A DNA stretch of 64,000 nt. Source: a virus. The stretch covers positions 64,001 to 128,000 of the IMG/VR virus record IMGVR_UViG_3300032086_003797, one strand, 5' to 3'. Both the position numbers and the translations under genes were made by a program. The notes below the pieces were generated by a model that saw nothing but the letters and a program-made list of their open reading frames with translations, made no database searches and was not told where the DNA came from. Shown piece after piece: positions 1-64,000 of the stretch. The first letter of the stretch is position 1. Each line of letters starts with the position of its first letter.

Positions 1-1
1 T

Positions 2-1072
2 GAAGAGAGTAGATCACTAGAAACTAAGCTGGACGTCATTGAGGGCTTCAAGGTTTCAGCAGGTTATGTGTCGCCTAAATTTATTACAGACCACAGAAGA
101 AGCGCAGTAGAATATAATAATCCTTTAGTGTTGACTACAGATTATGAGCTTGATTCACTAGAAGAGATGCTGCCAGTGCTGGAGGTAATTGCCAGAGACG
201 GCAGACCCTGCATTATCGCAGCCGAGGAGATTTCAGGTCAACTACTTGCTGCTTTGATTATTAACCGTATGCGCAACGGCATGAAGATCGCAGCGATCAA
301 GGTACCTGAGTATGGCGAAGAGCGTCGAGCCATCCTATCAGATATTGCTACGACGACTGGCGGAACATTTATCAGCAGAGATAGCGGAATCCGCTTAGGT
401 GATATCAAGCTGGAGCACCTGGGGTCCTGTAAGAGTGTTGAGATCCTCAAGAGTAGAACAACTTTTGTTGGTGGAAACACTGATTTTGAGGAGATGGATT
501 CTCTGATAGAAACCTTAAAGAAAGAAGTAGAGGACACTGAGGATCTGCATCAGGCAGGCAAGATACAAGAAAGAATTACTAGGCTTGCATCAGGCGTGTC
601 TGTACTACAGGTTGGCGGCGCAACTGAAGTAGAAGTCGAAGAGAAGAAGCACAGGTTTGAGGACGCACTCGAAGCTGTGCGTAGTGCCCAAGAAGAGGGT
701 GTAGTGCCAGGCGGAGGCATTAGCCTTATCCGTGCAGCCATGGCGCTGCCAGAAAGAAACTTTGAGACCAGAGGAGAATTGCTAGGGTATCAAACCTTAG
801 TCTCAGCTTGTTATTCTCCTCTGCGCCAGATTCTAGACAATGCTGGGATATCCAGTGATGTAGTCATCAACTCTATTCCTATGGAGGAGGGAACTGAACT
901 GGTTGGCTTCAATGTTCGCTCGGGGCGCTTTGAAGATCTGATCGAGGTCGGCGTCATAGATCCAGTGAAAGTAACAAAGTCAGCGGTTACAAATGCTTCG
1001 TCAGCAGCGGGTATTTTAATTACTACAAACTGCTCGGTTTTGCGGGAACAAGTGGAACAAAAGGCAACCTGA
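2..1072 (+). CDS. groEL: Chaperonin GroEL (Cpn60), 5' truncated by window edge
   Basis: Frame open from position 2 (EESRSLETKLDVIEGFKVSAGYVSPKF); motifs ERITRLASGV, VGGATEVE, EEGVVPGGG, GVIDPVKVT; lacks GGM tail. Confidence 0.95.
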   Translation, partial: EESRSLETKLDVIEGFKVSAGYVSPKFITDHRRSAVEYNNPLVLTTDYELDSLEEMLPVLEVIARDGRPCIIAAEEISGQLLAALIINRMRNGMKIAAIKVPEYGEERRAILSDIATTTGGTFISRDSGIRLGDIKLEHLGSCKSVEILKSRTTFVGGNTDFEEMDSLIETLKKEVEDTEDLHQAGKIQERITRLASGVSVLQVGGATEVEVEEKKHRFEDALEAVRSAQEEGVVPGGGISLIRAAMALPERNFETRGELLGYQTLVSACYSPLRQILDNAGISSDVVINSIPMEEGTELVGFNVRSGRFEDLIEVGVIDPVKVTKSAVTNASSAAGILITTNCSVLREQVEQKAT

Positions 1073-1103
1073 AAACTAGTTACTAATAGTTCCATAAAAC
1101 TAC

Positions 1104-1137
1104 AAAGCCCAGCGTCTGCCTGGGCTTTATTTTTTTC
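1104..1137 (+). terminator. Intrinsic terminator
   Basis: AAAGCCCAG/CTGGGCTTT stem followed by T-run downstream of groEL. Confidence 0.75.
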
Positions 1138-1154
1138 AAAGAGGTGGTAGCACT

Positions 1155-1613
1155 ATGAGTGATGAAATTCTAAAACTATTATTAGAGAAGCTAGAAAAGG
1201 TTGAACATAAAGTAGTTAACTCCCCTGCGATGAACGGCGGCTTTGACAAGCTGTTGTCTGAGGTCGACCACATTAAGCAATCTCAAACTGAAGTATTAGA
1301 GTCCGTCCGTGGCATTAAGCAAAGCCTTTACGAGCCCGACTCTGGATTATACAGTCGAGTCAAAGGTCTGGAGACAGAATCAGCCAGACGCTGGCAGTTT
1401 ATCAAAGAGGCTAAGCCAGCCCTGGAATTCTCCAAGGAGCTTACAGTCTGGAAGGTTAGAGCGGATAAGGATCTGGAAGAGGTCGAGCGTTTACACCTTG
1501 AGGTGTCTAAGCTTCAAGATTGGAAAGACGGTATGCAGAAAGTTATTTGGCTCCTAGCCACCGCCGCAGGCGGGCTGTGGATCAAGAACTTGGCAGACCT
1601 AATGATGAAATGA
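1155..1613 (+). CDS. Hypothetical coiled-coil protein with C-terminal hydrophobic helix
   Basis: GAGGTGG RBS, heptad-like pattern, VIWLLATAAGGLWI near C-terminus. Confidence 0.7.
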   Translation: MSDEILKLLLEKLEKVEHKVVNSPAMNGGFDKLLSEVDHIKQSQTEVLESVRGIKQSLYEPDSGLYSRVKGLETESARRWQFIKEAKPALEFSKELTVWKVRADKDLEEVERLHLEVSKLQDWKDGMQKVIWLLATAAGGLWIKNLADLMMK

Positions 1614-1745
1614 TTGGCTTTATCGTAGGGGCGATTATGTTTTCTATTGCCACCATTTATTATCGTATTAAATGGAAGCAGTGCAAAGCAGAGAAAAACA
1701 GAATACTTAAAAACTCTTGGCAATGGCAAGACTGGGGGGAATAAA

Positions 1746-2105
1746 ATGAAAAGCTGGAAACCTATCTTTATTGAGAACAGCAAAGTGCCTGTTTGGTTAT
1801 CATACCTTGCACCAATAAACATTGGTGCCATAACTCTTTTCTTCTTGGTATTTAGCCGAGGGGAGATGGGCAAAAGACTGAAGCGCCACGAGACAATCCA
1901 CTTCCAGCAGATGCTAGAGACATTGGTCATTGGCTTCTTGTTTTTGTATCTCTGGGATTATGCCAGGGGATACATCAAATACAAAGATGGTGCAAAAGCC
2001 TACCGCTGCATAAGAGCAGAACAAGAAGCATATAATAATGACGGCACAGCAGGATATCTACAAAAAAGAAAAAGATATCAGTGGATACGAAAGTATGCTG
2101 CATGA
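1746..2105 (+). CDS. Small HExxH zinc-peptidase-like membrane protein
   Basis: HETIH motif plus downstream EQEAY; start MKSWK chosen. Confidence 0.6.
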   Translation: MKSWKPIFIENSKVPVWLSYLAPINIGAITLFFLVFSRGEMGKRLKRHETIHFQQMLETLVIGFLFLYLWDYARGYIKYKDGAKAYRCIRAEQEAYNNDGTAGYLQKRKRYQWIRKYAA

Positions 2106-2122
2106 ACCAAGGAGCGCCTAGC

Positions 2123-2464
2123 ATGAACCATCAAGGACTTGCAGATGAATTAGTTAAGTTAGCAGAGCATCTTGTGGGTGGCTATGGTATATTGTTTTTC
2201 GTAGCGTTTGTCACTTTTATGTTTAGGGACTTCGTTACGAACTTTGCAGCGGGTCTAAGATTTATGTTTGGGTCCGACTTTGACGTTGATGACCTAGTAT
2301 GGATTGATGGTAAAAAGAAAGCAAGAATCATGCGCCAGACCCCAGTAAAGACAGTGTTCCATCTACTGGAGACAGATAGAAAGCTTGTTGTTCCCAACAT
2401 AGACCTCTATAAATTAAAGATAGAGAAGGCACTCCCAGGTGCAAATGATGGGAGAGACATCTAG
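2123..2464 (+). CDS. Truncated MscS-like membrane protein
   Basis: TM helix then FRDFVTNFAAGL..F..DDLVWIDG, resembling MscS TM3 and beta domain. Confidence 0.5.
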   Translation: MNHQGLADELVKLAEHLVGGYGILFFVAFVTFMFRDFVTNFAAGLRFMFGSDFDVDDLVWIDGKKKARIMRQTPVKTVFHLLETDRKLVVPNIDLYKLKIEKALPGANDGRDI

Positions 2465-2540
2465 AATGCGTGTGAGCACAATTGAAATGATGGTATTGCT
2501 TGCGTTGGCTGTATTGGCTGGCGTAATTTTTTTATAATAT

Positions 2541-2590
2541 TTCCTTGACCAATGCCTGATGTGTGGTATTATAAATTGTAAGGGAGACAA
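2541..2590 (+). promoter_or_regulatory. Conserved early promoter/leader cassette, copy 1
   Basis: TTGACC-16nt-TATTAT with extended -10 TG, then AAATTGTAAGGGAGA. Confidence 0.85.
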
Positions 2591-2593
2591 ATA

Positions 2594-3217
2594 ATGAGTT
2601 ACTGGTCCCAAATGTACCGCCGCCCTCAACGAGCAGAGCGCCTTGAGCTTGAGAACGGCGAGGCTCGCTTCGAGTCCTTGATGGCTAGGAAGCTATCGCA
2701 AGGAGACCGCAAGTTCGCTGAGTCTCTCAAGAGTCAGTTTGAGGATGGCGGCAAGCTGTCTCCCAAGCAGATTGAGTGTGTTGAGCGTATGGAGCAACGC
2801 TACTCTGATGAGTCTGTGTTGAAGCGTGAGCAGTGGGCTCAGTCCTACAAGGCTGACCACCGTGAGACCGCTATCATCGTGGCTCGCTACTATCGCACCA
2901 CTCAGTACTTCCGAGATCTTGCCAGCAAGATTCTCTTAGACGAGGAATTTATTCCTACCGAGCGCCAGTTCATCGCCATGACCAAAAACAAGTATGCTAA
3001 GAAGGCTATTGCCACTGCGACCGAACCGCCAGCTTTCCCTGTTGGTTCGCTCTGCAAGATCCGTGCTAACGCTAGCCTGGTACATCAACGTGAGTTACAC
3101 AACCAAGTTGCGCTTGTTATGGATAATCATCCTATCGGTCTCCACGCTAAGTCAACCTTGCTTGTGAACGGTATCCAAGTCAAGCTAGAGGATCGCTGCT
3201 TGAAAGTAGCGAAATAA
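2594..3217 (+). CDS. Hypothetical early protein, C-terminal G(S/D)L beta-barrel-like domain
   Basis: Directly follows cassette; LSPKQ and PTERQ repeats; FPVGSLCKIR. Confidence 0.75.
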   Translation: MSYWSQMYRRPQRAERLELENGEARFESLMARKLSQGDRKFAESLKSQFEDGGKLSPKQIECVERMEQRYSDESVLKREQWAQSYKADHRETAIIVARYYRTTQYFRDLASKILLDEEFIPTERQFIAMTKNKYAKKAIATATEPPAFPVGSLCKIRANASLVHQRELHNQVALVMDNHPIGLHAKSTLLVNGIQVKLEDRCLKVAK

Positions 3218-3282
3218 TAAATTATACAGTCAGGGTGATAATATGGTAAAACAGTATACATAATATTGAAGAGGTTATTCTA

Positions 3283-4056
3283 TTGAATCCAAAAGCATAC
3301 ATATTTGATATGGACGGGACCTTAACTGAGTCCCGCCGTCATATAGTGAGTGCAACGGCGGACGCCTTACGAAGCTTGATGCCAGCAAAACTATACTTAG
3401 TTACGGGCTCCGACTTTAGCAAGGTTGCAGAGCAGCTTGATAACGATCTAATCCTTGGCACGTTTGAGCGCATATACGCATGTAATGGCACTAGGGTTTG
3501 GAACTGCAACTTGGATATGGACGATGAAACTGGGGCTCTTGAACCAGAGTTGATCCACAAAGTAAGCTTGACAGATCATTACTCACAAGCAGACCTCAAT
3601 CACATTACCACTACGCTTTTAAAAATGGCGGCAGATAACCACACAAAGTTTAAGACGGGTACGTTTGTCGAGTGGCGAGATCCCCTGATCAACTTCTCTC
3701 TGATTGGTAGGAACTGTACTCTTGAGCAGCGAGATGATTACGCCAAGTGGGACAGTAAATCAGGTGAAAGAGATAAAGCAATTGAGCAACTTGAGAAGAC
3801 CTTCCAGGGCTGGGGACTATCCTTCAGGAAGGGCGGACAGATCTCTATCGACATCACCCGTAAGGGCTGGGATAAGTCCTACGCTTTCAGGAACATGCAT
3901 GAGAAGCCAGAGGAGTGTGTGTTCTTTGGGGATCGTATCGACGGGAACGGAAATGACAGCGATATAGCTGTTTTATGTAAAACATATCACGAAGTATCTG
4001 GACCGCAGGAAACGGTTGAGATTATAAAATCAGTATACAACAAAGGGAGAAAATAA
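3283..4056 (+). CDS. HAD-IIB phosphomannomutase (eukaryote PMM/Sec53 type)
   Basis: FDMDGTLT, INFSLIGRNCT, GGQISIDI..GWDK, FFGD...GND motifs. Confidence 0.85.
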   Translation: MNPKAYIFDMDGTLTESRRHIVSATADALRSLMPAKLYLVTGSDFSKVAEQLDNDLILGTFERIYACNGTRVWNCNLDMDDETGALEPELIHKVSLTDHYSQADLNHITTTLLKMAADNHTKFKTGTFVEWRDPLINFSLIGRNCTLEQRDDYAKWDSKSGERDKAIEQLEKTFQGWGLSFRKGGQISIDITRKGWDKSYAFRNMHEKPEECVFFGDRIDGNGNDSDIAVLCKTYHEVSGPQETVEIIKSVYNKGRK

Positions 4057-4058
4057 GT

Positions 4059-4463
4059 ATGCGTGCAAATATTAACTTGAATATCCACATCGATCAAGTG
4101 AAAACTTTATCAAGAAGTATGCTAGCCAATGAAGGTCAGCGGTTAATGCATTTGGTCAACGGGTACACTGAAAGTGTCTTAAAGCCACTTGATGACGGTG
4201 ATCTGGGAGAGGTTTTGGGGAACCTCGATGAACTTAGAGAGCACTTGGCAGATATTGATATAATGCTAGCCCAAGCAGGGAACATCCTAAGCGGCTATCA
4301 CCACCGTGATGAATCTGAAGTTGCAGTTGAAACTAGCAGGCTCAAGTCAAGCATTGAATCTAGACTGGCAGAAGCAGAAAAGTTTAATAGTTTTCTGGAA
4401 AAGATTTCAGACCAAGTAGTGGAAGAAGGACCTGCGGAGAACCTTGATGATGGCGAAGACTAA
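4059..4463 (+). CDS. Hypothetical helical protein
   Basis: RBS and packing between neighbours. Confidence 0.6.
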   Translation: MRANINLNIHIDQVKTLSRSMLANEGQRLMHLVNGYTESVLKPLDDGDLGEVLGNLDELREHLADIDIMLAQAGNILSGYHHRDESEVAVETSRLKSSIESRLAEAEKFNSFLEKISDQVVEEGPAENLDDGED

Positions 4464-4673
4464 TATTAGTAGCTTCCTGACTCAAGGCGACTTGGTTTAT
4501 CTACCCGCTAAAACATCGCTAACAAAATATGATTCAGCGGGCGTAGCGAATACTTTTTGCTATCTGAAGGAGCCAAGAGATGTTGTCTATAACCGTGGTC
4601 TCGGGCTCGGCAGGGTAGAGATTTTGTATGAAGGGGAACTTTGGTGCGTGCAGGAAGAAAGCTGTTTCATGCC

Positions 4674-5630
4674 ATGAAGATAACTAAGCCAAACACTTGG
4701 CTGAATCTTTATGATTTCTATGCCACGAACCATCTAATTCCAATTGACTTTTGGTATGATTCAGATCAGCCTGGAGGACCATACAATAATCCTTTTTATG
4801 AGCCTGTGACGAATCGAAGGTTCAATCAGGTGTCAGCCAAGAAGGCTAATCCTGCCAGGGTCCGACTGATATTTTTGCGAACCCTACTTGCTGATGAGCC
4901 AGGGTATAAAAGGTTGTGTCACAAAGATGGCAGACCAGTATGGGCTTATGATCTAAAGTACGAAGGCGTCAAGCCATCTCAGGGCAGGACGCTATCCTTC
5001 AATCTCAAGGGGGAATCAAAGCGGTTTGTGGTTAGCGAGAGGCATACACTCTTCTTAGAGGATGATCAGTATATCAATCCAAACCACCACTTTTTTATGC
5101 TTAGTCATAGATTGGCTTTCTCTTGTTTTGGTAATCCGTTTGTTGCTGATAGATGCCTTAAATTGATGTATCAGAAATGCGACACGTCTGAAACAGAAAA
5201 GGAATTTATGAAGCGAGTCCAAGAAGATTCTCAAATAAAGATTGGCTCTTTGGTAGAAGTTAGGATGGGGCTGTTCGCTCCTGATTTTAAGTATCGCAAG
5301 AATCTCCTGATTACTATGGCAGAAAAATATTGTGATAAAATAGGATATGAGGAGTCACACCCCGAGCGGGCTAAATTACTCCGACTGCTGAAAGGGTCGT
5401 CAACTTTTCACGGCATCTCAGAAACCCAAGAGCCGTCATATATAGAGTTTGTCAATTGGTGCAGGGATAGCAACGAGTGCATATTTCCGTTAGGGCTGGT
5501 ACTGAGGAAAGACCCAGTGCCTAAAAAGCTTTCGTCCAATGGTCGGGAGTCTTACACAGTAAAATTTGGTGATTTAGTATATGAGGAACTTCACCCTATA
5601 CAAATGGAGGTTGTAAAAAACAATGTATAA
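4674..5630 (+). CDS. Hypothetical protein
   Basis: ATGA overlap with upstream ORF; contains IKIGSLVEVR. Confidence 0.65.
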   Translation: MKITKPNTWLNLYDFYATNHLIPIDFWYDSDQPGGPYNNPFYEPVTNRRFNQVSAKKANPARVRLIFLRTLLADEPGYKRLCHKDGRPVWAYDLKYEGVKPSQGRTLSFNLKGESKRFVVSERHTLFLEDDQYINPNHHFFMLSHRLAFSCFGNPFVADRCLKLMYQKCDTSETEKEFMKRVQEDSQIKIGSLVEVRMGLFAPDFKYRKNLLITMAEKYCDKIGYEESHPERAKLLRLLKGSSTFHGISETQEPSYIEFVNWCRDSNECIFPLGLVLRKDPVPKKLSSNGRESYTVKFGDLVYEELHPIQMEVVKNNV

Positions 5631-5877
5631 TGTAGTAGCAAAAGCAACGTGTCCCTATTGTGTGTCAGCAATAGAGTTACTAAAAGAGAATGGCTTATCT
5701 TATCAAGTAGTGTCGGTTGATGGAAACCCTGAACTTTTACAGGAGATGAAGTCTAATTACAATTGGCAGACAGTACCGATTATTACTGAAGTAACCCCAA
5801 GGGGAACTAGGTTTATTGGTGGCTATACGGATCTTCGAGAACACCTCAAGACTGGGAAGACGCTGCTAAGGGGATGA
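5623..5877 (+). CDS. Glutaredoxin
   Basis: CPYC, TVP, FIGGYTDL. Confidence 0.92.
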   Translation: MYNVVAKATCPYCVSAIELLKENGLSYQVVSVDGNPELLQEMKSNYNWQTVPIITEVTPRGTRFIGGYTDLREHLKTGKTLLRG

Positions 5878-5878
5878 T

Positions 5879-6217
5879 TTGTCAGAAGGTAAGAAATATG
5901 GTCTTAAGATCAACACTGTAATTACGAGCATCGAATACTTGTCGCAGATAAGAGACTATGCTGAATCTATTATCCTAAACTTTGAAGAAGACGAAGAATT
6001 TTACACAAAAGAAATGCTCAGAGATCTGTGTGCATTCGTGACTGCTGTCACGGGTCAGATAGAATGGGTGATGGATGATATAGTGCCTAGGGCACCAAAG
6101 GATGGCGTAGTACCAGTAAGCTCGGAGGATATTGATACCATGAAGCTTTACAGTGAGATGGTTAACAACAGGCTGACTAAATTAAAAAAGTATCATATTT
6201 CTTTCAAGGAGCATTAA
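5879..6217 (+). CDS. Hypothetical protein
   Basis: ORF packing. Confidence 0.55.
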   Translation: MSEGKKYGLKINTVITSIEYLSQIRDYAESIILNFEEDEEFYTKEMLRDLCAFVTAVTGQIEWVMDDIVPRAPKDGVVPVSSEDIDTMKLYSEMVNNRLTKLKKYHISFKEH

Positions 6218-6584
6218 CAAATGTTGAATAATCTATTACAATATAGGCACACCGCAGTCAATGCAGCTTTAGGGTTTGTGTTCTTGGGTGTGATCACAGC
6301 TAGGCTAATCATAGAACGACTTGGGGATAGGTAGTATTGTATACTAAATCAGAGCTAGCTTTTATTAGGAGCATGTTGGCTGGCGACAGTTGTCAACAGG
6401 CTCAGTCTAATGTGGCTAGGCTTGGCTTACCTGCGCTTACGAAACAAACACTAGCAGTCTGGCAAAACATATACCTACCAGTATTACGAAAAAACAGATT
6501 TTACGCAACCAGCGTCGCCTCAGGCACAATGTCTATGAGCGACGTAATCACTAGCATCAATAAAAGGATGAAAGGTTAGAGATA

Positions 6585-6944
6585 ATGAATGAAGAAAAGT
6601 CTTGGTTCAAATCATTTTGCGAAAGCAACCGTCTACGCTATCGGCTAGCAGAGGACTCGCACGCCGTCGCTGTATCTTCTGGAAAGTGGAAGAACGATCA
6701 ATTCTTCGACGGCTTCGGCAAGGGCATTGTTGGCATCTTTGTGCAAAGAGATACAAAGACACAATATACATATTTGAAGAAGCGCCTGATCGATAAATTT
6801 GGTTGCGAGGTAACTCAAGATGGGGAAACTGAAGGGTGCTTTACAGTAGAAGCCTGGCAAGCTATGCCCATTGCTAAACACTTGAGAATTACCATGCACA
6901 AGGCTAGAGTATCCAACCCTAAGTGGCTGCATAAAGATGAATAG
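6585..6944 (+). CDS. Hypothetical protein
   Basis: RBS; overlaps next ORF. Confidence 0.6.
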   Translation: MNEEKSWFKSFCESNRLRYRLAEDSHAVAVSSGKWKNDQFFDGFGKGIVGIFVQRDTKTQYTYLKKRLIDKFGCEVTQDGETEGCFTVEAWQAMPIAKHLRITMHKARVSNPKWLHKDE

Positions 6945-7159
6945 TCCGCTGAAACCAAGCCTATCTAAAGATGATATTGCATTTGTTGGGCAATTGTTGC
7001 TCAAAAACTCTCAGACAGACATAGATAAATTAGTAGGTTCTTTAGCGGTTCAACTAGCCCACTGCCACCAGCAACGGGATATGCATCGCTATCTTAACCC
7101 AATATTTTTCTTAGCTGGGCTTCTTATAGGATATTATATCGGAGCCTAAAGGGGGTTCG

Positions 7160-7609
7160 GTGGAAGCCAAAGTTGCTTTCTATAAAGGAGAAGGACAGTG
7201 GCACAATCGCTTCATAAGGTATTGGACTAAGAGTAAATATTCACACGCCGAACTAATAATAGACAAAGAGTGCTACACCATAGAGCCATTCAGCTTAGAA
7301 GGTGTCAGAAAAACAGAATGCGATTATAGTGAAGCCGAGTGGGATTTTATATCATTTGAGATTACGGATGAGCAAAAAGAAATATTCAATAATTTCTTTA
7401 ACAAAACAAAGGGACAAGGATATGATTGGGTTGGAATGTTGGTAAGCCAAGCGTTACCAAACTATTTTGTCAAGTGTGTAAGCAAGTGGTACTGCTCCGA
7501 GTGGATTATCTACGCCTTGCGTCTAACTAATATTATCGGACCAGTATATGAACTATCCGATTTATCACCAAGTAAACTACATCAGCTTCTAACGGAGGAG
7601 AAAAGATGA
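7160..7609 (+). CDS. Permuted papain-like (YaeF/YiiX, NlpC/P60) amidase
   Basis: YSHAEL (His) precedes GYD and WYCSE (Cys): circularly permuted order. Confidence 0.8.
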   Translation: MEAKVAFYKGEGQWHNRFIRYWTKSKYSHAELIIDKECYTIEPFSLEGVRKTECDYSEAEWDFISFEITDEQKEIFNNFFNKTKGQGYDWVGMLVSQALPNYFVKCVSKWYCSEWIIYALRLTNIIGPVYELSDLSPSKLHQLLTEEKR

Positions 7610-7879
7610 CGCTATCTGATGAACAAATTTATTATAACCTGCCGAGCCATACTAAAGAGGCTGTTGGCTTATCGGATCGATATTGGGATTTAACGCTGCA
7701 ACAGAGATCCTTTGTGAGTGATTTGATTGAAACTTGCGCTGCACAGTTTAAGGACCATATCCTTATGGATAAAGAAGTTTACACGGATCTGCTCTCGGAT
7801 TCCTTGGCTCAGATCAAAGATGCGGCTGAAGATATTGATCAGGTCAGAAATCGCATCAATAGTTTTAATGAAGTAGATA

Positions 7880-8251
7880 ATGTCTAGAATGCAGTTTGCT
7901 GTAGGCGACCTAGTGTTTTGTGCAGACCAGCCCTCTGAAGAGGAGAGGTTTGTCATGTGCTCTTATGGACCAGACCACTGGGTTAACCAGACATCGAATC
8001 GCCCCTTCCTTCAGCCAGAACTTAAATCGCTAAAGAGCATTGTTGATCCTGTGTTACACAATTACAAGCACTACTATGGCACCACGGGGATAATTACTAG
8101 AGCCAAAGCGCCGAAAGGCAAGGATTCAAAAGGAATATATGAGATTTTTATCGAGGGTACAAAGTATATCGCACAAGATTATGTGCTTCATCGGCATATG
8201 ACGACTGACCCCCTAAAAGCGGTCCCCGTACTGAGCCATCACCATATCTAG
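7880..8251 (+). CDS. Hypothetical protein, G(D/S)LV family
   Basis: FAVGDLVF N-terminus. Confidence 0.6.
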   Translation: MSRMQFAVGDLVFCADQPSEEERFVMCSYGPDHWVNQTSNRPFLQPELKSLKSIVDPVLHNYKHYYGTTGIITRAKAPKGKDSKGIYEIFIEGTKYIAQDYVLHRHMTTDPLKAVPVLSHHHI

Positions 8252-8872
8252 TAGTCTTTGTTTTTCCTCGTCGTTATTCGCCATGAACCACAGATAACCA
8301 AGCGTAGTTTGCTTAGAGTTTATTGATTGTTCCATCTCTTTTATAGATTGCTCCAGGGATATGTTCTCAGCCTCCAGCAAATATTCTGGCACTTCAATAT
8401 TATATTTCATGCATAGTGAAACAAGTTCTGCTAAATTATTATTATCATATGCTTCCCTGGCTCTAAAAAAATCCTCTACGTTTTCATTTGAATTGGTTTT
8501 GTCTGGGTGTGTTTTGTCTATTAGTTTCCTAAAAAGCTTTTTTGCATTGGGGTCTTTTGGTGCGGCTTTAGATTGGCTTGTCTCTACATCTTCGCCATCG
8601 TCCAGATCATCTGCGAACCCAAACGGGTCACCATCGCTATTAACCTCTGTAGAAATTGGACCACCCGATTCTCCTTCCTCATCCTCGTCTTGGGGTCCGT
8701 ACCCACTATGTATGCCCCGTGACTCCATTAGCTTTTTCCAGAGTTCAGACGTTTTCATCTCTCTGTCGCCCGTAGCGCAGCAGTCTTCTACATGTTGCTC
8801 TTCGCTTTTGACCCAGCTATACTTTGATCTGAGTCTTTTGTTTTTCATCTTGGATCTCTTATCATTAGCCAT
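8213..8872 (-). CDS. J-domain (DnaJ-like) co-chaperone
   Basis: LFRKLIDKTHPDK...FFRAREAY; start MANDK at 8872; only convincing minus-strand gene. Confidence 0.75.
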   Translation of the reverse strand: MANDKRSKMKNKRLRSKYSWVKSEEQHVEDCCATGDREMKTSELWKKLMESRGIHSGYGPQDEDEEGESGGPISTEVNSDGDPFGFADDLDDGEDVETSQSKAAPKDPNAKKLFRKLIDKTHPDKTNSNENVEDFFRAREAYDNNNLAELVSLCMKYNIEVPEYLLEAENISLEQSIKEMEQSINSKQTTLGYLWFMANNDEEKQRLLDMVMAQYGDRF

Positions 8873-8920
8873 ATTATAAATAGCTATACAATACAATGAA
8901 AGTGTGTTATTAATAGAATC

Positions 8921-9235
8921 ATGAGTGAAGAAAATAAAAAGACACCACCCAGGAAGAGCCGACTGCGAGCAAAGAAAGGCTCGCACAAATTGACAGAGCG
9001 CCAAGTGGAGATGATCAGGTCGCAGAAAGGCAAGATGAGCGTGCGAGAAATAGCGAAGTGGTTTGCCAAGAAGAACCATTATCAAATTAAAATCAGTCCG
9101 TCATTGGTGCAAGGAATATTGAGTGGCAAGATGCATAAGAAAGAAGATAAGGTTTCAATCTATGATTTGATTAACGAAGATGTCTCCGAAGAAGAGCTTG
9201 AGAATATGGACCCAAAGAAAGTGAAATATGATTAG
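8921..9235 (+). CDS. Basic helix-turn-helix DNA-binding protein
   Basis: KLTERQVEMIR..SVREIAKWF..ISPSLVQGILSGK. Confidence 0.6.
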   Translation: MSEENKKTPPRKSRLRAKKGSHKLTERQVEMIRSQKGKMSVREIAKWFAKKNHYQIKISPSLVQGILSGKMHKKEDKVSIYDLINEDVSEEELENMDPKKVKYD

Positions 9236-9768
9236 TATTGTTTTGGCAACAGTTTTAGCTACAAACCTGGCAGCGCCAAGCTATAGCAAGCGACCTTACA
9301 TGGACAAGCCCCAAGTGAAGCGCCACGCTAACCAGATAACAAATTATCTTAAGAGGACAGACCCACGAGTGCTTCGTGAGGTCCTTCGTCAAATGAAGTG
9401 GGCTCCGATTAAAAAGCGCAAGCGAACAAAAGCCAGCACATTCGATGATTGGTATTTTGATATGATGTATGACTTCGGTGGGATTCCCAAAGTAAAATAA
9501 TAAGGATATTAGATTTGAGCGCAAAGTTAAAAGTAGAAGTTGGCGACGTCGATTACAGTGAGTTATCAGAAACATTAAAGTTCACTGTCGTGTTGAACAA
9601 AACCGCAATTGATTGCATCATGGAGACGCTGTTTACCAGCAGGGACATGATCACTAACGAGGAGGTCGCCTTGGCGGCAGCCGATGCCCTGCAAAGGGGG
9701 ATTGCCATGGATATTACAAGAGGCGGCATGAGGTCGCCAGTTATCAACCCATTTGAAGAGGACGGCTG

Positions 9769-10038
9769 ATGAAGAAAATCATCCACGTCAACCAACACGT
9801 CATCAGGCGCAACACAAAGCATGGAACTGATGAGCCAGTATTGACGGTAAAAACATATAAAGAAAATAATTATGCCCACGAGGCTATAATCAAAACAAAA
9901 GATGGTGTAGAATTAGGTAGGGTCATCTATAGTCCACACAAGCCACTGAGTTGTGGAGCGAGAGTATGGATTGAGACTGATACTGAAACTGCTGATGTTG
10001 AATTAATTGTCAGAGAAGGAGAAACAAATGACACTTGA
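9769..10038 (+). CDS. Conserved phage-type hypothetical protein
   Basis: IHVNQHVIR...PLSCGARVWIET. Confidence 0.7.
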   Translation: MKKIIHVNQHVIRRNTKHGTDEPVLTVKTYKENNYAHEAIIKTKDGVELGRVIYSPHKPLSCGARVWIETDTETADVELIVREGETNDT

Positions 10039-11263
10039 GACCGCAACACAACTAAGCGCAGAGGCAATGAAGGCGGTCAAAAACGCCCAGCAATCGCCTC
10101 TCATTGAGGCAGAAAATGAAGCGTTACGCCAAGCAAAGGCAGCATCGTTTCTTAATCCTCATGATGATAAGGACCAGCGAGCAACTCTTTTCCCGCCTGC
10201 TCCTCCAGGTAAAACATATCGTCGTATTATCAAGGCATTCCATCAGTTAAAGTACTCGCAACTTACTGATAAGAATAATCGACATGCTGATGTAGATGAG
10301 AAGCACTGTCGAGAGGTTTTGCAGCCCTTGCTAGAGCGGGCTGGGCAAATTAACTATCCGATTATGGGCAGAGCTAAGTCCCCAGTATCGTTTTATACGG
10401 ACCATGGTCATAACCGAGGTTGGTCCTCTAACGATCTATGGCCTGGCAGACTATTGCCGTTTTTAGAGCTTTTTCCTGATGTGTATGAGGTCACCACCGA
10501 TTCTACTGGTCAGGAGATTTATACTGCCATCTCCACCCCCGAAGGAAGCCTAGGAGAATACCTTTCCGAGGTCCGATGTAACCCTAGTCAGGTAAATAAG
10601 ATTTATACTATATTTTGTGCTGTCGAGCATTTGAAAGAGTCTTTTCAGCGTGATCCATCATTCCACGGGCGAAACCCCTCAAGGCAGTTCCCAGATCGAA
10701 CGGGCGGAACCTTTGATGATATCATGGACTTGCTCCACCCAGAGCAGTTCCTATACAAGGGCACCCGCACTCAGATTTACAATAGGTGGAAGCAGGGCGC
10801 TCCAACCTCATCTACGATTGCCCAGACTCAGGGTTCCCGAACGAACGAACTGGCGAAGCTAGGATGGGATCAAGGCTTGATCCCTGGGAAAAACGGACAG
10901 ATGTCTGAATATAATCGGGAGACTTTCAAAATTTGGGAGTGGTACGATGTAAAGAACAATGCTTATTTGGGTATGACTACAAGCAATGGTAATAAGTTCA
11001 AGGAAAAGATTTTCCTGAATTGCATTGAAGCACATTGTGCAAACAGAAGTCTTCAGTCCAACGACATCAACCTTCTGTTTGTGATCGATAAACCTAGTCA
11101 TGTTCTGGCTAACCTAGAGACACAAAGAGATAATCAGGTCAGTGAGATTAGAAGAGTTAACGCCATGCTAAAAACGCTTGGAATCAAGCTGCGCATTAAA
11201 ACGGTAAGGTTTGTGAAGCAGCTAAAAGATACTAATGACATTGGTCGCACTGTGATTGTATGA
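10028..11263 (+). CDS. Hypothetical protein, possible ParB/Srx-like N-terminal domain
   Basis: QINYPI...DHGHNR resembles the ParB PI..DG.HR motif; weak. Confidence 0.5.
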   Translation: MTLETATQLSAEAMKAVKNAQQSPLIEAENEALRQAKAASFLNPHDDKDQRATLFPPAPPGKTYRRIIKAFHQLKYSQLTDKNNRHADVDEKHCREVLQPLLERAGQINYPIMGRAKSPVSFYTDHGHNRGWSSNDLWPGRLLPFLELFPDVYEVTTDSTGQEIYTAISTPEGSLGEYLSEVRCNPSQVNKIYTIFCAVEHLKESFQRDPSFHGRNPSRQFPDRTGGTFDDIMDLLHPEQFLYKGTRTQIYNRWKQGAPTSSTIAQTQGSRTNELAKLGWDQGLIPGKNGQMSEYNRETFKIWEWYDVKNNAYLGMTTSNGNKFKEKIFLNCIEAHCANRSLQSNDINLLFVIDKPSHVLANLETQRDNQVSEIRRVNAMLKTLGIKLRIKTVRFVKQLKDTNDIGRTVIV

Positions 11264-11742
11264 GAGAAAAGATGGGGAATAAGCGACTCCCAACTGGCGG
11301 GAAGTGGAGATTTCTTGGCGGCAGACTAGTGCCATGCCTGAGAACAACTCTAGAGAAAACTAGCGCAACAGACAAATATACGTTCCATGTCGGCACGGAT
11401 AGCAAGCCGTTTACTGAGTATACAATTGTCAGCACAGCCATATGTCTGCGCCAAAAAGGCTCTGGAGTCTTAGTGGCTTATCGGAGGGTGAAAGTTGATA
11501 ACTTCAAATCATTAGCAGAGAGACTACTGTTTGAGACAACCGAGTCAATTGCAGTTGCGCAGATGATAGAGGGAATCACTGGCAGATCACCATTGGTACA
11601 CGCAGATGTTAATATTAAGGATGAGGCTGAGAGTAGTAAGATGCTAACAACCGTCGAGGGCATGATCAAAGGCATGGGTTTCAGTGCTGTCTGCAAGCCA
11701 AACGCCTGGGCAGCCGATATTGCAGACATGTTTACGAGATAG
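11260..11742 (+). CDS. RNase H-like protein (YkuK type)
   Basis: HVGTDS, RLLFET..S, VHADVN, AADIAD. Confidence 0.8.
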   Translation: MREKMGNKRLPTGGKWRFLGGRLVPCLRTTLEKTSATDKYTFHVGTDSKPFTEYTIVSTAICLRQKGSGVLVAYRRVKVDNFKSLAERLLFETTESIAVAQMIEGITGRSPLVHADVNIKDEAESSKMLTTVEGMIKGMGFSAVCKPNAWAADIADMFTR

Positions 11743-11749
11743 AGAATAT

Positions 11750-12493
11750 ATGATTGATTTAAAACATGCAGATTGTTTAGAGTATCTTCGCACACTCGAT
11801 GATGAATCAGCCGACCTTGTTGTGGTTGACCCTCCTTACTTTGAGATCGTCAAAGACGCCTGGGATAACCAGTGGGGCTCCGAGCAAGAGTACCTAGATT
11901 GGTGCAAGGCTTGGACGGAGGAGTGCTTCCGTGTCATGAAGCCAGGTGCCTGCTTTTATGTTTGGGGCACAACTAAGACAGACACATTTCTAAGATATAA
12001 GCTGAATGTTCTCAACGAGATACCAGATGCTCATTATCAAAACTGGATCATTTGGGCTTATGACTGGGGTGGCAGAACAAAGAAGAAGTTCCCCCGCAAG
12101 CATGAAGATATTCTAATGTACTCCAAAGGCAAGGAGTTCCCATTTCATGCTGATGACATTCGAGTGCCCTACAAAATGAAAAAGAATATCCGTGCCACCG
12201 CTAGTAACAATCCACTAGGCAAGATCCCAACTGATGTGTGGACTAAGAACAACCATACCACAAGCAAAGAATATGCAGGCTGGCACACTACCCAGAAACC
12301 CATCTCATTGCTAGAGAGAATCATAAAAGCTCATACACAACCTGGCGATACTGTGGTAGACTGTTTTAGCGGCTCGGGATCAACGATGATTGCCTGTTCA
12401 AATACTGGTCGATCGTTTAGGGGTTGTGAGTTTGATGAAGAATATATTAATAAATCCCTCGAAAGGTTAGAGGTTCTATGCAAGACGAAGTAA
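11750..12493 (+). CDS. DNA N4-C/N6-A methyltransferase (beta class)
   Basis: DPPY precedes HTTQKP and DCFSGSGST. Confidence 0.92.
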   Translation: MIDLKHADCLEYLRTLDDESADLVVVDPPYFEIVKDAWDNQWGSEQEYLDWCKAWTEECFRVMKPGACFYVWGTTKTDTFLRYKLNVLNEIPDAHYQNWIIWAYDWGGRTKKKFPRKHEDILMYSKGKEFPFHADDIRVPYKMKKNIRATASNNPLGKIPTDVWTKNNHTTSKEYAGWHTTQKPISLLERIIKAHTQPGDTVVDCFSGSGSTMIACSNTGRSFRGCEFDEEYINKSLERLEVLCKTK

Positions 12494-13047
12494 AGAAGTA
12501 TCAAATCATTTATGCTGATCCGCCTTGGGATTATAAGGGGCAGCTTCAGCATACAGGACAAGGCGGCAAGGACTCTGGCGGAGCTACAAAGCACTACGGC
12601 TGCATGAAACTGGCAGACCTAAAGAAGCTTGATGTTCCAAGCTTATGCGATGAGGATTGTCTTATGTTCATGTGGGCGACGAGCCCGCACCTTGACCAAG
12701 CGATTGAGCTACTGAAGGCTTGGGGGTTCTCCTGGGCAACTGTGGGGTTTGTCTGGGATAAGCAAAAGGTCAACCCAGGGTTTTACACCATGAGCCAAGT
12801 CGAGCTTTGCTTGATTGGTAAGCGAGGCAAGATCCCAAAACCACGAGGTGCCCGCAACATTCGGCAGATGGTCTCAGTGATGAGGGGGAAACACAGCGCC
12901 AAGCCAGAGGAAGTAAGAAAGAGAATTGAAGAGATGTTCCCAGAACAAGCCAAGTTAGAAATGTTTGCCAGAGCCGCCGCCGATGGCTGGGACGTGCATG
13001 GCAATGAAATTGAAGCAGATGTGGAGTTAGATTTTGTCAGTCAATGA
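12478..13047 (+). CDS. MT-A70 family adenine methyltransferase
   Basis: YADPPW, FMWATSP, HSAKP, LEMFAR. Confidence 0.92.
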   Translation: MQDEVKKYQIIYADPPWDYKGQLQHTGQGGKDSGGATKHYGCMKLADLKKLDVPSLCDEDCLMFMWATSPHLDQAIELLKAWGFSWATVGFVWDKQKVNPGFYTMSQVELCLIGKRGKIPKPRGARNIRQMVSVMRGKHSAKPEEVRKRIEEMFPEQAKLEMFARAAADGWDVHGNEIEADVELDFVSQ

Positions 13048-13135
13048 CCAAAGTAATTTATTTAATGTTAGTGATGAATGTTATGATTGCGGGTGTGACT
13101 TAAAACCAGCCTGCGCAGACCGACCAGGGAATAAA

Positions 13136-13618
13136 ATGAAAGTAGAGAAAAAGAATATGCAAGTAAGAGTACAACGAGTTCATGAAAATGCTAAGATGCC
13201 AGTGAGGGCCCACAGCACTGATGCGGGTATGGACTTGTTCTTTTGCCCGACGCCAAAGCCTGAGCTAGATTCTCAGATTGAGACCGTGCTACCGTTTGGT
13301 TCATCCGTAATCCCAACTGGGTTAAAGATCGAAGTTCCTGAGGGTTACATGCTGGAGATCAAGAACAAGTCAGGTATTGCTAGTAAGCGTGGCTTGCTTG
13401 TGGGTGCTTGCGTTGTTGACCGAGGGTATACTGGTGAGATCTTCGTGAACCTCCACAACGTTACCCACCGCAACCAGACTCTCCACGACGGCGACAAGAT
13501 TGCCCAGGCGGTCTTCGTAAAGGTTGAAACAAATATCAGCCTGGTAGAATCAGATAATATTTATGACGACGACACAAGCAGAGGTGATGGCGCACTAGGC
13601 TCAACGGGCGACAGGTAA
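13136..13618 (+). CDS. dut: Trimeric dUTPase
   Basis: AGMDL, KSGIA, VVDRGYTGE, IAQ, RGDGALGSTG; exact start uncertain (13136 or 13157). Confidence 0.93.
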   Translation: MKVEKKNMQVRVQRVHENAKMPVRAHSTDAGMDLFFCPTPKPELDSQIETVLPFGSSVIPTGLKIEVPEGYMLEIKNKSGIASKRGLLVGACVVDRGYTGEIFVNLHNVTHRNQTLHDGDKIAQAVFVKVETNISLVESDNIYDDDTSRGDGALGSTGDR

Positions 13619-13644
13619 AATAATAATAAAATATATTTGCCAGT

Positions 13645-13691
13645 TTCCTTGACGTATCCCCTATCCGTGGTAATATAAATTGTAAGGGAGA
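13645..13691 (+). promoter_or_regulatory. Early promoter/leader cassette, copy 2
   Basis: TTGACG-16nt-TAATAT AAATTGTAAGGGAGA. Confidence 0.85.
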
Positions 13692-13698
13692 TACAGAT

Positions 13699-14601
13699 AT
13701 GGGTTATCGCACTAATCAATGTCAACACTGTGGTCAATACGGACACAACCGTCGTGGCTGCCCACAAATCAAAGAAGCCCACGCCAGAGTTGAGAGCCTT
13801 GCCGAGAAGTACGGCATTGAGCGTTTGGAAGATGAGCTTGCCTACGCTTCCACTCAGTGGATCAGCAGAATCAACGAGGCTGCCAAGATTCAAGACGCCG
13901 ATGAGGATGAAATCTCCTGGCGTGACCGCTGGCTCTGGGAAGAGGTTGAAGAGCGCAAGATTGCTCAGGCTCGCAAGAACAAGCGTGGTCGTCGCTGCGG
14001 TTTCTGCGGTGCTCACGGTCACAACGCTCGAACCTGCCCAACTAAAAAGGAACATCGTGTCCAAGCTGATCGAGTTCAGGGTCTTGCCCATCGTGTAGTA
14101 GCGGCGGTTCTTGAGAAGGCTGGGATTGTCCCAGGGGCTGTAGTTGGGGTTCGGGAGTGGGATTACAAAGCTGAGGAATACCGTATGGCTCCAGCCCTTG
14201 TCAGTCACATCGAGTGGGATGCGATTGCCAAGCCTGGCTATAAAACGCCGCAAGGCATTCCAAACATCTTTGAGGACTGGTTCTCCAAGCCAATGATTCG
14301 GGTTCAGACGCCCAATGGCTCGGGGCTAATAAGAATCCCTTACTCTCTCAAGCAGTGCCCAGAGTACCACTGGTACGAAGGCAGGGAAGATCATAACTCT
14401 TCGATGATCAGCCCATATCTTGCGGGTGAGGTAAACAAGAGTCAAGGCTGGAAGGGTGACGACATCTCACTGATCGACCCAGAGCATTGCAGTAAGATCC
14501 AGCGTTGGTCATCCGTTTCTTGGTGCGCCGATGAGGAGCTTACTCCTGTCATTGAAAAGCTCATCGCAGAGGTCGGTCTTGCTATGAACGATATCTTATA
14601 A
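13699..14601 (+). CDS. Double CCHC zinc-knuckle protein
   Basis: CQHCGQYGHNRRGC and CGFCGAHGHNARTC. Confidence 0.8.
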   Translation: MGYRTNQCQHCGQYGHNRRGCPQIKEAHARVESLAEKYGIERLEDELAYASTQWISRINEAAKIQDADEDEISWRDRWLWEEVEERKIAQARKNKRGRRCGFCGAHGHNARTCPTKKEHRVQADRVQGLAHRVVAAVLEKAGIVPGAVVGVREWDYKAEEYRMAPALVSHIEWDAIAKPGYKTPQGIPNIFEDWFSKPMIRVQTPNGSGLIRIPYSLKQCPEYHWYEGREDHNSSMISPYLAGEVNKSQGWKGDDISLIDPEHCSKIQRWSSVSWCADEELTPVIEKLIAEVGLAMNDIL

Positions 14602-14923
14602 AGGAGAAGAAAATGGGTTGGGCTACTAAGATTGATAAAACAATCACAAGCTTTGAAGAGACAACAGGCAGGATTCAAGATGCCATGGACTGGGCGGAGA
14701 AGGCACGAGACTATGCACATGAATATGACAAGGGCTGCACAGCTTATGTTGACATGTACAAAGCCCATGCTGCATTAGAAGCCTTGAAGAGTATAGTCGA
14801 GAAAGCATCTAATGATTTAGCTAAGGATATGTTTGGAGATTGAGTTTTTTACAATAAAATAGCTAAACACTTGCTTGAATATAATATATATTAGATAAAG
14901 AATAACCATTAGGAGGTTACAAC

Positions 14924-15100
14924 ATGAATAACATTTTAAATAACTGGTCTGAAATCAAAGAGCTTATTGATATGCTAGAGGTTGATATGGGCAAGACTGC
15001 TGGAGGCAACAAAGCCGCTGGCGTTCGTGTCCGCAAAGAGCTTCGCAGACTCAAGACACTAACTTCAGGATTAGTCAAAGAGACTTTGAACAAGGAATGA
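14924..15100 (+). CDS. Histone H1-like Hc1 family protein (58 aa, absent from ORF track)
   Basis: AGGAGGT RBS; MNNILNNWSEIKELIDMLEVDMGKTAGGNKAAGVRVRKELRRLK..; GNKAAGxRxRK is the Hc1 signature. Confidence 0.8.
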   Translation: MNNILNNWSEIKELIDMLEVDMGKTAGGNKAAGVRVRKELRRLKTLTSGLVKETLNKE

Positions 15101-15657
15101 AATTGCTGTTAGCAAGATTATACTTCTGGTTAGCAAGAGTTTTGTTGTCCCGTGGTTTGCTCGCTGGACAATGGTTTCAAAACAAAGGCATCTTGATGCT
15201 CGCTAAGATCGGAATAAAAAAGAATGGATAGTATGGTTGGGTTGGCATATGCGGCTGTTGCAGTTGGCACTAGCGTGGTGACTGTGATGGCGCTTGAAAA
15301 GATGACTCAGGCAATCGGCAACAAAAGATTTAAAAGAAAGGTCAATAGAAGACTGTGACTATTCATGATTTCATTGAGGTCGGCTTAGTTTCAGTTCTTT
15401 TACTCCTAACTTTTTGGATAGGATACGAATTCGGTGCGAACAAGAATGAATAAAAAGAAGTACCTTTACGTCTGTCAAACAGAGGATGGTCGCAACAATA
15501 AACTGTTAGAAAAGTGCGGGTTCCGATATGCATTCACAGAAATCGGTAACTGGAATTGTCCAAAGTGTGGAGCGAAGCTAGACCTAGAAGGTACGTCTGG
15601 CAAAACTGTCTCCGAAATACTCTCAGAAGGCTTCAGGGAAGAGAAAAAAGGTAAATA

Positions 15658-16092
15658 ATGAAAAGGTTTACTCTAATTGACATCGTTACCATGCTGGGTA
15701 TTGCATCATCTATTTTATTAGTATTGATGTTCGCCTCGGGATGCTCTATGAAATTCTATAAGGAGACACCAGAGGATACTCGCAAATGCTGCGAGCGGGT
15801 CAACTTACACACCGAAGAGATGGATAAGTTTGGGCGTTACTGCAAGGTAGCTGTGTTCCTCTCTAAGAGCGAAAACATGGCAGTCGGCGCAGGCGTCAAG
15901 AAAGGTGCGCAAGAGGCGGTAAGGATTTGTAAGTTTGTTTTCCAGGTTGAGACTGACAAGGATTTGATTTCAGCTTCAGATGCTCAACATTATTATAAGG
16001 TTCGCAGCTACGTTGTCGATAACCCTATTCAGAAGGGTTGGCGCATGAAGCTAGATTGTGACCCAGCAGAAATTTATTGTGAGGAGTTTTAA
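15658..16092 (+). CDS. Cys-rich putative lipoprotein
   Basis: Hydrophobic signal ending FASGC (lipobox-like). Confidence 0.6.
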   Translation: MKRFTLIDIVTMLGIASSILLVLMFASGCSMKFYKETPEDTRKCCERVNLHTEEMDKFGRYCKVAVFLSKSENMAVGAGVKKGAQEAVRICKFVFQVETDKDLISASDAQHYYKVRSYVVDNPIQKGWRMKLDCDPAEIYCEEF

Positions 16093-16093
16093 G

Positions 16094-16795
16094 ATGAGTA
16101 GCAACGAACAGGGTTTTGCCTATGAGACAACGGTCATTGAGGCTTTGAAGGCGGCAGGAATCGCAGGCGACATTCAGGAGGGCGCAGGCGCATCGGCAAC
16201 ACTTGCCGACGCAGATTTTTTTGTCGGCGGTAAAAAATATTTATTAGAAGTGAAGCAGGATTCCCACGCACAGATGGGAGGCACCTCTGTACGCTATGAT
16301 AACGGCAGCTTTGAGATGGTGAGTGAAGCCGTAGATGGCAATACGGCAGATCTAATCATCTCAGCACTAGGTCAAAAGGTAGAAGCCATTGAACGTTTCC
16401 TAGCTGCTATTGGGGCAGAGAAATTTCCTACCACTTGTGACAAGTACACTTGGACAGAAGCAAAGAAAAAAGGATTATTAAAACCTATCAACGCTAAAAT
16501 CAAAGAGGATGTTTCTTTCATTATCGACCACTACAAGAAGAAAGGTATCCACTACATGCAGATTGGTGGAGCAGGCTTATTCTATTTGGATGAGAACCCA
16601 GCGGACCTACCCGTACCCAAGCTCGAAGGTGAGATTGACATCGAGTTACGAGCGGGGCGCAGTGGCTCTTCATTAAACGCCGCAGGCGTCCGCCGAGTCA
16701 GCGGTTTGTTGCGAGCCCAGGCACGACTAAAGTTCAAGGGCAAGTCGCCGATTAGCTTGGACTCACCCAGTGGGATTGCTCAGTTGAAGAGATGA
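16094..16795 (+). CDS. PD-(D/E)xK restriction-endonuclease-like nuclease
   Basis: GFAYE..ADADF..LLEVK pattern. Confidence 0.6.
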   Translation: MSSNEQGFAYETTVIEALKAAGIAGDIQEGAGASATLADADFFVGGKKYLLEVKQDSHAQMGGTSVRYDNGSFEMVSEAVDGNTADLIISALGQKVEAIERFLAAIGAEKFPTTCDKYTWTEAKKKGLLKPINAKIKEDVSFIIDHYKKKGIHYMQIGGAGLFYLDENPADLPVPKLEGEIDIELRAGRSGSSLNAAGVRRVSGLLRAQARLKFKGKSPISLDSPSGIAQLKR

Positions 16796-17286
16796 AGAAG
16801 TCAGAGTTAATCAGGTTGATCCGCTACCAGTTGAACAGTGGCGATCACCCAGGCACAGAAGTTGTGCTCGATCTACTCGATCAGCTTATCAGCCAGGGCG
16901 GAGCAACATTGGGCGACGTAACAAAAATAAAAGAACTAATCTTAGAGGAATAATAAATGCTATACACGCTAAAGGTAGTAGCAACCATGATCGTAGCCTT
17001 TGCAGGAGGTATAGTATTAAACAGGTTGCTTTATAGATTCTTCGATTGGTTCTTAGATCTTATAGAAAGTTTTGATGAAGAGAACAGGCACTAATGCATA
17101 AGCGATATGATAGATACCCAGCATGGACCGACGCCCTAGCAGAACATAAGAGATGGAGCAACAGAGGCAAGTCTTGGACCAAAGAGTATATGAGATTATA
17201 CAAACGAGCCACACAAGAACAAGCAGAAGAGGAGTGGTACAACAGGCCACCCGATTCATATCATAAACCACAGGAGTATTAGTAGC

Positions 17287-17985
17287 ATGTCACGATTTGG
17301 AAAAACAGCAGGTGGTAACCGACGCAGGCACCCTCTTCGACAAGACGATTGGCAAGATCCCAAGACCTATGTGGCTAGGCGACTTGTGGTAGAAGCCAGG
17401 AACTACGACAAGAACAGTGATTCTATGAAGACGGTCGCCGATCGTTTCAGGTGGGCAGCCGACGCTTGGATAAGCAGTGGCTATAGCGACGATGAGCTAC
17501 AAACACATCTTTGTAACTATTGTGGCGAAGAGAAGCCATTCTATGATTATTATTCTAAAAGCGAAATAAGGTGCAAAGAGTGTCAACCTAAAAGACAATC
17601 GGTTCCTATCAATACTCCCGAGCGAATCAGGAAGAGGATCGCCACCGCTTACGTTATCACCATCAAGCACGAATTGGGCAAGGGAAACAATAAATATATC
17701 TCTAATCCCATTCCTATTGTATGGGACGAGATAGAGAAACACTTGGGATACAACAAGGAAGATCTACTAAGGCATTTAGAGAGCAGGTTTGAGCCTTGGA
17801 TGGATTGGAGTTGTTGGGGGCGCACCAGAAAAAATCAAGATGGTAAGTGTTGGGAGATCGATCATATCAAACCCAGGAGCACTTACGAATACACAGGAAT
17901 CAACACACCAGAGTTCAAAGAGATTTGGAGCTTGGGGAATATTAGACCATTATCTCGCAAAGAGAACACAGCAAAGGGAGCATAA
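17287..17985 (+). CDS. HNH endonuclease-like protein with zinc ribbon
   Basis: CNYC/CKEC; WEIDHIKP..NIRPL..EN. Confidence 0.75.
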   Translation: MSRFGKTAGGNRRRHPLRQDDWQDPKTYVARRLVVEARNYDKNSDSMKTVADRFRWAADAWISSGYSDDELQTHLCNYCGEEKPFYDYYSKSEIRCKECQPKRQSVPINTPERIRKRIATAYVITIKHELGKGNNKYISNPIPIVWDEIEKHLGYNKEDLLRHLESRFEPWMDWSCWGRTRKNQDGKCWEIDHIKPRSTYEYTGINTPEFKEIWSLGNIRPLSRKENTAKGA

Positions 17986-18212
17986 GGAGTTATGACAAGT
18001 TACCATGTAGACAAGAAGCTCGACCAGTTGACCGAGAGATTCTCAGAAGAGATCAACAAGGTCATCGCAGGCTTTGGTCATGAGTTAGAATACTTTCAAG
18101 ACAGAGTAGAACGCCTTGAGAAAAACCACAAGCGGACCCAAATGAAGCTAGGATTCCTAAGCCTCGTGGTTCTGCTAAGTTTCATCCTATAAGCAGCGGG
18201 CGACAAATAATA

Positions 18213-18629
18213 ATGTTTGAATTAGAAAACCCCAATAAAGAAGAAATGATAGAACACATCTATAAGATTGCAGATGAGTATATCCAGAAGAGCATAGATG
18301 ATCCTAATGGAGAGTTAGCTTATCAAGAAACAGAATGGAGAACCCCAGGTAACTGGTTTGCTTCTATCGAGGATATCGAAGGTTGGGTTAAGTTGATCAC
18401 TTCGCATAACAACTTCTATGGTTATGTTACAAGAGAGTTATATAAGTTAGGCTTCTATGATGAAATAGGTAATGAATACAGTGGTAGTGCTTTCAGCCGA
18501 ATGTGGCATGGCAGAGAAGGACTTGCTGCCAAGGGTGAGTACGGAGTGACCGATGTGCCTATTAATCAATTGAGGATACAACGGAACAAGAAAAGAAGAG
18601 CCGCCAGGGGCAGCACCTTTCGTGTTTAG
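18213..18629 (+). CDS. Hypothetical protein
   Basis: 138-aa ORF. Confidence 0.55.
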   Translation: MFELENPNKEEMIEHIYKIADEYIQKSIDDPNGELAYQETEWRTPGNWFASIEDIEGWVKLITSHNNFYGYVTRELYKLGFYDEIGNEYSGSAFSRMWHGREGLAAKGEYGVTDVPINQLRIQRNKKRRAARGSTFRV

Positions 18630-18968
18630 TAACTTTGCCTAATATTTGTGCATAGTTGTGTTTAGGAGTGACAATAAATGGGCGTTTTTTTTCAAGTTGA
18701 CAGCAAAGTCATAGGGGTGCCTACTTTTTGTGCAAAAGGATTGCTTATTAATTGTGCAAAAATAAGGTTTTGATTATAAAATAGGCACAGTGTGACATTA
18801 TTGTCATAGTGACCTTGGAGGTGCGAAGAGACCTAATACATAGATGATGTAAAGTCGTCAAGAAGATTATTTAGCAGGCTAAAGGGAATAAACTCTCATT
18901 ATACACCATATACTATTGGTTGTTAAAGCAGGTTTTCGCAGGAGAAAAAAGTGAAAAAAGTTTAGCAG

Positions 18969-19016
18969 TTTCCTTGACTCCCAGCGTATACATGGTAATA
19001 TAAGATGTAAGGGAGA
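18969..19016 (+). promoter_or_regulatory. Early promoter/leader cassette, copy 3
   Basis: TTGACT-16nt-TAATAT AAGATGTAAGGGAGA. Confidence 0.8.
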
Positions 19017-19025
19017 GAGATTGAT

Positions 19026-20078
19026 ATGAGTGTAGACTTCAAAACCTTTGTGAACTTAGCGCCTGCGGTATCTGCCGCTCGCCTGCCTGTCCTGCTTCGT
19101 GGTCGCCACGGTGTTGGTAAAAGCCAGGTTGTTTACCAGATTGCTAAGAACATGGAGCTTCCAGTTGTGGAGCGCCGTGCTTCCCAAATGACCGAGGGTG
19201 ACTTGGTTGGCTTGCCCAGCATTGAGGGCAATCGCACCAGCTTCAATCCGCCAGACTGGTTCAAACAGGCTTGTGAAGAGCCCGTTGTCCTGTTTCTGGA
19301 CGAAGTTGACCGTGCCACCTTGGAAGTTCGCCAAGGTATCTTTGAGTTGACGGACAGTCGGAAGCTCAATGGGCACTACCTTCACGCTGATACGCTTGTG
19401 TTCGCTGCCATCAACGGTGGTGAGCACGGTGAGCAGTACCAAGTCAATGAGATGGACCCAGCGGAACTTGACCGTTGGTCAGTCTGGGACATTGAGCCTA
19501 CGGTTGAGGACTGGTTGTCCTGGGCTAAGGGCAATGTTGACTCCCTGGTTTGGGACTTCATCAACCAAAACCGTGATCACCTTGAGCACAACGGTGACAT
19601 CGAGCCCAACAAGCGGTACCCTAGCCGTCGTAGTTGGGATCGGCTGAACCAAGTGTTGGCAAAAGCTGACCTTCTGGAGTCCCCAGGTCCCCAGATGTTC
19701 GCCCTTGCTCAGTCCTTCGTGGGCTTCGAGGCTGCTGTCTCCTTCAATGACTTCGCTGCCAACTATGAGCGGCAGGTTACGGTTCAACAGTTGCTTGCTG
19801 GTGAGCGTGTGGAAGCCCTAGCTGGGTTCTCCCTAAATGATAACTGCGCTTTGATCGAGAAGCTTGACGCTTCTGGTGCGCTCAAAGAAGAAGACCTTAG
19901 CGAGGAACAGGTTGTGAACCTGGCTAAGTATTTCGTAACCCTTCCTAGCGAAGCTGCCATGAAGCTGTGGCAAGTTGTCGCTCGGATGCCACAACCCAAA
20001 GTGAAGCTGTTTCATGCTGCTGAGCTTGCTGACGGTGAATCCGTCGCTGGGTACCTGGCAAAGATCTTGGGAGCCTAA
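19026..20078 (+). CDS. MoxR-like AAA+ ATPase
   Basis: GRHGVGKS Walker A, LFLDEVDRA Walker B, DPAELDRW, PSRRSW. Confidence 0.9.
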   Translation: MSVDFKTFVNLAPAVSAARLPVLLRGRHGVGKSQVVYQIAKNMELPVVERRASQMTEGDLVGLPSIEGNRTSFNPPDWFKQACEEPVVLFLDEVDRATLEVRQGIFELTDSRKLNGHYLHADTLVFAAINGGEHGEQYQVNEMDPAELDRWSVWDIEPTVEDWLSWAKGNVDSLVWDFINQNRDHLEHNGDIEPNKRYPSRRSWDRLNQVLAKADLLESPGPQMFALAQSFVGFEAAVSFNDFAANYERQVTVQQLLAGERVEALAGFSLNDNCALIEKLDASGALKEEDLSEEQVVNLAKYFVTLPSEAAMKLWQVVARMPQPKVKLFHAAELADGESVAGYLAKILGA

Positions 20079-20119
20079 TCTCTACCCTTACACAACCAAG
20101 GTTCCTTTGAGATCGGCAG

Positions 20120-20152
20120 AGCCCACCGAAGTAATGGTGGGCTTCTGTTTTT
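20120..20152 (+). terminator. Intrinsic terminator
   Basis: AGCCCACC/GGTGGGCT stem plus T-rich tail. Confidence 0.7.
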
Positions 20153-20175
20153 AAAGGGCAAATAAATATAGTAGT

Positions 20176-20223
20176 TTACTTGACAGGTAGCCATAGTGTG
20201 GTACTATAAATTGTAAGGAAGAG
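20176..20223 (+). promoter_or_regulatory. Early promoter/leader cassette, copy 4
   Basis: TTGACA-16nt-TACTAT AAATTGTAAGGAAGA. Confidence 0.85.
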
Positions 20224-20228
20224 ATGAA

Positions 20229-21461
20229 ATGAGTTTTGATCTAAAACTACATGCTTATCGCTTACTGCTCAAAGAGCCTTTCTTTGCTGCTCTAAGTCGT
20301 AAGATTGAAAAGAAGGAAAACTATGGTATCCCTACTGCGGGTGTCAGAGTCAATCCTGAGAATGGTCACTTTGAGATGGCTTACAACCCAGACTTCTTTG
20401 AAGGTCTGAGTGATGTAGAAAAAGCTGGCGTACTCAAGCATGAGTTCTATCACTTGATCTTTGATCATGTTACCAGTCGTAAGCCAGAAGGCGTGCCACA
20501 CAAGAAGTGGAACATCGCTGCTGACCTGGCTATCAATAGCCACTTGGTTGGCGAGCTACCTGACAACTGCTGTATGCCTGGTGTCGCTCCCTTTGAAGAC
20601 ATGCCCAAGGGTGAGTCTGCTGAGTGGTACTTAGCCAACATGCCTGAGGACAAAGAGTCTGAGGGTGAGGGTGAAGGTAGCGGTGATGGCGCTGAGGGCG
20701 AGGGTGAGTCAGGAGAAGGTGGCGACTCTGGCGGGCAAGAAGAAAATAATGATAACGGCTCTGCTAGCCCTGGTAACTTTGATGATCACTCTGGCTGGGA
20801 AGAAGCTGCCAGTAGTGAGGTAGCCCAGATGGCTAAGGAGCGACTCAAGAACGCCATCAAAGAAGCTGCCCAAGAAGCTGCTCAAGCTTCAGGAGGCTGG
20901 GGCTCAGTGTCAGGTGAGGTACGCAAAGAGATCATGAAGCGCCTTGAGACCAAGGTAGACTGGCGCAAGGTCCTTCGCTACTTCATCAAGACCAGCCAGC
21001 GTGCCAGCAAGAGCAGCACGGTAAAGCGGATTGATAAGCGTTACCCCTACATCCATCCAGGCAAGAAGGTACGGCGGCAAGCTAAGATTGCAATTGCCAT
21101 CGATCAGTCTGGTAGTGTTAGTGATGAGATGCTAGAAGCTTTCTTTGCTGAGTTGAATAACCTGGCTAAGCTTGCTGAGTTCACCGTGGTACCCTTCGAT
21201 ACCCAGGTCGATCAGGATAAGGTCTACGTCTGGAAGAAAGGCAAGAGCCAAAAGGCTGAGCGTGTGATGTGTGGCGGTACCTGCTTTGATGCTCCAACCG
21301 AATGGGCTAACAACAACAGCGTGGATGGCATCATTATCCTAACGGATATGGAAGCCCCCAAGCCCAAGCGGTGCAAGGCGCAGCGGATGTGGCTAACGGA
21401 TGCTCGGGGTGCTAGCCGTCCCTACTTCCAAACCAATGAGCGAGTGATCGCCGTAGACTAA
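20229..21461 (+). CDS. Metallopeptidase (HExxH) + VWA-like domain protein (DUF2201 type)
   Basis: HEFYH, NIAADLAIN, acidic Gly linker, DQSGS MIDAS, GGTCF, LTD. Confidence 0.88.
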   Translation: MSFDLKLHAYRLLLKEPFFAALSRKIEKKENYGIPTAGVRVNPENGHFEMAYNPDFFEGLSDVEKAGVLKHEFYHLIFDHVTSRKPEGVPHKKWNIAADLAINSHLVGELPDNCCMPGVAPFEDMPKGESAEWYLANMPEDKESEGEGEGSGDGAEGEGESGEGGDSGGQEENNDNGSASPGNFDDHSGWEEAASSEVAQMAKERLKNAIKEAAQEAAQASGGWGSVSGEVRKEIMKRLETKVDWRKVLRYFIKTSQRASKSSTVKRIDKRYPYIHPGKKVRRQAKIAIAIDQSGSVSDEMLEAFFAELNNLAKLAEFTVVPFDTQVDQDKVYVWKKGKSQKAERVMCGGTCFDAPTEWANNNSVDGIIILTDMEAPKPKRCKAQRMWLTDARGASRPYFQTNERVIAVD

Positions 21462-21719
21462 TTGACACCTTGAAATAAAGCGACAGGAGATTGACGCTAT
21501 GAAAGATACAGAGGACCTCTTCGTGCTGGACAAGTTTGGCGGGGAGATAAACATTAATAACTTACCAGAGGTAGTAGCCCATGCTAATGCTAAGTGGGCT
21601 AACCTGCATCCTGCCTTAGACCAAGCCTACCAACAGCTTATGATCAATGAAGCCTTCTGGTGTTACCCTCATCACTATGAGTTCAGTAAGCTACCCCATT
21701 GGCATCAGCTAGGTATTGC

Positions 21720-21747
21720 TTGACAGGCTGCTGTAGTATGCTATAAT
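21720..21747 (+). promoter_or_regulatory. Sigma70-type promoter
   Basis: TTGACA-16nt-TATAAT with extended -10 TG. Confidence 0.7.
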
Positions 21748-21760
21748 AGGTAAGGTGCTA

Positions 21761-21840
21761 TGGGTGGCCCCCACCCCCCTGGGGTACCCATGGGCCCCCT
21801 CCCTACGGGTATTATGTAGGTGGGTACTGGGGAGGGTATA
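21761..21840. other. GC-rich palindromic element
   Basis: Overlapping GGGTACCC, CCCATGGG, GGGCCC palindromes; GGGTGG/CCACCC and CCCTCCC/GGGAGGG complements. Confidence 0.6.
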
Positions 21841-22118
21841 TAAGCCGCCTAAGGACGTTAACGACGTGTATGAAAATTTTGTAGAATTTAGAAAACTTGA
21901 AAAATTGCAAATTAAAAAATTGAGACTTTTTGGAAAAGAAAATGACTAACTTAGAACTAGAACAATTCGTAAGAGCGTTCCTAACATTAGAGCGTGCAGT
22001 AACAGCCCTGTACTCTTTGACAACAGATATAAAAGAAAGAGTCGACCTCCTGGAGGATAAGCTCGATCTAATGGATAAAAGTATTCTAAAACCAGATGGT
22101 ATTCAATAAGGAGGCACC

Positions 22119-22286
22119 ATGGACTTGGTAGATAAGATTATGACGTATGAAGCTGGTGGGCTAGATGATGCAGAGGTTGTCGAGCTATACCAAGAGCTAC
22201 ACGATACAGGCATCCTATGGGAGCTACAGGGGCACTACGGTCGACGTGCGTCCCTAATGCTGCAAGAGGGGATGATCGGGCAATGA
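22119..22286 (+). CDS. Small hypothetical protein (55 aa, absent from ORF track)
   Basis: AAGGAGG RBS; MDLVDKIMTYEAGGL...WELQGHYGR. Confidence 0.7.
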   Translation: MDLVDKIMTYEAGGLDDAEVVELYQELHDTGILWELQGHYGRRASLMLQEGMIGQ

Positions 22287-24034
22287 GTATCCAGCTAGGC
22301 AGCTTAGTAAAAATAAGCGTGCCCCTGATGGCAGGTGACGCACCAGAGTTGCAAGGCATCTTGGTTGAGATTAAACCTATGCAGACAGAAATAAATAAAG
22401 GTAAACATCTTTGCAGAATCATGCTAAATGAAGGTGGCGAAGAATACTGTTTGCTAACAGACTTGAAATTGGTAAAATGATAATGGGCATTGGTTCCTTA
22501 GTACAACAAACAATCCGTGGCGGGCTCCATAGCGGTCAAGTCGTCTCATCGACTTTAGGTTTGATTGTAAATGAACTTAAAGAACCAGGCGCACTACCAC
22601 AGTTCAAAGTGGATTGGTTCAAGGGACCTGACCGAGGTAAGCAGCTTTGGTATTACAAGCATGATTTAAAGGAGGCTGAATGAGCCAAGATAATATTGTA
22701 ACGTTAGAGAACCCTGGTTGGGACTACAAGTATGTAGCAAAAATCGGGGAAGACCATCACTTCTACTTAGCTAAGCTGACGAGGGAGAGTTTCATCCAGC
22801 TTTGGCAAGCGTGTAATAGCGTGGAGCAGTTCAAGGCGTCGTATGAAGCCATGGGGGGTGGGACATGTCGCCTCCCGCACGAGGGTGCAACACCTGTCCC
22901 AGTGGAGTCCGTACACAAAATCCAGTATACGGTAGATGTGCTTAGGAAAAAGAATATCACCCTAAAGGACTACGATGCGAATGATCCCGCCGAAGAAGCC
23001 ATGTGGGGAGACTTACGGAGGCTAGCGAGTGCCCACTCAAGGCGACAAGTTCAAGGTAGGTGACCTTGTAAAGTTTCCGCCTAATCATCTACTGGGTGGT
23101 GTCGGGGGTAATCTCTACATTGTCGTAAGGCAGCACGAGGGCGGCTTTATATATGTGCATAACGCCTGCCCCAAAGAGTACGGCAATACGGAGGCAATGC
23201 TTTATCATGAGGATGACTTTGTGCTCTACTCGACGGCACCATAAGCTTGAAAACACTTGTTGCGTTTCTATTGCAAAAAATACTTGGACTACGGTAGTCC
23301 TGCCTATGTGCCTGCAAAGAGTAATATTTATCAAAGGTAGCCGTTTAAGTGAGAACTATAAGAAAAAAAGAAGTGACCAAGGGGGCTGCCGTAGCCTACC
23401 TACTATATGGAAGGACACCACAGTGGATCAAACTCACAAAAAGCGCAGGACGCCTGCGATCGCCTAACGCCGACGTTAAGACAAAAGTTAATAAAAAAAA
23501 TTACGGAAACTTCTATTGGTGACCTGGTGGAATCTAAGTTTGTTATTTATGGACCTGCGTTTACGATGGACGGCTATGAAGCTTCCTATGGGTCTGGACC
23601 TGGGCATCAAGGGATCGGTACTAGCTCACAAAAAATTTACGCCGACTTGTTGGATGAGATTTATGCTGGTACGAGCGTTAGTGTCGAGAGGGGTACCCTG
23701 GGTATCGTGATCGGCATGACAACTTTTAACGTGCATGTGCATTGGCTACCTAAAGGACCTAAGTGGTGGATATTTCCCGAGGAATATAATATTGTCTCAA
23801 AAAATAAAGAGGATACCTTTAGGATCTCTGGTTCGCATTAAGCACTACGCCGACTTTGATGAGCAAGAAGATCTTTATATTGTGGTAGGTTTGGAGCCTA
23901 TGAGCCCATACGAGCTAAATAGCCATAGGGCAGAGCATTATACATTTTGTTATGTTTTAGCGCCTGCTGGTGACCCTGATGATTTTAAAAAATATCATTA
24001 TCATAATGAGCTAATTGTGGTATCATCAAGTTAG
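22283..24034 (+). CDS. Run of small ORFs, mostly G(D/S)LV beta-barrel-like (22283-22480, 22477-22683, 22680-23063, 23029-23244, 23407-23841, ~23792-24034)
   Basis: Overlapping stop/start codons; IQLGSLVKI, IGSLVQQ, FKVGDLVKF, IGDLVES, PLGSLVRI. Confidence 0.6.
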
Positions 24035-24167
24035 GAGATAACTGTATGACTGAATCGATTGTAATGGGGCTGCTTGCGTTTATAGCCTGGGTTGGGTTTA
24101 GTACGGTGATTACATTTGTTATTGCGTCGGCTTTCTTTGGACTGCCGAATAAAAAGGAGAAGCGTTA

Positions 24168-24425
24168 GTGAATAAGCTAGACCTACATGGCACACCTCAT
24201 GATGAGGTAAAAAATTTAACGGCGAGCTTTATCGAAAAAAATCTGCGGCGAGCGAGTATTCTTGAGGTCGTCACTGGACATAGTAACACCATGAGGGATA
24301 TCGTGCTGGACGTCCTGACTCAATATAATCTTGAGTGGTATCTCGGTACTGGAAATCTTGAGGGGTCAATCAAAGTGATCGTGGATGACTACTCGGAGTA
24401 TTATGATGACTATATTGATAATTAA
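24168..24425 (+). CDS. Stand-alone Smr domain protein
   Basis: LDLHG...VVTGHS...NLEGSIKV. Confidence 0.8.
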   Translation: MNKLDLHGTPHDEVKNLTASFIEKNLRRASILEVVTGHSNTMRDIVLDVLTQYNLEWYLGTGNLEGSIKVIVDDYSEYYDDYIDN

Positions 24426-24737
24426 TATTTTGTTGGCGAGTCCGCAAATCGAATGTCCCCGAGTCCTGCCTGGAAGTGAGACACCGCTGCCTGCTGGTGT
24501 TAGCCTGTCACGAGAGGATGAACTACTACAACGTGTAGCTTGTTTTTGTAGTCGAGTGATGGAACAAGAGCGCACTTGCTTAGAAAGAGCTTTCACTCGG
24601 CAGGCTAGGGAGCGGTGCAAGGAAACAACTGCTGCTTGGGTTAGACAAAATCTGGCGCTGCCTCGCAACTGGGTCGAGGCTGGTGGTGTAGCGCCTCCAC
24701 CAAACCGATCGATGCCAAGAAATATTAGGGTGGTATA

Positions 24738-25157
24738 TTGAGGAAAGGATTTACTTTAGTATTAGCAGTCTCTATGGGTATGCTTCTCACTGGGCTGGCG
24801 ATTATGCTTTTTCAATCCGTCAATCTGGATATGATGATTGCTGGTAACAAACGTAGATACAACCAGGCATCGTTTGCGGCGCAAAGTGGTATGAATCATT
24901 TTGCCGCTTTGCAGTTCAATTATGATCAGCTAAAAAATTTAGCGGGGAATAATCTGGAACTAAACCTGATCCGTGAAGCAATAGATGATAAACATAGTTA
25001 TGAGGTTTCTATCAAGTTCTGTTGCGGTCGTCTTGGGGAGGTATTACAGCCTGGACAATATTATGTTCAGAGCACTGGTTGGTATAAGAGAAATACTAAC
25101 CACGAGTCTTCTGCAACGTATCAAAGTTTTTATTCTCTTGACAATAATGATTTTTAA
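24738..25157 (+). CDS. PilX-like / type IV pilin-like protein
   Basis: MRKG|FTLVL prepilin-like site, TM, then IAGNKR..ASFAAQSG. Confidence 0.6.
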   Translation: MRKGFTLVLAVSMGMLLTGLAIMLFQSVNLDMMIAGNKRRYNQASFAAQSGMNHFAALQFNYDQLKNLAGNNLELNLIREAIDDKHSYEVSIKFCCGRLGEVLQPGQYYVQSTGWYKRNTNHESSATYQSFYSLDNNDF

Positions 25158-25165
25158 GGTATAAC
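25138..25165 (+). promoter_or_regulatory. Sigma70-type promoter
   Basis: TTGACA-16nt-TATAAC. Confidence 0.5.
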
Positions 25166-25435
25166 TATTATAAGGGGTCATAAACTTTAGCATGAGGAAA
25201 TTCCATCATGAAAATTTATCCATTCTTACCCACCGAACAACGTCGCAAGGAACGTCATAAAGAATTAGAATTAGAGCTACCAGTACCACAACACAGCGAG
25301 ATATATGAAGAGGCTACCACAGCACCAACAGGTTCTGACCGTGGCGTTTGCATTATCGATATGAATGAAGATATGACTGGTGGCGTGATTATAGACTAAG
25401 AGCATTTAACAAAACCATTAAGGAGGTTACATAAA

Positions 25436-25897
25436 ATGGCTAAGAGAAGAAAAAGAAGACGAATAGCATTTCTGAATCGAATGAAGGATATGATGAATGA
25501 AGATCCTTCATTACCACTGGATCGTGCTAAGACACTAACTGAGGTTGAAGTCAAGAATGCGCTCCGTGTTGCGGATGCAAAAGCACGACATGATAAAGAA
25601 GAGCATCATAGAGTATTCGAGGAAACGTTATTCGGTAAGAATACTACTACCACACCCGTAAAGGAAACAACGACGGTAACTCCTGTAGAAGCCAAAGCAA
25701 CACCCGTGAAAACGGAGACAGTGACTACTACTGCTACTAAGCCAGTGGTTACCAAGGCGACCACGACTACTGTTACTGAAAAAGCTACAGCAGTTACCAC
25801 CAAAACAACCACCACAGCTAAGACTACAGCCAAAGCTAGAACAGCCAGTAAGTCTAAAAAGCGAACCACTACCAAGAGTAGAAAGAAGAAGGCTTAA
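25436..25897 (+). CDS. Basic Thr/Lys/Ala-rich low-complexity (H1-tail-like) protein
   Basis: AAGGAGGT RBS; KRRKRRR N-terminus, T/K/A-rich C-terminal half. Confidence 0.7.
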   Translation: MAKRRKRRRIAFLNRMKDMMNEDPSLPLDRAKTLTEVEVKNALRVADAKARHDKEEHHRVFEETLFGKNTTTTPVKETTTVTPVEAKATPVKTETVTTTATKPVVTKATTTTVTEKATAVTTKTTTTAKTTAKARTASKSKKRTTTKSRKKKA

Positions 25898-26614
25898 ATG
25901 TCCAACCCCTTCAAAGAGATCTTAGGTGATATTATAGATAAGCTCAAAGAAGAGCGTCCAAAGCACGCTTTGCCATATGGTACTTGGGTGAAACATTATA
26001 AAGATCCTACTCTTTGGGGGGTTGTGACAGAGGCGCATGATGCAACAGGAGAAAATCTTGCTGGTGAGAAGACATGTAGTTACATGGTTTACTGGCTAAA
26101 TAATGGAAAGTCTAAAGGAAAGAAAAGTAAGATGTTTAAGACAACTATTGAAAATGACTTTTCTCTGATTGTTCAATTTGACGAAGATGGTAAACCATTT
26201 TTGTTTGAAGATGTGTAGGGTATTATGAGTGGTACCTATTCTTACTCTACTGGTTGGTATTCTATTAGCCCTGCTTTTGCCTGGTGGAACTTTGATGCTC
26301 ATCGTGTGGCTGCGATCAAAGCACGCAGAGAAGCAGCGAGAATTGCTGAAGAAGATAAACAACAAAAGAAAATTAACTCTGCAAAAATTGCAGAAGGAAC
26401 AATATCGGTATATGCGTAGTAAGCATTCAAGAAAGGAAAATAAATGAACTGCTTTCAAATCGAAGTCCGTGGTGCAACCTTTACAATCTGGGCTCCTACC
26501 CTCCGTGAGGCATTAGAAACCTTCATGATTGATATGGATATCTATGAAGTACCCAAGCAGTTGAGTGCTTTTGATATGCCTAGTAATATTCCAGCAGGCT
26601 TCTAATTACCAACG

Positions 26615-27085
26615 ATGTTTTGGTTAATTCTATCTTTATCATTCCCGTCGTATTTTACGGCTCAACAGACTTCCATGGCTCATACAATTATTGAGAAGAC
26701 TAGGCATGTTGGGGATGATCCATATTTGCTTGTTGCAACAGCATGGGTAGAATCTAGACTAAATCCTTTCAGTATATCCAAGACTAATGACTATGGTCTA
26801 TTCCAGATCAACTGGACATTCTGGGGCAGAGAGTGGGGATATAAAGACAGAAAAACATTCTATAAAGATATGTCCAACCCTTACCATGCAACTGTTGCAG
26901 CGATGGTTGTCTTGAAAGAAATGAGAAGATACAAAACATGCCAAGGATTAAATCTTCCTGCTTGTTATAATGGTGGACCAGGGTGGAAAGTTTCAAAGAA
27001 CAAAGATAAAATATTAGCTTACGCCAACAAGGTCAATCGACTAAGAATATATTATAAAAAAAGATTCCCTAACTGGAGCAAATAA
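26615..27085 (+). CDS. Lytic transglycosylase (SLT) with signal peptide
   Basis: WVES, DYGLFQIN, CYNGG. Confidence 0.85.
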   Translation: MFWLILSLSFPSYFTAQQTSMAHTIIEKTRHVGDDPYLLVATAWVESRLNPFSISKTNDYGLFQINWTFWGREWGYKDRKTFYKDMSNPYHATVAAMVVLKEMRRYKTCQGLNLPACYNGGPGWKVSKNKDKILAYANKVNRLRIYYKKRFPNWSK

Positions 27086-27191
27086 ATTTAACATTTGTAC
27101 AAGCAACGTGCTATCTATAGTAAGCCCGACACACAACCATAATGAGGAAACTTACGCCTCGTGTCGGAAGCATGTAAGATAGGAGGATATT

Positions 27192-27674
27192 ATGGTAAAG
27201 TCAGTTTTCAGTGACAAAAAAGGTTTGGTTCAGAGTGCGGGATCTGGGGTTACAATTCAAAATTCACTCTCTGTGACGGGTCAAGTCGGGATGACGGGTG
27301 CAATTTCGGTACAATCAACACCACTTTTTGGTGGAGGTTTATCAGTCGGAGCACAGGCTGTTACAGCAGCAGGGTCTAACCAGGGCGATGCGGCAGCTAT
27401 TAGTGCCACAGGTGGTGCAATGGTTGTAGTTACTGGTGCAGATAACACCAAAGCTGTTCTCTTGCCATCTTTAGCTTCTGTTGGGGCTGGGAATATTTAT
27501 TTCATCCAGAACTCCTCAGGTAACACCTTAGAGGTATTTCCTTCATCGGGTGACAAGGTTTCACCTGCGGCTGATGATGCTGCAATTACTGTTGCTGCAA
27601 ATTCAATGCTGGTTTGTATCGCAGCCGATGCAACCCAATGGTTTGGATTCGAGCCTACTGTTGTCGGTGCCTGA
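27192..27674 (+). CDS. Small Gly/Ala/Ser-rich virion (decoration/fibre-like) protein
   Basis: AGGAGG RBS; beta-rich composition; C-terminal domain similar to 30542 and 31553 proteins. Confidence 0.65.
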   Translation: MVKSVFSDKKGLVQSAGSGVTIQNSLSVTGQVGMTGAISVQSTPLFGGGLSVGAQAVTAAGSNQGDAAAISATGGAMVVVTGADNTKAVLLPSLASVGAGNIYFIQNSSGNTLEVFPSSGDKVSPAADDAAITVAANSMLVCIAADATQWFGFEPTVVGA

Positions 27675-27701
27675 TAGGTAACTTACAGCTTTGGCTAAGA
27701 G

Positions 27702-27732
27702 AAAGGCACTCCTTCGGGGGTGTCTTTTTTTT
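27702..27732 (+). terminator. Intrinsic terminator
   Basis: AAAGGCACTCC-TTCG-GGGGTGTCTTT plus T-run. Confidence 0.85.
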
Positions 27733-27749
27733 ATCTTTTTTATTTTTGA

Positions 27750-27797
27750 TTTCCTTGACATATAGCCGTGCTATGGTATTATAAATTGTAAGGGAGA
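27750..27797 (+). promoter_or_regulatory. Early promoter/leader cassette, copy 5
   Basis: TTGACA-16nt-TATTAT AAATTGTAAGGGAGA. Confidence 0.85.
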
Positions 27798-27804
27798 TAG
27801 AGTT

Positions 27805-28260
27805 ATGAAGTTAGAGAATGCTATCAAAAGAATCAACAAGCGTGCCAGCATCGTTGGTCGTGAGGTTGAGATCGATCGTCGTGATCGCAAAGTTTATGTT
27901 CGCTTTGAAGATGCTGTGAGCGAGCTTTCATTTTGGGTCAATAGTGATGGTCACATCAGTTCTCCTCATATTCGCCGTTATAATGACCATAGCGATATTA
28001 TGGTAGATTACTTCGCTGGTTATCATCTCGATAATCTCAAGCAAGCACTTGATTCGCTGGCTCCATTGCCACCGAAGTACGAAGTCGGCTCTCTTGTTCA
28101 GTTCAAGAACAGTAAGCGTAATCAGCGTTGGAAGCTGGCGGGCAAGGTTGCCTTGGTGATCCAAGCTGAGTCTGGCGGTAACTACAAGGTTCAGTACCCA
28201 GGTAGCGAAGATCGTTACAATCCTTTCTACTCCGAGCGTGATTTAGAGTTGGCGGCATAA
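27805..28260 (+). CDS. Hypothetical early protein with C-terminal G(S/D)LV domain
   Basis: Follows cassette; YEVGSLVQFK. Confidence 0.75.
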   Translation: MKLENAIKRINKRASIVGREVEIDRRDRKVYVRFEDAVSELSFWVNSDGHISSPHIRRYNDHSDIMVDYFAGYHLDNLKQALDSLAPLPPKYEVGSLVQFKNSKRNQRWKLAGKVALVIQAESGGNYKVQYPGSEDRYNPFYSERDLELAA

Positions 28261-28536
28261 ATGAGAAGCAAAGAAATCTTAGAAGAAATCAAAGCACGAT
28301 GCCCCATCAAGCTTGGGGATCTTGTGATGGCAGGTGGCAACTTTGACGACGCAGGCAACAAAGCAGTTCCTGTTATGTGCTTGGTGGAAAGTCTATCACC
28401 AGCTAACGACGATGCTTTTGATCGGGCCTACGAAGGTGCTGAAGATCACTTGATGTTTCGGCTGCAACCAGTAGGCGTTAAAGAGTCTAATATCGGATTG
28501 TTTGTTGACTACGCATGTAATCTAGAAAAAGTTTAA
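28261..28536 (+). CDS. Hypothetical protein, G(D/S)LV family
   Basis: IKLGDLVM. Confidence 0.65.
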   Translation: MRSKEILEEIKARCPIKLGDLVMAGGNFDDAGNKAVPVMCLVESLSPANDDAFDRAYEGAEDHLMFRLQPVGVKESNIGLFVDYACNLEKV

Positions 28537-28540
28537 ATAT

Positions 28541-28587
28541 TTGCTTGACACTTTGATATAGTGTGGTATTATAAATTGTAAGGGAGA
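28541..28587 (+). promoter_or_regulatory. Early promoter/leader cassette, copy 6
   Basis: TTGACA-16nt-TATTAT AAATTGTAAGGGAGA. Confidence 0.85.
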
Positions 28588-28592
28588 GAGAA

Positions 28593-28784
28593 ATGATTCA
28601 AGTAGGTTCCAAAGTTAGTCACCGTTTTCACCCGCTTTACCACAACAGTATTGGTAAAGTCATTAGCCTTGAGGGTCACCAGTTTGATGGTCACCAGATG
28701 GTCGTTGTGGATTGGGGTGTAAGTAAAAAAAGCATGTACCCCATCCAACATCACCACGCAGAAGCATTACGAAAGGAAGCATAA
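28593..28784 (+). CDS. Hypothetical small beta-barrel-like protein
   Basis: MIQVGSKVSH; follows cassette. Confidence 0.65.
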   Translation: MIQVGSKVSHRFHPLYHNSIGKVISLEGHQFDGHQMVVVDWGVSKKSMYPIQHHHAEALRKEA

Positions 28785-29098
28785 TGGCTATTGCAAATCC
28801 CGAAGTTGAGTTTCACCTGCAAGACTTTATTGGTCAGTGTGTTGAGATTATCAGTGAGCACTACAGTTCTAAGTTGCCAAACTTGGAGGTTCCCGAAGTC
28901 AAAATCAAAGAGGGTGGCAAGTATTACAAAATCTTTAAGCAGCAGGGCGAATACAACTCACACGTTTGGTTCTTCGTCAGCAAAGAGGACGGCTTTATTT
29001 GGAAGCCTGCTTCTTGGAAAGCTCCTGCTCGCAACTTCCCTCGTGGAAATATTCTTGAAGACAAAGCAAAAGACGTCATTGGCGTCTACGGAATCTAG
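28784..29098 (+). CDS. Conserved phage-type hypothetical protein
   Basis: GGKYYKI..FV..DG.IWKPASWKAPA..RGNI. Confidence 0.7.
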   Translation: MAIANPEVEFHLQDFIGQCVEIISEHYSSKLPNLEVPEVKIKEGGKYYKIFKQQGEYNSHVWFFVSKEDGFIWKPASWKAPARNFPRGNILEDKAKDVIGVYGI

Positions 29099-29397
29099 GA
29101 GGAAATGATGGATTACGAATTAAGAGAATTCGATGAGGATATTTTTATCCAATGGTTTACAGAGGAGGCTCGTAATGGTAGGATGCCACCAGAGCGAATG
29201 CAAGAACCCAATTGGGGAGTGAGTCCTGAGTTTCTCATCAACTCTTCTTTTGATGCGATCGCAGCCGACCGAGCAAAATGGCTGCAACCATTGATGTTCT
29301 TGGCAGGCATTAGCGTTGGTATGATTGGCGGAGCACTTTTGAGTTTAGAATATCCTATTTATTGGCTAACATTATAAGCCCGTAGGAGGTAAACCCC

Positions 29398-29427
29398 ATG
29401 AAGAAAAAATACACACGTCGAAGATAA
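29398..29427 (+). CDS. Candidate leader peptide MKKKYTRRR
   Basis: Perfect AGGAGGT SD at 29384-29390, 7 nt before ATG; ends CGT CGA AGA TAA. Confidence 0.4.
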   Translation: MKKKYTRRR

Positions 29428-29505
29428 GTGTTAGGGGTCAACCCGACCGATCTGGCAGGAAGCATAAAGAGCCAGCGTCCCTACCTTCAGTAACCACATA
29501 CCTTT

Positions 29506-29590
29506 TGAAGAGTTGCGTGTGGAAAACGGTTTGTAGGGTCAGATACACATGGAACAGGAGCCCCAGACGTACTTGGGCGAAAACTCTTCA
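29506..29590 (+). ncRNA. Unidentified 85-nt structured RNA candidate
   Basis: Perfect 9-bp closing stem TGAAGAGTT/AACTCTTCA ending 5 nt before tRNA-Arg. Confidence 0.45.
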
Positions 29591-29595
29591 CATAT

Positions 29596-29672
29596 GGTCC
29601 AGTAGCTCAGTTGGATAGAGCAACGGTCTTCTAAACCGTGGGTCGCAGGTTCAAATCCTGCCTGGATCACCA
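29596..29672 (+). tRNA. tRNA-Arg(TCT)
   Basis: Cloverleaf, anticodon loop CT-TCT-AA, GGTTCAAATCC T-arm, encoded CCA. Confidence 0.95.
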
Positions 29673-29684
29673 AGGAGTTTTGAG

Positions 29685-30287
29685 ATGTTGAAAGTATTAG
29701 GGAAGTTGCCGAGGGAGTTAGTGGTCGCTGTTAGTGGTGGTCCTGATTCTATGGCTATTTTAGATTTCCTTAATAATAATCATAAGGTGACAGCATATTA
29801 TTTTGATCATGGCACAACATTCGGAGAAGAGGCGTACCATTTCCTTAAGAGCTACTGCGCAAGTAGAAAAATCCCATTTGTAACCAGCGTTTTATCAGAA
29901 TCTCGTCCAAGCGGCAAGTCACTTGAGGAACATTGGCGGGATGAACGCTATAAACGATTTCACGACTATAACCTACCCATCGTAACTGGGCATAATTTAG
30001 ACGATGTTATTGAATGGTTCCTGTTCTCATCTGTGCATGGTAAAGGAAAAGTTATTCCTTATCAAAATAAAAATGTTATCCGTCCTTTCCTATCTACCTC
30101 GAAGCAAAGCTTGATTGACTGGTGTACAAGAAAAGGTATTCCGTTTCTGACTGACCCTGGTAATAGTAACAGAAAATTTATGAGAAGTATTATCAGACAC
30201 GACATGATGCCTATCGTAGAAGAAATTAACCCAGGTATTCAAAAAACATTTAAAAAAATTGTAGAAAGCAGGTATAATAACATCTAA
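29685..30287 (+). CDS. tilS: tRNA(Ile)-lysidine synthase, N-terminal catalytic domain only
   Basis: AVSGGPDS PP-loop, R..RY, TGHNLDD..E, IRPFL, DPGN. Confidence 0.9.
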   Translation: MLKVLGKLPRELVVAVSGGPDSMAILDFLNNNHKVTAYYFDHGTTFGEEAYHFLKSYCASRKIPFVTSVLSESRPSGKSLEEHWRDERYKRFHDYNLPIVTGHNLDDVIEWFLFSSVHGKGKVIPYQNKNVIRPFLSTSKQSLIDWCTRKGIPFLTDPGNSNRKFMRSIIRHDMMPIVEEINPGIQKTFKKIVESRYNNI

Positions 30288-30296
30288 CAGCACTGT

Positions 30297-30373
30297 GGTC
30301 CACTAGCTCAATTGGTTAGAGCAACTGACTCATAATCAGTAGGTTCGAGGTTCGATCCCTCGGTGGACTACCA
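30297..30373 (+). tRNA. tRNA(CAT), probably tRNA-Ile2 (lysidine-modified)
   Basis: Anticodon CAT, C4:G69/C5:G68 pairs, no initiator features, adjacent tilS, encoded CCA. Confidence 0.85.
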
Positions 30374-30374
30374 T

Positions 30375-30450
30375 GCCCGAATGGCTCAATTGGTAGAGCA
30401 GCGGTTTTGTAAACCGAAGGTTGTAGGTTCAAGTCCTACTTTGGGCACCA
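30375..30450 (+). tRNA. tRNA-Thr(TGT)
   Basis: Cloverleaf, loop TT-TGT-AA, encoded CCA. Confidence 0.95.
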
Positions 30451-30458
30451 AGAACAAT

Positions 30459-30487
30459 AAGCTCCCGAAAGGGGGCTTTTTTGTTTT
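30459..30487 (+). terminator. Intrinsic terminator
   Basis: AAGCTCCC-GAAA-GGGGGCTT plus T-run. Confidence 0.85.
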
Positions 30488-30541
30488 ATATGCAGTCTAT
30501 TTATTTTGTATGCCTAATATAATAATACAGGACTTCTTTAT

Positions 30542-31405
30542 ATGACTGCTAAATTAGTTATCGGAAATGTAGACTTATTTCCCTTCAATGGTGATGCTGC
30601 TGTAACAGGCAACCTTGAAGTAAGTGGAGTATTAAACCTTTCAGAAGTTACTAGCGTTCCTGGCGCTCCTGCTTCTGGTACAGTGAAAATGTTCATGTCT
30701 GGTAATCAAATGTTTGCCAAGTTTCCAGACAGCACTTTAGTAAACATGTCAAGCTCTGGTCCAAATGTGACTAACGCTTCTGATAATAGGCTTATCACCT
30801 CAGTAGATTCGGATTCTTTTAACGGAGAAGCAAACCTAACCTTCGATGGCACAGATTTAGAACTTACAGGTGCTCTAAACGTATCAGGCAATATACTAGT
30901 ATCTAACGACGTCACAACAGGATCTCAAGCAGGACCTGGGAGCTTCTTAGCATTAGACGCAAATAATAAGATAATATTGACAGAGGGCGGCGGCTCAGTA
31001 ACAATAGCGAATGATGCTAACAACAGGATTACTACTGCTGGTGGCGATGGCTCTATCAACGGTGAGGCAAACTTAACCTTTGATGGCAACAAGCTTGTTA
31101 TCAATGCTGGTTTGGTTCTAAATAGAAGAGCTATTACCTCGACCGTCACGGCTTCGGAGACAGATTATTATCTTGCTATTAGGGCTGCTGATGATTTGGA
31201 TATTAGGCTGCCCGATGCATCCAGCTTAACAGAGGGACAAACGTTTGTATTGAAAGATGAACTAGGCACGTCTCCGTCGCATAATGTCGCTATCTCCGCA
31301 TCAGGTGTTCAAACAATTGATGGTAAGAATTTTATTCTTTTGAACTCCCCTTTTGCTGCTATCCACCTATATACAAATGGTAGCAATGGTTATTTTATAT
31401 ACTAA
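30542..31405 (+). CDS. Virion fibre/structural protein
   Basis: Repeated N..NR..T.......NGEANLTFDG; shared C-terminal domain. Confidence 0.7.
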   Translation: MTAKLVIGNVDLFPFNGDAAVTGNLEVSGVLNLSEVTSVPGAPASGTVKMFMSGNQMFAKFPDSTLVNMSSSGPNVTNASDNRLITSVDSDSFNGEANLTFDGTDLELTGALNVSGNILVSNDVTTGSQAGPGSFLALDANNKIILTEGGGSVTIANDANNRITTAGGDGSINGEANLTFDGNKLVINAGLVLNRRAITSTVTASETDYYLAIRAADDLDIRLPDASSLTEGQTFVLKDELGTSPSHNVAISASGVQTIDGKNFILLNSPFAAIHLYTNGSNGYFIY

Positions 31406-31552
31406 CCAAAATAGGTTCTGATATAACAACACATTATAGGTTATCATGGTTACATGAACTGATTAGCGTACCCAAACAACGCTGACAAAATTAGTTTATA
31501 AAAATGTTTTTTAGATAATAAGTTTTTCTCATTTCTTAGGAGGAAAATATAA

Positions 31553-33913
31553 ATGGCTTATAAATTTCAATCAGGACTCGCTCGCCTCGGCGGCGAAGTC
31601 CACATGGATTCAGCCCTATTAGTTTCTGGTTCAGTCAACTTGGCAGACAAGTCGCTACCCATAGCAGACTTGGATGTCAATGAAGGAACCAATTTAGGTC
31701 CAAATGCAGCACACACGGATGAGCTTATCATTCATGATGCTGATGCGGACGCTACTAAAAAGATTAGAGTTGTCGATCTTGGACAATATCTATCAGGTTC
31801 AGATCCAACTTTCTTGCAGGTCAACCAAGCAACACAGGCAGCTTCTGGTTCATTCAGAGTTGTTGGTCACAGCATCTCTGGTAGTGCTGCTCTAGAAGTT
31901 GTTGGACAAAGTTTCTTACAGGGTAAAGTCAATGCATCTGGTGCTATTGAAGCCGAAGGCTCCATTACTGCTGGATCTAGCTTTATCATTGGTAGTGCTG
32001 ATCTCAATGAAGCTGATATGGAGAAGTTGGATGGTATCACTAATGGTACTGTTGCGGCCTCCAAGGCTGTCGTTGTAAATGCTACTAAAGATGCTACTAG
32101 CTTCAACAGCTTAACTGCTGTTGCTGTTACTGGTTCGGTCAGCGTTAGCTCACCATCAGGTTCAATCACCGATCTTTTTGTTGGTGATGATCTAGAGGTT
32201 AAAGGCAATTTGATTAGTCATGCTGCTAATACCGCTCATGGTGTTGCTACTCACCATGCTAATGTTAACGTCACTGGTACGATTGGTGCAACTCACGTTG
32301 TTGCAACAGGTCTATCTGCTTCGGCTGCCGTCTCTGGTCTTACTCTAGACATTGAGTCTACTGCAAATGTTGCAGGTGTTCTCACTGCTGGCGGTCTTAC
32401 CGTTGGTAGTGCTGAGATGAACGAAGCTGACCTTGAGAAGCTTGACGGTATCACTAATGGTACTGTTGCAGCTAACAAGGCTGTCGTTGTAGATGGTAAC
32501 AAGGATGCAGGTGGTTTCCGTAACATCACTGCTGTGCAAATCGGTCATGCAGATGATGCTGATTTGTTGACATTGGCTGATGGCAAGCTCACCATTAAGG
32601 GTGACGTGGATATCCAAGGTGCCTTCAACCGTATCACCACCAACGCAACAGAATTGGCTGTTGAAGATGTTCGCATCATCATTGGTAGTGGTTCAGCAGG
32701 TGCTTCGCAGCTAGACGGCGGTGGTATCTTCTTCGGAAGTCCTGGCGCTGGTAAAGCAATTGCAGAAATTGCTTTCAATGATGCTGCTGAAGATGAATTG
32801 ATCTTTGCTTTCTCTGGTAGTGAAGCAATGAAGATTGACTCTGGTGGTGATCTTACTGTTCAGGGTGATGGTACAGTCGAAGGTGCATTGTCTGGTGCTG
32901 CTGGTACATTTGATGCACTAGCTGGTACAAGCTTGGCACTTCAAGGTGGTGGCATTAGTGCTGCTGGTAATGTTGCTGGCGTTGGAACTATTGGTGCCAG
33001 CGGTCTTGCATCGCTTGATGGCGGGATCAATGTTAACGATGATTTCACTGTTGATGCTAATGGTGCAGTTGTTGCTGTTGGTGTTAATGCTGGTGGTGCT
33101 GTTACTGGGGTCACAAACTTTTCAGGCTCTGGTGGAATGTCGATAGGTTCTGTTACTGCTGGAATATTGGGTGACGGTGTATTGGCAATAGCAAGTGGTT
33201 CGATTACCTCATTGGTTGGCATGTCTGGCTCTGGTCAGGCAGCCTTCGGTTCAGTTAATGGTGAGCTTCTTACAGATGGAAATCTCATTATTGCTAGTGG
33301 TACTATCAGCCAGGCGGTCAATATGTCTGGTTCAGGTGCGCTCAACATGGGCTCAATGATAGGTGAATTGATTAGTGATGGTACTGTTACTATAGCTAGT
33401 GGTGCCATTGGTAGTGCAGCTAGCGTTGGGACTGTTGCATTAGCAGTTAGTCAAACGGGTACTCTTGCTCGTGTCAAACCAACGTCGATGCAATATAATC
33501 TTGCCAGCTTCGGTTCGGGCTCAGGTCCACAAGAAGTAGCAGGTCTGGCATCTGGTATGCTTCACCTTCTAACAGCATCCGCTGCCACCCAAACGACGTT
33601 TGGTGGTATCCCAGAGGGCGCTGGGGCAATGTTTACAGGCACTCTCCAGGTTGGATCTCCAGCCTCATTCGCAACAGTCACCATGACTGGTTCAGAATGT
33701 GTTAAACTGTTTGTGCCTAACCTTGCGACAAGTGATGCAGGATATACTGTTTCAATTAAGAAACAGGGTCTTGGCGAAGGTCAGTTGGTCCTAACCGCAT
33801 CTGCTGCTGCTGGTAATGTTGCGTTTGATGGTGTCCTAACGGAACTAACACTATCATCCCCAATGGCTGCTGTCAACTTGGTGTGGACTGGAGTTGGCTA
33901 CAACATCTACTAA
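31553..33913 (+). CDS. Large Gly/Ser/Ala-rich fibre-like virion protein
   Basis: Many SGS motifs, internal 35-aa duplication, AGGAGG RBS. Confidence 0.75.
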   Translation: MAYKFQSGLARLGGEVHMDSALLVSGSVNLADKSLPIADLDVNEGTNLGPNAAHTDELIIHDADADATKKIRVVDLGQYLSGSDPTFLQVNQATQAASGSFRVVGHSISGSAALEVVGQSFLQGKVNASGAIEAEGSITAGSSFIIGSADLNEADMEKLDGITNGTVAASKAVVVNATKDATSFNSLTAVAVTGSVSVSSPSGSITDLFVGDDLEVKGNLISHAANTAHGVATHHANVNVTGTIGATHVVATGLSASAAVSGLTLDIESTANVAGVLTAGGLTVGSAEMNEADLEKLDGITNGTVAANKAVVVDGNKDAGGFRNITAVQIGHADDADLLTLADGKLTIKGDVDIQGAFNRITTNATELAVEDVRIIIGSGSAGASQLDGGGIFFGSPGAGKAIAEIAFNDAAEDELIFAFSGSEAMKIDSGGDLTVQGDGTVEGALSGAAGTFDALAGTSLALQGGGISAAGNVAGVGTIGASGLASLDGGINVNDDFTVDANGAVVAVGVNAGGAVTGVTNFSGSGGMSIGSVTAGILGDGVLAIASGSITSLVGMSGSGQAAFGSVNGELLTDGNLIIASGTISQAVNMSGSGALNMGSMIGELISDGTVTIASGAIGSAASVGTVALAVSQTGTLARVKPTSMQYNLASFGSGSGPQEVAGLASGMLHLLTASAATQTTFGGIPEGAGAMFTGTLQVGSPASFATVTMTGSECVKLFVPNLATSDAGYTVSIKKQGLGEGQLVLTASAAAGNVAFDGVLTELTLSSPMAAVNLVWTGVGYNIY
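31991..32509 (+). repeat. Intragenic duplication (~105 nt; 31991-32095 and 32405-32509)
   Basis: GSA..NEAD.EKLDGITNGTVAA.KAVVV...KDA twice, 414 nt apart. Confidence 0.85.
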
Positions 33914-33947
33914 TATTTTGTAGAAGGTTATATAAAGTTTGCTACCT

Positions 33948-33979
33948 CAAAGGGGACACTTCGGTGTCCCCTTTGTTTT
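33948..33979 (+). terminator. Intrinsic terminator
   Basis: CAAAGGGGACAC-TTCG-GTGTCCCCTTTG. Confidence 0.9.
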
Positions 33980-34013
33980 ATGTGAAACTACTTATAAAGC
34001 AGAGGGTTTTATA

Positions 34014-35072
34014 ATGGCATATAAATGGAGTGTAGGTCAAGGCGAGCAAGGAGATATTGTTTACTCCTCTGATCTTGATCAAGACACAAAAATAGACTTT
34101 GAAGAAGATGTAATAAAATTAGTAGCCAATGGTACAGAATATGTGACTGTCACCACTGGTAGCACTAATATTGAATTAGCTGGTGATGTTAGTATTGATG
34201 GTGCTGTTGTTTTCAACGAATCAAGCGCAGATAAAGATTTCCGAGTAGAAAGCAATAATGCCGAAAATATGTTTTTTATTGACGGCGCTAACAATCGTAT
34301 TGGTGTTGGTACTAACCAGCCGCTTTTTTCATTTGATATCCAAGAGCGAACAGGTGTTGAAGCATGTATTCGCCTAAAAGGTTCTGCTGATGTTGGAATC
34401 AGATTAGCCGCTGACAGTGATAACTCAGGAGAGAATGACAACCCATATATTGATTGGTATCAAGACGGGCAGAACTCCAATTCTAGAGCAAATCGCCTGG
34501 CTAGTATTGCTATGGAGGGTGACGCAAATGCTTCATTTACCGATTCTCTTGCAAACGCTTTCTTCCTTAATGCTCACTGTCCTAACGCTGCTGGTGCCCG
34601 TCCGTTTCAAATAGCAACTGATCAAACCAATGGCACTAATAAAGCCCGCATCACTATCGAGGGTAGCAATGGTTATGTTGGTGTTCATACAAATAGTCCA
34701 TCAACCGAGATGGAAGTTATAGGAACAACCAAGTCAGACTTTTTTGCAACCGATGTAACAGAACAAGATCTTGGTAGTGGAACCAGTAGCACCCTTTCTA
34801 CAACTTCAGGTCTTGTGCTATTAGATGCAGATTCTATCAATGGCACTGAAATAGGTGGACAAGAAATGCATATATTGACATTTCCAACACCCAGTGTTTC
34901 TGGTCAGAGACTTACAATCATTGCAAAAAATGCCAGTACTAATAATACTATGATTATGCCATCAGGATTAATAAGTGGATCATTTAGTGGATTAGCAGAT
35001 TCAATGGGTGTATCTGTTCTGTCGTTTGTTTGGGTTAGCGTGAGCGGACATGCCGCCTGGTATCAAGTATAA
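34014..35072 (+). CDS. Fibre-like virion protein
   Basis: Starts MAYKW (cf. MAYKF); RIGVGTNQP and YVGVHTNSP fibre-type repeats. Confidence 0.7.
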   Translation: MAYKWSVGQGEQGDIVYSSDLDQDTKIDFEEDVIKLVANGTEYVTVTTGSTNIELAGDVSIDGAVVFNESSADKDFRVESNNAENMFFIDGANNRIGVGTNQPLFSFDIQERTGVEACIRLKGSADVGIRLAADSDNSGENDNPYIDWYQDGQNSNSRANRLASIAMEGDANASFTDSLANAFFLNAHCPNAAGARPFQIATDQTNGTNKARITIEGSNGYVGVHTNSPSTEMEVIGTTKSDFFATDVTEQDLGSGTSSTLSTTSGLVLLDADSINGTEIGGQEMHILTFPTPSVSGQRLTIIAKNASTNNTMIMPSGLISGSFSGLADSMGVSVLSFVWVSVSGHAAWYQV

Positions 35073-36019
35073 TGTCAGTCGATCTAATCGATAGTTTGAT
35101 AGCTAGCGGCAGCCTACCAAGAGCCATAGGTATGGTCGACGGCGGCGGTGTAATCACCAGAATACAAGATATAAAAGAAGAATTTGATGAAGGTGTATGT
35201 GGACCTATCCCAACCCGTGTTACCGCTTTCGGCGCTGGCGGTCTCAAGCAACCTCCTAGAAATGCAGCTTATGTAGTACAGGAGGGCGGCGTTGTTCCCT
35301 CTGGAGTCGATGAGGTAAGAGAGAATAAGGTAAGAAGATTTACTGGTGGTCCTGCACCAATGCCAAACGAGAAACTATTACACTTGATTGCTGAGGATCT
35401 TAGTTTTGACGTAACAGACGAATCTCCGATTACGGTTTCGTGGGCTGATAGCAGCGGTCAATGCGAAAATATCATAGCGCCAGATGTAGATGCAAGTCCA
35501 AATTATAATAAGCATTTACTTAACGGATTTTCAACAATAGAATTTGATGATGAGCGAGCATATTTTGAATGCAACTCGCCGCCTGATGCTTTGAAATCCC
35601 TAAAGCATAAATCACTTTATATTGTTATGAAATATTCTGTTGATGATATGGAAGATTCACCTGATGTTAATGACTTTGGTGATGTAGATTCTCATAGTAT
35701 GGCTGTATCAGCTAGCTCAACACATAACAATATCATAAAGGATAAGTTTTGTGCTTATGCTATTAAAATTGACGACAATGTATCTTTCTATAGGGCAACA
35801 TCAAATGATATCGGATCTTTTACTTCTAACTTAGTTTCTAGTGAAACTGATCAAGGTGACGATTTCGCTATAATACCAGTTACAGATGGACAATTTATAA
35901 CAAGCCCGCAAGTTGCTGAAATTATTATTTACAACAACTGTCATGATGGAACGCAGATTGGGAGCGTACTGAAATATCTATTTTGTAAATACGCTTTATT
36001 ATCCACCGCTGAAGTATAA
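35072..36019 (+). CDS. Hypothetical protein, possible LamG/ConA-like domain
   Basis: SWADSSG..LNG..FDD..VAEIIIYN..YL..KY. Confidence 0.55.
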   Translation: MSVDLIDSLIASGSLPRAIGMVDGGGVITRIQDIKEEFDEGVCGPIPTRVTAFGAGGLKQPPRNAAYVVQEGGVVPSGVDEVRENKVRRFTGGPAPMPNEKLLHLIAEDLSFDVTDESPITVSWADSSGQCENIIAPDVDASPNYNKHLLNGFSTIEFDDERAYFECNSPPDALKSLKHKSLYIVMKYSVDDMEDSPDVNDFGDVDSHSMAVSASSTHNNIIKDKFCAYAIKIDDNVSFYRATSNDIGSFTSNLVSSETDQGDDFAIIPVTDGQFITSPQVAEIIIYNNCHDGTQIGSVLKYLFCKYALLSTAEV

Positions 36020-36060
36020 AAACATACAACATATTTTATGGAGACTATTTAATAACGACT

Positions 36061-37131
36061 ATGGCTAAAAAGAAACATCAAATTGTATTTAACTATCCAC
36101 CACCTTTTCCGCACGACGGCGATGCGGAGATCAATGGTAATTTAGAAGCTAATAATGCTAGCTTGAAAAATATTAAGGCGTCTACTTTGGGCGCAATTTC
36201 AGTCTGTGGTGAAACAGTGATTGCAACCGATAGGATGACAACTAAATCTATTTCGATATGTGATGATACAGGCTTTGCAGATGGTCATTCCAAATTGCAT
36301 GTTGATGGCTGTATCTCACTATCTCCTATTAGTGAGGTGCCAGAAGGTAGAACTTTCAAGAATGGCTACTTGTTTGACAAAGATGGTAATCTGCACTATA
36401 AAAGGCTAGATGATACCGTTGTGATTTTATCTGAATGTATTACAATGTTAGAATCAGACGGTAAGGGAACTAAGTTATTCACAGATGATGGAAAAAAACT
36501 AAAAACTATTACAGCTAAAGATGGCATCGATGTATCTGAAGGTCCCGATAATATACAGATCTCTTTAGCAAATCAAGTCGATTCCGCTGCTAACTTAGGA
36601 TCTGTAGGTGAAGGTGTTTTTTCGGCTGTCAATGGTAGAACCGCTTTATTCAAAAAAATAGCAGGTGGCGAAAATATAGAGCTTGGCTCGTCTGGTAAAA
36701 CAATTACTGTCTCGTATTCAGGCAGAGGGTTTATCAGACTCATGTCATCTGAACTTGTGAGGGATAAAAAACAGTACTCCAATGTTATATGGAGCACTCA
36801 AGGTGGGTACAGTAATGCACACGTTGATATTAAACCAAATAGCAAAAACCCCTATGCTGGTATAAACTTACAAATAACTAATTTAAGAGAAGGTCAAGAA
36901 TATACTCTTTATGTTACTAATAAAAGTAGAAAAGTTTGTAGACCTTTCTCTGATATGGTGGTATACTATGGATATGGTAATGTTGTAACAGATAAAAAAG
37001 CCTCTAAAATAATAGGGGTAGAAGATATAAAAATTGGACCAAATGAAGTAGGTATTGTCAAGATGGTTTCTACTATTGAGGATAGCGCACCATGGTCATT
37101 TTATATCGATAAAGTTAGCAAGCTAATATAA
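36061..37131 (+). CDS. Putative structural/fibre protein
   Basis: AANLGSVGEGVF..FKKIAGGENI type repeats. Confidence 0.55.
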   Translation: MAKKKHQIVFNYPPPFPHDGDAEINGNLEANNASLKNIKASTLGAISVCGETVIATDRMTTKSISICDDTGFADGHSKLHVDGCISLSPISEVPEGRTFKNGYLFDKDGNLHYKRLDDTVVILSECITMLESDGKGTKLFTDDGKKLKTITAKDGIDVSEGPDNIQISLANQVDSAANLGSVGEGVFSAVNGRTALFKKIAGGENIELGSSGKTITVSYSGRGFIRLMSSELVRDKKQYSNVIWSTQGGYSNAHVDIKPNSKNPYAGINLQITNLREGQEYTLYVTNKSRKVCRPFSDMVVYYGYGNVVTDKKASKIIGVEDIKIGPNEVGIVKMVSTIEDSAPWSFYIDKVSKLI

Positions 37132-37376
37132 GGAGAACAAAATGGGTAGCTTTGTAAAATGGCAGGGTAGATTAATAGAGGCGATTATTGATAATAATCA
37201 AGATGTAATCGATTATTGCAAGAAGATATTTCCTAAGAATGAAGAAGGTAACCCTGGTGTCTTATACGAGGAAACCGTTGCAAATGCTAAGGTTGAACTT
37301 GAAAAAAGAAAACTAAAAAGAAAGAGCAAAACTCCCAAAAAAACGTCTAATACCAAACCTAGGAGCAGGAAAAAAA

Positions 37377-37634
37377 ATGAGCCTACTAAACAAGATAACT
37401 AAAAGTTTCTTGCTAAATGAGGACTTTAGTGCTAGCAACTATTCGTATTCATTACAAGCTATAGAAGATAATCTAAAATCTATTAGAGTTTCCTCTAAGA
37501 AAGACAAAAATCGTATATCTCTAGCTTTGGAGCAGACAAGAAAAATGAAGTCTCACCTCCGTAGGCTTGAGGAGAAAATTAACCACTTAGAAGAGCAGCT
37601 TCAGGTTTTAAACGAGGATTCAGGAGATAAGTAA
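37377..37634 (+). CDS. Small coiled-coil hypothetical protein
   Basis: ORF packing; LLNE/VLNE motifs. Confidence 0.6.
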   Translation: MSLLNKITKSFLLNEDFSASNYSYSLQAIEDNLKSIRVSSKKDKNRISLALEQTRKMKSHLRRLEEKINHLEEQLQVLNEDSGDK

Positions 37635-39649
37635 TGGGTGGTGTAGGCGGACACTTGAATCATCTTTATGATGATAGAAGTATGACTTTTGATAAGATGA
37701 TGGATATCATCGATGCCGCAAGTCAAGGAAAACTCCAAGCTGAGGAAAAAGTTGATGGACAAAATTTGTTCATCTCCTGGTCTGAGGAAAGACAGATATC
37801 TCTAGCCGCTAGAAATAAAGGAAATCTCAAACAAGGGGGCATGGACGCTGCTGGGTTAGCTACTAAATTTGCAGGTCGAGGACCTATCGAGAAAGCTTAT
37901 AATGAAGCATTTGACACATTCGATGCCGCTGTCAAAAGTATCAGCCCTGAAGATAGGGTAAAGATATTTGGTCAAGATGCTACAAAGTGGTATAACATTG
38001 AAGTTATGTCCCCAGAGAATCCCAATGTTATTCTTTATGATAAGAAGATACTAAAGATCCATTCGGACGGTCACAAGATCCTTGATGATAATAAAGCACC
38101 ACAAAATTATGATGCTGCTAGTGATGGATCTCTTCAGACATTAGATGCCAACCTAAAGAAGATGCAAGACGCTGCGAAGGGTAAAGAATTTGAAATAGCT
38201 AGAAAGGCAACACTAAAGCTAAAAGCATTGTCATCTGATAAAGCAGCAACTAGAGCTAAAACCGAGATCAATAATGCTCTTTCGTCAATCGGATTGAATA
38301 GTGATGTCTCGGTTGAGGGTTACCTCAGAAAGAGGTTATCCAATATCCTAGATGAGCAGGCTAAAGAATTACCAGAGGAAAAAAGGTCTGGTATGGTTGC
38401 TCGTATTCTGCGTTTAGAAGGTTTCCCTAATCTAACTAAGATCAAGAAGGGGTTGACACCAGAACAGAAAGAGACTGTTAGTCAGATGTCTGAGCCTGTT
38501 ATTGTCAAGCAAATGATGGCTAATGCTATTCAACCTATCGAATTAGCTATCCATGAGTTTGCTGTGGAAGTACTAAAGACAGTTCAAAGTGTTTTTATCT
38601 TAGATCCCCGAGAAGAAGTTAACAGATTACGATCAGTTCTATCCAAAACTGTGACTGACCTTGAAGCTATGGCTACCGATGGTTCTATTTCGGCAGAAGA
38701 AATGGACGCTGTTAGAATCCAACTTCGGAAGATTGGCGGCTTAGATCGTGTAACCACTAGTGCTGAGGGTTTAGTATTTGTAGTGGATGGTATGCTTTAT
38801 AAGTTCACTGGTAACTTCGCTCCTATCAATCAAGTGTTAGGTATATTGAAATATGGTAGGATCAAAACAAATGTTGCAAAAGAAAACATTCTTAGAAATT
38901 TCGATAACATTATAACTGAAGTCATCGAAACTGTTAATGAAGCAGACCCTAACGGTAAAAGAGTTGCATTTGTCCCAGGGGCATTTAAGCCTCCCCATGC
39001 TGGTCATTACCTTGGTGCTAAATCATTTGCTGAGATGGAAGACATCGATGAGGTTAGAGTACTTATCTCACCTAGCACTCGTGATGGTATCACAGTAAAT
39101 CAGTCTAAGAAAATCTGGGAATTATATATAAAGAATGACCCTGATAAGAATGTAAAGAAAATAAATCTAATTGTTCCACCCGCATCCCCAGTCAGGTATG
39201 TATACGATATGATTGAAGATAAAAAACAATTCAAGCCTGGTGATTCACTGGTGCTTGGTCAGGGTGAAAAAGAAAGCGGGAAGGCTGCTGAAAAGTTAGC
39301 TTCATTTGCAGAGCGAAAAAATCCTGGTGTTAATGTTGAATACGTTAAAACAAAGATGTATGCAAGTGGTGTCACAGGTACCCAGATGCGGGAGCTAGTA
39401 TTAGCTAACAATGAAAAGGAATTCAAAAAACATTTACCAGACTTTATCCGCAAAAATGATGATCTAGCAGACCAAGCTTGGAGTATAGCTACTGGAGTAA
39501 ATGAGTTACAAATGATCGATGATGCTATCGATGAAATGGTGACCACACATTCTGTTGGTGGATATGGGGCTCCTTTGGGCATATATACTAGCAGTAAAAA
39601 CTCAAAAAGAAAAAAGAAGAAAAAGACAACTAAATCAAAACGGAGATAG
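37634..39649 (+). CDS. Fusion: ligase-fold (KxDG, DUF6267-like) domain + cytidyltransferase-like domain
   Basis: HLNHLYD, EEKVDGQN, EGLVF, YKFTG; C-terminal PGAFKPPHAGH and VTGTQMR. Confidence 0.75.
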   Translation: MGGVGGHLNHLYDDRSMTFDKMMDIIDAASQGKLQAEEKVDGQNLFISWSEERQISLAARNKGNLKQGGMDAAGLATKFAGRGPIEKAYNEAFDTFDAAVKSISPEDRVKIFGQDATKWYNIEVMSPENPNVILYDKKILKIHSDGHKILDDNKAPQNYDAASDGSLQTLDANLKKMQDAAKGKEFEIARKATLKLKALSSDKAATRAKTEINNALSSIGLNSDVSVEGYLRKRLSNILDEQAKELPEEKRSGMVARILRLEGFPNLTKIKKGLTPEQKETVSQMSEPVIVKQMMANAIQPIELAIHEFAVEVLKTVQSVFILDPREEVNRLRSVLSKTVTDLEAMATDGSISAEEMDAVRIQLRKIGGLDRVTTSAEGLVFVVDGMLYKFTGNFAPINQVLGILKYGRIKTNVAKENILRNFDNIITEVIETVNEADPNGKRVAFVPGAFKPPHAGHYLGAKSFAEMEDIDEVRVLISPSTRDGITVNQSKKIWELYIKNDPDKNVKKINLIVPPASPVRYVYDMIEDKKQFKPGDSLVLGQGEKESGKAAEKLASFAERKNPGVNVEYVKTKMYASGVTGTQMRELVLANNEKEFKKHLPDFIRKNDDLADQAWSIATGVNELQMIDDAIDEMVTTHSVGGYGAPLGIYTSSKNSKRKKKKKTTKSKRR

Positions 39650-39656
39650 TTATAGT

Positions 39657-40472
39657 ATGACTCATATTGATAGAAACAAATTAATTGGTGAGCAAATATT
39701 GCGCAAACATATTCGCAAAAAGCTTATCGAAAGAAAAAATAGACTAACTGAGCAAGAGGACAAATTCCGTTCTTTGGTTAAAAAATTGTTATCCGAGGTA
39801 GAGACAGATGAAACCTCAACTAGATCTACTGGGATTAACGTGCTGGCAGATCTGCTGAAACGAATTGTTCCTATCTTAGAAGATTCTTATATGATGCTAA
39901 CAACCAGCGCCGAGCAGAGGAATTCTTTTCGCAATCATATTATTGCAGCAGCTAAAAATAGTTTAGTTCCTGTAGATGCTGGTAAAAACGCTGCTAATGA
40001 AAACGTAGTATATGATCTTACTCAGCTTCTTGAAAAAGTTCAAGTAACTCTGGACGATGATGCTGAAGGTGATGGAACAGAACAAATTGCTGGTGATTTT
40101 ATCGATATTGAACCTGCTGAAGAAGATGTGCTGGATGATTTTGGTATTTCTGGTGAGGATGCTACAGGAAGAAACTTTGCACAAAAGACATTTGAAAGAA
40201 TTGAAACTCAAATTGTAGATCACTATGAAATGTTAGCTGACCCTGAGGATAAAGATGTTTTCAGAGAATACTTGCTAACCAACCTCATGTTGTATTTTGA
40301 TAAGTTCGAGGATTCTCTAGCAGTTGATCCAGGTGAAGAGACTACTCCTGAATATGAAGAGGAGAAAGCTGAGTCTGATGCCGAAACTGATCCAGTCGAT
40401 GATGCAGCAGATGATGCAGCCGAAGACTTAGGTGATGATGAAGAAGAAGGCGAAGAGCCACCACCAGCGTAA
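39657..40472 (+). CDS. Acidic hypothetical protein (possible head-internal protein)
   Basis: Start MTHID; LRKHIRK.LIE..LTE..LLSE motifs; D/E-rich tail. Confidence 0.65.
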   Translation: MTHIDRNKLIGEQILRKHIRKKLIERKNRLTEQEDKFRSLVKKLLSEVETDETSTRSTGINVLADLLKRIVPILEDSYMMLTTSAEQRNSFRNHIIAAAKNSLVPVDAGKNAANENVVYDLTQLLEKVQVTLDDDAEGDGTEQIAGDFIDIEPAEEDVLDDFGISGEDATGRNFAQKTFERIETQIVDHYEMLADPEDKDVFREYLLTNLMLYFDKFEDSLAVDPGEETTPEYEEEKAESDAETDPVDDAADDAAEDLGDDEEEGEEPPPA

Positions 40473-40589
40473 AATAAATTTAACGCTTTCCTAGCCTCAG
40501 GTATAATGAGCCTACTTAGCCTTTAAACTTATAAAAAAAGCTTATTGCCTTTACAATAATTAATTTTAAGTATATACTGTTAACATGAT

Positions 40590-40912
40590 GGGGGTAAACG
40601 GTATCGATTGATAGGGAAATAGAAAAGGTGCAAGGGTGAGGGAAGCGTGGCTCACTAAAAACGCTTAACTTCTAATCGCAAACGACGATTTTCAACTAGC
40701 ACAAGCAGCTTAATAACCTGACTTGACTTGAGGCGACGGCAGCCAAAAAACAGAAAGCCGTATTGTGTCTTGTAAGTGCTTTTGATTATCTCAGCCATAA
40801 TAAGATGATCTAGTCAAGTGGTCTGTCCGACGATAAAAACAGTTCTAACCTTGTGAATGACCTCTCTGTGGAACTAGGCAAGACGGGAGTTCGATTCTCC
40901 CTACCTCCACCA
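40590..40912 (+). ncRNA. ssrA: tmRNA, tag ANDDFQLAQAA
   Basis: GGGGGTA/TACCTCC-ACCA acceptor with G3:U70, T-arm GGGAGTTCGATTCTCCC, pk1 GTGAG/CTCAC + AAGCGT/ACGCTT, tag 40678-40713. Confidence 0.93.
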
Positions 40913-40940
40913 GCCGCCCTTCGGGGCGGCTTTTGTTTTT
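40912..40940 (+). terminator. Intrinsic terminator
   Basis: AGCCGCCC-TTCG-GGGCGGCT plus T-run. Confidence 0.9.
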
Positions 40941-40971
40941 GTACAACTACTTATAACGAGAAGAGGTTTAT

Positions 40972-42273
40972 ATGAAAACTATAGTTATCGATACCAACGT
41001 GTATCTTACCGATGTAAGGGCTTTGTACTCTTTTGGTCAACACAATATTGCAATCCCAACCATAGTGTTAGATGAGATTGACAAACATAAGCACAGACAA
41101 GATACAGCAGGTCTCAACGCTCGGACAATGAATCGAGTATTAGATTCCCTCAGAGCTAAAGGGAGTTTATTTGTAGGAGTGCAAATAGATGACAACTTAG
41201 GTAAGGTTTTCGCTGCGCAGTATGACCCAAGATATATGCCAGTTGGGATGAATTCAGGAGACTCAGATAATAAAATAATTTGTACTGCTCTTAGACTGAA
41301 GATGGAAGGTCGTGAGGTAGTAGTGGTGTCTCGTGACGTTAATATGCGTGTTAAATGTGATGCGTTTGGTGTGGTAGCATATGACTATCAGCCTGCTCAG
41401 GTTGTAGAATCGGTTGACAGACTCTATAGCGGCAAAGTTACATTAGAGGTACCGCCAGAAACTATTGACAAATTTTATCAACAAGGAGAGGTCGAGGCTC
41501 CTGAAGGTGTCAAATTATATCCTAATCAATTTGTTACCTTGAAGGCTCACGATGACGATAGCAAATCCGCAATAACAAGGTATATGGATGAGCATACACC
41601 CTTACAAAAGATCAACGCATATAAGAGGATTTGGGGACTGTCCCCAAGAAATACAGAACAAAAGTTTGCAATGGACTTGCTATTTGATAGAAGTGTTGAT
41701 ATAATATCCTTGACAGGGAAAGCAGGAACTGGTAAAACACTTATAGCAGCGGCATGTGGATTAGAACAAGTTATTAATAGCACAGCAGCTAAAGGTGGAT
41801 ATGATCGATTGATTGTCACCAGACCAGTGCAGCCAATGGGGAGAGACATTGGGTTTTTGCCTGGGACTTTAGAAGAAAAGATGATGCCTTGGATTGCCCC
41901 ACTGAAGGATAACTTAGAATATTTATTTGGTAATCGCATGGCTTTGGAAGAACAGATGGACCAAGGGACAGTGGAAATCGAAGCGATGACTTATATCCGT
42001 GGTCGTTCAATTGCCAATGCATTTATAATTGTAGATGAAGCACAAAATTTAACATCTCATGAATTAAAGACTATAATAACAAGAGTTGGAGATGGTACTA
42101 AATTAGTATTGACAGGTGATGTAGAACAGATAGACAATTCTTACGTTGATTCAGTCTCCAATGGACTAACCCATGCGGTAGAGAAATTTAAAGAGTATTC
42201 AATTGCAGGACATGTTACATTGAAAAAAGGGGAGAGAAGTAGGCTAGCAGGTATTGCTGCTGAAATATTATAA
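40972..42273 (+). CDS. phoH: PIN-PhoH (PhoH2-type) protein
   Basis: VIDTNV PIN N-terminus; GKAGTGKT, IGFLPG, YIRGRSI, DEAQN. Confidence 0.93.
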   Translation: MKTIVIDTNVYLTDVRALYSFGQHNIAIPTIVLDEIDKHKHRQDTAGLNARTMNRVLDSLRAKGSLFVGVQIDDNLGKVFAAQYDPRYMPVGMNSGDSDNKIICTALRLKMEGREVVVVSRDVNMRVKCDAFGVVAYDYQPAQVVESVDRLYSGKVTLEVPPETIDKFYQQGEVEAPEGVKLYPNQFVTLKAHDDDSKSAITRYMDEHTPLQKINAYKRIWGLSPRNTEQKFAMDLLFDRSVDIISLTGKAGTGKTLIAAACGLEQVINSTAAKGGYDRLIVTRPVQPMGRDIGFLPGTLEEKMMPWIAPLKDNLEYLFGNRMALEEQMDQGTVEIEAMTYIRGRSIANAFIIVDEAQNLTSHELKTIITRVGDGTKLVLTGDVEQIDNSYVDSVSNGLTHAVEKFKEYSIAGHVTLKKGERSRLAGIAAEIL

Positions 42274-42965
42274 TGAGTACAGAAAACTATATTCGTAAAA
42301 CATCCAATGTTATTAGAGAAAGCATGTCTATCAATCAAGTGGGTATCGATATCGGCGCAGACATACCAAATGACATAAACCTATCTAAGGTATTAATTAC
42401 TCTCAAAGGTTCTGTACCAAGTGCATATTTTAAGAAGCTGGAAGGCATCAAGGTAGTTGACTTAGAAGAGTTCGACAGAAGAAATATTAGCGCAAAGTAT
42501 TCATCAGGCGATCATATTCTATATGTTAGTGCTAAGCGACAAGATGACAATGCTGATATGTTGGATGATCTAATACACGAGATAGGACATCATGCCGAAT
42601 ACCTATATGACGATTTTATATATGGCGATAATATTATCAGAGATGAGTTTGAAATGAAACGAATGGAACTACGATTTGAGGTTGCTGCCGATGGTTATGA
42701 TTACACTCAATTTGATTTCAAAGATACAGCCTACAATCCAGATTTTGATACATTCTTATACAAGAGGATTGGCAAAGAAAAAATTAAGATGATGACTGCT
42801 GGCATGTTTGTTAGACCATACCAAGCCATGTCACTGCGTGAATATTTTGCAGTCGGGTTTGAGCAATATTATCTTGGTAATCATAAAACTTTACATCGTG
42901 ACTGTCCTGTGTTATATAAAAGACTAGAAGAGCTAGACTCAGAAGCCAGAAAAGAAAGTAGATAA
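42273..42965 (+). CDS. Zincin-like HExxH protein
   Basis: IHEIGH...REYFA. Confidence 0.65.
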   Translation: MSTENYIRKTSNVIRESMSINQVGIDIGADIPNDINLSKVLITLKGSVPSAYFKKLEGIKVVDLEEFDRRNISAKYSSGDHILYVSAKRQDDNADMLDDLIHEIGHHAEYLYDDFIYGDNIIRDEFEMKRMELRFEVAADGYDYTQFDFKDTAYNPDFDTFLYKRIGKEKIKMMTAGMFVRPYQAMSLREYFAVGFEQYYLGNHKTLHRDCPVLYKRLEELDSEARKESR

Positions 42966-43796
42966 GTGAAAAAACACATCTCTTATTCCGAGTGGAAGGA
43001 CTGGTCCATCTGTCCTTATTATCATAAATTAGTACATATTGATAAGCTCAAAGGCTTTGAGGGCAATATCTACACAGCTTTCGGAAAAGCTCTGCACGAG
43101 ACGATTGAAGTTGATATCGTAAAAGATAAGGTAGGTAACATTGATGAAATGGTTAGAAACTTCCAGTCCATTCTTAAGAAAGAAATAAAGAGCTTACCTG
43201 AAGAAGAAAAAAAGCGCATACTATCAGACTTTGATATCAAGTCTTGGTTATCTCAAGGAACTGAAATTGTCAAAGAAGTATATTCTGCTCTGACAGAAAG
43301 GTTTGGCGACTACGGCATTGGCTGGGAAGTATTAGCGGCTGAAGAGAAACTTTATGAGGATGTAAACTATTTTGACACAAAGAAGAAGTTCAAAGGGTTC
43401 ATTGATCTTGTGGTGTATAACAAACATGATGAAAAAATATACCTGATTGATTGGAAGACTACTTCGTGGGGATGGAATAGTAAAAAGAAATCAGATTCAA
43501 CCTTGGCATATCAGCTAGCGTTTTATAAGTATTTCTATTCACAAAAGTATGAAGTGGATATGAAAGATGTAGAAACCTATTTTGTGCTACTAAAAAGGAC
43601 TGCCAAGGTTGGAAAGAAGGTAGAATTTGTTAGAGTTACCACTGGTCCTAAAAGAATCGAAAATGCTCTTAACACTTTGAAGAAAGCCATCTATAATATA
43701 GATCGAGGCAATTATATCAAGAATAAACTAAACTGTACAAACTGTCAGAAGAGGTTTGGAAACTGCACGTTTTACAATACAGAGTATTGTCCATAG
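42966..43796 (+). CDS. PD-(D/E)xK (RecB/Cas4-like) exonuclease
   Basis: ISYS..CP, GKALH, GFIDL, IDWKT, QLAFY, C-terminal Cys. Confidence 0.85.
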   Translation: MKKHISYSEWKDWSICPYYHKLVHIDKLKGFEGNIYTAFGKALHETIEVDIVKDKVGNIDEMVRNFQSILKKEIKSLPEEEKKRILSDFDIKSWLSQGTEIVKEVYSALTERFGDYGIGWEVLAAEEKLYEDVNYFDTKKKFKGFIDLVVYNKHDEKIYLIDWKTTSWGWNSKKKSDSTLAYQLAFYKYFYSQKYEVDMKDVETYFVLLKRTAKVGKKVEFVRVTTGPKRIENALNTLKKAIYNIDRGNYIKNKLNCTNCQKRFGNCTFYNTEYCP

Positions 43797-43808
43797 GAGG
43801 AACAAGAC

Positions 43809-45065
43809 TTGGCAGATAAAAAAATAAAAATACTAACCCTGAGTGACCATCCGCTCTTACCATCAGGGGTAGCTACGCAGACAAAGTATATCATCGAGGC
43901 TTTGTTAAAAACTGGTAAGTTTTCTATCCTGTCTTTGGGCGGCGCTGTAAAGCATAATAATTACAACCCCACTAAGACTGAAGAGTATGGGGACGATTGG
44001 GTGATCATACCAGTGGATGGTTATGGTACTCCCGATCATATCAGAAGTATCCTGCATAATGAAAAGATCGATATGATTTATTTCATGACAGATCCACGTT
44101 TCTATGGGTGGTTGTGGGAGATGGAGGATGAAATACGACCTCTAGTACCTATGGTCTACTATCATGTATGGGATAATAAACCATATCCAACCTTCAACAA
44201 AAGATGGTACGAGTCTACGGATGTGATAGCTACTATATCAAAAGTAACAAGTGATATAGTACAGACAGTTTCTCCAGACGTGGAAGAACATTATATTCCT
44301 CATGCAGTCGATGAGAAAATATTTAGAAAACTTAAAGATGAAGAAATAGCAATTGTAAGAGCTAACAACCCACTAACTAAGGGTAAGTTTGTAGCTTCCT
44401 GGGTTAATAGAAACGCTAGAAGAAAACAGAGTGGCACACTTTTATTCTGGTGGAAAGAATTCTGCGATCGAGTTGGGCATGATAAAGCAGTATTAGTAAT
44501 GCATACGGACCTAAGAGATCCACATGGTCAACCACTAGATGTATTAGCGGGACATCTTGGACTTGATAAGGGACAAGTGATGTTTTCAACAGAAAAGATT
44601 GCACCTGAACACTTATCAACAATTTATAATATGGCAGATGTTGCCATCAATATATCTGATGCTGAGGGATTCGGCTTAGGAACTCTAGAAGCATTATCAT
44701 GTGAGACCCCAATTATTGTTAATATGACAGGCGGCTTACAAGAGCAGGTTACAGATGGTAAGGAATGGTTTGGTGTAGGTATTGAACCTGCATCTAAGGC
44801 TATCATTGGTTCTCCGCAGGTTCCATGGATATACGAAGATAGGATGAACAAGGATGATTTTGTGAATGCCCTAGAAAAAATGTATAATATGACACATGAA
44901 GAACGCCAAGAGTTAGGCAAAAAAGGTGCCGCTCATGTAAAGAAAAATTATGGGTTTGATAAATTTCAAAAACGCTGGGTTGATCTTATGTTAGATATAC
45001 ATGAAAGACATGGCTCGTGGGATACGAGAAAAGGATATAAAGCTTGGGAGGTAATAGACCTGTGA
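43809..45065 (+). CDS. Glycosyltransferase, GT-B (GT4)
   Basis: NRNARRK, EGFGLGTLEALSC. Confidence 0.9.
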   Translation: MADKKIKILTLSDHPLLPSGVATQTKYIIEALLKTGKFSILSLGGAVKHNNYNPTKTEEYGDDWVIIPVDGYGTPDHIRSILHNEKIDMIYFMTDPRFYGWLWEMEDEIRPLVPMVYYHVWDNKPYPTFNKRWYESTDVIATISKVTSDIVQTVSPDVEEHYIPHAVDEKIFRKLKDEEIAIVRANNPLTKGKFVASWVNRNARRKQSGTLLFWWKEFCDRVGHDKAVLVMHTDLRDPHGQPLDVLAGHLGLDKGQVMFSTEKIAPEHLSTIYNMADVAINISDAEGFGLGTLEALSCETPIIVNMTGGLQEQVTDGKEWFGVGIEPASKAIIGSPQVPWIYEDRMNKDDFVNALEKMYNMTHEERQELGKKGAAHVKKNYGFDKFQKRWVDLMLDIHERHGSWDTRKGYKAWEVIDL

Positions 45066-46315
45066 AAAAAGTATTTGTTAGAGCGCCAGTACTGACAAGA
45101 AGTGGGTATGGCGAACACGCTAGGATGATTGTAGATGCATTATCAACCAGACCAGAGTTATTTGATATATATTTAGAACCAATCAATTGGGGTAATACCC
45201 CATGGATCACAGATCACGATCATAGAAGGAAATATTATGATTTCCTCACCAGAAAGAAACAAACCTACCAGGGACCGTTCGATCTATCAGTGCAAGTATC
45301 CATACCTCCAGAGTTCAAAAAATATGCTACTAAAAATATCGGCATCACAGCAGGCATAGAGACTGATCGAGTTTCCCCTAGTTGGATCAACTTTGCAAAT
45401 CAAATGGATTTAATGATCGTAACTTCCAAACATGCACAAGATGGCTTTATGAGAAATGATGTTCAGGCACAAATGCCTAATGGTCATAAAGTCCCACTCA
45501 AGTACAACGTGAATACAAAGGTAATTAATTACCCTGTAAAATATACAGAACCAGAAGACTTATCAGAATCGCTTCAGTTACCTAATGATTTCAACTTCCT
45601 TACAATTTCACAGTGGGGTCCGAGGAAGAATTTACCTGCATTGGTTAAATGGTTTGTTGAAGAATTTCATGATGAGGGTGTAGGCTTAGTGGTAAAAACA
45701 AATAAAGCTAAAAACTGCCTGTCTGACAGGATGGTATGCACTGACATGATGAAGAGTATTCTAAAGTCATTCCCAGATAAGAAATGTAGTGTACATCTTT
45801 TACATGGAAGTATGACAGAGGAAGAGATTCATGGTATTTATCTACACCCTAAAATCAAAGCATATGTTACTACAACACATGGCGAAGGTTATGGACTGCC
45901 TTTGTTTGAGGCAGCATACAGTGGAATGCCGATAGCAGCACCAGGCTGGTCGGGTCAAATGGATTTCTTATGTATCGATAAAAAGAAAAAGAATGGCAAG
46001 TCAAGTAGGCAAACTATGTTTGAAAAGATCGGTTATGATTTAGCTCCTATTCAACAAGAGGCAGTTTGGGAAAATGTTCTTGAGAAAGATAGTCAGTGGT
46101 GCTACCCAAAAGAGCATAAAACAAAATCTGCTATGAGGAAGCTGTATACAAATTATAGTGCTAAGAAGAACACAGCCAATGTATTGAAAGAATCCTTATT
46201 TGAGACACATTCAGAAGAAATAATCCAAAAGAAAGTAGTGGATGCAATTTTAGACGTCTGTCCTGATACTAGCAAGGGTTGGCAGTCTGAAATAGCTGAA
46301 GTTGGTACGTTATAA
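45062..46315 (+). CDS. Glycosyltransferase, GT-B (GT4)
   Basis: SGYG, RKN, EGYGLPLFEAAYSG. Confidence 0.9.
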   Translation: MKKVFVRAPVLTRSGYGEHARMIVDALSTRPELFDIYLEPINWGNTPWITDHDHRRKYYDFLTRKKQTYQGPFDLSVQVSIPPEFKKYATKNIGITAGIETDRVSPSWINFANQMDLMIVTSKHAQDGFMRNDVQAQMPNGHKVPLKYNVNTKVINYPVKYTEPEDLSESLQLPNDFNFLTISQWGPRKNLPALVKWFVEEFHDEGVGLVVKTNKAKNCLSDRMVCTDMMKSILKSFPDKKCSVHLLHGSMTEEEIHGIYLHPKIKAYVTTTHGEGYGLPLFEAAYSGMPIAAPGWSGQMDFLCIDKKKKNGKSSRQTMFEKIGYDLAPIQQEAVWENVLEKDSQWCYPKEHKTKSAMRKLYTNYSAKKNTANVLKESLFETHSEEIIQKKVVDAILDVCPDTSKGWQSEIAEVGTL

Positions 46316-47958
46316 TGAATTTTATTTTTATAGCAGACGTCTTTGCAGATGAAATACCAGGCGGCGGTGAGCTTGTTAATGATCTTGTGTGCCAAGGTCT
46401 AGAGAATAGGGGTCACCATGTTAGGAAAGTTAGATCAGAAAATCTAACGCCAGTGGATCTAGAGAACGCCATTATGAATGGGCAGTGTGTTATATTAGCT
46501 AATCACCTATTAGTATCAGACAGATGTAAGCAAATGCTTCGAGATTTATCAATGAACAGTAATAAATTTCGTTTTATAATATATGAACATGATCATAAAT
46601 ATATTGAAGGCAGAGATCCATCTAAATATGAAAACTTTACTGCACCTGACCCAACACACATAAATGGTCCAGGTCTGTACGCTACTGCTAAGGTATTATG
46701 CCAAAGTAAAATTCATAAAGACGTATTACAAAGAAATATTTCTGTAGCAGATGCGGTTAATCTTGAATGCTCTATTTGGAGTGATAATTTTATTGAGGCT
46801 GCGGAGAACTTAAAAATTGTAAAGACAAAATCTGCGGCAATATTGAAGTCTACAAACCCAACTAAAAACCAAATTGCAGCAGAAATGTATTGCAGAAGCA
46901 ATAATATTGAGTATGATTTAGTTGCTGCGGATAACCCAGTAGAACTTCTCAAGGTATTATCTCAATATGAGAAGTTTGTATTTTTCCCAGCGGTGCTGGA
47001 GACATTCTGTCGAACCATAGTAGAAGCAAAATTAGCTGGGTGCAAGATCATTACAAACCCAAAACTTCTTGGGGTCGCAAGTGAGGAATGGTTTACTAGC
47101 GGCACTAGAGAAGATATAATAAACAAAATGAAGGGCTCGCTTGATAATACATTAGATATAATAGAAAACACTTTTAAAGAAGCCAGTTTACGGCATGAAA
47201 CTCCTGAAGCTCTGGGCTCTGACATAACAGTAATTCTCAATTCTTATCGCCGCCCATATAATTTAGAGAAACAGATAAAGGCAATCAGGGAACAGTCTGC
47301 TCCACCAAAAGAAATATGGTTATGGATCAATGATCATGAAGATAACAGAGATTTTGATCATACTAAATTAGACGTTGATAGAATATTCCACAATAATCAC
47401 AATTGGAAGTTTTACGGTCGATTTGCAGCGGCACTTCTAGCAGATACAGAGTTTATTGCTATCTTCGATGATGACACAATACCAGGCAGTGATTGGTTTT
47501 CATGTTGCTACAAATCGTTTGCCCACAGGCAAGCTATTCTTGGTAGTGCAGGGGTGGTGCTAAATAGTTCTGAGTCATACGCTGATCATGACCGAGTTGG
47601 CTGGCCTAGCCAAAATAAGGATATGGAAAGAGTTGACTTAGTAGGTCATGCTTGGTTCTTCAAAAGAGATTGGTTACAATATTTATGGAGAGAAAAGCCA
47701 TATACTTGGGACAACGGAGAAGATATACAATTTTCATATCTAGCGCAAAAATATGGAGGTATTGAAACATATGTACCTCCTCATCCCCCAGGTATGCCAC
47801 ATTTACATGGGTCAATTTTAGGTAATGAACTAGGGATTGATGACAAGGCGACATCAACAAACAGTGCAGTCTCTCATGAGCAATTCTTTAGCGAGAGAGA
47901 CCGCTGCGTCAAAAACGCTATCCAAGGTGGATGGGCGACAGTTAGGAACCTAAAGTGA
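46315..47958 (+). CDS. Two-domain glycosyltransferase (GT-B-like + GT2-like)
   Basis: GGGE..ETFCRTIVEAKLAG; then ITVILNSYRR..FDDD..GEDI. Confidence 0.75.
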   Translation: MNFIFIADVFADEIPGGGELVNDLVCQGLENRGHHVRKVRSENLTPVDLENAIMNGQCVILANHLLVSDRCKQMLRDLSMNSNKFRFIIYEHDHKYIEGRDPSKYENFTAPDPTHINGPGLYATAKVLCQSKIHKDVLQRNISVADAVNLECSIWSDNFIEAAENLKIVKTKSAAILKSTNPTKNQIAAEMYCRSNNIEYDLVAADNPVELLKVLSQYEKFVFFPAVLETFCRTIVEAKLAGCKIITNPKLLGVASEEWFTSGTREDIINKMKGSLDNTLDIIENTFKEASLRHETPEALGSDITVILNSYRRPYNLEKQIKAIREQSAPPKEIWLWINDHEDNRDFDHTKLDVDRIFHNNHNWKFYGRFAAALLADTEFIAIFDDDTIPGSDWFSCCYKSFAHRQAILGSAGVVLNSSESYADHDRVGWPSQNKDMERVDLVGHAWFFKRDWLQYLWREKPYTWDNGEDIQFSYLAQKYGGIETYVPPHPPGMPHLHGSILGNELGIDDKATSTNSAVSHEQFFSERDRCVKNAIQGGWATVRNLK

Positions 47959-48743
47959 AAGATTTTAAGCAAGAGTTTGATAAATTCAAGTCAAAGATAG
48001 AATCGGGAGAAAACTTTGCATTTGCTAGGTTTTCAGATGGTGAAATGTTCATCATGCAAAATCAAACAGTTGTTTTAGCCCCTGGTTATTTTGTTACGGG
48101 TGATCGTATTGGGCACAACATATACACTAAAGAAGAGCAGAAAGAATTCCTACCAAATAAACATCAGTTCCACCGTGAAAAGCTTATTGAAAGCTTTCAA
48201 TACAAAGCTGATAACTATTACAAAGGGATTTGTACTAAAACAGATGTCGGAGAAGAAAATTTCAAGTGGCAGATGGATCTCCATGGAGAAGGATATGAAA
48301 AAAACCTTACATTTGCTAATGTGTTCATAAACTCAAATTACCCCAGGTATGTAGAGGAAGTGGTCCCACTGTTTAAAAATAGGGATATTATTTATGTTGT
48401 CAATGAGTTGGCGGATTTATCTGGCTTGCCTTTCAAGGTAAAGAAAGAATTTCGTATAGGAAGCAACTGCATGGTTGACAATTATGATACAGTAGAGCAA
48501 GTCAAAGAATATATCGAAAAGAATAATGTCAAGGACCATATTATTCTTTGTTCAGCCGCTAGTTTAAGCAACTTTATAATACATCAATGTTTTATGGAGA
48601 ATCAGAACAATACATTCTTAGACACTGGCAGTGCTCTGAATCCTTACCAAAATTTGGAAGGCTGGCGCTTTACTAGAGGGTATCTAACCTCATATTGGAT
48701 GAAGAGTGATAGTCAGTATGGAAATCAAGTTGATGAGTGGTAA
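47955..48743 (+). CDS. GT-D/DUF1792-like glycosyltransferase
   Basis: FARFSDGE and LDTGSAL. Confidence 0.6.
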   Translation: MKDFKQEFDKFKSKIESGENFAFARFSDGEMFIMQNQTVVLAPGYFVTGDRIGHNIYTKEEQKEFLPNKHQFHREKLIESFQYKADNYYKGICTKTDVGEENFKWQMDLHGEGYEKNLTFANVFINSNYPRYVEEVVPLFKNRDIIYVVNELADLSGLPFKVKKEFRIGSNCMVDNYDTVEQVKEYIEKNNVKDHIILCSAASLSNFIIHQCFMENQNNTFLDTGSALNPYQNLEGWRFTRGYLTSYWMKSDSQYGNQVDEW

Positions 48744-49146
48744 ATTAAGAGTTGCTATTTGTAAAACAGAACACTGGGAATTCATTCGTAATCTACGGAA
48801 CCATCCTGATGTTAAACAAGGGTTTATACAACAAGAAGAAATCCTCCCAGCAACACATAAAAAGTATATGAAGCAACATTCTCGAAACTATTGGGTTTTG
48901 CTGAAGGATAATATACCTGTTGGGTTTGTTGGCAGTATTGAAGGTGATATAAGAGTAGCTGTACTGCCTGAGGAAAGTGGGAATGGTTACGGTAAAATAC
49001 TTATTAATCATGTAATGGAACAAAAGCCATATTCACATGCTAAGGTTAAGATTGCAAATGATGCTAGTCTTAAACTATTCGAGTCATGCGGCTTTAAAAA
49101 GAGATATTATATTTTGGAAAAAGAAGATGAAACAGAATCCATATGA
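48733..49146 (+). CDS. GNAT acetyltransferase (PseH-like)
   Basis: LRNHP, GNGYGK, NDASLKLFESCGF. Confidence 0.85.
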   Translation: MSGKLRVAICKTEHWEFIRNLRNHPDVKQGFIQQEEILPATHKKYMKQHSRNYWVLLKDNIPVGFVGSIEGDIRVAVLPEESGNGYGKILINHVMEQKPYSHAKVKIANDASLKLFESCGFKKRYYILEKEDETESI

Positions 49147-49747
49147 AGTAGTAAAGATGTTTGAGCAATCGGTAGCTGATTATACAGGAGCACCTTATGC
49201 GGTATCATTAGACTCCTGTACTAATGCCTTGTTTTTGTGTTGTATGTTTGAGGGCGTCAACGGTAAAGAAGTAACAATACCTAGACAAACTTATCTATCA
49301 GTACCGCAATCCATTATGCACGCTGGTGGAGAGGTGGTATTTGAAGACCTGCGTTGGCAAGGAATCTATCAGTTGAAACCATTCCCAATCTTTGATGCAG
49401 CTAAAAGATTTACTTCGGATATGTATAGACCTGGCACGCATATGTGTTTATCTTTTCATATTAAAAAGCACCTTAAGATCAGTAAAGGTGGGATGATCCT
49501 TACAGACAGCAAAGAAATGGCAGATTGGGCTAGAGAAGCTAGATATGAAGGTCGAAGTGAAGGAGTGAGGTATCAAGACGATGATATTAAGATGTTAGGG
49601 TGGAATATGTATATGACTCCGCAACAAGCGACACACGGCTTAACTCTGATGCAAAACTTCCCAAGGATAAATCCAGATATCCCAGAATCACCACCATATA
49701 GAGACTTAACAGAATTTACTTTATTTAAGGATTGTAAGACAAAATGA
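49127..49747 (+). CDS. Short DegT/DnrJ sugar aminotransferase-like protein
   Basis: SCTNALFL, DAA, SFHIKKHL..GGMI. Confidence 0.8.
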   Translation: MKQNPYEVVKMFEQSVADYTGAPYAVSLDSCTNALFLCCMFEGVNGKEVTIPRQTYLSVPQSIMHAGGEVVFEDLRWQGIYQLKPFPIFDAAKRFTSDMYRPGTHMCLSFHIKKHLKISKGGMILTDSKEMADWAREARYEGRSEGVRYQDDDIKMLGWNMYMTPQQATHGLTLMQNFPRINPDIPESPPYRDLTEFTLFKDCKTK

Positions 49748-50574
49748 AAATTGCACTATGTTTCCATGGCTACTTTATAAACAGCGGCGGTGATAATGCT
49801 GCCTTTGCTTCTTGGGAATACCTAAAAAGAAAAGTGATAAACAATAATAATGTAGATGTATTTTTTCACTGTTGGGAACAAGGCGACAGCGTAAAAAAAA
49901 TGATACACCATATGTATGATCCTGTCAAGATAGAATATGATAAGCAGAAAGATTTCAAAGAAGAAATGGAATCTATGGATCAATCTTGGTTTGATGACGG
50001 CTTTGACCGCAGCGGAACAATGTATAAGAGCAATTCAATATTCCAAACCTTTAGTTTTCTATACTCCCGTAAAAGAGTCCTTGAATTGAAGTCCGAGCAC
50101 GAGAGTGAAAACAACTTTACATATGATGCGGTAATATTAGCCAGGACGGATATAGGCACTAGGGGCAAAGAACACCCACAGACATATTATGTAACTAATC
50201 TTAATTTTGATCCAACCTCTGACATGAATAGACTTCACGCTGCTTATTGGAATCAGATGAACTGGGGATATGCTGACCACTGGTTTTATTCTAATAGTAA
50301 AAACATGGACCTAGTTGGCACTGCATATGATAAAATCCAGACCTATTATAAACCAGGTAGTGATTATTATAAATCTATTACAGAAGGCTGGTTTGATAGT
50401 AATGCAGAGGATGAATTTAGCAACGAGCAGGAAAAGCCAAAAGATTATCGAACAGATAAGTTAGTTAAATTTGACAAATGGCAATGTATCGATAATCATA
50501 AATTTTATAAATGGTTTTTTAATGACATCGGATTATATGATAAAACTAAGTTCGTTGATATAACAGGTGAATGA
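49744..50574 (+). CDS. Glycan-cluster hypothetical (GT-like)
   Basis: KIALCFHG, DVFFHCW, YDAVILARTD. Confidence 0.6.
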   Translation: MKIALCFHGYFINSGGDNAAFASWEYLKRKVINNNNVDVFFHCWEQGDSVKKMIHHMYDPVKIEYDKQKDFKEEMESMDQSWFDDGFDRSGTMYKSNSIFQTFSFLYSRKRVLELKSEHESENNFTYDAVILARTDIGTRGKEHPQTYYVTNLNFDPTSDMNRLHAAYWNQMNWGYADHWFYSNSKNMDLVGTAYDKIQTYYKPGSDYYKSITEGWFDSNAEDEFSNEQEKPKDYRTDKLVKFDKWQCIDNHKFYKWFFNDIGLYDKTKFVDITGE

Positions 50575-51310
50575 TATGAAAAGCACAGCTATTATCATGT
50601 ATTCGCATAGCGATTATAGTGATATATGGGAAATGTTTACAAGTCAGGTTGACAAATATTTCAAAGACATAAAAAGATACGCATTTATCGATAAAGATGT
50701 AAATAAAATTTTACCTGATCATTGGGAGCAGGTCTGCTATAACGAAGAGGAACAATATGATAGAAGAGTGCAGTCTTGCCTTACAAGTGTAAAAGAGGAA
50801 TATTGCATTTTCCATCACGAAGATATGGTCCTATTTGATACTCCAGACTACGCCAAGTTGGAAAAATGTAAATCAATTTTAGAGGATGAAGATATAAGTT
50901 ATATAAAACTTATAAAAGGTGGGTTATATAGTGATCACCATCAAGACATACAGTTCAACAACTATGATGGGATTTATTTATTAGAACATAGCACTAGCTT
51001 TATGTTTGCAGTCCAACCATCTTTATGGAGAACCGAAGACTTACTTGAGGTATATTCAGAGACAGATATTGATAAAATACATGAATTTGAAGTAATGGCA
51101 TCTCAGGTGTGCAAACAATTTAACATTGATGGTCTTTACGCATATAATGGTGAAAAGAAACGTGGCATGTTTCATTGGGATTCAAGCATCTACCCTTATG
51201 TTGCTACAGCAATCGTGAAGGGTAAGTGGAACATTTCAGAATATGAGAAAGAGATGACTCTTTTACTAGAACAGTACAATATTGAAAAAGAGGATAGAGG
51301 GTTTGTATGA
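50567..51310 (+). CDS. Glycan-cluster hypothetical (GT-A-like)
   Basis: HHED, QPSLW, IVKGKW. Confidence 0.55.
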   Translation: MNDMKSTAIIMYSHSDYSDIWEMFTSQVDKYFKDIKRYAFIDKDVNKILPDHWEQVCYNEEEQYDRRVQSCLTSVKEEYCIFHHEDMVLFDTPDYAKLEKCKSILEDEDISYIKLIKGGLYSDHHQDIQFNNYDGIYLLEHSTSFMFAVQPSLWRTEDLLEVYSETDIDKIHEFEVMASQVCKQFNIDGLYAYNGEKKRGMFHWDSSIYPYVATAIVKGKWNISEYEKEMTLLLEQYNIEKEDRGFV

Positions 51311-51843
51311 TTGAGTTAGTTATATTAGATATCGACGGAGTTCTAACGGATGGTCGAAAATATTACGGACTAGATGGTATGCCATTTGCAAAGACATATT
51401 GTGATAAGGATTTTACTGCGATCAAGCGCCTTCGTGGTGCAGGGGTAAATGTCTGCTTTCTGTCTGGGGACGATACTGTCAATCAAGCTATGGCAAAAAA
51501 TCGAAACATTGATTTCTTTTATGCCCGTGGAAAAGATAAAGCAGATTTTATTGAGGAGTTTCAAAAAAAATATAATACATCCCCACAAAACATGGCATAC
51601 ATTGGCGATGACTTATTTGATAGTAGCATATTGAAAGCTGTAACATACCCATTTTGCCCTGCCGACGCATGTGGAGAAGTGAAGAAAATTTGTACATCTG
51701 CTTATGGTTATCATAATATCCTGCGAAGTAATGGCGGCTGCAATGTTATTATGGAAATGGTTGAGGTATTACTTGAACGTGGACTAATAAATGACTGCAC
51801 TATGGAAGATATAGAAGCACTTGACAAAAAAGAAAAGTTTTGA
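51307..51843 (+). CDS. kdsC: KdsC-like HAD phosphatase
   Basis: LDIDGVLTDG, YIGDDLFD, CPADA. Confidence 0.8.
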   Translation: MIELVILDIDGVLTDGRKYYGLDGMPFAKTYCDKDFTAIKRLRGAGVNVCFLSGDDTVNQAMAKNRNIDFFYARGKDKADFIEEFQKKYNTSPQNMAYIGDDLFDSSILKAVTYPFCPADACGEVKKICTSAYGYHNILRSNGGCNVIMEMVEVLLERGLINDCTMEDIEALDKKEKF

Positions 51844-52699
51844 TTTCTGTATAGTAGGTAATATATTCCTAGATACAGTACAAGTAACTAATTCGTTCCA
51901 AGTTGGCACATCTAACTTGGGGACATCGAAAAGAACTGCCCTTGGTGGTGTTATGAACACAGCGAGAAGCCTGTGTAAAATAAATAATCATTGTAAAGTA
52001 TTTGTTTCTACAGTGGTAGGTAATGACGACCAGGGTAGGTATATCTTAGATAAACTACAAGATTTTAAAAATGAAAACAGTAACTTCGATTACCATGCAA
52101 CTCGTGTCGATGCCGCCACGACAAGTGCGCTTATAATATGTGAAGCCGACAAACAGATAAGAAGCAGTATAGTGAATTGGGGTGCTTGTAAGACAAGTTC
52201 TGATTTTTATTTACCTGAATCGAGATGGTACCACTTCATGTACCTGGACACTTTATTAGCTGTCAATAAAAATATGTTTACACAAATATCAGAAGAGAGT
52301 ATAATATCGGCAGACTTTTGTTTAGCTACTCACACTGCCAAGGAAAGAAATAGGATAATGGACTTGATAAAGAATATGAATTTTGTTATAACCTCAGAAG
52401 ATAGTGCAACAAGCATTACGGGCGAACAATATGAGATCTATTCAGCGATGACGCTAGGCGAAGCAGTTGGCTCAGCAGCAATTGTGCATAGCCCAAGAGG
52501 CAGTTTTGTTAGTGCTCAAGGAAATGATTTCATGGTCAACAGCGACTATATAAATGACGTGAAACTCGATGTACTAGGTGCGGGCGACGCATTTGCAGCA
52601 GGATTCATGCATGATACTCAGAAAAACCCAAACAATATAAAAGAAAATGTCCAGTATGCACACACTTATGCAACTAATTTTATTCAGGGGGATAAGTGA
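51821..52699 (+). CDS. PfkB carbohydrate kinase
   Basis: VGNDDQG, DVLGAGDAFAAGF. Confidence 0.85.
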   Translation: MTKKKSFDFCIVGNIFLDTVQVTNSFQVGTSNLGTSKRTALGGVMNTARSLCKINNHCKVFVSTVVGNDDQGRYILDKLQDFKNENSNFDYHATRVDAATTSALIICEADKQIRSSIVNWGACKTSSDFYLPESRWYHFMYLDTLLAVNKNMFTQISEESIISADFCLATHTAKERNRIMDLIKNMNFVITSEDSATSITGEQYEIYSAMTLGEAVGSAAIVHSPRGSFVSAQGNDFMVNSDYINDVKLDVLGAGDAFAAGFMHDTQKNPNNIKENVQYAHTYATNFIQGDK

Positions 52700-53031
52700 T
52701 GGATTTATATGCATCAACATGGAAATATTTTTCCGCATTTGAAAATAAAGATTTAGATACATTATGTGATCTGTATAGCAATACTGTGTCCTTAATAGAT
52801 TGGGATGTTGAATGCCATAGTGCGGAGAAAGTCCTACAAGCAAATGAGAGTTTATTTAGCAGTGTTGAAAACATCAAGGTTGACATTACACGTTGCTCGG
52901 TTGATAAGATGTTGTTGACCGCTACAGCAGAAATTATTATTACACTGGACGGAGAAGAGATAATAGTAGCAGATATCATCACGTTCGGTCAAGATGGAAA
53001 AATAAAAAATATTAGAGCCTATAAGGGGTAA
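52696..53031 (+). CDS. SnoaL/NTF2-like protein
   Basis: YFSAFENKD..DW..DIITF..GKI..IRAYKG. Confidence 0.7.
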   Translation: MMDLYASTWKYFSAFENKDLDTLCDLYSNTVSLIDWDVECHSAEKVLQANESLFSSVENIKVDITRCSVDKMLLTATAEIIITLDGEEIIVADIITFGQDGKIKNIRAYKG

Positions 53032-53034
53032 AAA

Positions 53035-54201
53035 ATGACAAAGAAATATAATGTATTGTTGCCTGTCGCAGGGCGAGCACAAAGATTTTTAGATAAGGGC
53101 TATACTATGCCCAAGCCGCTAATCATGGCAAATACCAGGCATGTTATTGATTGGGCTATGGATGCATTCAAGGCAGATGACTGCAATCTTATTTTTGCAG
53201 TTCGTCTAGATCATATTCACAACTTCTCAATCGATCAAATATTGAGGGATAAATTTGGTGAAGATGTAAAAATTGTTATTGTTGACCATATCACAGATGG
53301 ATCAGTGTCTACTTGCTTATTAGCTAGAGAATATATTGACAATGATTTGCCTTTGTTTATTTATACACCTGATGTATATTACGAAAACCAGTTTGACCCA
53401 GCCTCTGTACCAGAAGAGATGGATGGATATCTGTTGACATTCAAAGCAAATAGTCCAGCACACAGTTATGTTGAAATGAATGAGGATGGTTATGCAACCA
53501 GAACAGCAGAGAAAGAAGTGATTAGTCAGAACGCTGCTGTTGGTGTTTACTATTATAAAACTGGTAAGATGTTCATTCAATATGCAGAAGAAATGATCGA
53601 AGCGAATATTCGTGTAAAGAATGAGTTCTATATCTGCCCAATGTACAACCTTATGATCCGAGATGGCGCTAAGGTTGGTATCCATCAAGTAGAGAAGATG
53701 CATGTTCTGGGAACCCCACAAGAGTTGGAATTCTTTGTAAACCATGTAGCACCAAGGTTTGGGCAGAAGCCCGTAGCTATTGCTTGTGACCATTCAGGGT
53801 TTGAAGCTAAAGAGATGGCTAGGAGAGTGTTAGAAGCTAATGGCGTTCCTTATGTTGATTTTGGAACTTATGTAAACCAAAGCTGCGACTACAACGACTA
53901 TGTGTCACAAGCTATTAGAGCAATCCAGAATAACATCTGTGACTTTGGTATTGGATTTTGCCGCACAGGTCAGGGCGTAAATATATTAGCTAGTAATATG
54001 AATGGCACTATTGCGGCTTTAGTATTTGACGAGTATACAGCCGAACATGCAATGACTCATAACTGTGCTAACTGGTTTTCAGTACCGAGCAAATATGTTA
54101 GTGAATCTACGTTCGATAGGATGGTAAAGCTATGGAAGACCTCATCATTTGATGGTGGACGCCACATGACTAGAATGAGCAAAACACTAGGAACGAAATA
54201 A
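53035..54201 (+). CDS. Sugar nucleotidyltransferase fused to RpiB/LacAB isomerase
   Basis: PVAGRAQRF..PKPLI, EK, EFYI; C-terminal CDHSG, CRTGQG, FDGGRH. Confidence 0.85.
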   Translation: MTKKYNVLLPVAGRAQRFLDKGYTMPKPLIMANTRHVIDWAMDAFKADDCNLIFAVRLDHIHNFSIDQILRDKFGEDVKIVIVDHITDGSVSTCLLAREYIDNDLPLFIYTPDVYYENQFDPASVPEEMDGYLLTFKANSPAHSYVEMNEDGYATRTAEKEVISQNAAVGVYYYKTGKMFIQYAEEMIEANIRVKNEFYICPMYNLMIRDGAKVGIHQVEKMHVLGTPQELEFFVNHVAPRFGQKPVAIACDHSGFEAKEMARRVLEANGVPYVDFGTYVNQSCDYNDYVSQAIRAIQNNICDFGIGFCRTGQGVNILASNMNGTIAALVFDEYTAEHAMTHNCANWFSVPSKYVSESTFDRMVKLWKTSSFDGGRHMTRMSKTLGTK

Positions 54202-55151
54202 TGCCTGAGTACAAGGACCCAATACAAGGAGGTATCACTACCATAATACAGGGACCAATAAATGATGTGTCTCTCAAAAATATTCCTCAGTACCTCCGAA
54301 ATGGTCCTGTTGTGATACATGCATGGGATTACAATCAACAAATACCGCATTGGCGCAACTCTGAAAATTATAACAGTATATTATCACAAATAAAGGATTT
54401 TTATGGCGATCGGGTAAAAATAGTTTTGTGCCCTGTGCCACAGGAATCTAAAAATATCAAAGATATACACTCTGATCGCTGGGCTGACTGGGCGCTACAA
54501 TTTGCTAACAAGACATTCCATTTTGCAATGTATGGGATTAGTGACGCACTAAAACACGTTGAGACAGAATATGTGTTAAGAACAAGAAGCGATGAAGCGT
54601 ATTCAAACGTTGATTTATTCATAGAAGCATTATGCAGAGACCCAAAGAAATTTGTTATGGGTAATATTTTCGCTGCACCTATGAAAAATCAAGAATTTCA
54701 TATTGGTGATCACATCTATGCCTGCAAGTCAGAAGATTTATATCATGCAACTAATCAGCTAGCATCTTTTTACTATGGTTATAATAAAGATCCAAAATGG
54801 TTTTATTTCCAACGACCAATCGGTTTTGAGCAGGTATTAGCATATTCTTGGATGGACTGTACTGGCATCGACATGTCACTACCCTTACGTCCAGAAAATA
54901 TTGAATCCTTGCCGCCTATGAGAAGAGCTTCCCCAGAGCTTCGGAATTTTATCTTATCGAACAGTGTACAATCAGACATAAAAAATAGAGAAATAAGAAA
55001 GCAGGTCGCACATGATTATTTTCATGTGATAGATATCAATAAAGCACGCCCCTTTAGGGCTCGCTGGAATCATTGTGGTAAAACCTTTATAGATCAATTT
55101 CAAAATCCGCACGGGGTCTATAATACAGGAGATATGTTAGATGGATATTAG
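54201..55151 (+). CDS. WavE-like glycan protein
   Basis: IIQGP, YVLRTRSD, FHIGDH. Confidence 0.6.
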   Translation: MPEYKDPIQGGITTIIQGPINDVSLKNIPQYLRNGPVVIHAWDYNQQIPHWRNSENYNSILSQIKDFYGDRVKIVLCPVPQESKNIKDIHSDRWADWALQFANKTFHFAMYGISDALKHVETEYVLRTRSDEAYSNVDLFIEALCRDPKKFVMGNIFAAPMKNQEFHIGDHIYACKSEDLYHATNQLASFYYGYNKDPKWFYFQRPIGFEQVLAYSWMDCTGIDMSLPLRPENIESLPPMRRASPELRNFILSNSVQSDIKNREIRKQVAHDYFHVIDINKARPFRARWNHCGKTFIDQFQNPHGVYNTGDMLDGY

Positions 55152-55170
55152 AAATAAGGAGACATGCTAA

Positions 55171-55827
55171 ATGAATACGCCTAATAGAGATATAAATTTA
55201 CATCAAAGACTATTAAAACTTTTATACGATCATAATGAAGAGCATGTTGGAAGCTGCTTTACTTGTGTGGATATAATTGATAATATTTTTAAAAACAAAA
55301 ACGAAGATGATATATTTGTACTGTCAAATGGACATGCAGCATATGCTTTATATGTCGTATTAGAGAAATATTATGACCATATTGATGCTGACGCATTAGT
55401 AGAGAAACATGGTGGTCACCCTAACTGGGATGAGGATAATCACATCTATGTATCAACTGGCAGTTTAGGCTCGGGTATTGTTATTGCAGTAGGTAGAGCA
55501 TTAGCAAATCGCAACCGTAAAGTTCATGTTATGGTTAGTGATGGAGAATGTGCTGAAGGTTCCGTATGGGAAGCATTGCGATATGTAGAAGAATATAATG
55601 TTGACAATATGGAAGTTTATGTTAACGCAAACGGCTGGGCATGTTATGATCCCGTAGATGTGGAATACTTAGAGCGACGTTGTAAAGCTTTTTTGCCAAG
55701 GATTCATTTTCATAAAACCGATGTCAACTCATATTTCCCATTTTTGAAAGATCTTGATGCACACTATTGCAAGCTTTCAGCGGAAGATTATAAACTAGGT
55801 ACGGAGATGTTGAATAATGAGCGTTAG
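55171..55827 (+). CDS. Transketolase N-terminal (ThDP-binding) subunit
   Basis: HVGS, LSNGH, STGSLG, SDGECAEGSVWEA. Confidence 0.9.
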   Translation: MNTPNRDINLHQRLLKLLYDHNEEHVGSCFTCVDIIDNIFKNKNEDDIFVLSNGHAAYALYVVLEKYYDHIDADALVEKHGGHPNWDEDNHIYVSTGSLGSGIVIAVGRALANRNRKVHVMVSDGECAEGSVWEALRYVEEYNVDNMEVYVNANGWACYDPVDVEYLERRCKAFLPRIHFHKTDVNSYFPFLKDLDAHYCKLSAEDYKLGTEMLNNER

Positions 55828-56299
55828 AAAAACATTTGTCAGTTTACTACATGAAGAAATGAAACAGAACGACAATATTGTATTTGTTGTTGGTGATTTG
55901 GGATACGGACACTTTGATGAGATCCGAGAAGAGTTCCCAGACAGGGTTATCAACCCAGGGGCGGCAGAACAGTTAATGATGGGGATGAGTATTGGCTTAG
56001 CTCAGGAGGGCAAGCTTGTAGTATGTTATTCAATGACGCCATTCACATTATATCGACCATTTGAATTTATTAGAAACTATGTTGACTATGAGAAGATTCC
56101 AGTCAAATTAATTGGTGCGGGTAGGGATAAAGATTATCTTTGGTTAGGCTGGTCACATTGGGCGACTGATGACAAGGAACATCTTAGCGGCTTCAAGAAT
56201 ATTGAAAAGCACTGGCCTGAAGACCCCGAAGATATGAAACGCTTATTTAAAGGTATCATGTATAACGGGAAACCAACTTATGTGAATTTGTCAAGGTAA
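55817..56299 (+). CDS. Transketolase pyrimidine-binding subunit (no C-terminal domain)
   Basis: GDLG, GAAEQ, RPFEFIR. Confidence 0.88.
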   Translation: MSVRKTFVSLLHEEMKQNDNIVFVVGDLGYGHFDEIREEFPDRVINPGAAEQLMMGMSIGLAQEGKLVVCYSMTPFTLYRPFEFIRNYVDYEKIPVKLIGAGRDKDYLWLGWSHWATDDKEHLSGFKNIEKHWPEDPEDMKRLFKGIMYNGKPTYVNLSR

Positions 56300-56306
56300 G
56301 ATTATA

Positions 56307-57173
56307 GTGTCAAATTTAAACTTAGGAGAAATTGAAATAAAGCGAACTATTTTCAAACCTCTACATTACTGGCCTATATACCAAGAGTTATTTGAGAAGA
56401 TAAATAAATCGCATGACAAAAAAGAAACTCTTAAAATATTTGAAATAGGCATAGCTGATGGCGGATCTATTGAAATGTGGTATAAGATATGTAAACAATT
56501 AGGTATAGATGTTAGCATAACAGCTATTGATGTCAGGCTATCTGATAAACTTCGTAATAATATACAACAAGTCACAACTAACGATGGGAGTGTGCTTCTT
56601 GAGCCCTGCAATTCAAATTCTATTGAACACATAAATGCCATTTTGGGAGATAATAAATTTGATCTTATTATTGATGACGGAAGTCACCAATCAGACGATA
56701 TAACCAAGTCGTTTCACAATTTGTTTATTGACAGGCTAAAGGATGGTGGTATATATATAATAGAAGACCTACATTCTCACTATTGGCAAAAACAAGCAGA
56801 GGCGAGTGATTCTGCCTCTAATTTGATTCGTGCCTTAATGGATGCACAAAACTTCTGGTCGCTCACTAAAGGTGTTGCAAGATACAAGGTAGCTGAGAGA
56901 TATTTTGACAAGATAAATAAAATAGAGACATATGACAGTATCGTGTTGATCCATAAAGGTAAAACCTATAGAGATAGGAGCCAGTATGAAAAGCTTGGTG
57001 CCGCTGAAGACAGATATTGTTATTTAGGCTGTCCAATTGGATCTCCAGATGGTAGTATTATAAGATACGGTAGGGTAAGTAATAATTTAAATTCACAGAT
57101 AAAACTCAAAACAGCACTAACGGAAGAATACAGTTTGTTGTTTGACAGAGGGGTAAGCAAAGATGAATATTGA
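56307..57173 (+). CDS. Class I SAM-dependent (O-)methyltransferase
   Basis: EIGIADGGS, DLIIDDGSH, GGIYIIED. Confidence 0.85.
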   Translation: MSNLNLGEIEIKRTIFKPLHYWPIYQELFEKINKSHDKKETLKIFEIGIADGGSIEMWYKICKQLGIDVSITAIDVRLSDKLRNNIQQVTTNDGSVLLEPCNSNSIEHINAILGDNKFDLIIDDGSHQSDDITKSFHNLFIDRLKDGGIYIIEDLHSHYWQKQAEASDSASNLIRALMDAQNFWSLTKGVARYKVAERYFDKINKIETYDSIVLIHKGKTYRDRSQYEKLGAAEDRYCYLGCPIGSPDGSIIRYGRVSNNLNSQIKLKTALTEEYSLLFDRGVSKDEY

Positions 57174-57945
57174 TCTGATCATCCAAGGACCCGTTCATGG
57201 TAATAATGCCTTCTTATCGAAAATGGATAATTTGTGCAAGCAATTTAACAAAGTTATAATTTCTACATGGGACCATGAAGATTCAGCCGCTTGGGTAGAA
57301 AAGTTATCAGGTTATAACAATGTGGTAATAACCTCGCAGAAGCTACCTGACCGCCCTGGTCTTAAGGGACCGTACAGGGGGATTGCTACAGGGTCCACAT
57401 TTTATTGGGCTTGCTTATCAACATATAACGGACTAAAAGAATCATCAGCAGAATATGTGGTCAAGATGCGCTCAGATGAATATTATGAAGATTTTACAGC
57501 TTTCAAGTTAGAACTAAAAAAAGCAAACCACAAGTTTGTCTGTGGTAATATATTTTATAAAAGATGGTATAGGAGTTCCCCTTATCATATTGGAGATCAT
57601 GTATATGCTTGTAAAAGAGAGGGTCTACAGAATGGTCTAAAAATGGTGCTGGACTATTATAACCATGTTGAATGGCACAAAGAAATAGAATATAAAGAAG
57701 ATATATCACAAGACCTGACCTGTGCCGAGATTGTCTTAGCGCACACTTTTCTAATCGGATCAGGGATACCTAGAATCGAATGGTTCGCCGTGGGGGCGAC
57801 GCTCCAGACAGCCCCTGCATTTGATAAATATTTCAAAGTTATTGATATTAATAAATTAGGAGAATATGTTGCTCGATGGGAGGGTAGCAATATTACATTT
57901 AGACATGATACATCCCCATTTATACATTCTCATTATGACAGGTAA
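57163..57945 (+). CDS. WavE-like glycan protein (paralogue of 54201)
   Basis: IIQGP, ISTW, YVVKMRSD, YHIGDH. Confidence 0.6.
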   Translation: MNIDLIIQGPVHGNNAFLSKMDNLCKQFNKVIISTWDHEDSAAWVEKLSGYNNVVITSQKLPDRPGLKGPYRGIATGSTFYWACLSTYNGLKESSAEYVVKMRSDEYYEDFTAFKLELKKANHKFVCGNIFYKRWYRSSPYHIGDHVYACKREGLQNGLKMVLDYYNHVEWHKEIEYKEDISQDLTCAEIVLAHTFLIGSGIPRIEWFAVGATLQTAPAFDKYFKVIDINKLGEYVARWEGSNITFRHDTSPFIHSHYDR

Positions 57946-57948
57946 AGC

Positions 57949-58587
57949 ATGTTTATAGACGACAAAAGAAAAATAATATTTGTACACAACCCAAAAGCAG
58001 CAGGGTCTTCAATTCATATACTGCTTAAGGATTTGTATGAACTTAGAGACACCGATAGGCACGACCCAGAACCACACATACACCACATGAGTTACCAACA
58101 AATCCTAAATTTAAAACCTGAATACTATGGATACTATTCATTTGCTGCTGTTAGAAATCCTTGGGCTAGATTATTATCAGGCTATATGGATTTTGTACAA
58201 AATAGAAAACATGAGTACTCTGGTTTGATACGATATGATGAGCCATTATTATCTGAGTATAAGGATTTTAAAGATTTTGTTATGAGGATTGGCGAAGGCA
58301 AATGGATAAACGATGTTCATTTCCTCCCTCAGCATGTTTATACTCATGCAGAAGATAAAGTTGTCGATATGATCCTAAGGGTAGAAAATATCAATATGGA
58401 TATTCAAGCACTTATGAATAAAATAGGATTTAAGTATTACCAGCACTTATTCGGCGCTCATTGGCAGAGACACAGATCCACTAAGCACGGACATTATACA
58501 GAGTATTACGACGAACAAAGTGCAGCTAAAGTAGTTGAATTATATGCAAAAGACATAGAGCTATTTGGGTATCAATATGGAGAATAA
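57949..58587 (+). CDS. Sulfotransferase (family 2, carbohydrate type)
   Basis: FVHNPKAAGSSI 5'-PSB loop, VRNPWARLLSGY 3'-PB, HFLPQ, YAKDIELFGY. Confidence 0.88.
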   Translation: MFIDDKRKIIFVHNPKAAGSSIHILLKDLYELRDTDRHDPEPHIHHMSYQQILNLKPEYYGYYSFAAVRNPWARLLSGYMDFVQNRKHEYSGLIRYDEPLLSEYKDFKDFVMRIGEGKWINDVHFLPQHVYTHAEDKVVDMILRVENINMDIQALMNKIGFKYYQHLFGAHWQRHRSTKHGHYTEYYDEQSAAKVVELYAKDIELFGYQYGE

Positions 58588-59452
58588 GTGCATAGTATCG
58601 CAAATACATATTCCTGATCATGACCCTCAAGGTAGTTTAGGGTTTCTAGCTAAGCAGGAGATAATTGATACAAACATACAAAGCTTAAGAAGAAACAATC
58701 CAGATGCATACATAATTTTAGTTGGTCATGGACATGAGCCTTATGACTCTACTAAAGATGTTTGTGATAAATTTATTTGGGAAGACTTGCACCCAATCGA
58801 CGGTGGCGGCACGGTAATAGGGATGCCAGCCCAATATAAGTCTGTATCGCTAGGAATAGAACACGCAAAAGAAAAAGGCTTTGATTATTGTTTGAAAACT
58901 AGAGGTGACTCTATAATAGCAAAACAAGATATTATATCATACTGCCACGACATAATAAAATCAGAAGATAAGATGATTCTCCTAACCCAGCAAACTGGCA
59001 AGGAACTATACAAATTTGGCGATTGTTTTATGTATGGAGAAATAGACCTATTGAGTTCTATATGGGATGCAGCCAACCCCCCGTTTCATGCCGATGGCTT
59101 AAGGCACACAGGCATATCGTTTGTAAAGCATTTCTCTGGTAAGGTTCCTCCTATACCATATAACCCACAAGCAATACTTTATGAAGATAAAAACTGGACA
59201 GATCTTTTGAAAGAATATTGTTCGTTTAGGGACATTGGTGAAATAGGGTTCTGTGATCTTAGGTGGAATTATAACCAGATGCAGCAAAATTGGAAAAACA
59301 ATAAACAACAAATATTAGACCTTGAATACGACTTTGAAGAAATATACTGGGGTCGAAGTAATGGATGGCACAACTTCAATAGTATGGGTCAGGTAGTAAG
59401 TCATGGTGGTATGTGTCACTGGGCATATACTCAAGCGGAGTTTTATAAATAA
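58577..59452 (+). CDS. Glycan-cluster hypothetical
   Basis: YCLKTRGD, GDCFMYG. Confidence 0.55.
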   Translation: MENKCIVSQIHIPDHDPQGSLGFLAKQEIIDTNIQSLRRNNPDAYIILVGHGHEPYDSTKDVCDKFIWEDLHPIDGGGTVIGMPAQYKSVSLGIEHAKEKGFDYCLKTRGDSIIAKQDIISYCHDIIKSEDKMILLTQQTGKELYKFGDCFMYGEIDLLSSIWDAANPPFHADGLRHTGISFVKHFSGKVPPIPYNPQAILYEDKNWTDLLKEYCSFRDIGEIGFCDLRWNYNQMQQNWKNNKQQILDLEYDFEEIYWGRSNGWHNFNSMGQVVSHGGMCHWAYTQAEFYK

Positions 59453-59453
59453 A

Positions 59454-59891
59454 ATGTTATTGATTTCACATAGAGGTAACTTGTTCGGACCTAATGAGGT
59501 TGGAGAAAATAATCCTAAAAAGATAGCTGAGTTAATTGATCGAGGTATCCATGTGGAGATCGATGTCTGGTCTATCGATAATAAAATGTACCTAGGGCAC
59601 GATAAGCCGACACATTTTGTTACCACTGATTTTTTATTACATCCAAATTTATGGTGTCATGCTAAGAACATTGAAGCACTAGAACATCTCTTAAACGTAG
59701 GGGCGCACTGCTTTTGGCACGAAACAGATTCTTACACTGTGACAAGTGATAAAATTATTTGGACATTTCCAGGTAAACAACTTACCCCAAGATCTGTTAT
59801 AGTATGTCACTCGGAAGAAGAAACCGAGGCAGTTATGAAAACAAACGCATATGGCGTCTGTAGTGATTATGTGGGGTATTACAACAAATGA
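59454..59891 (+). CDS. Minimal GDPD-like phosphodiesterase
   Basis: ISHRGN, EN, VEIDVW, LGHD, GVCSD. Confidence 0.75.
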   Translation: MLLISHRGNLFGPNEVGENNPKKIAELIDRGIHVEIDVWSIDNKMYLGHDKPTHFVTTDFLLHPNLWCHAKNIEALEHLLNVGAHCFWHETDSYTVTSDKIIWTFPGKQLTPRSVIVCHSEEETEAVMKTNAYGVCSDYVGYYNK

Positions 59892-60841
59892 AGATAGTAG
59901 CAGTAACAGGGTGCATGGGGCTGATAGGCTCCCATGTTACAAGTGAACTACTCCAGCGTGGTTATCTTGTATTGGGAATTGATAAGCTGACTTATGCAGC
60001 CAACAGTGAGGCAATGCAGACCTTCAACGACTTGCCTGGTTTCACTTTTTTGCAAAAAGATATTTGTGAGTTGGAATCTATACCTGATTGCGATTATGTT
60101 ATCAATCTGGCGGCAGAATCGCACGTTGGCAATAGTATCATTGACGGTACAGACTTTATTAGTACGAACATTAGCGGTGTGCAAAACTTGCTCAAGATTA
60201 TTCAAAATAAGCCAAGCAATGTTTGTGAGAGACCTGTGCTCCTTCACTTTAGCACCGACGAAGTATATGGAGATCTAGAGGAGGGCTCATTTACAGAAGA
60301 TAGCTCTCTAAATCCCAGCAACCCTTACTCGGCTACCAAAGCGGCAGCAGATCATTTGATAAAGTCTTGGAGCAGGACATATGGAACAGAGTATGTCATT
60401 GTCCGTCCAACAAATAACTATGGGATATTTCAATACCCAGAAAAACTTATCCCTCTATCAGTAAAGTTATTGCAAAGAGGTAAAAAAATTAGACTCCACA
60501 ATAAAGGCGAGCCTACAAGAAACTGGCTTCACGCTGCTGATACCGCAAATGCGATTATCACTATTATGGAGTCGGGTGTAAAAAATGAAATTTTCAATAT
60601 ATCTGGTGGTTTTGAACAGAAGAATATTGATACAGTAAAGAAAGTGATAGACTGTTACTTTGAGGAAAAAGTAGAAGATTATGACCAATACCTTGACTTC
60701 TCACATGAGCGTGAAGGACAAGATGTTAGATATTCGGTAGATGACAGCAAGTTAAGAAACCTAGGCTGGTCACCAAGGTTTGATTTTGATGAAGAAATAA
60801 AACATATTGTAAAATATTACAAGAAGACATTCGTATGGTAG
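59888..60841 (+). CDS. NDP-glucose 4,6-dehydratase (RmlB-like)
   Basis: GCMGLIG, DKLTYA, AAESHV, STDEVYG, YSATK, NNYG..QYPEK. Confidence 0.9.
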   Translation: MKIVAVTGCMGLIGSHVTSELLQRGYLVLGIDKLTYAANSEAMQTFNDLPGFTFLQKDICELESIPDCDYVINLAAESHVGNSIIDGTDFISTNISGVQNLLKIIQNKPSNVCERPVLLHFSTDEVYGDLEEGSFTEDSSLNPSNPYSATKAAADHLIKSWSRTYGTEYVIVRPTNNYGIFQYPEKLIPLSVKLLQRGKKIRLHNKGEPTRNWLHAADTANAIITIMESGVKNEIFNISGGFEQKNIDTVKKVIDCYFEEKVEDYDQYLDFSHEREGQDVRYSVDDSKLRNLGWSPRFDFDEEIKHIVKYYKKTFVW

Positions 60842-61041
60842 CAAAGAAAAGACACTTAGCAAAGGCGCTTAGCTGGCGAGCCGTTGGAACAATAGATACC
60901 ATGCTATTGGGTTGGCTCATATCGGGTGATCCTATGGTTGGGGTTAAAATTGGCGCAGTCGAATTGGTAACAAAAATATTTTTATATTATGCACACGAAA
61001 GAGCATGGTATAAATTCTCTAAGTTTGGGGTAAGAAAATGA
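60835..61041 (+). CDS. DUF2061-like small membrane protein
   Basis: KALSWR...YYAHERAW. Confidence 0.8.
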
Positions 61042-61985
61042 CAAACAATTTACACTTTCATAATGCAACAGTATCAACCGAAGAGAAGGTACAAAAAAAC
61101 AAACATAAGCCCGCTGTATTATGGTTTACAGGTCTTTCAGGTTCAGGTAAATCTACTTTAGCAAATGCAGTAGAAGTATTGCTATTCCGAAAAGGATACC
61201 AGACACACACCTTAGATGGTGACAACGTTAGGATGGGACTCAATAGTGACCTCGGGTTCTCCCCAGAGGATAGAAAGGAAAACATCCGAAGGATTTCGGA
61301 GGTAGCTAATCTGTTGAGACAATCTGGCACAATAGTGTGCACAGCATTTATTTCACCATACCGCAAGAGTAGAAAATTTGCAAGAGAAATAATTGGAAAA
61401 GACTTTATAGAGATATATGTAAAAGCTCCATTAGAAACGTGTGAGGCTAGAGACCCTAAGGGATTATACAAAAAAGCTCGAAGCGGCGAAATCCCTAATT
61501 TTACTGGGATTAGTGCTCCCTATGAAGAGCCTAGAAGTCCAGAAATCATTGTGAACACAGCAGAGTTTAGCGTAGAAGAATGTGCTAATCACATTGTTGA
61601 GCACCTAGAGGAGAGTGGCTATTTTTCTACTATAAATGAAGTCAACGTACTGGACAAAAAAAGAACTATTGCGATTGATTTCGATGGTGTGATACATAGA
61701 TACAGTCAGGGCTTCAAGGGTCTAATGAATGCCTATGATGATCCAATGGATGGTGCAGAAGCAGCATTTGAGGTACTGAAAGGCGCAGGTAAAAGGCTGG
61801 TTATCTTGTCTTCCCGCCCATCTTCAGTAATAGAAAGCTGGCTAGAAGAAAGAGGCTTAAAGAAATACTTTGATGAAGTATCCAATTTTAAGATTCCAGC
61901 TAACACATATATCGATGATCGAGCATATAAATTTAGAAATTGGACAGATACAGTTAGAGATCTACTAGAAGGGGAAGATCGATGA
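61038..61985 (+). CDS. cysC: Adenylyl-sulfate (APS) kinase fused to HAD-like phosphatase
   Basis: [35 protein letters not shown]; C-terminal IDFDGVI..LSSR..IDDRA. Confidence 0.92.
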
Positions 61986-62383
61986 ATAATAGAAGAGCAA
62001 TGTTTATTGGCAGGTGGCAACCATTTCATAACGGGCATAAATGGCTTATGTCACAAAAACTTGATGAGGGTCTGCCTATTTTAATTTGTGTTAGAGATAT
62101 TCCACCCGACGAGAAAAATCCCTTTACCACAGAGCAGACTGTAAAGATGCTGGAAAAAGCATATGAAGATCACGATGTTGTCGTGATGACTATTCCAGAT
62201 ATTGATTCTGTAAACTACGGGCGGGGTGTTGGGTATGGTATTATTGAACATGTACCACCTAAAGATGTTGGCTTTATATCAGCAACTGACATTAGAAATA
62301 AAATCAAAGAAGGCGATGATTCATGGAAGCAAAATGTTGATGAAAAGATTCACGACCTTGTAGTAAAATACCTTAGCGAGTAA
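61982..62383 (+). CDS. Small HxGH nucleotidyltransferase (cytidyltransferase-like)
   Basis: [28 protein letters not shown]. Confidence 0.85.
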
Positions 62384-62385
62384 AA

Positions 62386-63375
62386 ATGTTACTAATAACT
62401 TATGGCACCAGACCCGAGTACATAAAAGTTCTTCCTGTAATAAATGAAATGAAAAAACGGTCTATACCGTATAAAACCTTCTTCACAGGACAACATACTG
62501 ATTTATTGAAAAAGGCAAGCAAGCCAGACCATATATTAGAAATAGTTGATAATGGTAACCGACTAGATTCAATTATACAATCAATATTAAACAAAGAAGA
62601 AATATTTGTCGATATAACTTGTGTGATGGTACAGGGTGACACTACGTCTGCATTTGCAACCGCCCTAGCAGCTTTTCATAGGAAGATACCTGTGGCTCAC
62701 CTGGAGGCAGGGTTACGGACATTTGATAAATATAGTCCATATCCAGAAGAGTTTAATAGGTGTGCTATTTCTGCTCTTGCGGAAATTCATCTATGCCCAA
62801 CAGATACATCAGCCGATAATCTTAAAAAAGAAGGACGCAAAAATGTTTATGTAGTTGGTAATACTGTTTTGGATAATTTATCTAACGTGGTTACGATGAA
62901 AACAAATAAGGTTGTTGTTACTCTTCATCGCCGTGAAAAACTAGATGAAATACAAAATTGGTTTAAAGTAGTAAATGATCTGGCTAAAAAACATAAGAAC
63001 CTAGACTTTATATTACCTATCCACCCCAATCCAGAAGTCAAAAAACATGCTAATATTTTATCCCATGTAAATGTTATTGATGCACTGGGGCACAAGGAGT
63101 TTATAGATCAGCTTTCAGCTTGTGCTTTTATAATAACCGATAGCGGAGGAGTTCAAGAGGAGGCTGCCTTCCTCAAGAAGCCATGTATTGTTTGCCGTGA
63201 CTTTACTGAAAGAGTGGAGGGGCTAAACACATTTTCAGTCCTCTGTAAGGAACCGAAGTCTTTAGAAAACTTGGTAGACACTTGGGCAACTAAGGTAGAT
63301 TTGTCTAATCAAACTTGCCCTTATGGCGACGGGCAATCATCGAAATATATTTGTGATATAATAAACAATATTTAA
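62386..63375 (+). CDS. wecB: UDP-N-acetylglucosamine 2-epimerase (non-hydrolysing)
   Basis: GTRPE, TGQH, QGDT, HLEAGLR, PEE, TDSGGVQEEA, PYGDG. Confidence 0.93.
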   Translation: MLLITYGTRPEYIKVLPVINEMKKRSIPYKTFFTGQHTDLLKKASKPDHILEIVDNGNRLDSIIQSILNKEEIFVDITCVMVQGDTTSAFATALAAFHRKIPVAHLEAGLRTFDKYSPYPEEFNRCAISALAEIHLCPTDTSADNLKKEGRKNVYVVGNTVLDNLSNVVTMKTNKVVVTLHRREKLDEIQNWFKVVNDLAKKHKNLDFILPIHPNPEVKKHANILSHVNVIDALGHKEFIDQLSACAFIITDSGGVQEEAAFLKKPCIVCRDFTERVEGLNTFSVLCKEPKSLENLVDTWATKVDLSNQTCPYGDGQSSKYICDIINNI

Positions 63376-63442
63376 CAACTTGACAAAAGTAGTATATTAT
63401 TATAAAGTAGAAATAAAAACCCTTTTATGGGAGGAGAATAAA

Positions 63443-63661
63443 ATGAAACTTAGTAATCAAGCAATGGGCGCTATCATGATGGCTTTGCAAAACAGTCTGA
63501 TGGAACAAACAGATATTGTTCCTGTCTTGCAATCATTTGAATTTAGCAAAACACCTAATACAAAGCGTTGGGGAACTAAGGCAGGCGAACTTATGGTGGA
63601 AAACCCACCAACAGTTAAAGCACCAGAGACGCAGACTAAACCAGTGTTTGAAACCGAATAA
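63443..63661 (+). CDS. Small hypothetical protein
   Basis: GAGGAG RBS; MKLSNQAMGAIMMALQ. Confidence 0.65.
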   Translation: MKLSNQAMGAIMMALQNSLMEQTDIVPVLQSFEFSKTPNTKRWGTKAGELMVENPPTVKAPETQTKPVFETE

Positions 63662-63915
63662 TGCCGAGATATTCTTACGAGTGTCACTCCTGCAAAAGTA
63701 TATTTGATGCAGTTCATCACCATCAACAAATTTTGCAGGAGTGTACATTCTGTGAGAGTGAAGACATAAAAAGAATTATTAGTAAAGTTTATTTGCACAA
63801 GAAAACCACTACAGACGATGCAGCGGGTAATAAAGTCAAAGAAACTATAGCAGAAACTATAGAAGAGATGAAGAAATATAAAAAGCACTCTACAAGAGAA
63901 AGAGATCATAAATGA
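63661..63915 (+). CDS. FmdB-type zinc-ribbon protein
   Basis: MPRYSYECHSC...CTFC..IKRIIS. Confidence 0.8.
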   Translation: MPRYSYECHSCKSIFDAVHHHQQILQECTFCESEDIKRIISKVYLHKKTTTDDAAGNKVKETIAETIEEMKKYKKHSTRERDHK

Positions 63916-64000
63916 CAGGCTGGGTACTATTGATACTTCACTTGTTATTCGACATCGCAATTGTATGGTATGTGCGTGAGATGTTATTAAGATTTAGTAT

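Follow-up and report, generated by a model that had tools for sequence, protein, structure and literature searches.

Phage tRNA clusters are now regarded as serving codon supply and as a counter to defences that target tRNAs. To our knowledge, how phages control and process these clusters is barely known, and we know of no function for rnaC and rnaD, two RNAs encoded in the tRNA operon of phage T4. Very short ORFs with arginine codons have been studied experimentally in Escherichia coli, where AGAAGAUAA minigenes of three to eight codons accumulate peptidyl-tRNA-Arg4 (PMC2490762) and where both rare codons and inefficient stops provoke trans-translation (PMC3985003). Phage tmRNAs are rare: only 2.3% of phage genomes carry one, and in marine phages a one-piece form is unusual (PMC9004378). 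Conserved structured RNAs of phages have been compiled in an IMG/VR csRNA catalogue, the entries of which are at most 151 nt long (PMC10690425).

We analyzed a window of 64,000 nucleotides, with a G+C content of 42%, taken from a 174.6-kb IMG/VR virus record. A preliminary description of this window had proposed that a short arginine-rich ORF and mutually exclusive RNA pairings upstream of a tRNA operon sense the shortage or cleavage of Arg-tRNA. We found that the mini-ORF and the RNA that follows it are a real and uncatalogued pair – the RNA belongs to no Rfam 15 family, and the IMG/VR csRNA catalogue was compared by description only. Comparative sequence evidence indicates that the carriers of this module are a clade of uncultured marine phages, with the conserved RNA at the head of a tRNA operon. 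All parts of the module and of its tRNA operon lie on the plus strand.

Neither part of the module is conspicuous in a single sequence. The nine-codon ORF is unremarkable by itself, and the predicted minimum free energy (MFE) of the region from 29378 to 29595 is no better than chance (-54.3, against a dinucleotide-shuffle mean of -52.35; z -0.44). With these single-sequence signals null, it is only the comparison of about 100 related loci that reveals the RNA and the mini-ORF to be under selection.

As the preliminary description reported, a Shine-Dalgarno (SD) sequence and an ORF encoding MKKKYTRRR and ending CGT CGA AGA TAA are present at 29384–29427. The SD sequence, read directly from the DNA, is AGGAGGT (29384–29390) and lies 7 nt ahead of the ATG of the mini-ORF (29398–29427; ATG AAG AAA AAA TAC ACA CGT CGA AGA TAA). 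The SD, the ATG, and the in-frame TAA are kept in 80 of 80 distinct upstream contexts, with the TAA occupying one constant position of the RNA alignment. In the 60 nine-codon members, positions -10 to -7 hold a conserved purine-rich GG(G/A)A block, which can also be seen in each of the 80 contexts. The encoded peptides are of 29 different kinds and have 5, 6, 7, 9, 11, or 12 residues (e.g., MNKRR, MMTRRR, MKKKYTKRR, and MKQEIAKTRRR), and all of those in the 80 contexts end in [R/K][R/H]R. The genes upstream of the module vary between phages while the mini-ORF and RNA stay, implying that the mini-ORF travels with the RNA and not with a neighbouring gene. The last three mini-ORF codons overlap the 5' start of the conserved RNA block.

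Consistent with translation, variability within the 60 nine-codon members peaks at third codon positions – with entropies of 1.27, 1.37, and 1.57 at codons 3, 5, and 6, compared with 0.12–0.65 at the second positions of the same codons. Arg/Lys, Thr, and Ser are retained via different codons, and the C-terminus exchanges CGT, CGA, CGG, AGA, AAA, and AAG, the ACN codons, and AGT and TCT for Ser. This coding signature, third-position variation within a kept frame that has an SD, argues that the mini-ORF is genuinely translated. Unlike the other codons, which wobble, the last two have frozen third positions. Among the nine-codon members, the penultimate codon is CGA in 57 of 60 and CAC in the other 3, and the last codon is always Arg (AGA in 40 of 60, CGA in 20 of 60) and is followed by an invariant TAA-G. 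This pattern implies a second constraint on these bases, either codon identity or RNA function, and the frozen third positions are compatible with selection for slow codons. The CAC (His) members are three metagenome loci (L148, L116, and L174) with peptides ending KHR; they show that the RNA does not strictly require the bases replaced. The E. coli minigene and trans-translation work makes the frozen Arg-Arg-stop end noteworthy.

Two other roles for the mini-ORF were considered and rejected. Recoding at a frameshift or readthrough pseudoknot, or reinitiation, is contradicted by single-nucleotide indels at alignment columns 31, 50, and 90 that break the frame; the triplet after the mini-ORF stop also varies (GTG, GCG, or GAG). 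A promoter inside the mini-ORF, with GATAAG as its -10 element, would be without the key T at position 6, and the distance to the ATG varies.

Covariance-model matches place the conserved RNA block at 29416–29590 (model R1, 175 positions), with ~165 nt lying 3' of the stop codon. Across all 19 TilS-linked IMG/VR loci, the stretch from the mini-ORF to the first tRNA is 80–96% identical at the nucleotide level, and the TilS proteins of the same loci share only 63–92% amino-acid identity. An 18-sequence IMG/VR alignment contains 102 invariant positions among 175, many of them unpaired. R1 has at least 97 matches, at least 87 of them distinct, scoring 131–216 bits and coming from IMG/VR and from contigs of marine metagenomes, Tara Oceans among them; the metagenomic members were drawn from 80 of 114 pattern matches, and these family counts are thus lower bounds. 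The 174.6-kb record contains a single copy of the RNA.

Searches outside this group returned no further members. No blastn match to the RNA was found among 50,697 GenBank phage records. A scan of the window with Rfam 15 at gathering score left the RNA unmatched, and at E values up to 10 the sole match within 29378–29595 was a chance snoRNA at 15 bits. Twelve bacterial contigs match a 20-base pattern, but 0 of 12 fit model R1, and we thus dismissed these matches as chance. Among viral pattern matches, 6 of 26 for a first pattern and all but one of the new matches for a second were likewise attributed to chance.

The family shares a consensus fold of five helices (H1–H5) and a pseudoknot, PK1, that joins a loop to the 3' tail. 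Across 87 distinct sequences, 98.9% of cells in this fold pair, and compensatory changes on both sides occur at 9 pairs (116 cells). The covariation score was reached by 0 of 500 column shuffles, and pairing falls to 28–47% in slid-partner controls. The preliminary description had named conservation of the mini-ORF and covariation in related phages as a check to make, and both were found – in 80 of 80 contexts for the mini-ORF and at the 9 double-change pairs for the RNA.

H1 (29434–29444) is a hairpin that starts 6 nt past the stop codon and pairs GGG (29434–29436) with CCC (29442–29444) across a 5-nt loop. Its closing pair covaries (GC in 70 sequences, AU in 11, CG in 4, and unpaired in 0), and its first loop nucleotide is variable (G, C, or U). 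H2 (29448–29477) pairs CG (29448–29449) and CUGGC (29452–29456) with GCCAG (29471–29475) and CG (29476–29477). All of its cells pair (100%), the sole changes being one-sided replacements of C by U; its loop holds CAGGA, and its 5' strand can alternatively pair with 29538–29544. H3 (29479–29538) pairs CCCUAC (29479–29484) with GUAGGG (29533–29538) in 96.7% of cells and encloses H4; column 120 (29533) fits column 145 (29555) better than its H3 partner. In H4 (29490–29527), GU (29490–29491) pairs with AC (29526–29527) and CCACAU (29494–29499) pairs with GUGUGG (29517–29522), around an A-rich internal loop (29492–29493 and 29523–29525). The lower part of H4 changes from U-A to C-G in 10 sequences. 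Within the internal loop, columns 80 and 112 (29493 and 29525) are A.A in 42 sequences and C-G in 38, with one exception – an unusual joint exchange that points to a specific tertiary or non-canonical contact.

PK1 connects GAAGAGUU (29507–29514), within the H4 loop, to AACUCUUC (29582–29589), 6 nt ahead of the tRNA. All of its cells pair (100%), with a change from A-U to G-C in five sequences as well as G.U variants. A second pseudoknot is suggested: candidate PK2 (29531–29557) would pair UUG (29531–29533) with CAG (29555–29557), over a span that includes the conserved linker UYAGAUAC and AYAGGA. PK2 pairs in 99.2% of cells (G-U in 38, G-C in 35, and U-A in 9), and we consider its support moderate because all of the U-A cases come from one clade. 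H5 (29560–29578) is a hairpin of variable length and sequence in which all six pairs change on both sides and some members carry insertions; this variability resembles that of peripheral elements in complex RNAs. A CAGGA/AYAGGA motif is conserved at two places, in the H2 loop (29457–29463) and in the linker before H5 (29555–29560); both copies resemble SD or CsrA-type GGA sites, and the second is invariant across the family. Two additional pairings were rejected – a GCC/GGC helix (columns 32–34 with 44–46), which has its G-C closing pair in just 6 of 85 sequences, and a UAAACC/GGUUUG alternative, in which the partner column varies freely.

The first gene downstream of the RNA is, as previously described, a tRNA-Arg reading AGA (anticodon TCT, i.e., UCU; 29596–29672), which ARAGORN and Rfam both identify. 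It is followed by a 200-amino acid PP-loop/TilS-type ORF (29685–30287), a tRNA(CAU) presumed to be Ile2 (30297–30373), and tRNA-Thr(UGU). The remainder of the operon after tRNA-Arg (29685–30478) includes, after tRNA-Thr, a terminator-like site at 30459–30478, the sole such plus-strand site downstream of the element. This gene order is common to most related loci. The Arg(UCU), Ile(CAU), and Thr(UGU) tRNAs read AGA, AUA, and ACA, which account for 37% of the phage's Arg codons (the commonest), 34% of its Ile codons, and 38% of its Thr codons, respectively. Of 84 distinct downstream contexts, 39 have Arg(UCU) as the first tRNA, 30 Val, 10 Lys, and 3 Gly. Whatever its identity, the first tRNA begins 4–6 nt past the model end in 78 of the 84. 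That it is Arg in only 39 argues that the RNA belongs to the cluster head and not to tRNA-Arg; tRNA-Arg(UCU) is present in every sufficiently long cluster.

Several features of the operon are worth recording in their own right. The TilS-like protein matches only the PP-loop domain (PF01171, residues 12–172) of TilS. Bacterial TilS proteins are roughly twice as long as its 200 amino acids and have C-terminal tRNA-binding domains. The tRNA(CAT) right after the gene for this mini-TilS is presumably its substrate, tRNA-Ile2. The nearest TilS among GenBank phages is ~40% identical and comes from the Pseudomonas jumbo phage PA5oct, in which the gene does not lie beside tRNAs. A near-consensus sigma-70-like promoter ~850 nt upstream of the module (28545–28572; TTGACA, 16 nt, TATTAT, and an upstream TG; 11 of 12 matches) precedes three small ORFs, one of which encodes a DUF7717 (28784–29098). 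This promoter could drive the three small ORFs, the mini-ORF, the RNA, and the tRNA/TilS genes as one operon that extends to 30459–30478.

The phage also encodes a one-piece tmRNA (40590–40912) with the tag ANDDFQLAQAA. A tmRNA of ~91% identity is found in 5 of 5 related phage records tested, with the tag ANDDFQLALAA or ANDDFEMEMAA. Within the conserved RNA, TCCCTACCTTCA (29478–29489) matches the tmRNA 3' end, TCCCTACCTCCA (40898–40909), at 11 of 12 bases, and in some relatives without a mismatch. Two more short stretches recur in family members: GGGGTAAAC, also found at the tmRNA 5' end, and AAACGACGA, also found at the start of the tag. These matches are 9–12 nt long in family members, and the occurrence of three together is odd. 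Aligned locally with the tmRNA of the same phage, the RNA reaches a score of 19, which is not significant in the window against a shuffle mean of 17.6 +/- 2.5, and its base-pairing with either that tmRNA or the phage tRNAs is no better than that of shuffles. We also rejected a tRNA- or tmRNA-like element, as ARAGORN finds nothing there and an acceptor-like pairing is not conserved.

We then weighed the switch put forward in the preliminary description against the comparative data. Most of the complementary blocks on which it was built are present as claimed: CCCTA(C) at 29479–29484, GTAGGG at 29533–29538, CTGGC at 29452–29456, GCCAG at 29471–29475, ATCTGGC at 29450–29456, and GTCAGAT at 29538–29544. 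TAGGG is also present after the stop codon (29432–29436), at a distance of 4 nt and not the 5 reported. Its proposed pairing with CCCTA, however, is not maintained. The U17-A70 pair is broken in 51 of 85 sequences and holds in only 34, and the G19-C68 pair is broken in 15 of 85. In these 15, G19 has been replaced by A or C, which disrupts TAGGG/CCCTA, and each replacement is compensated in H1. CCCTAC/GTAGGG proved to be a real pairing, H3, but one that is part of a single fold with CTGGC/GCCAG and not a rival state. The sole conserved alternative among the described pairings is ATCTGGC/GTYAGAT. It can pair in 99.7% of cells and competes with H2 at a similar duplex energy (-7.1 and -7.3 kcal/mol), but its changes are only one-sided and pair-preserving, with none that compensate. 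Folding with blocks for the ribosome footprint, which the preliminary description had also suggested, did change the MFE structure; we gave this result no weight because the unconstrained MFE structure does not match the covariation-supported fold.

The codons and tRNAs also speak against sensing specific to AGA. The last codon is CGA in about one third of members, no phage gene for a CGA-reading tRNA lies near the module in those members, and an Arg tRNA comes first in only 39 of 84 contexts. The earlier observation that a U-tract terminator is missing stands – no terminator-like site occurs between the mini-ORF and the tRNA (29378–29595) or in the consensus fold – and the RNA contains no output module in the form of a terminator, antiterminator, or SD-sequestering element. 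Taken together, the broken TAGGG/CCCTA pairing, the single fold, the CGA ends, and the lack of an output lend no support to an attenuator of the classical or of an AGA-specific kind. Classical attenuation does not describe the module, which has no specific tie to tRNA-Arg(UCU) either, and the proposed switch that senses arginine tRNA is not borne out by the evidence and is left as a weakly supported idea. A looser ribosome-coupled switching of the RNA is possible.

The explanation we prefer, to which we would give about an even chance of being correct, is that a folded RNA with a function of its own, either an RNA gene or a leader RNA, stands first in the tRNA operon and has a terminating ribosome at its 5' edge. 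The module would consist of two parts – the translated mini-ORF and, after it, a compact ~165-nt RNA with five helices and one or two pseudoknots – and the RNA would be co-transcribed with the upstream genes and the tRNAs. A ribosome terminating at the frozen end (CGA/CAC, AGA/CGA, UAA-G) would sit on the 5' edge of the RNA. From what is general in tRNA biology, an RNase P cut at the first tRNA, 4–6 nt downstream, would free the 3' end, in the way that T4 releases its stable RNAs rnaC and rnaD. The mini-ORF ribosome may insulate or define the 5' boundary of the RNA and time its folding; since H1 starts 6 nt past the stop, it would form only after the ribosome leaves. The sequences show conservation, the fold, the translation signature, and a constant placement with respect to the mini-ORF stop and the first tRNA; RNase P processing, RNA stability, and the role of the ribosome are what we infer.

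A processed, free-standing RNA would account for the 102 invariant positions among 175, the compensatory change in PK1, the peripheral-like behaviour of H5, and a mini-ORF kept in 80 of 80 contexts. The fixed spacing to the first tRNA (78 of 84) and, by analogy, the precedent of T4 rnaD and rnaC also favour it. Such an RNA leaves unexplained why a free-standing RNA gene needs a translated mini-ORF, as well as the basic C-terminus of the peptide and the frozen codons. Furthermore, a cis role in operon processing, stability, or antitermination fits the position data equally, the single-sequence fold is not exceptional, and the T4 RNAs are non-homologous.

The alternatives differ in which part of the module they address. 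A purely cis-acting element – with a pseudoknot, 5–6 nt from the new 3' end, that protects the upstream mRNA from 3' exonucleases after the RNase P cut, or else presenting the first tRNA to RNase P or shielding the long untranslated stretch from Rho – would explain why the module is invariably found after protein genes and before the first tRNA, why it is constant though the upstream genes vary, and why the spacer from the PK1 3' strand to tRNA +1 is short and fixed (~5–6 nt). Tight spacing is, however, normal in phage tRNA clusters, as in T4, and a simple GC hairpin would suffice for such a role. The fold and its invariant loops (102 of 175 positions) exceed this need and the mini-ORF goes unexplained, and we consider the element unlikely to be of this kind. 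Ranked after it, and also improbable, is a generalised version of the sensor from the preliminary description, in which a ribosome pause on the terminal Arg codons or stop, upon Arg-tRNA shortage or cleavage, switches pairings and tunes the tRNA operon. The codon data agree with a sensor, in that the last codon is always Arg, the penultimate is CGA in 57 of 60, and the third positions are frozen, and a paused or terminating ribosome would cover the 5' strand of H1, 6 nt past the stop. ATCTGGC/GTYAGAT, pairing in 99.7% of cells, offers a competitor to H2. AGA is the commonest Arg codon of the phage (37%), every sufficiently long cluster has a tRNA-Arg(UCU), and stalling and tRNA-Arg sequestration by rare Arg codons before stops and by AGAAGAUAA minigenes have been published for E. 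coli (PMC2490762, PMC3985003). Set against these points are an unmaintained TAGGG/CCCTA pairing, alternative helices without covariation, and the replacement of AGA in about one third of members by CGA, which is read by a different tRNA with no matching phage tRNA. Arg leads the tRNAs in only 39 of 84 contexts, no output through a terminator, an antiterminator, or a sequestered SD is present, a run of two or three Arg/Lys codons is short, and the conservation of unpaired nucleotides goes beyond what a switch needs. In a more specific form, which we hold to be more doubtful again, a pause at CGA/AGA-UAA, governed by Arg-tRNA supply or by rescue through the phage tmRNA, would pick H2 or AUCUGGC/GUYAGAU and thereby gate maturation or stability of the tRNA operon.

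Two further readings start from the product of translation, and we regard both as very unlikely. In one, the 5–12-codon ORF with its slow Arg end is an active minigene that causes peptidyl-tRNA drop-off or stalling and so targets host tRNA-Arg or ribosome pools or feeds the phage tmRNA, with the RNA as the 3' structure of the minigene. The ORF is closely similar to the experimental AGAAGAUAA minigenes of three to eight codons that accumulate peptidyl-tRNA-Arg4 (PMC2490762), and a tmRNA occurs in the window phage and in 5 of 5 related genomes tested. Heavy dependence of the phage on AGA means, however, that sequestering the AGA tRNA would hurt the phage itself, and the conserved 165-nt fold would have no explanation. 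The other reading draws on the N protein of phage lambda, which binds boxB via an arginine-rich motif. By analogy, the Arg-rich peptide (..T-[R/K]-R-R) might bind the adjacent H1 pentaloop or another part of the RNA and form a small ribonucleoprotein. Such binding would fit a peptide C-terminus that keeps its amino acids although its codons have undergone synonymous and conservative changes, and it would fit the 5-nt loop of H1 located 6 nt past the stop. With peptides as short as MNKRR and a first H1 loop nucleotide that varies, we rate this as the least probable reading of all.

The preferred reading and its alternatives all concern a module that combines a complex RNA, about 100 natural variants, conservation like that of riboswitches or ribozymes, an obligatory mini-gene, and a position always at the cluster entry, in genomes that also encode TilS and tmRNA. 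Should the RNA act in trans, it would represent a new class of phage RNA. Should it instead work in cis together with the ribosome, translation status and tRNA production would be coupled in a new way, and a ribosome-gated sensor, if true, would be the first leader-peptide-controlled tRNA operon. Its small size and the ease of transferring it to other contexts make the element directly testable.

The module thus invites comparison with several known systems. With the leader-peptide attenuators (trp, his, phe, thr, and leu) it shares an SD-driven short ORF rich in codons for one amino acid, followed by a structured RNA and then by genes related to decoding that amino acid. It differs from them in having no terminator, no covariation-supported alternative hairpins, and only two to three basic codons at the ORF end, and its downstream tRNAs vary in identity and its RNA is far larger and more conserved. 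Toxic minigenes, such as lambda bar and the synthetic AGAAGAUAA series (PMC2490762), similarly consist of an SD and a very short ORF in which AGA-type Arg codons are followed by UAA. They differ from the module in that they are not linked to conserved structured RNAs or tRNA operons, and about one third of module members end in CGA. Like the structured-RNA motifs of phages in Rfam and in the IMG/VR csRNA catalogue (PMC10690425), the RNA is conserved and intergenic, shows covariation, and has a function that is not known, but it matches no Rfam 15 family.

The nearest precedent is the T4 tRNA cluster, in which tRNAs for Arg(UCU), Ile(CAU), and Thr(UGU) likewise sit together as a trio (70908–72110 of the T4 record). 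The trio is in reversed order there, and the homing endonuclease gene segB stands where TilS sits here. The small stable RNAs rnaC (species 1) and rnaD (species 2) of T4 are, like the RNA described here, non-tRNA RNAs within a tRNA operon, directly beside tRNA-Arg and with gaps of a few nucleotides. A search of the T4 tRNA region with R1 and filters off gave a best score of 5.7 bits and nothing on rnaC or rnaD; because the RNAs are not homologous, the analogy is one of logic only. Whereas rnaC and rnaD lie at the 3' end of their cluster and have tRNA-like 3' ends, the conserved RNA lies at the 5' end of its cluster, is pseudoknotted, and has a translated mini-ORF ahead of it.

Follow-up and report, generated by a model that had tools for sequence, protein, structure and literature searches.

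A compact HxGH nucleotidyltransferase encoded next to a phage APS kinase may represent a third type of ATP sulfurylase

ATP sulfurylases carry out the first step of sulfate use, a reaction that is thermodynamically very unfavorable when unaided. The heterodimeric CysD/CysN couples this reaction to GTP hydrolysis, and Sat, also found as the sulfurylase domain of PAPS synthases (PF01747), functions without a GTPase partner. The nucleotide PAP is acted on by CysQ, a 3'(2'),5'-bisphosphate nucleotidase of the inositol monophosphatase family (Inositol_P fold) that occupies equivalent PAPS operons in Flavobacteria. Here we describe a phage locus in which an HxGH nucleotidyltransferase, NT133, is encoded beside an APS kinase (CysC). 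The NT133 family may be an unrecognized third type of ATP sulfurylase; in the public database records and literature examined, we found no name for such a function.

The locus lies in a 64,000-nucleotide stretch (the window) of IMG/VR virus record IMGVR_UViG_3300032086_003797 (Table 1). All open reading frames named in the original prediction were found, and its sulfotransferase, DUF2061-like protein, APS kinase, and HxGH nucleotidyltransferase match Pfam families above cut-off. The DUF2061, CysC–HAD, and NT133 genes form a translationally coupled run, as had been described, with a common ATGA at both the DUF2061/CysC and the CysC–HAD/NT133 junctions. The RmlB-like stop overlaps the DUF2061 start by 7 nt, and 2 nt separate the NT133 stop from the WecB start. 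The 20 kb around the module is indeed a glycan island, containing PhoH, RpiB-like, DegT, PfkB, split transketolase, GT1/GT2, GNAT, RmlB-like, and WecB-like genes. The reported lack of Sat and CysD in the window extends to the whole 174,625-bp virus record (estimated 95% complete), in which neither Sat (PF01747) nor CysD (PF01507) was found above cut-off; the sole sub-threshold PF01747 match is NT133 itself.

Table 1. Features of the phage sulfation locus, in window positions
Feature	Position	Strand	Basis
Sulfotransferase, Sulfotransfer_2 family, 212 aa	57949..58587	+	PF03567, E 3.6e-20, 73.6 bits vs cut-off 22
Two genes, 295 aa + 162 aa, between sulfotransferase and RmlB-like gene	58565..59891	+	function unknown
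RmlB-like NDP-sugar 4,6-dehydratase	59888..60841	+	PF16363, 8.1e-57
DUF2061 small predicted membrane protein, 68 aa	60835..61041	+	PF09834, E 3e-21
APS kinase (CysC) domain, residues ~1-200 of 315-aa fusion	61038..61637	+	PF01583, E 1.6e-67
Capless HAD phosphatase domain, fused to CysC	61638..61985	+	motifs, fold, phrog_1238
NT133, 133-aa HxGH nucleotidyltransferase	61982..62383	+	PF01467 CTP_transf_like, 31.1 bits vs cut-off 21
WecB-like UDP-GlcNAc 2-epimerase, final gene in run	62386..63375	+	PF02350, 8.6e-77

The sulfotransferase, located 2.2 kb upstream of the coupled run, is the predicted PAPS consumer. It also matches phrog_3347 'galactose-3-O-sulfotransferase' (7.8e-19), and orthologues with 67–83% identity occupy the equivalent position in related phage loci L008–L010. 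A Pfam search returned no match for the 295-aa and 162-aa genes; the latter resembles phrog_34507 (function unknown; 1.6e-21), and both are kept in phage loci L007–L010. On TIGR01181 the RmlB-like gene scores 306.8 bits, under the 365 cut-off, and the WecB-like gene reaches 272 bits on TIGR00236 (cut-off 210). The PF01583 match spans residues 25–173 of the open reading frame at 61038–61985, and this kinase scores well above cut-off on both TIGR00455 (266.7 bits vs 138.7) and NF003013 (274 bits vs 163).

NT133 carries a 17-residue segment and ISATDIR, and across its family the catalytic HxGH histidines, R11, and ISxTxxR are invariant or nearly so; R38 and R81 are family-specific invariant residues. 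We compared an AF2 model of NT133 (pLDDT 95.8) with known structures. Sat catalytic domains can be overlaid on NT133 along its whole length (1v47_B, Z 10.4, rmsd 2.8, 126 aligned), but NMNAT (1f9a_A, Z 14.3, rmsd 2.5, 127 aligned) and PPAT (4nah_A, Z 13.8, rmsd 2.7, 127 aligned) are closer, and these two families are also the nearest relatives by sequence. Sulfurylase chemistry is plausible given the predicted HxGH/ISxTxxR adenylyltransferase fold and the full-length Sat superposition. We rejected the idea that NT133 is a cut-down Sat: it fails the Sat model PF01747 (17.3 bits vs 24.3 needed), a profile–profile comparison with Sat reaches no more than 56% probability, in the C-terminal ISAT/LSGT part, and the closest PDB profile is archaeal NMNAT/NadM (E 2.5e-15). 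Relative to NMNAT, about 30 residues are missing between profile positions 82 and 86.

The genomic associations of NT133 point to sulfate activation. Of 31 IMG/VR phage loci with an NT133 homologue, 29 place an APS kinase immediately next to it, on the upstream side in some cases and on the downstream side in the rest; Pfam verified this neighbor for 11 of the 12 diverse loci checked. Of the 150 best representatives of the family's 50%-identity clusters, 52 are fused to APS kinase, 39 as APS kinase–NT133 and 13 as NT133–APS kinase; the two orders require at least two independent fusion events. DUF2061–APS kinase fusions also occur (P0368, P0371, P0373, P0379, and phage L133/L134). The trio of kinase, NT133, and sulfotransferase recurs with different sulfotransferase families, namely PF03567 in the window and L032, PF13469/PF00685 in L011-type loci, and PF13469 in L035, where the kinase-like gene is short. 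Neither Sat nor CysD was found above cut-off in any of 24 phage records with NT133.

Bacterial operons place NT133 in similar company. A marine Flavobacteriales operon reads cysC–NT133–unknown–cysQ (Inositol_P)–flippase-like–sulfotransferase, and in Nitrospiraceae NT133 lies directly downstream of cysH. In cultured Salegentibacter the order is cysQ–DUF2061–cysC–cysD–cysN, which puts CysDN in the slot held elsewhere by NT133. Dadabacteria homologues (~63% identity) are single genes in a housekeeping context, with no glycan genes nearby and no linkage to cysC.

The distribution of NT133 across genomes is complementary to that of both known sulfurylases. In 114 Dadabacteria genomes (the phylum of genome G002), each at least 80% complete, NT133 occurs in 76, Sat in 18, and CysD in 13, with no overlap (Fisher p = 1.6e-21, although the groups are clade-structured). 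Among 151 Flavobacteriales genomes, CysD is found in 0 of 6 with NT133 and in 104 of 145 others (p = 7e-4), and four further NT133-positive genomes also have none. These phyletic patterns follow clades and thus reflect few independent events. Five complete NT133-bearing Dadabacteria chromosomes encode CysC, CysH, and sulfite reductase, and none has Sat, CysD, or AprA. NT133 co-occurs with Sat–CysC or CysD in 4 of 24 genomes. The co-occurrence of homologues with cysC, whose lack would have refuted the original prediction, is clear: all 24 NT133-positive genomes tested carry CysC, as do 72 of the 76 Dadabacteria. In entire bacterial lineages, relatives of NT133 seem to stand in for both known ATP sulfurylases, which raises the possibility of a third enzyme family. 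Comparative genomics strongly supports the assignment of NT133 as a predicted sulfate adenylyltransferase feeding the adjacent APS kinase. The fusions, the arrangement of neighboring genes, the company NT133 keeps in operons, and its complementary distribution lend strong support to the proposed supply of APS by a small sulfurylase; the implied descent from Sat is not retained.

We considered other activities for NT133. Fusion and adjacency indicate only that NT133 and the kinase perform linked steps, so NT133 could adenylylate a small substrate other than sulfate (for example another oxyanion, or a small phosphorylated or phosphonate compound), with the CysC-family kinase 3'-phosphorylating the adenylate to a PAPS-like donor. 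This would follow the logic of PPAT and dephospho-CoA kinase, and the fold is as near PPAT as NMNAT; the partner kinases of L035 and a Xylella phage fusion are also short and divergent (32–39 bits on PF01583). We nevertheless find it unlikely, as the scores of the window kinase and of most others paired with NT133 are those of true APS kinases (Pfam E 1e-41 to 1e-72) and the operon partners CysQ, CysH, and sulfotransferases all use PAPS or PAP. The exclusivity with Sat and CysD, together with a CysC–CysH–sulfite reductase pathway missing only its sulfurylase, likewise points to sulfate. A regulatory or accessory role in APS kinase, such as adenine nucleotide binding or proofreading, would fit the fusions too, with APS drawn from host Sat or CysDN; fungal ATP sulfurylase, which has an APS-kinase-like regulatory domain, offers a precedent. 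The conservation of the HxGH histidines, R11, and ISxTxxR and the lack of another APS source in complete NT133 genomes make such a role very improbable.

Two further readings separate NT133 from sulfate altogether. Its position in a glycan island, flanked by RmlB-like and WecB-like genes, would suit a sugar- or polyol-phosphate nucleotidyltransferase (TagD-, HldC-, or RfaE-like) making a glycan precursor, and cytidylyltransferases of 120–130 aa are among its fold matches. Those folds match far worse than NMNAT, PPAT, or Sat (2b7l_A, Z 6.7, rmsd 3.2, 90 aligned; 3glv_B, Z 7.2, rmsd 3.1, 91 aligned; 5x9q_A, Z 6.3, rmsd 3.4, 93 aligned), the Dadabacteria homologues lack glycan neighbors, and NT133 keeps to cysC regardless of surrounding glycan genes, rendering this assignment decidedly doubtful. 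A compact NMN/NaMN adenylyltransferase of the phage NadM/NatV type, raising NAD supply during infection, is extremely improbable. Archaeal NMNAT is the top NCBIfam match (NF002243, 2.7e-15), NMNATs 1f9a and 1ej2 are the top PDB matches, many large phages encode NadM-type enzymes, and one JGI record calls a homologue NMNAT. However, NT133 scores far under the family cut-offs (56 vs 127; 46 vs 181) over residues 5–76 only, lacks the NMNAT residues that follow the third strand and precede the C-terminal ISxT part, and would be superfluous in either an NMNAT or a PPAT role, since all 24 NT133 genomes tested have a canonical NadD above cut-off and CoaD is present in 5 of 5. An NAD role also accounts for neither the APS kinase fusions nor the exclusivity with Sat and CysD.

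The HAD domain is part of the sulfation module and its sole phosphatase: it is either fused to CysC or encoded separately after NT133 (phage L133/L134). Pfam matches to this domain fall slightly under cut-off, but it resembles phrog_1238 (9.8e-15), its four motifs (DFDGV, S-x-R, K, DD) show no variation among 25 aligned homologues, and its AF2 model (pLDDT 90) has the fold of HAD hydrolases (best match 3mc1_B, Z 11.9, rmsd 2.1, 106 aligned). Sequence and fold fit a PAP phosphatase, a pyrophosphatase, or another phosphatase alike. HAD-type pyrophosphatases also exist, and one (3qu2_A) matches with Z 9.4, rmsd 3.0, and 107 aligned. The domain is a candidate PAP 3'-phosphatase or pyrophosphatase. 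The proposal of a CysQ analogue draws circumstantial support from its travelling with the module and from CysQ in the corresponding Flavobacteria operons; PAP specificity does not follow from sequence or fold, and CysQ has an unrelated fold.

Taken together, we consider it probable that an NT133 sulfurylase, CysC, and the sulfotransferase act in sequence, with HAD clearing a by-product. The ~130-residue NT133 family would have descended from NMNAT-type HxGH nucleotidyltransferases with loss of the nicotinamide-nucleotide-binding segment. NT133 most likely converts ATP and sulfate to APS and PPi independently of GTP; no GTPase partner is present. The coupled upstream APS kinase would convert APS to PAPS, pulling the unfavorable sulfurylase step forward, and the island sulfotransferase would spend PAPS on sulfating a phage-directed glycan. 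The CysC-fused HAD probably clears an inhibitory by-product, which would be PPi or, by analogy with CysQ, PAP.

Compared with known systems, NT133 shares with Sat the HxxH nucleotidyltransferase superfamily (as HNGH), the predicted GTP-independent reaction, and fusion with APS kinase at either end, as in PAPS synthases and Sat–CysC proteins; PAPSS1 aligns less closely (1x6v_B, Z 7.4, rmsd 2.7, 131 aligned). Sat, however, has ~390 residues or more, an N-terminal PUA-like domain, and a GRDHAG-type strand without an aligned counterpart in NT133, whose evolutionary neighbors are NMNATs. CysD/CysN occupies the same Flavobacteria operon slot beside cysQ–DUF2061–cysC and is mutually exclusive with NT133, but CysD has an unrelated PAPS_reduct-type ATP pyrophosphatase fold. 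The nearest sequence and structure kin are archaeal NMNAT and the adenylyltransferase domain of bacterial NadM (TIGR01527, NF002243; 1f9a, 1ej2, 2qjo), which share GRxQPFHxGH, NPFT, ISxTxIR, and a C-terminal GDxxW helix; after the third strand, NT133 has a family-specific NYGRGVGY loop in place of the deleted residues, and its genomic associations are with sulfate activation rather than NAD metabolism. PPAT (CoaD) and dephospho-CoA kinase, which eukaryotic CoA synthase combines in a single fused protein, follow the same two-step logic as NT133 and CysC, in which an HxGH adenylyltransferase is followed by a P-loop kinase acting on the adenylate 3'-OH; the partner is CoaE in one case and an APS kinase family member in the other, and CoaD is present separately in the NT133 genomes tested.

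All open reading frames named in the original prediction were found as described (see table) in the virus record, which spans 174,625 bp, has an estimated completeness of 95%, and contains the window as bases 64001-128000. The sulfation module lies at the end of a ~20-kb glycan island that carries PhoH, RpiB-like, DegT, PfkB, split transketolase, GT1/GT2, GNAT, WavE-like, methyltransferase, RmlB-like, and WecB-like genes. The RmlB and DUF2061 genes overlap by 7 nt, ATGA is common to both the DUF2061/cysC and the cysC-HAD/NT133 junctions, and wecB starts 2 nt after the stop codon of NT133, the HxGH nucleotidyltransferase; we predict that the module genes are translationally coupled. The GxxGxGKST and DGD..R motifs of the APS kinase (CysC) are invariant, and the fusion gene is predicted to encode a true APS kinase. 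The claim that the window lacks the known ATP sulfurylases Sat (PF01747) and CysD (PF01507) holds above cut-off for the whole 174,625-bp virus genome, in which the sole faint PF01747 match is NT133 itself (12.1 bits in the genome search).

Features of the window and of related loci
Feature	Coordinates	Evidence
Large ORF, 418 aa	10007-11263	
200-aa ORF	29685-30287	weak PAPS_reduct-type match, 13 bits, below cut-off
Large ORF, 786 aa	31553-33913	
671-aa ORF	37634-39649	weak HxGH nucleotidyltransferase match at 38972-39070, 12.7 bits, below cut-off
Split transketolase-like pair	55171-56299	Transketolase_N, then Transket_pyr
Sulfotransfer_2 protein	57949-58587	PF03567, E 3.6e-20, 73.6 bits vs cut-off 22, profile positions 3-252 of 252
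DUF2061, 68 aa	60835-61041	PF09834, 3e-21, 76 bits vs 23.1
APS kinase (CysC) domain	61038-61637 of ORF 61038-61985	PF01583, E 1.6e-67; TIGR00455, 266.7 bits vs 138.7; NF003013, 274 vs 163
HAD domain	61638-61985	Pfam matches just under cut-off, 25.2 vs 26.4
NT133, 133 aa	61982-62383 (+)	PF01467, 31.1 bits vs 21; TIGR00125, 32.6 vs 27.7
Kinase-like/NT133-like fusion, 246 aa, Xylella phage Bacata (LR743524.1)	L005:3590-4330	kinase part 32 bits; NT133 part ~35% identity
Gene between NT133 and cysQ, 235 aa, marine Flavobacteriales	L114:8502-9209	conserved; no Pfam family
DUF2061, further locus	L120:6001-6459	
DUF2061-APS kinase fusion, phage	L133:3872-4603	

The split transketolase-like pair shares the island with a PfkB kinase, an RpiB-like isomerase, and a SnoaL-like protein; together they suggest an unusual pathway for branched or higher-carbon sugars. 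A near-identical DNA search of the module against 50,697 phage records returned no match, and tblastn with the two large window ORFs likewise found nothing among 50,697 deposited phage genomes, which places the phage far from those in culture. The window CysC is nearest to the CysC proteins of marine Flavobacteriales (63–66% identity), which is a weak hint of a Bacteroidota host.

NT133 has 2,474 relatives at E ≤ 1e-3 in a 90%-clustered metagenome collection (marine and other) and 1,245 representatives at E ≤ 1e-3, 430 of them at E ≤ 1e-10, in a 50%-clustered library. Source records call these proteins "cytidyltransferase-like", "hypothetical", "NMN adenylyltransferase", or, for some, "adenylylsulfate kinase", and none of the records bears a sulfurylase name. 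Conserved in the family alignment are G10-R11-x-x-P14-x-H16-x-G-H19, R38-D39, N46-P47, D73, and I-S100-A-T-x-I104-R105, together with a family-specific loop, NYG80-R81-G-V-G84-Y; H16, H19, S100, and R105 vary little or not at all. The profile score, the HxGH and ISxTxxR motifs, and a Rossmann-like nucleotidyltransferase fold place NT133 in the HxGH superfamily (PF01467, CTP_transf_like).

An AlphaFold model generated from the family alignment (pLDDT 95.8) comprises a single domain of 133 aa. NMNAT, PPAT, and Sat, the comparisons suggested in the original prediction, all superpose on this model, with the NMNAT of M. jannaschii (1f9a_A, Z 14.3, rmsd 2.5, 127 aligned) and PPAT (4nah_A, Z 13.8, rmsd 2.7, 127 aligned) scoring above the Sat of T. 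thermophilus (1v47_B, Z 10.4, rmsd 2.8, 126 aligned). NadM (2qjo_A, Z 12.5, rmsd 3.0, 129 aligned), the Sat-CysC protein of Aquifex (2gks_B, Z 8.6, rmsd 3.2, 126 aligned), and human PAPSS1 (1x6v_B, Z 7.4, rmsd 2.7, 131 aligned) also match. The superposed Sat catalytic domains cover the whole length of NT133, in agreement with Foldseek. Foldseek and a second fold search confirm the superfamily and do not separate the substrate classes; a PDB-sequence profile search ranks NMNAT first (2.5e-15).

NT133 was compared with three established families, archaeal NMNAT/NadM, Sat, and CysD/CysN, and fell outside each by model score, length, or fold. The archaeal NMNAT/NadM models TIGR01527 and NF002243 give 46.4 bits against a required 181.2 and 56.4 against 127, respectively, and cover only residues 5–76. 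About 30 NMNAT residues are absent (1f9a chain residues 78–108, which follow the third strand and precede the C-terminal ISxT element), a segment that we take, from NMNAT structures, to contribute to the nicotinamide-nucleotide site. The Sat model PF01747 gives 17.3 bits against 24.3 (E 0.0032) over residues 13–71 only, and a Sat protein has an N-terminal PUA-like domain and about 390 aa in total, compared with the one domain of NT133. Alignment of the family to 10 Sat catalytic domains with hhalign yielded a weak match (probability 56%) in the C-terminal part only, too little for placing sulfate-binding residues. In comparison with the Sat motif QxRNPxHxxH, NT133 carries H16-N-G-H19, and its YGRGVGY loop is aligned to the GRDHAG strand of Sat by neither hhalign nor topology. 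By the criterion of TIGR02039 plus a CysN GTPase, CysD/CysN is also rejected, as the virus genome has no CysD-like gene above cut-off and the NT133 fold differs. Because NT133 fails the NMNAT and Sat models and lacks the NMNAT segment, it is a separate and shortened branch of the NMNAT-type adenylyltransferases and not a truncated Sat. Of the original view of NT133 as a stripped-down ATP sulfurylase, the sulfurylase role is favored by context and distribution; derivation from Sat is not, with NMNAT the nearest relative and the Sat model failed.

The genetic linkage of NT133 to APS kinase is tight. An APS-kinase gene directly adjoins the NT133 homologue, upstream in some cases and downstream in others, in 29 of 31 IMG/VR loci (homologues at 42–98% identity), and several of these loci consist of one fused ORF. 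Among the best 150 of the 50%-identity representatives, an HMM domain census found 39 CysC-NT133 and 13 NT133-CysC fusions, and Pfam confirms examples of both orders (APS_kinase E 1e-41 to 1e-69). The opposite domain orders imply at least two independent fusion events. This count stays at at least two because a FastTree phylogeny of 119 NT133 domains is poorly resolved, with parsimony giving 26 changes on an unsupported topology and supported branches forcing only 2 per orientation. A predicted complex of the CysC domain with NT133 scored 0.00 and was counted neither for nor against.

More distant arrangements were also seen. In cultured Salvo-like siphophages of Xylella, Xanthomonas, and Stenotrophomonas, a short APS-kinase-like P-loop domain and a distant NT133 relative are joined in one 246-aa protein; it is annotated "kinase" or "adenylylsulfate kinase", and its gene adjoins a COG3236-type gene. 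Two homologues on phage contigs (P0126 and P0171, loci L121 and L122) carry an N-terminal extension of ~240 aa that is rich in Cys, repeats the motifs CxCxCG...SCGC and CxxCN, and looks like an HNH endonuclease. No cysC lies near these two homologues in either locus, and the extension may stem from fusion with a mobile element or from read-through in gene calling.

The trio of NT133, CysC, and a sulfotransferase recurs with unrelated sulfotransferase families and varied glycan genes. Phages of one type (L011) combine PIG-L, formyltransferase, NeuB, GT2, a PF13469/PF00685 sulfotransferase, epimerase, and UGDH genes with NT133 and CysC. In another locus (L035), NT133 is accompanied by a short APS-kinase-like gene and a PF13469 sulfotransferase, and in a third (L032) a PF03567 sulfotransferase lies near NT133. 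Small-genome marine Flavobacteriales have an operon of cysC, NT133, a gene without assigned function, cysQ (Inositol_P), a Wzx-like flippase gene, and a sulfotransferase gene. Equivalents of the gene between NT133 and cysQ are present in two further loci (L109 and L115). In Nitrospiraceae, cysH (PAPS reductase) is directly upstream of NT133.

We then asked which sulfurylase accompanies NT133 across genomes. Homologues of ~60% identity occurred in 208 places of a one-genome-per-species scan with a query from a 12-sequence alignment. The best 80 of these loci are mostly in Dadabacteria/Thermodesulfobacteriota MAGs, with 22 on records titled "chromosome"; the others are in Flavobacteriales, Saprospiraceae, Chitinophagales, Nitrospiraceae, and Pyrinomonadaceae. 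All 24 NT133-positive genomes examined contain CysC, and all 24 contain NadD above cut-off; Sat is found in 3/24, always as a Sat-CysC fusion, and CysD in 1/24. The 24 NT133-bearing phage records, including records estimated to be 98% and 100% complete, have no Sat or CysD above cut-off. The co-occurrence with cysC in the absence of sat/cysD that the original prediction proposed as a check is seen in phage loci and in most of these bacterial genomes.

Among 114 genomes of the phylum Dadabacteria that are at least 80% complete, NT133 is found in 76, Sat in 18, and CysD in 13, and no genome has NT133 together with Sat or CysD. Sat/CysD accordingly occurs in 0/76 NT133-positive genomes versus 31/38 others (Fisher p = 1.6e-21, a value overstated because the three groups are evidently clades), and CysC in 72/76 versus 17/38 (p = 3.9e-9, likewise overstated by clade structure). 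In a sample of 151 Flavobacteriales genomes, 6 are NT133-positive, with CysD in 0/6 compared to 104/145 others (p = 7e-4); the four newly identified NT133-positive genomes likewise have no Sat and have cysC adjoining NT133. The Flavobacteriales are an independent lineage that repeats the exclusion of CysD by NT133, and the phyletic signal as a whole comes from few independent lineages. Five complete Dadabacteria chromosomes encode CysC, a CysH-sized PAPS reductase, sulfite reductase, and CoaD, and none encodes Sat, CysD, or AprA, the last being to our knowledge the only other route to APS. With the remaining enzymes present, the assimilatory pathway in these Dadabacteria appears complete save for a sulfurylase, and NT133 is a conserved, otherwise unexplained predicted adenylyltransferase that tracks the sulfurylase-less pathway.

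NT133 occurs beside a canonical sulfurylase in four genomes. A Pyrinomonadaceae genome (G001) has a CysC-NT133 fusion and a Sat-CysC fusion, two Nitrospiraceae genomes (G014 and G015) have a stand-alone NT133 adjoining cysH as well as a Sat-CysC fusion, and a Chitinophagales genome (G022) has a CysC-NT133 fusion and CysD. These pairs suggest that two sulfate-activation systems run in parallel, for example one for assimilation and one for sulfation.

Judged from genomic context and phyletic pattern, NT133 is quite probably a sulfate adenylyltransferase (ATP + sulfate → APS + PPi). The predicted scaffold is that of an HxGH/ISxTxxR adenylyltransferase whose catalytic motifs are intact, and the gene is tightly linked to APS kinase and accompanied by genes for enzymes that use PAPS. 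MgATP would be bound through the HxGH and ISxTxxR elements, as in relatives, and the shortened pocket would position sulfate for attack on the α-phosphate, yielding APS and PPi; the family-specific invariant residues R38 and R81 may contribute to the sulfate pocket. The coupled APS kinase would draw the unfavorable formation of APS forward, perhaps helped by removal of PPi or PAP by the HAD domain, after which the sulfotransferase would sulfate the glycan made by the island. It also seems fairly likely that the family is a third class of ATP sulfurylase, the smallest (~130 aa), GTP-independent, and of NMNAT-like origin. In most Dadabacteria, and in marine Flavobacteriales with streamlined genomes, such an enzyme would be the only sulfate activator for assimilatory reduction, and large marine phages would have mobilized it along with CysC, DUF2061, and HAD as a transferable PAPS-producing unit for sulfating glycans.

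The domain C-terminal to CysC is assigned to the HAD phosphatase superfamily by its motifs and model. Motifs I (DxDxV/T), II (S/T), III (K), and IV (DD) are present, with D20, D22, S64, K91, D99, and D100 invariant in 25 homologues, and the model is a confident capless HAD fold (3mc1_B, Z 11.9, rmsd 2.1, 106 aligned; 2obb_A, Z 11.5, rmsd 2.7, 101 aligned). Fusion of HAD to CysC is seen in the window and five other loci (L009, L010, L018, L019, and L023); in two phage loci (L133 and L134) it is a separate gene directly after NT133, and CysC is fused to DUF2061 instead. Its absence from close relatives such as L007 and L008 indicates that HAD is accessory to the module.

The HAD domain was originally proposed to be a CysQ-analogous PAP phosphatase. 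Its position in the phage module does mirror that of cysQ in bacterial operons, but CysQ family and fold are rejected, as there is no PF00459 (Inositol_P) match and the fold is HAD. Activity as a PAP/PAPS 3′-phosphatase falls a little short of an even chance. The fold and family matches are generic (uncharacterized capless HADs, MDP-1, a deoxyribonucleotidase-like protein, T4 PNK phosphatase, and a HAD pyrophosphatase) and do not separate this activity from that of a pyrophosphatase, which would be an equally logical role, although we consider it unlikely; some other substrate is possible, if doubtful.

DUF2061 is described by Pfam as a small predicted membrane protein (PF09834). It is fused to APS kinase in P0368, P0371, P0373, and P0379 and in the phage loci L133 and L134, and Salegentibacter has a tandem DUF2061 between cysQ and cysC-cysD-cysN. 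DUF2061 is consistently tied to cysC, by coupling in the window and by fusion elsewhere, and may be an unrecognized component of sulfate activation.

If the assignment of NT133 as a sulfurylase is correct, it would close an apparent pathway hole in genomes with CysC, CysH, and sulfite reductase and no sulfurylase; without it, such genomes would probably be judged incapable of sulfate assimilation. Metabolic reconstructions would be affected for Dadabacteria, marine Flavobacteriales, and others, and phage cysC would be reread as part of a self-contained PAPS supply for glycan-island sulfotransferases. NT133 would also illustrate clearly how an NMNAT-type scaffold can switch substrate through loss of a binding segment, and, if functional, the NT133-CysC pair (~310 aa) would give biotechnology a very small PAPS synthase for enzymatic sulfation.

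Two non-homologous sulfate-activating enzymes, Sat and CysDN, have been described (PMC6286981). For phage cysC, an auxiliary role in assimilatory sulfate reduction has been reported, in an account that mentions neither a partner sulfurylase nor a sulfotransferase (PMC10914622). A sulfurylase function for the NT133 family was not found in curated NCBIfam/Pfam families, database names, or the openly accessible literature; the family is undescribed in open work on new, alternative, or missing ATP sulfurylases, DUF2061 and sulfate, Dadabacteria sulfate activation, and phage cysC with sulfotransferases. A corresponding locus occurs in cultured Salegentibacter, where cysQ, DUF2061, cysC, cysD, and cysN lie within a polysaccharide cluster with a sulfotransferase and the canonical sulfurylase fills the slot held elsewhere by NT133. 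A module for PAPS synthesis and sulfation is a known kind of system, in which the enzyme family for the first step would be new.
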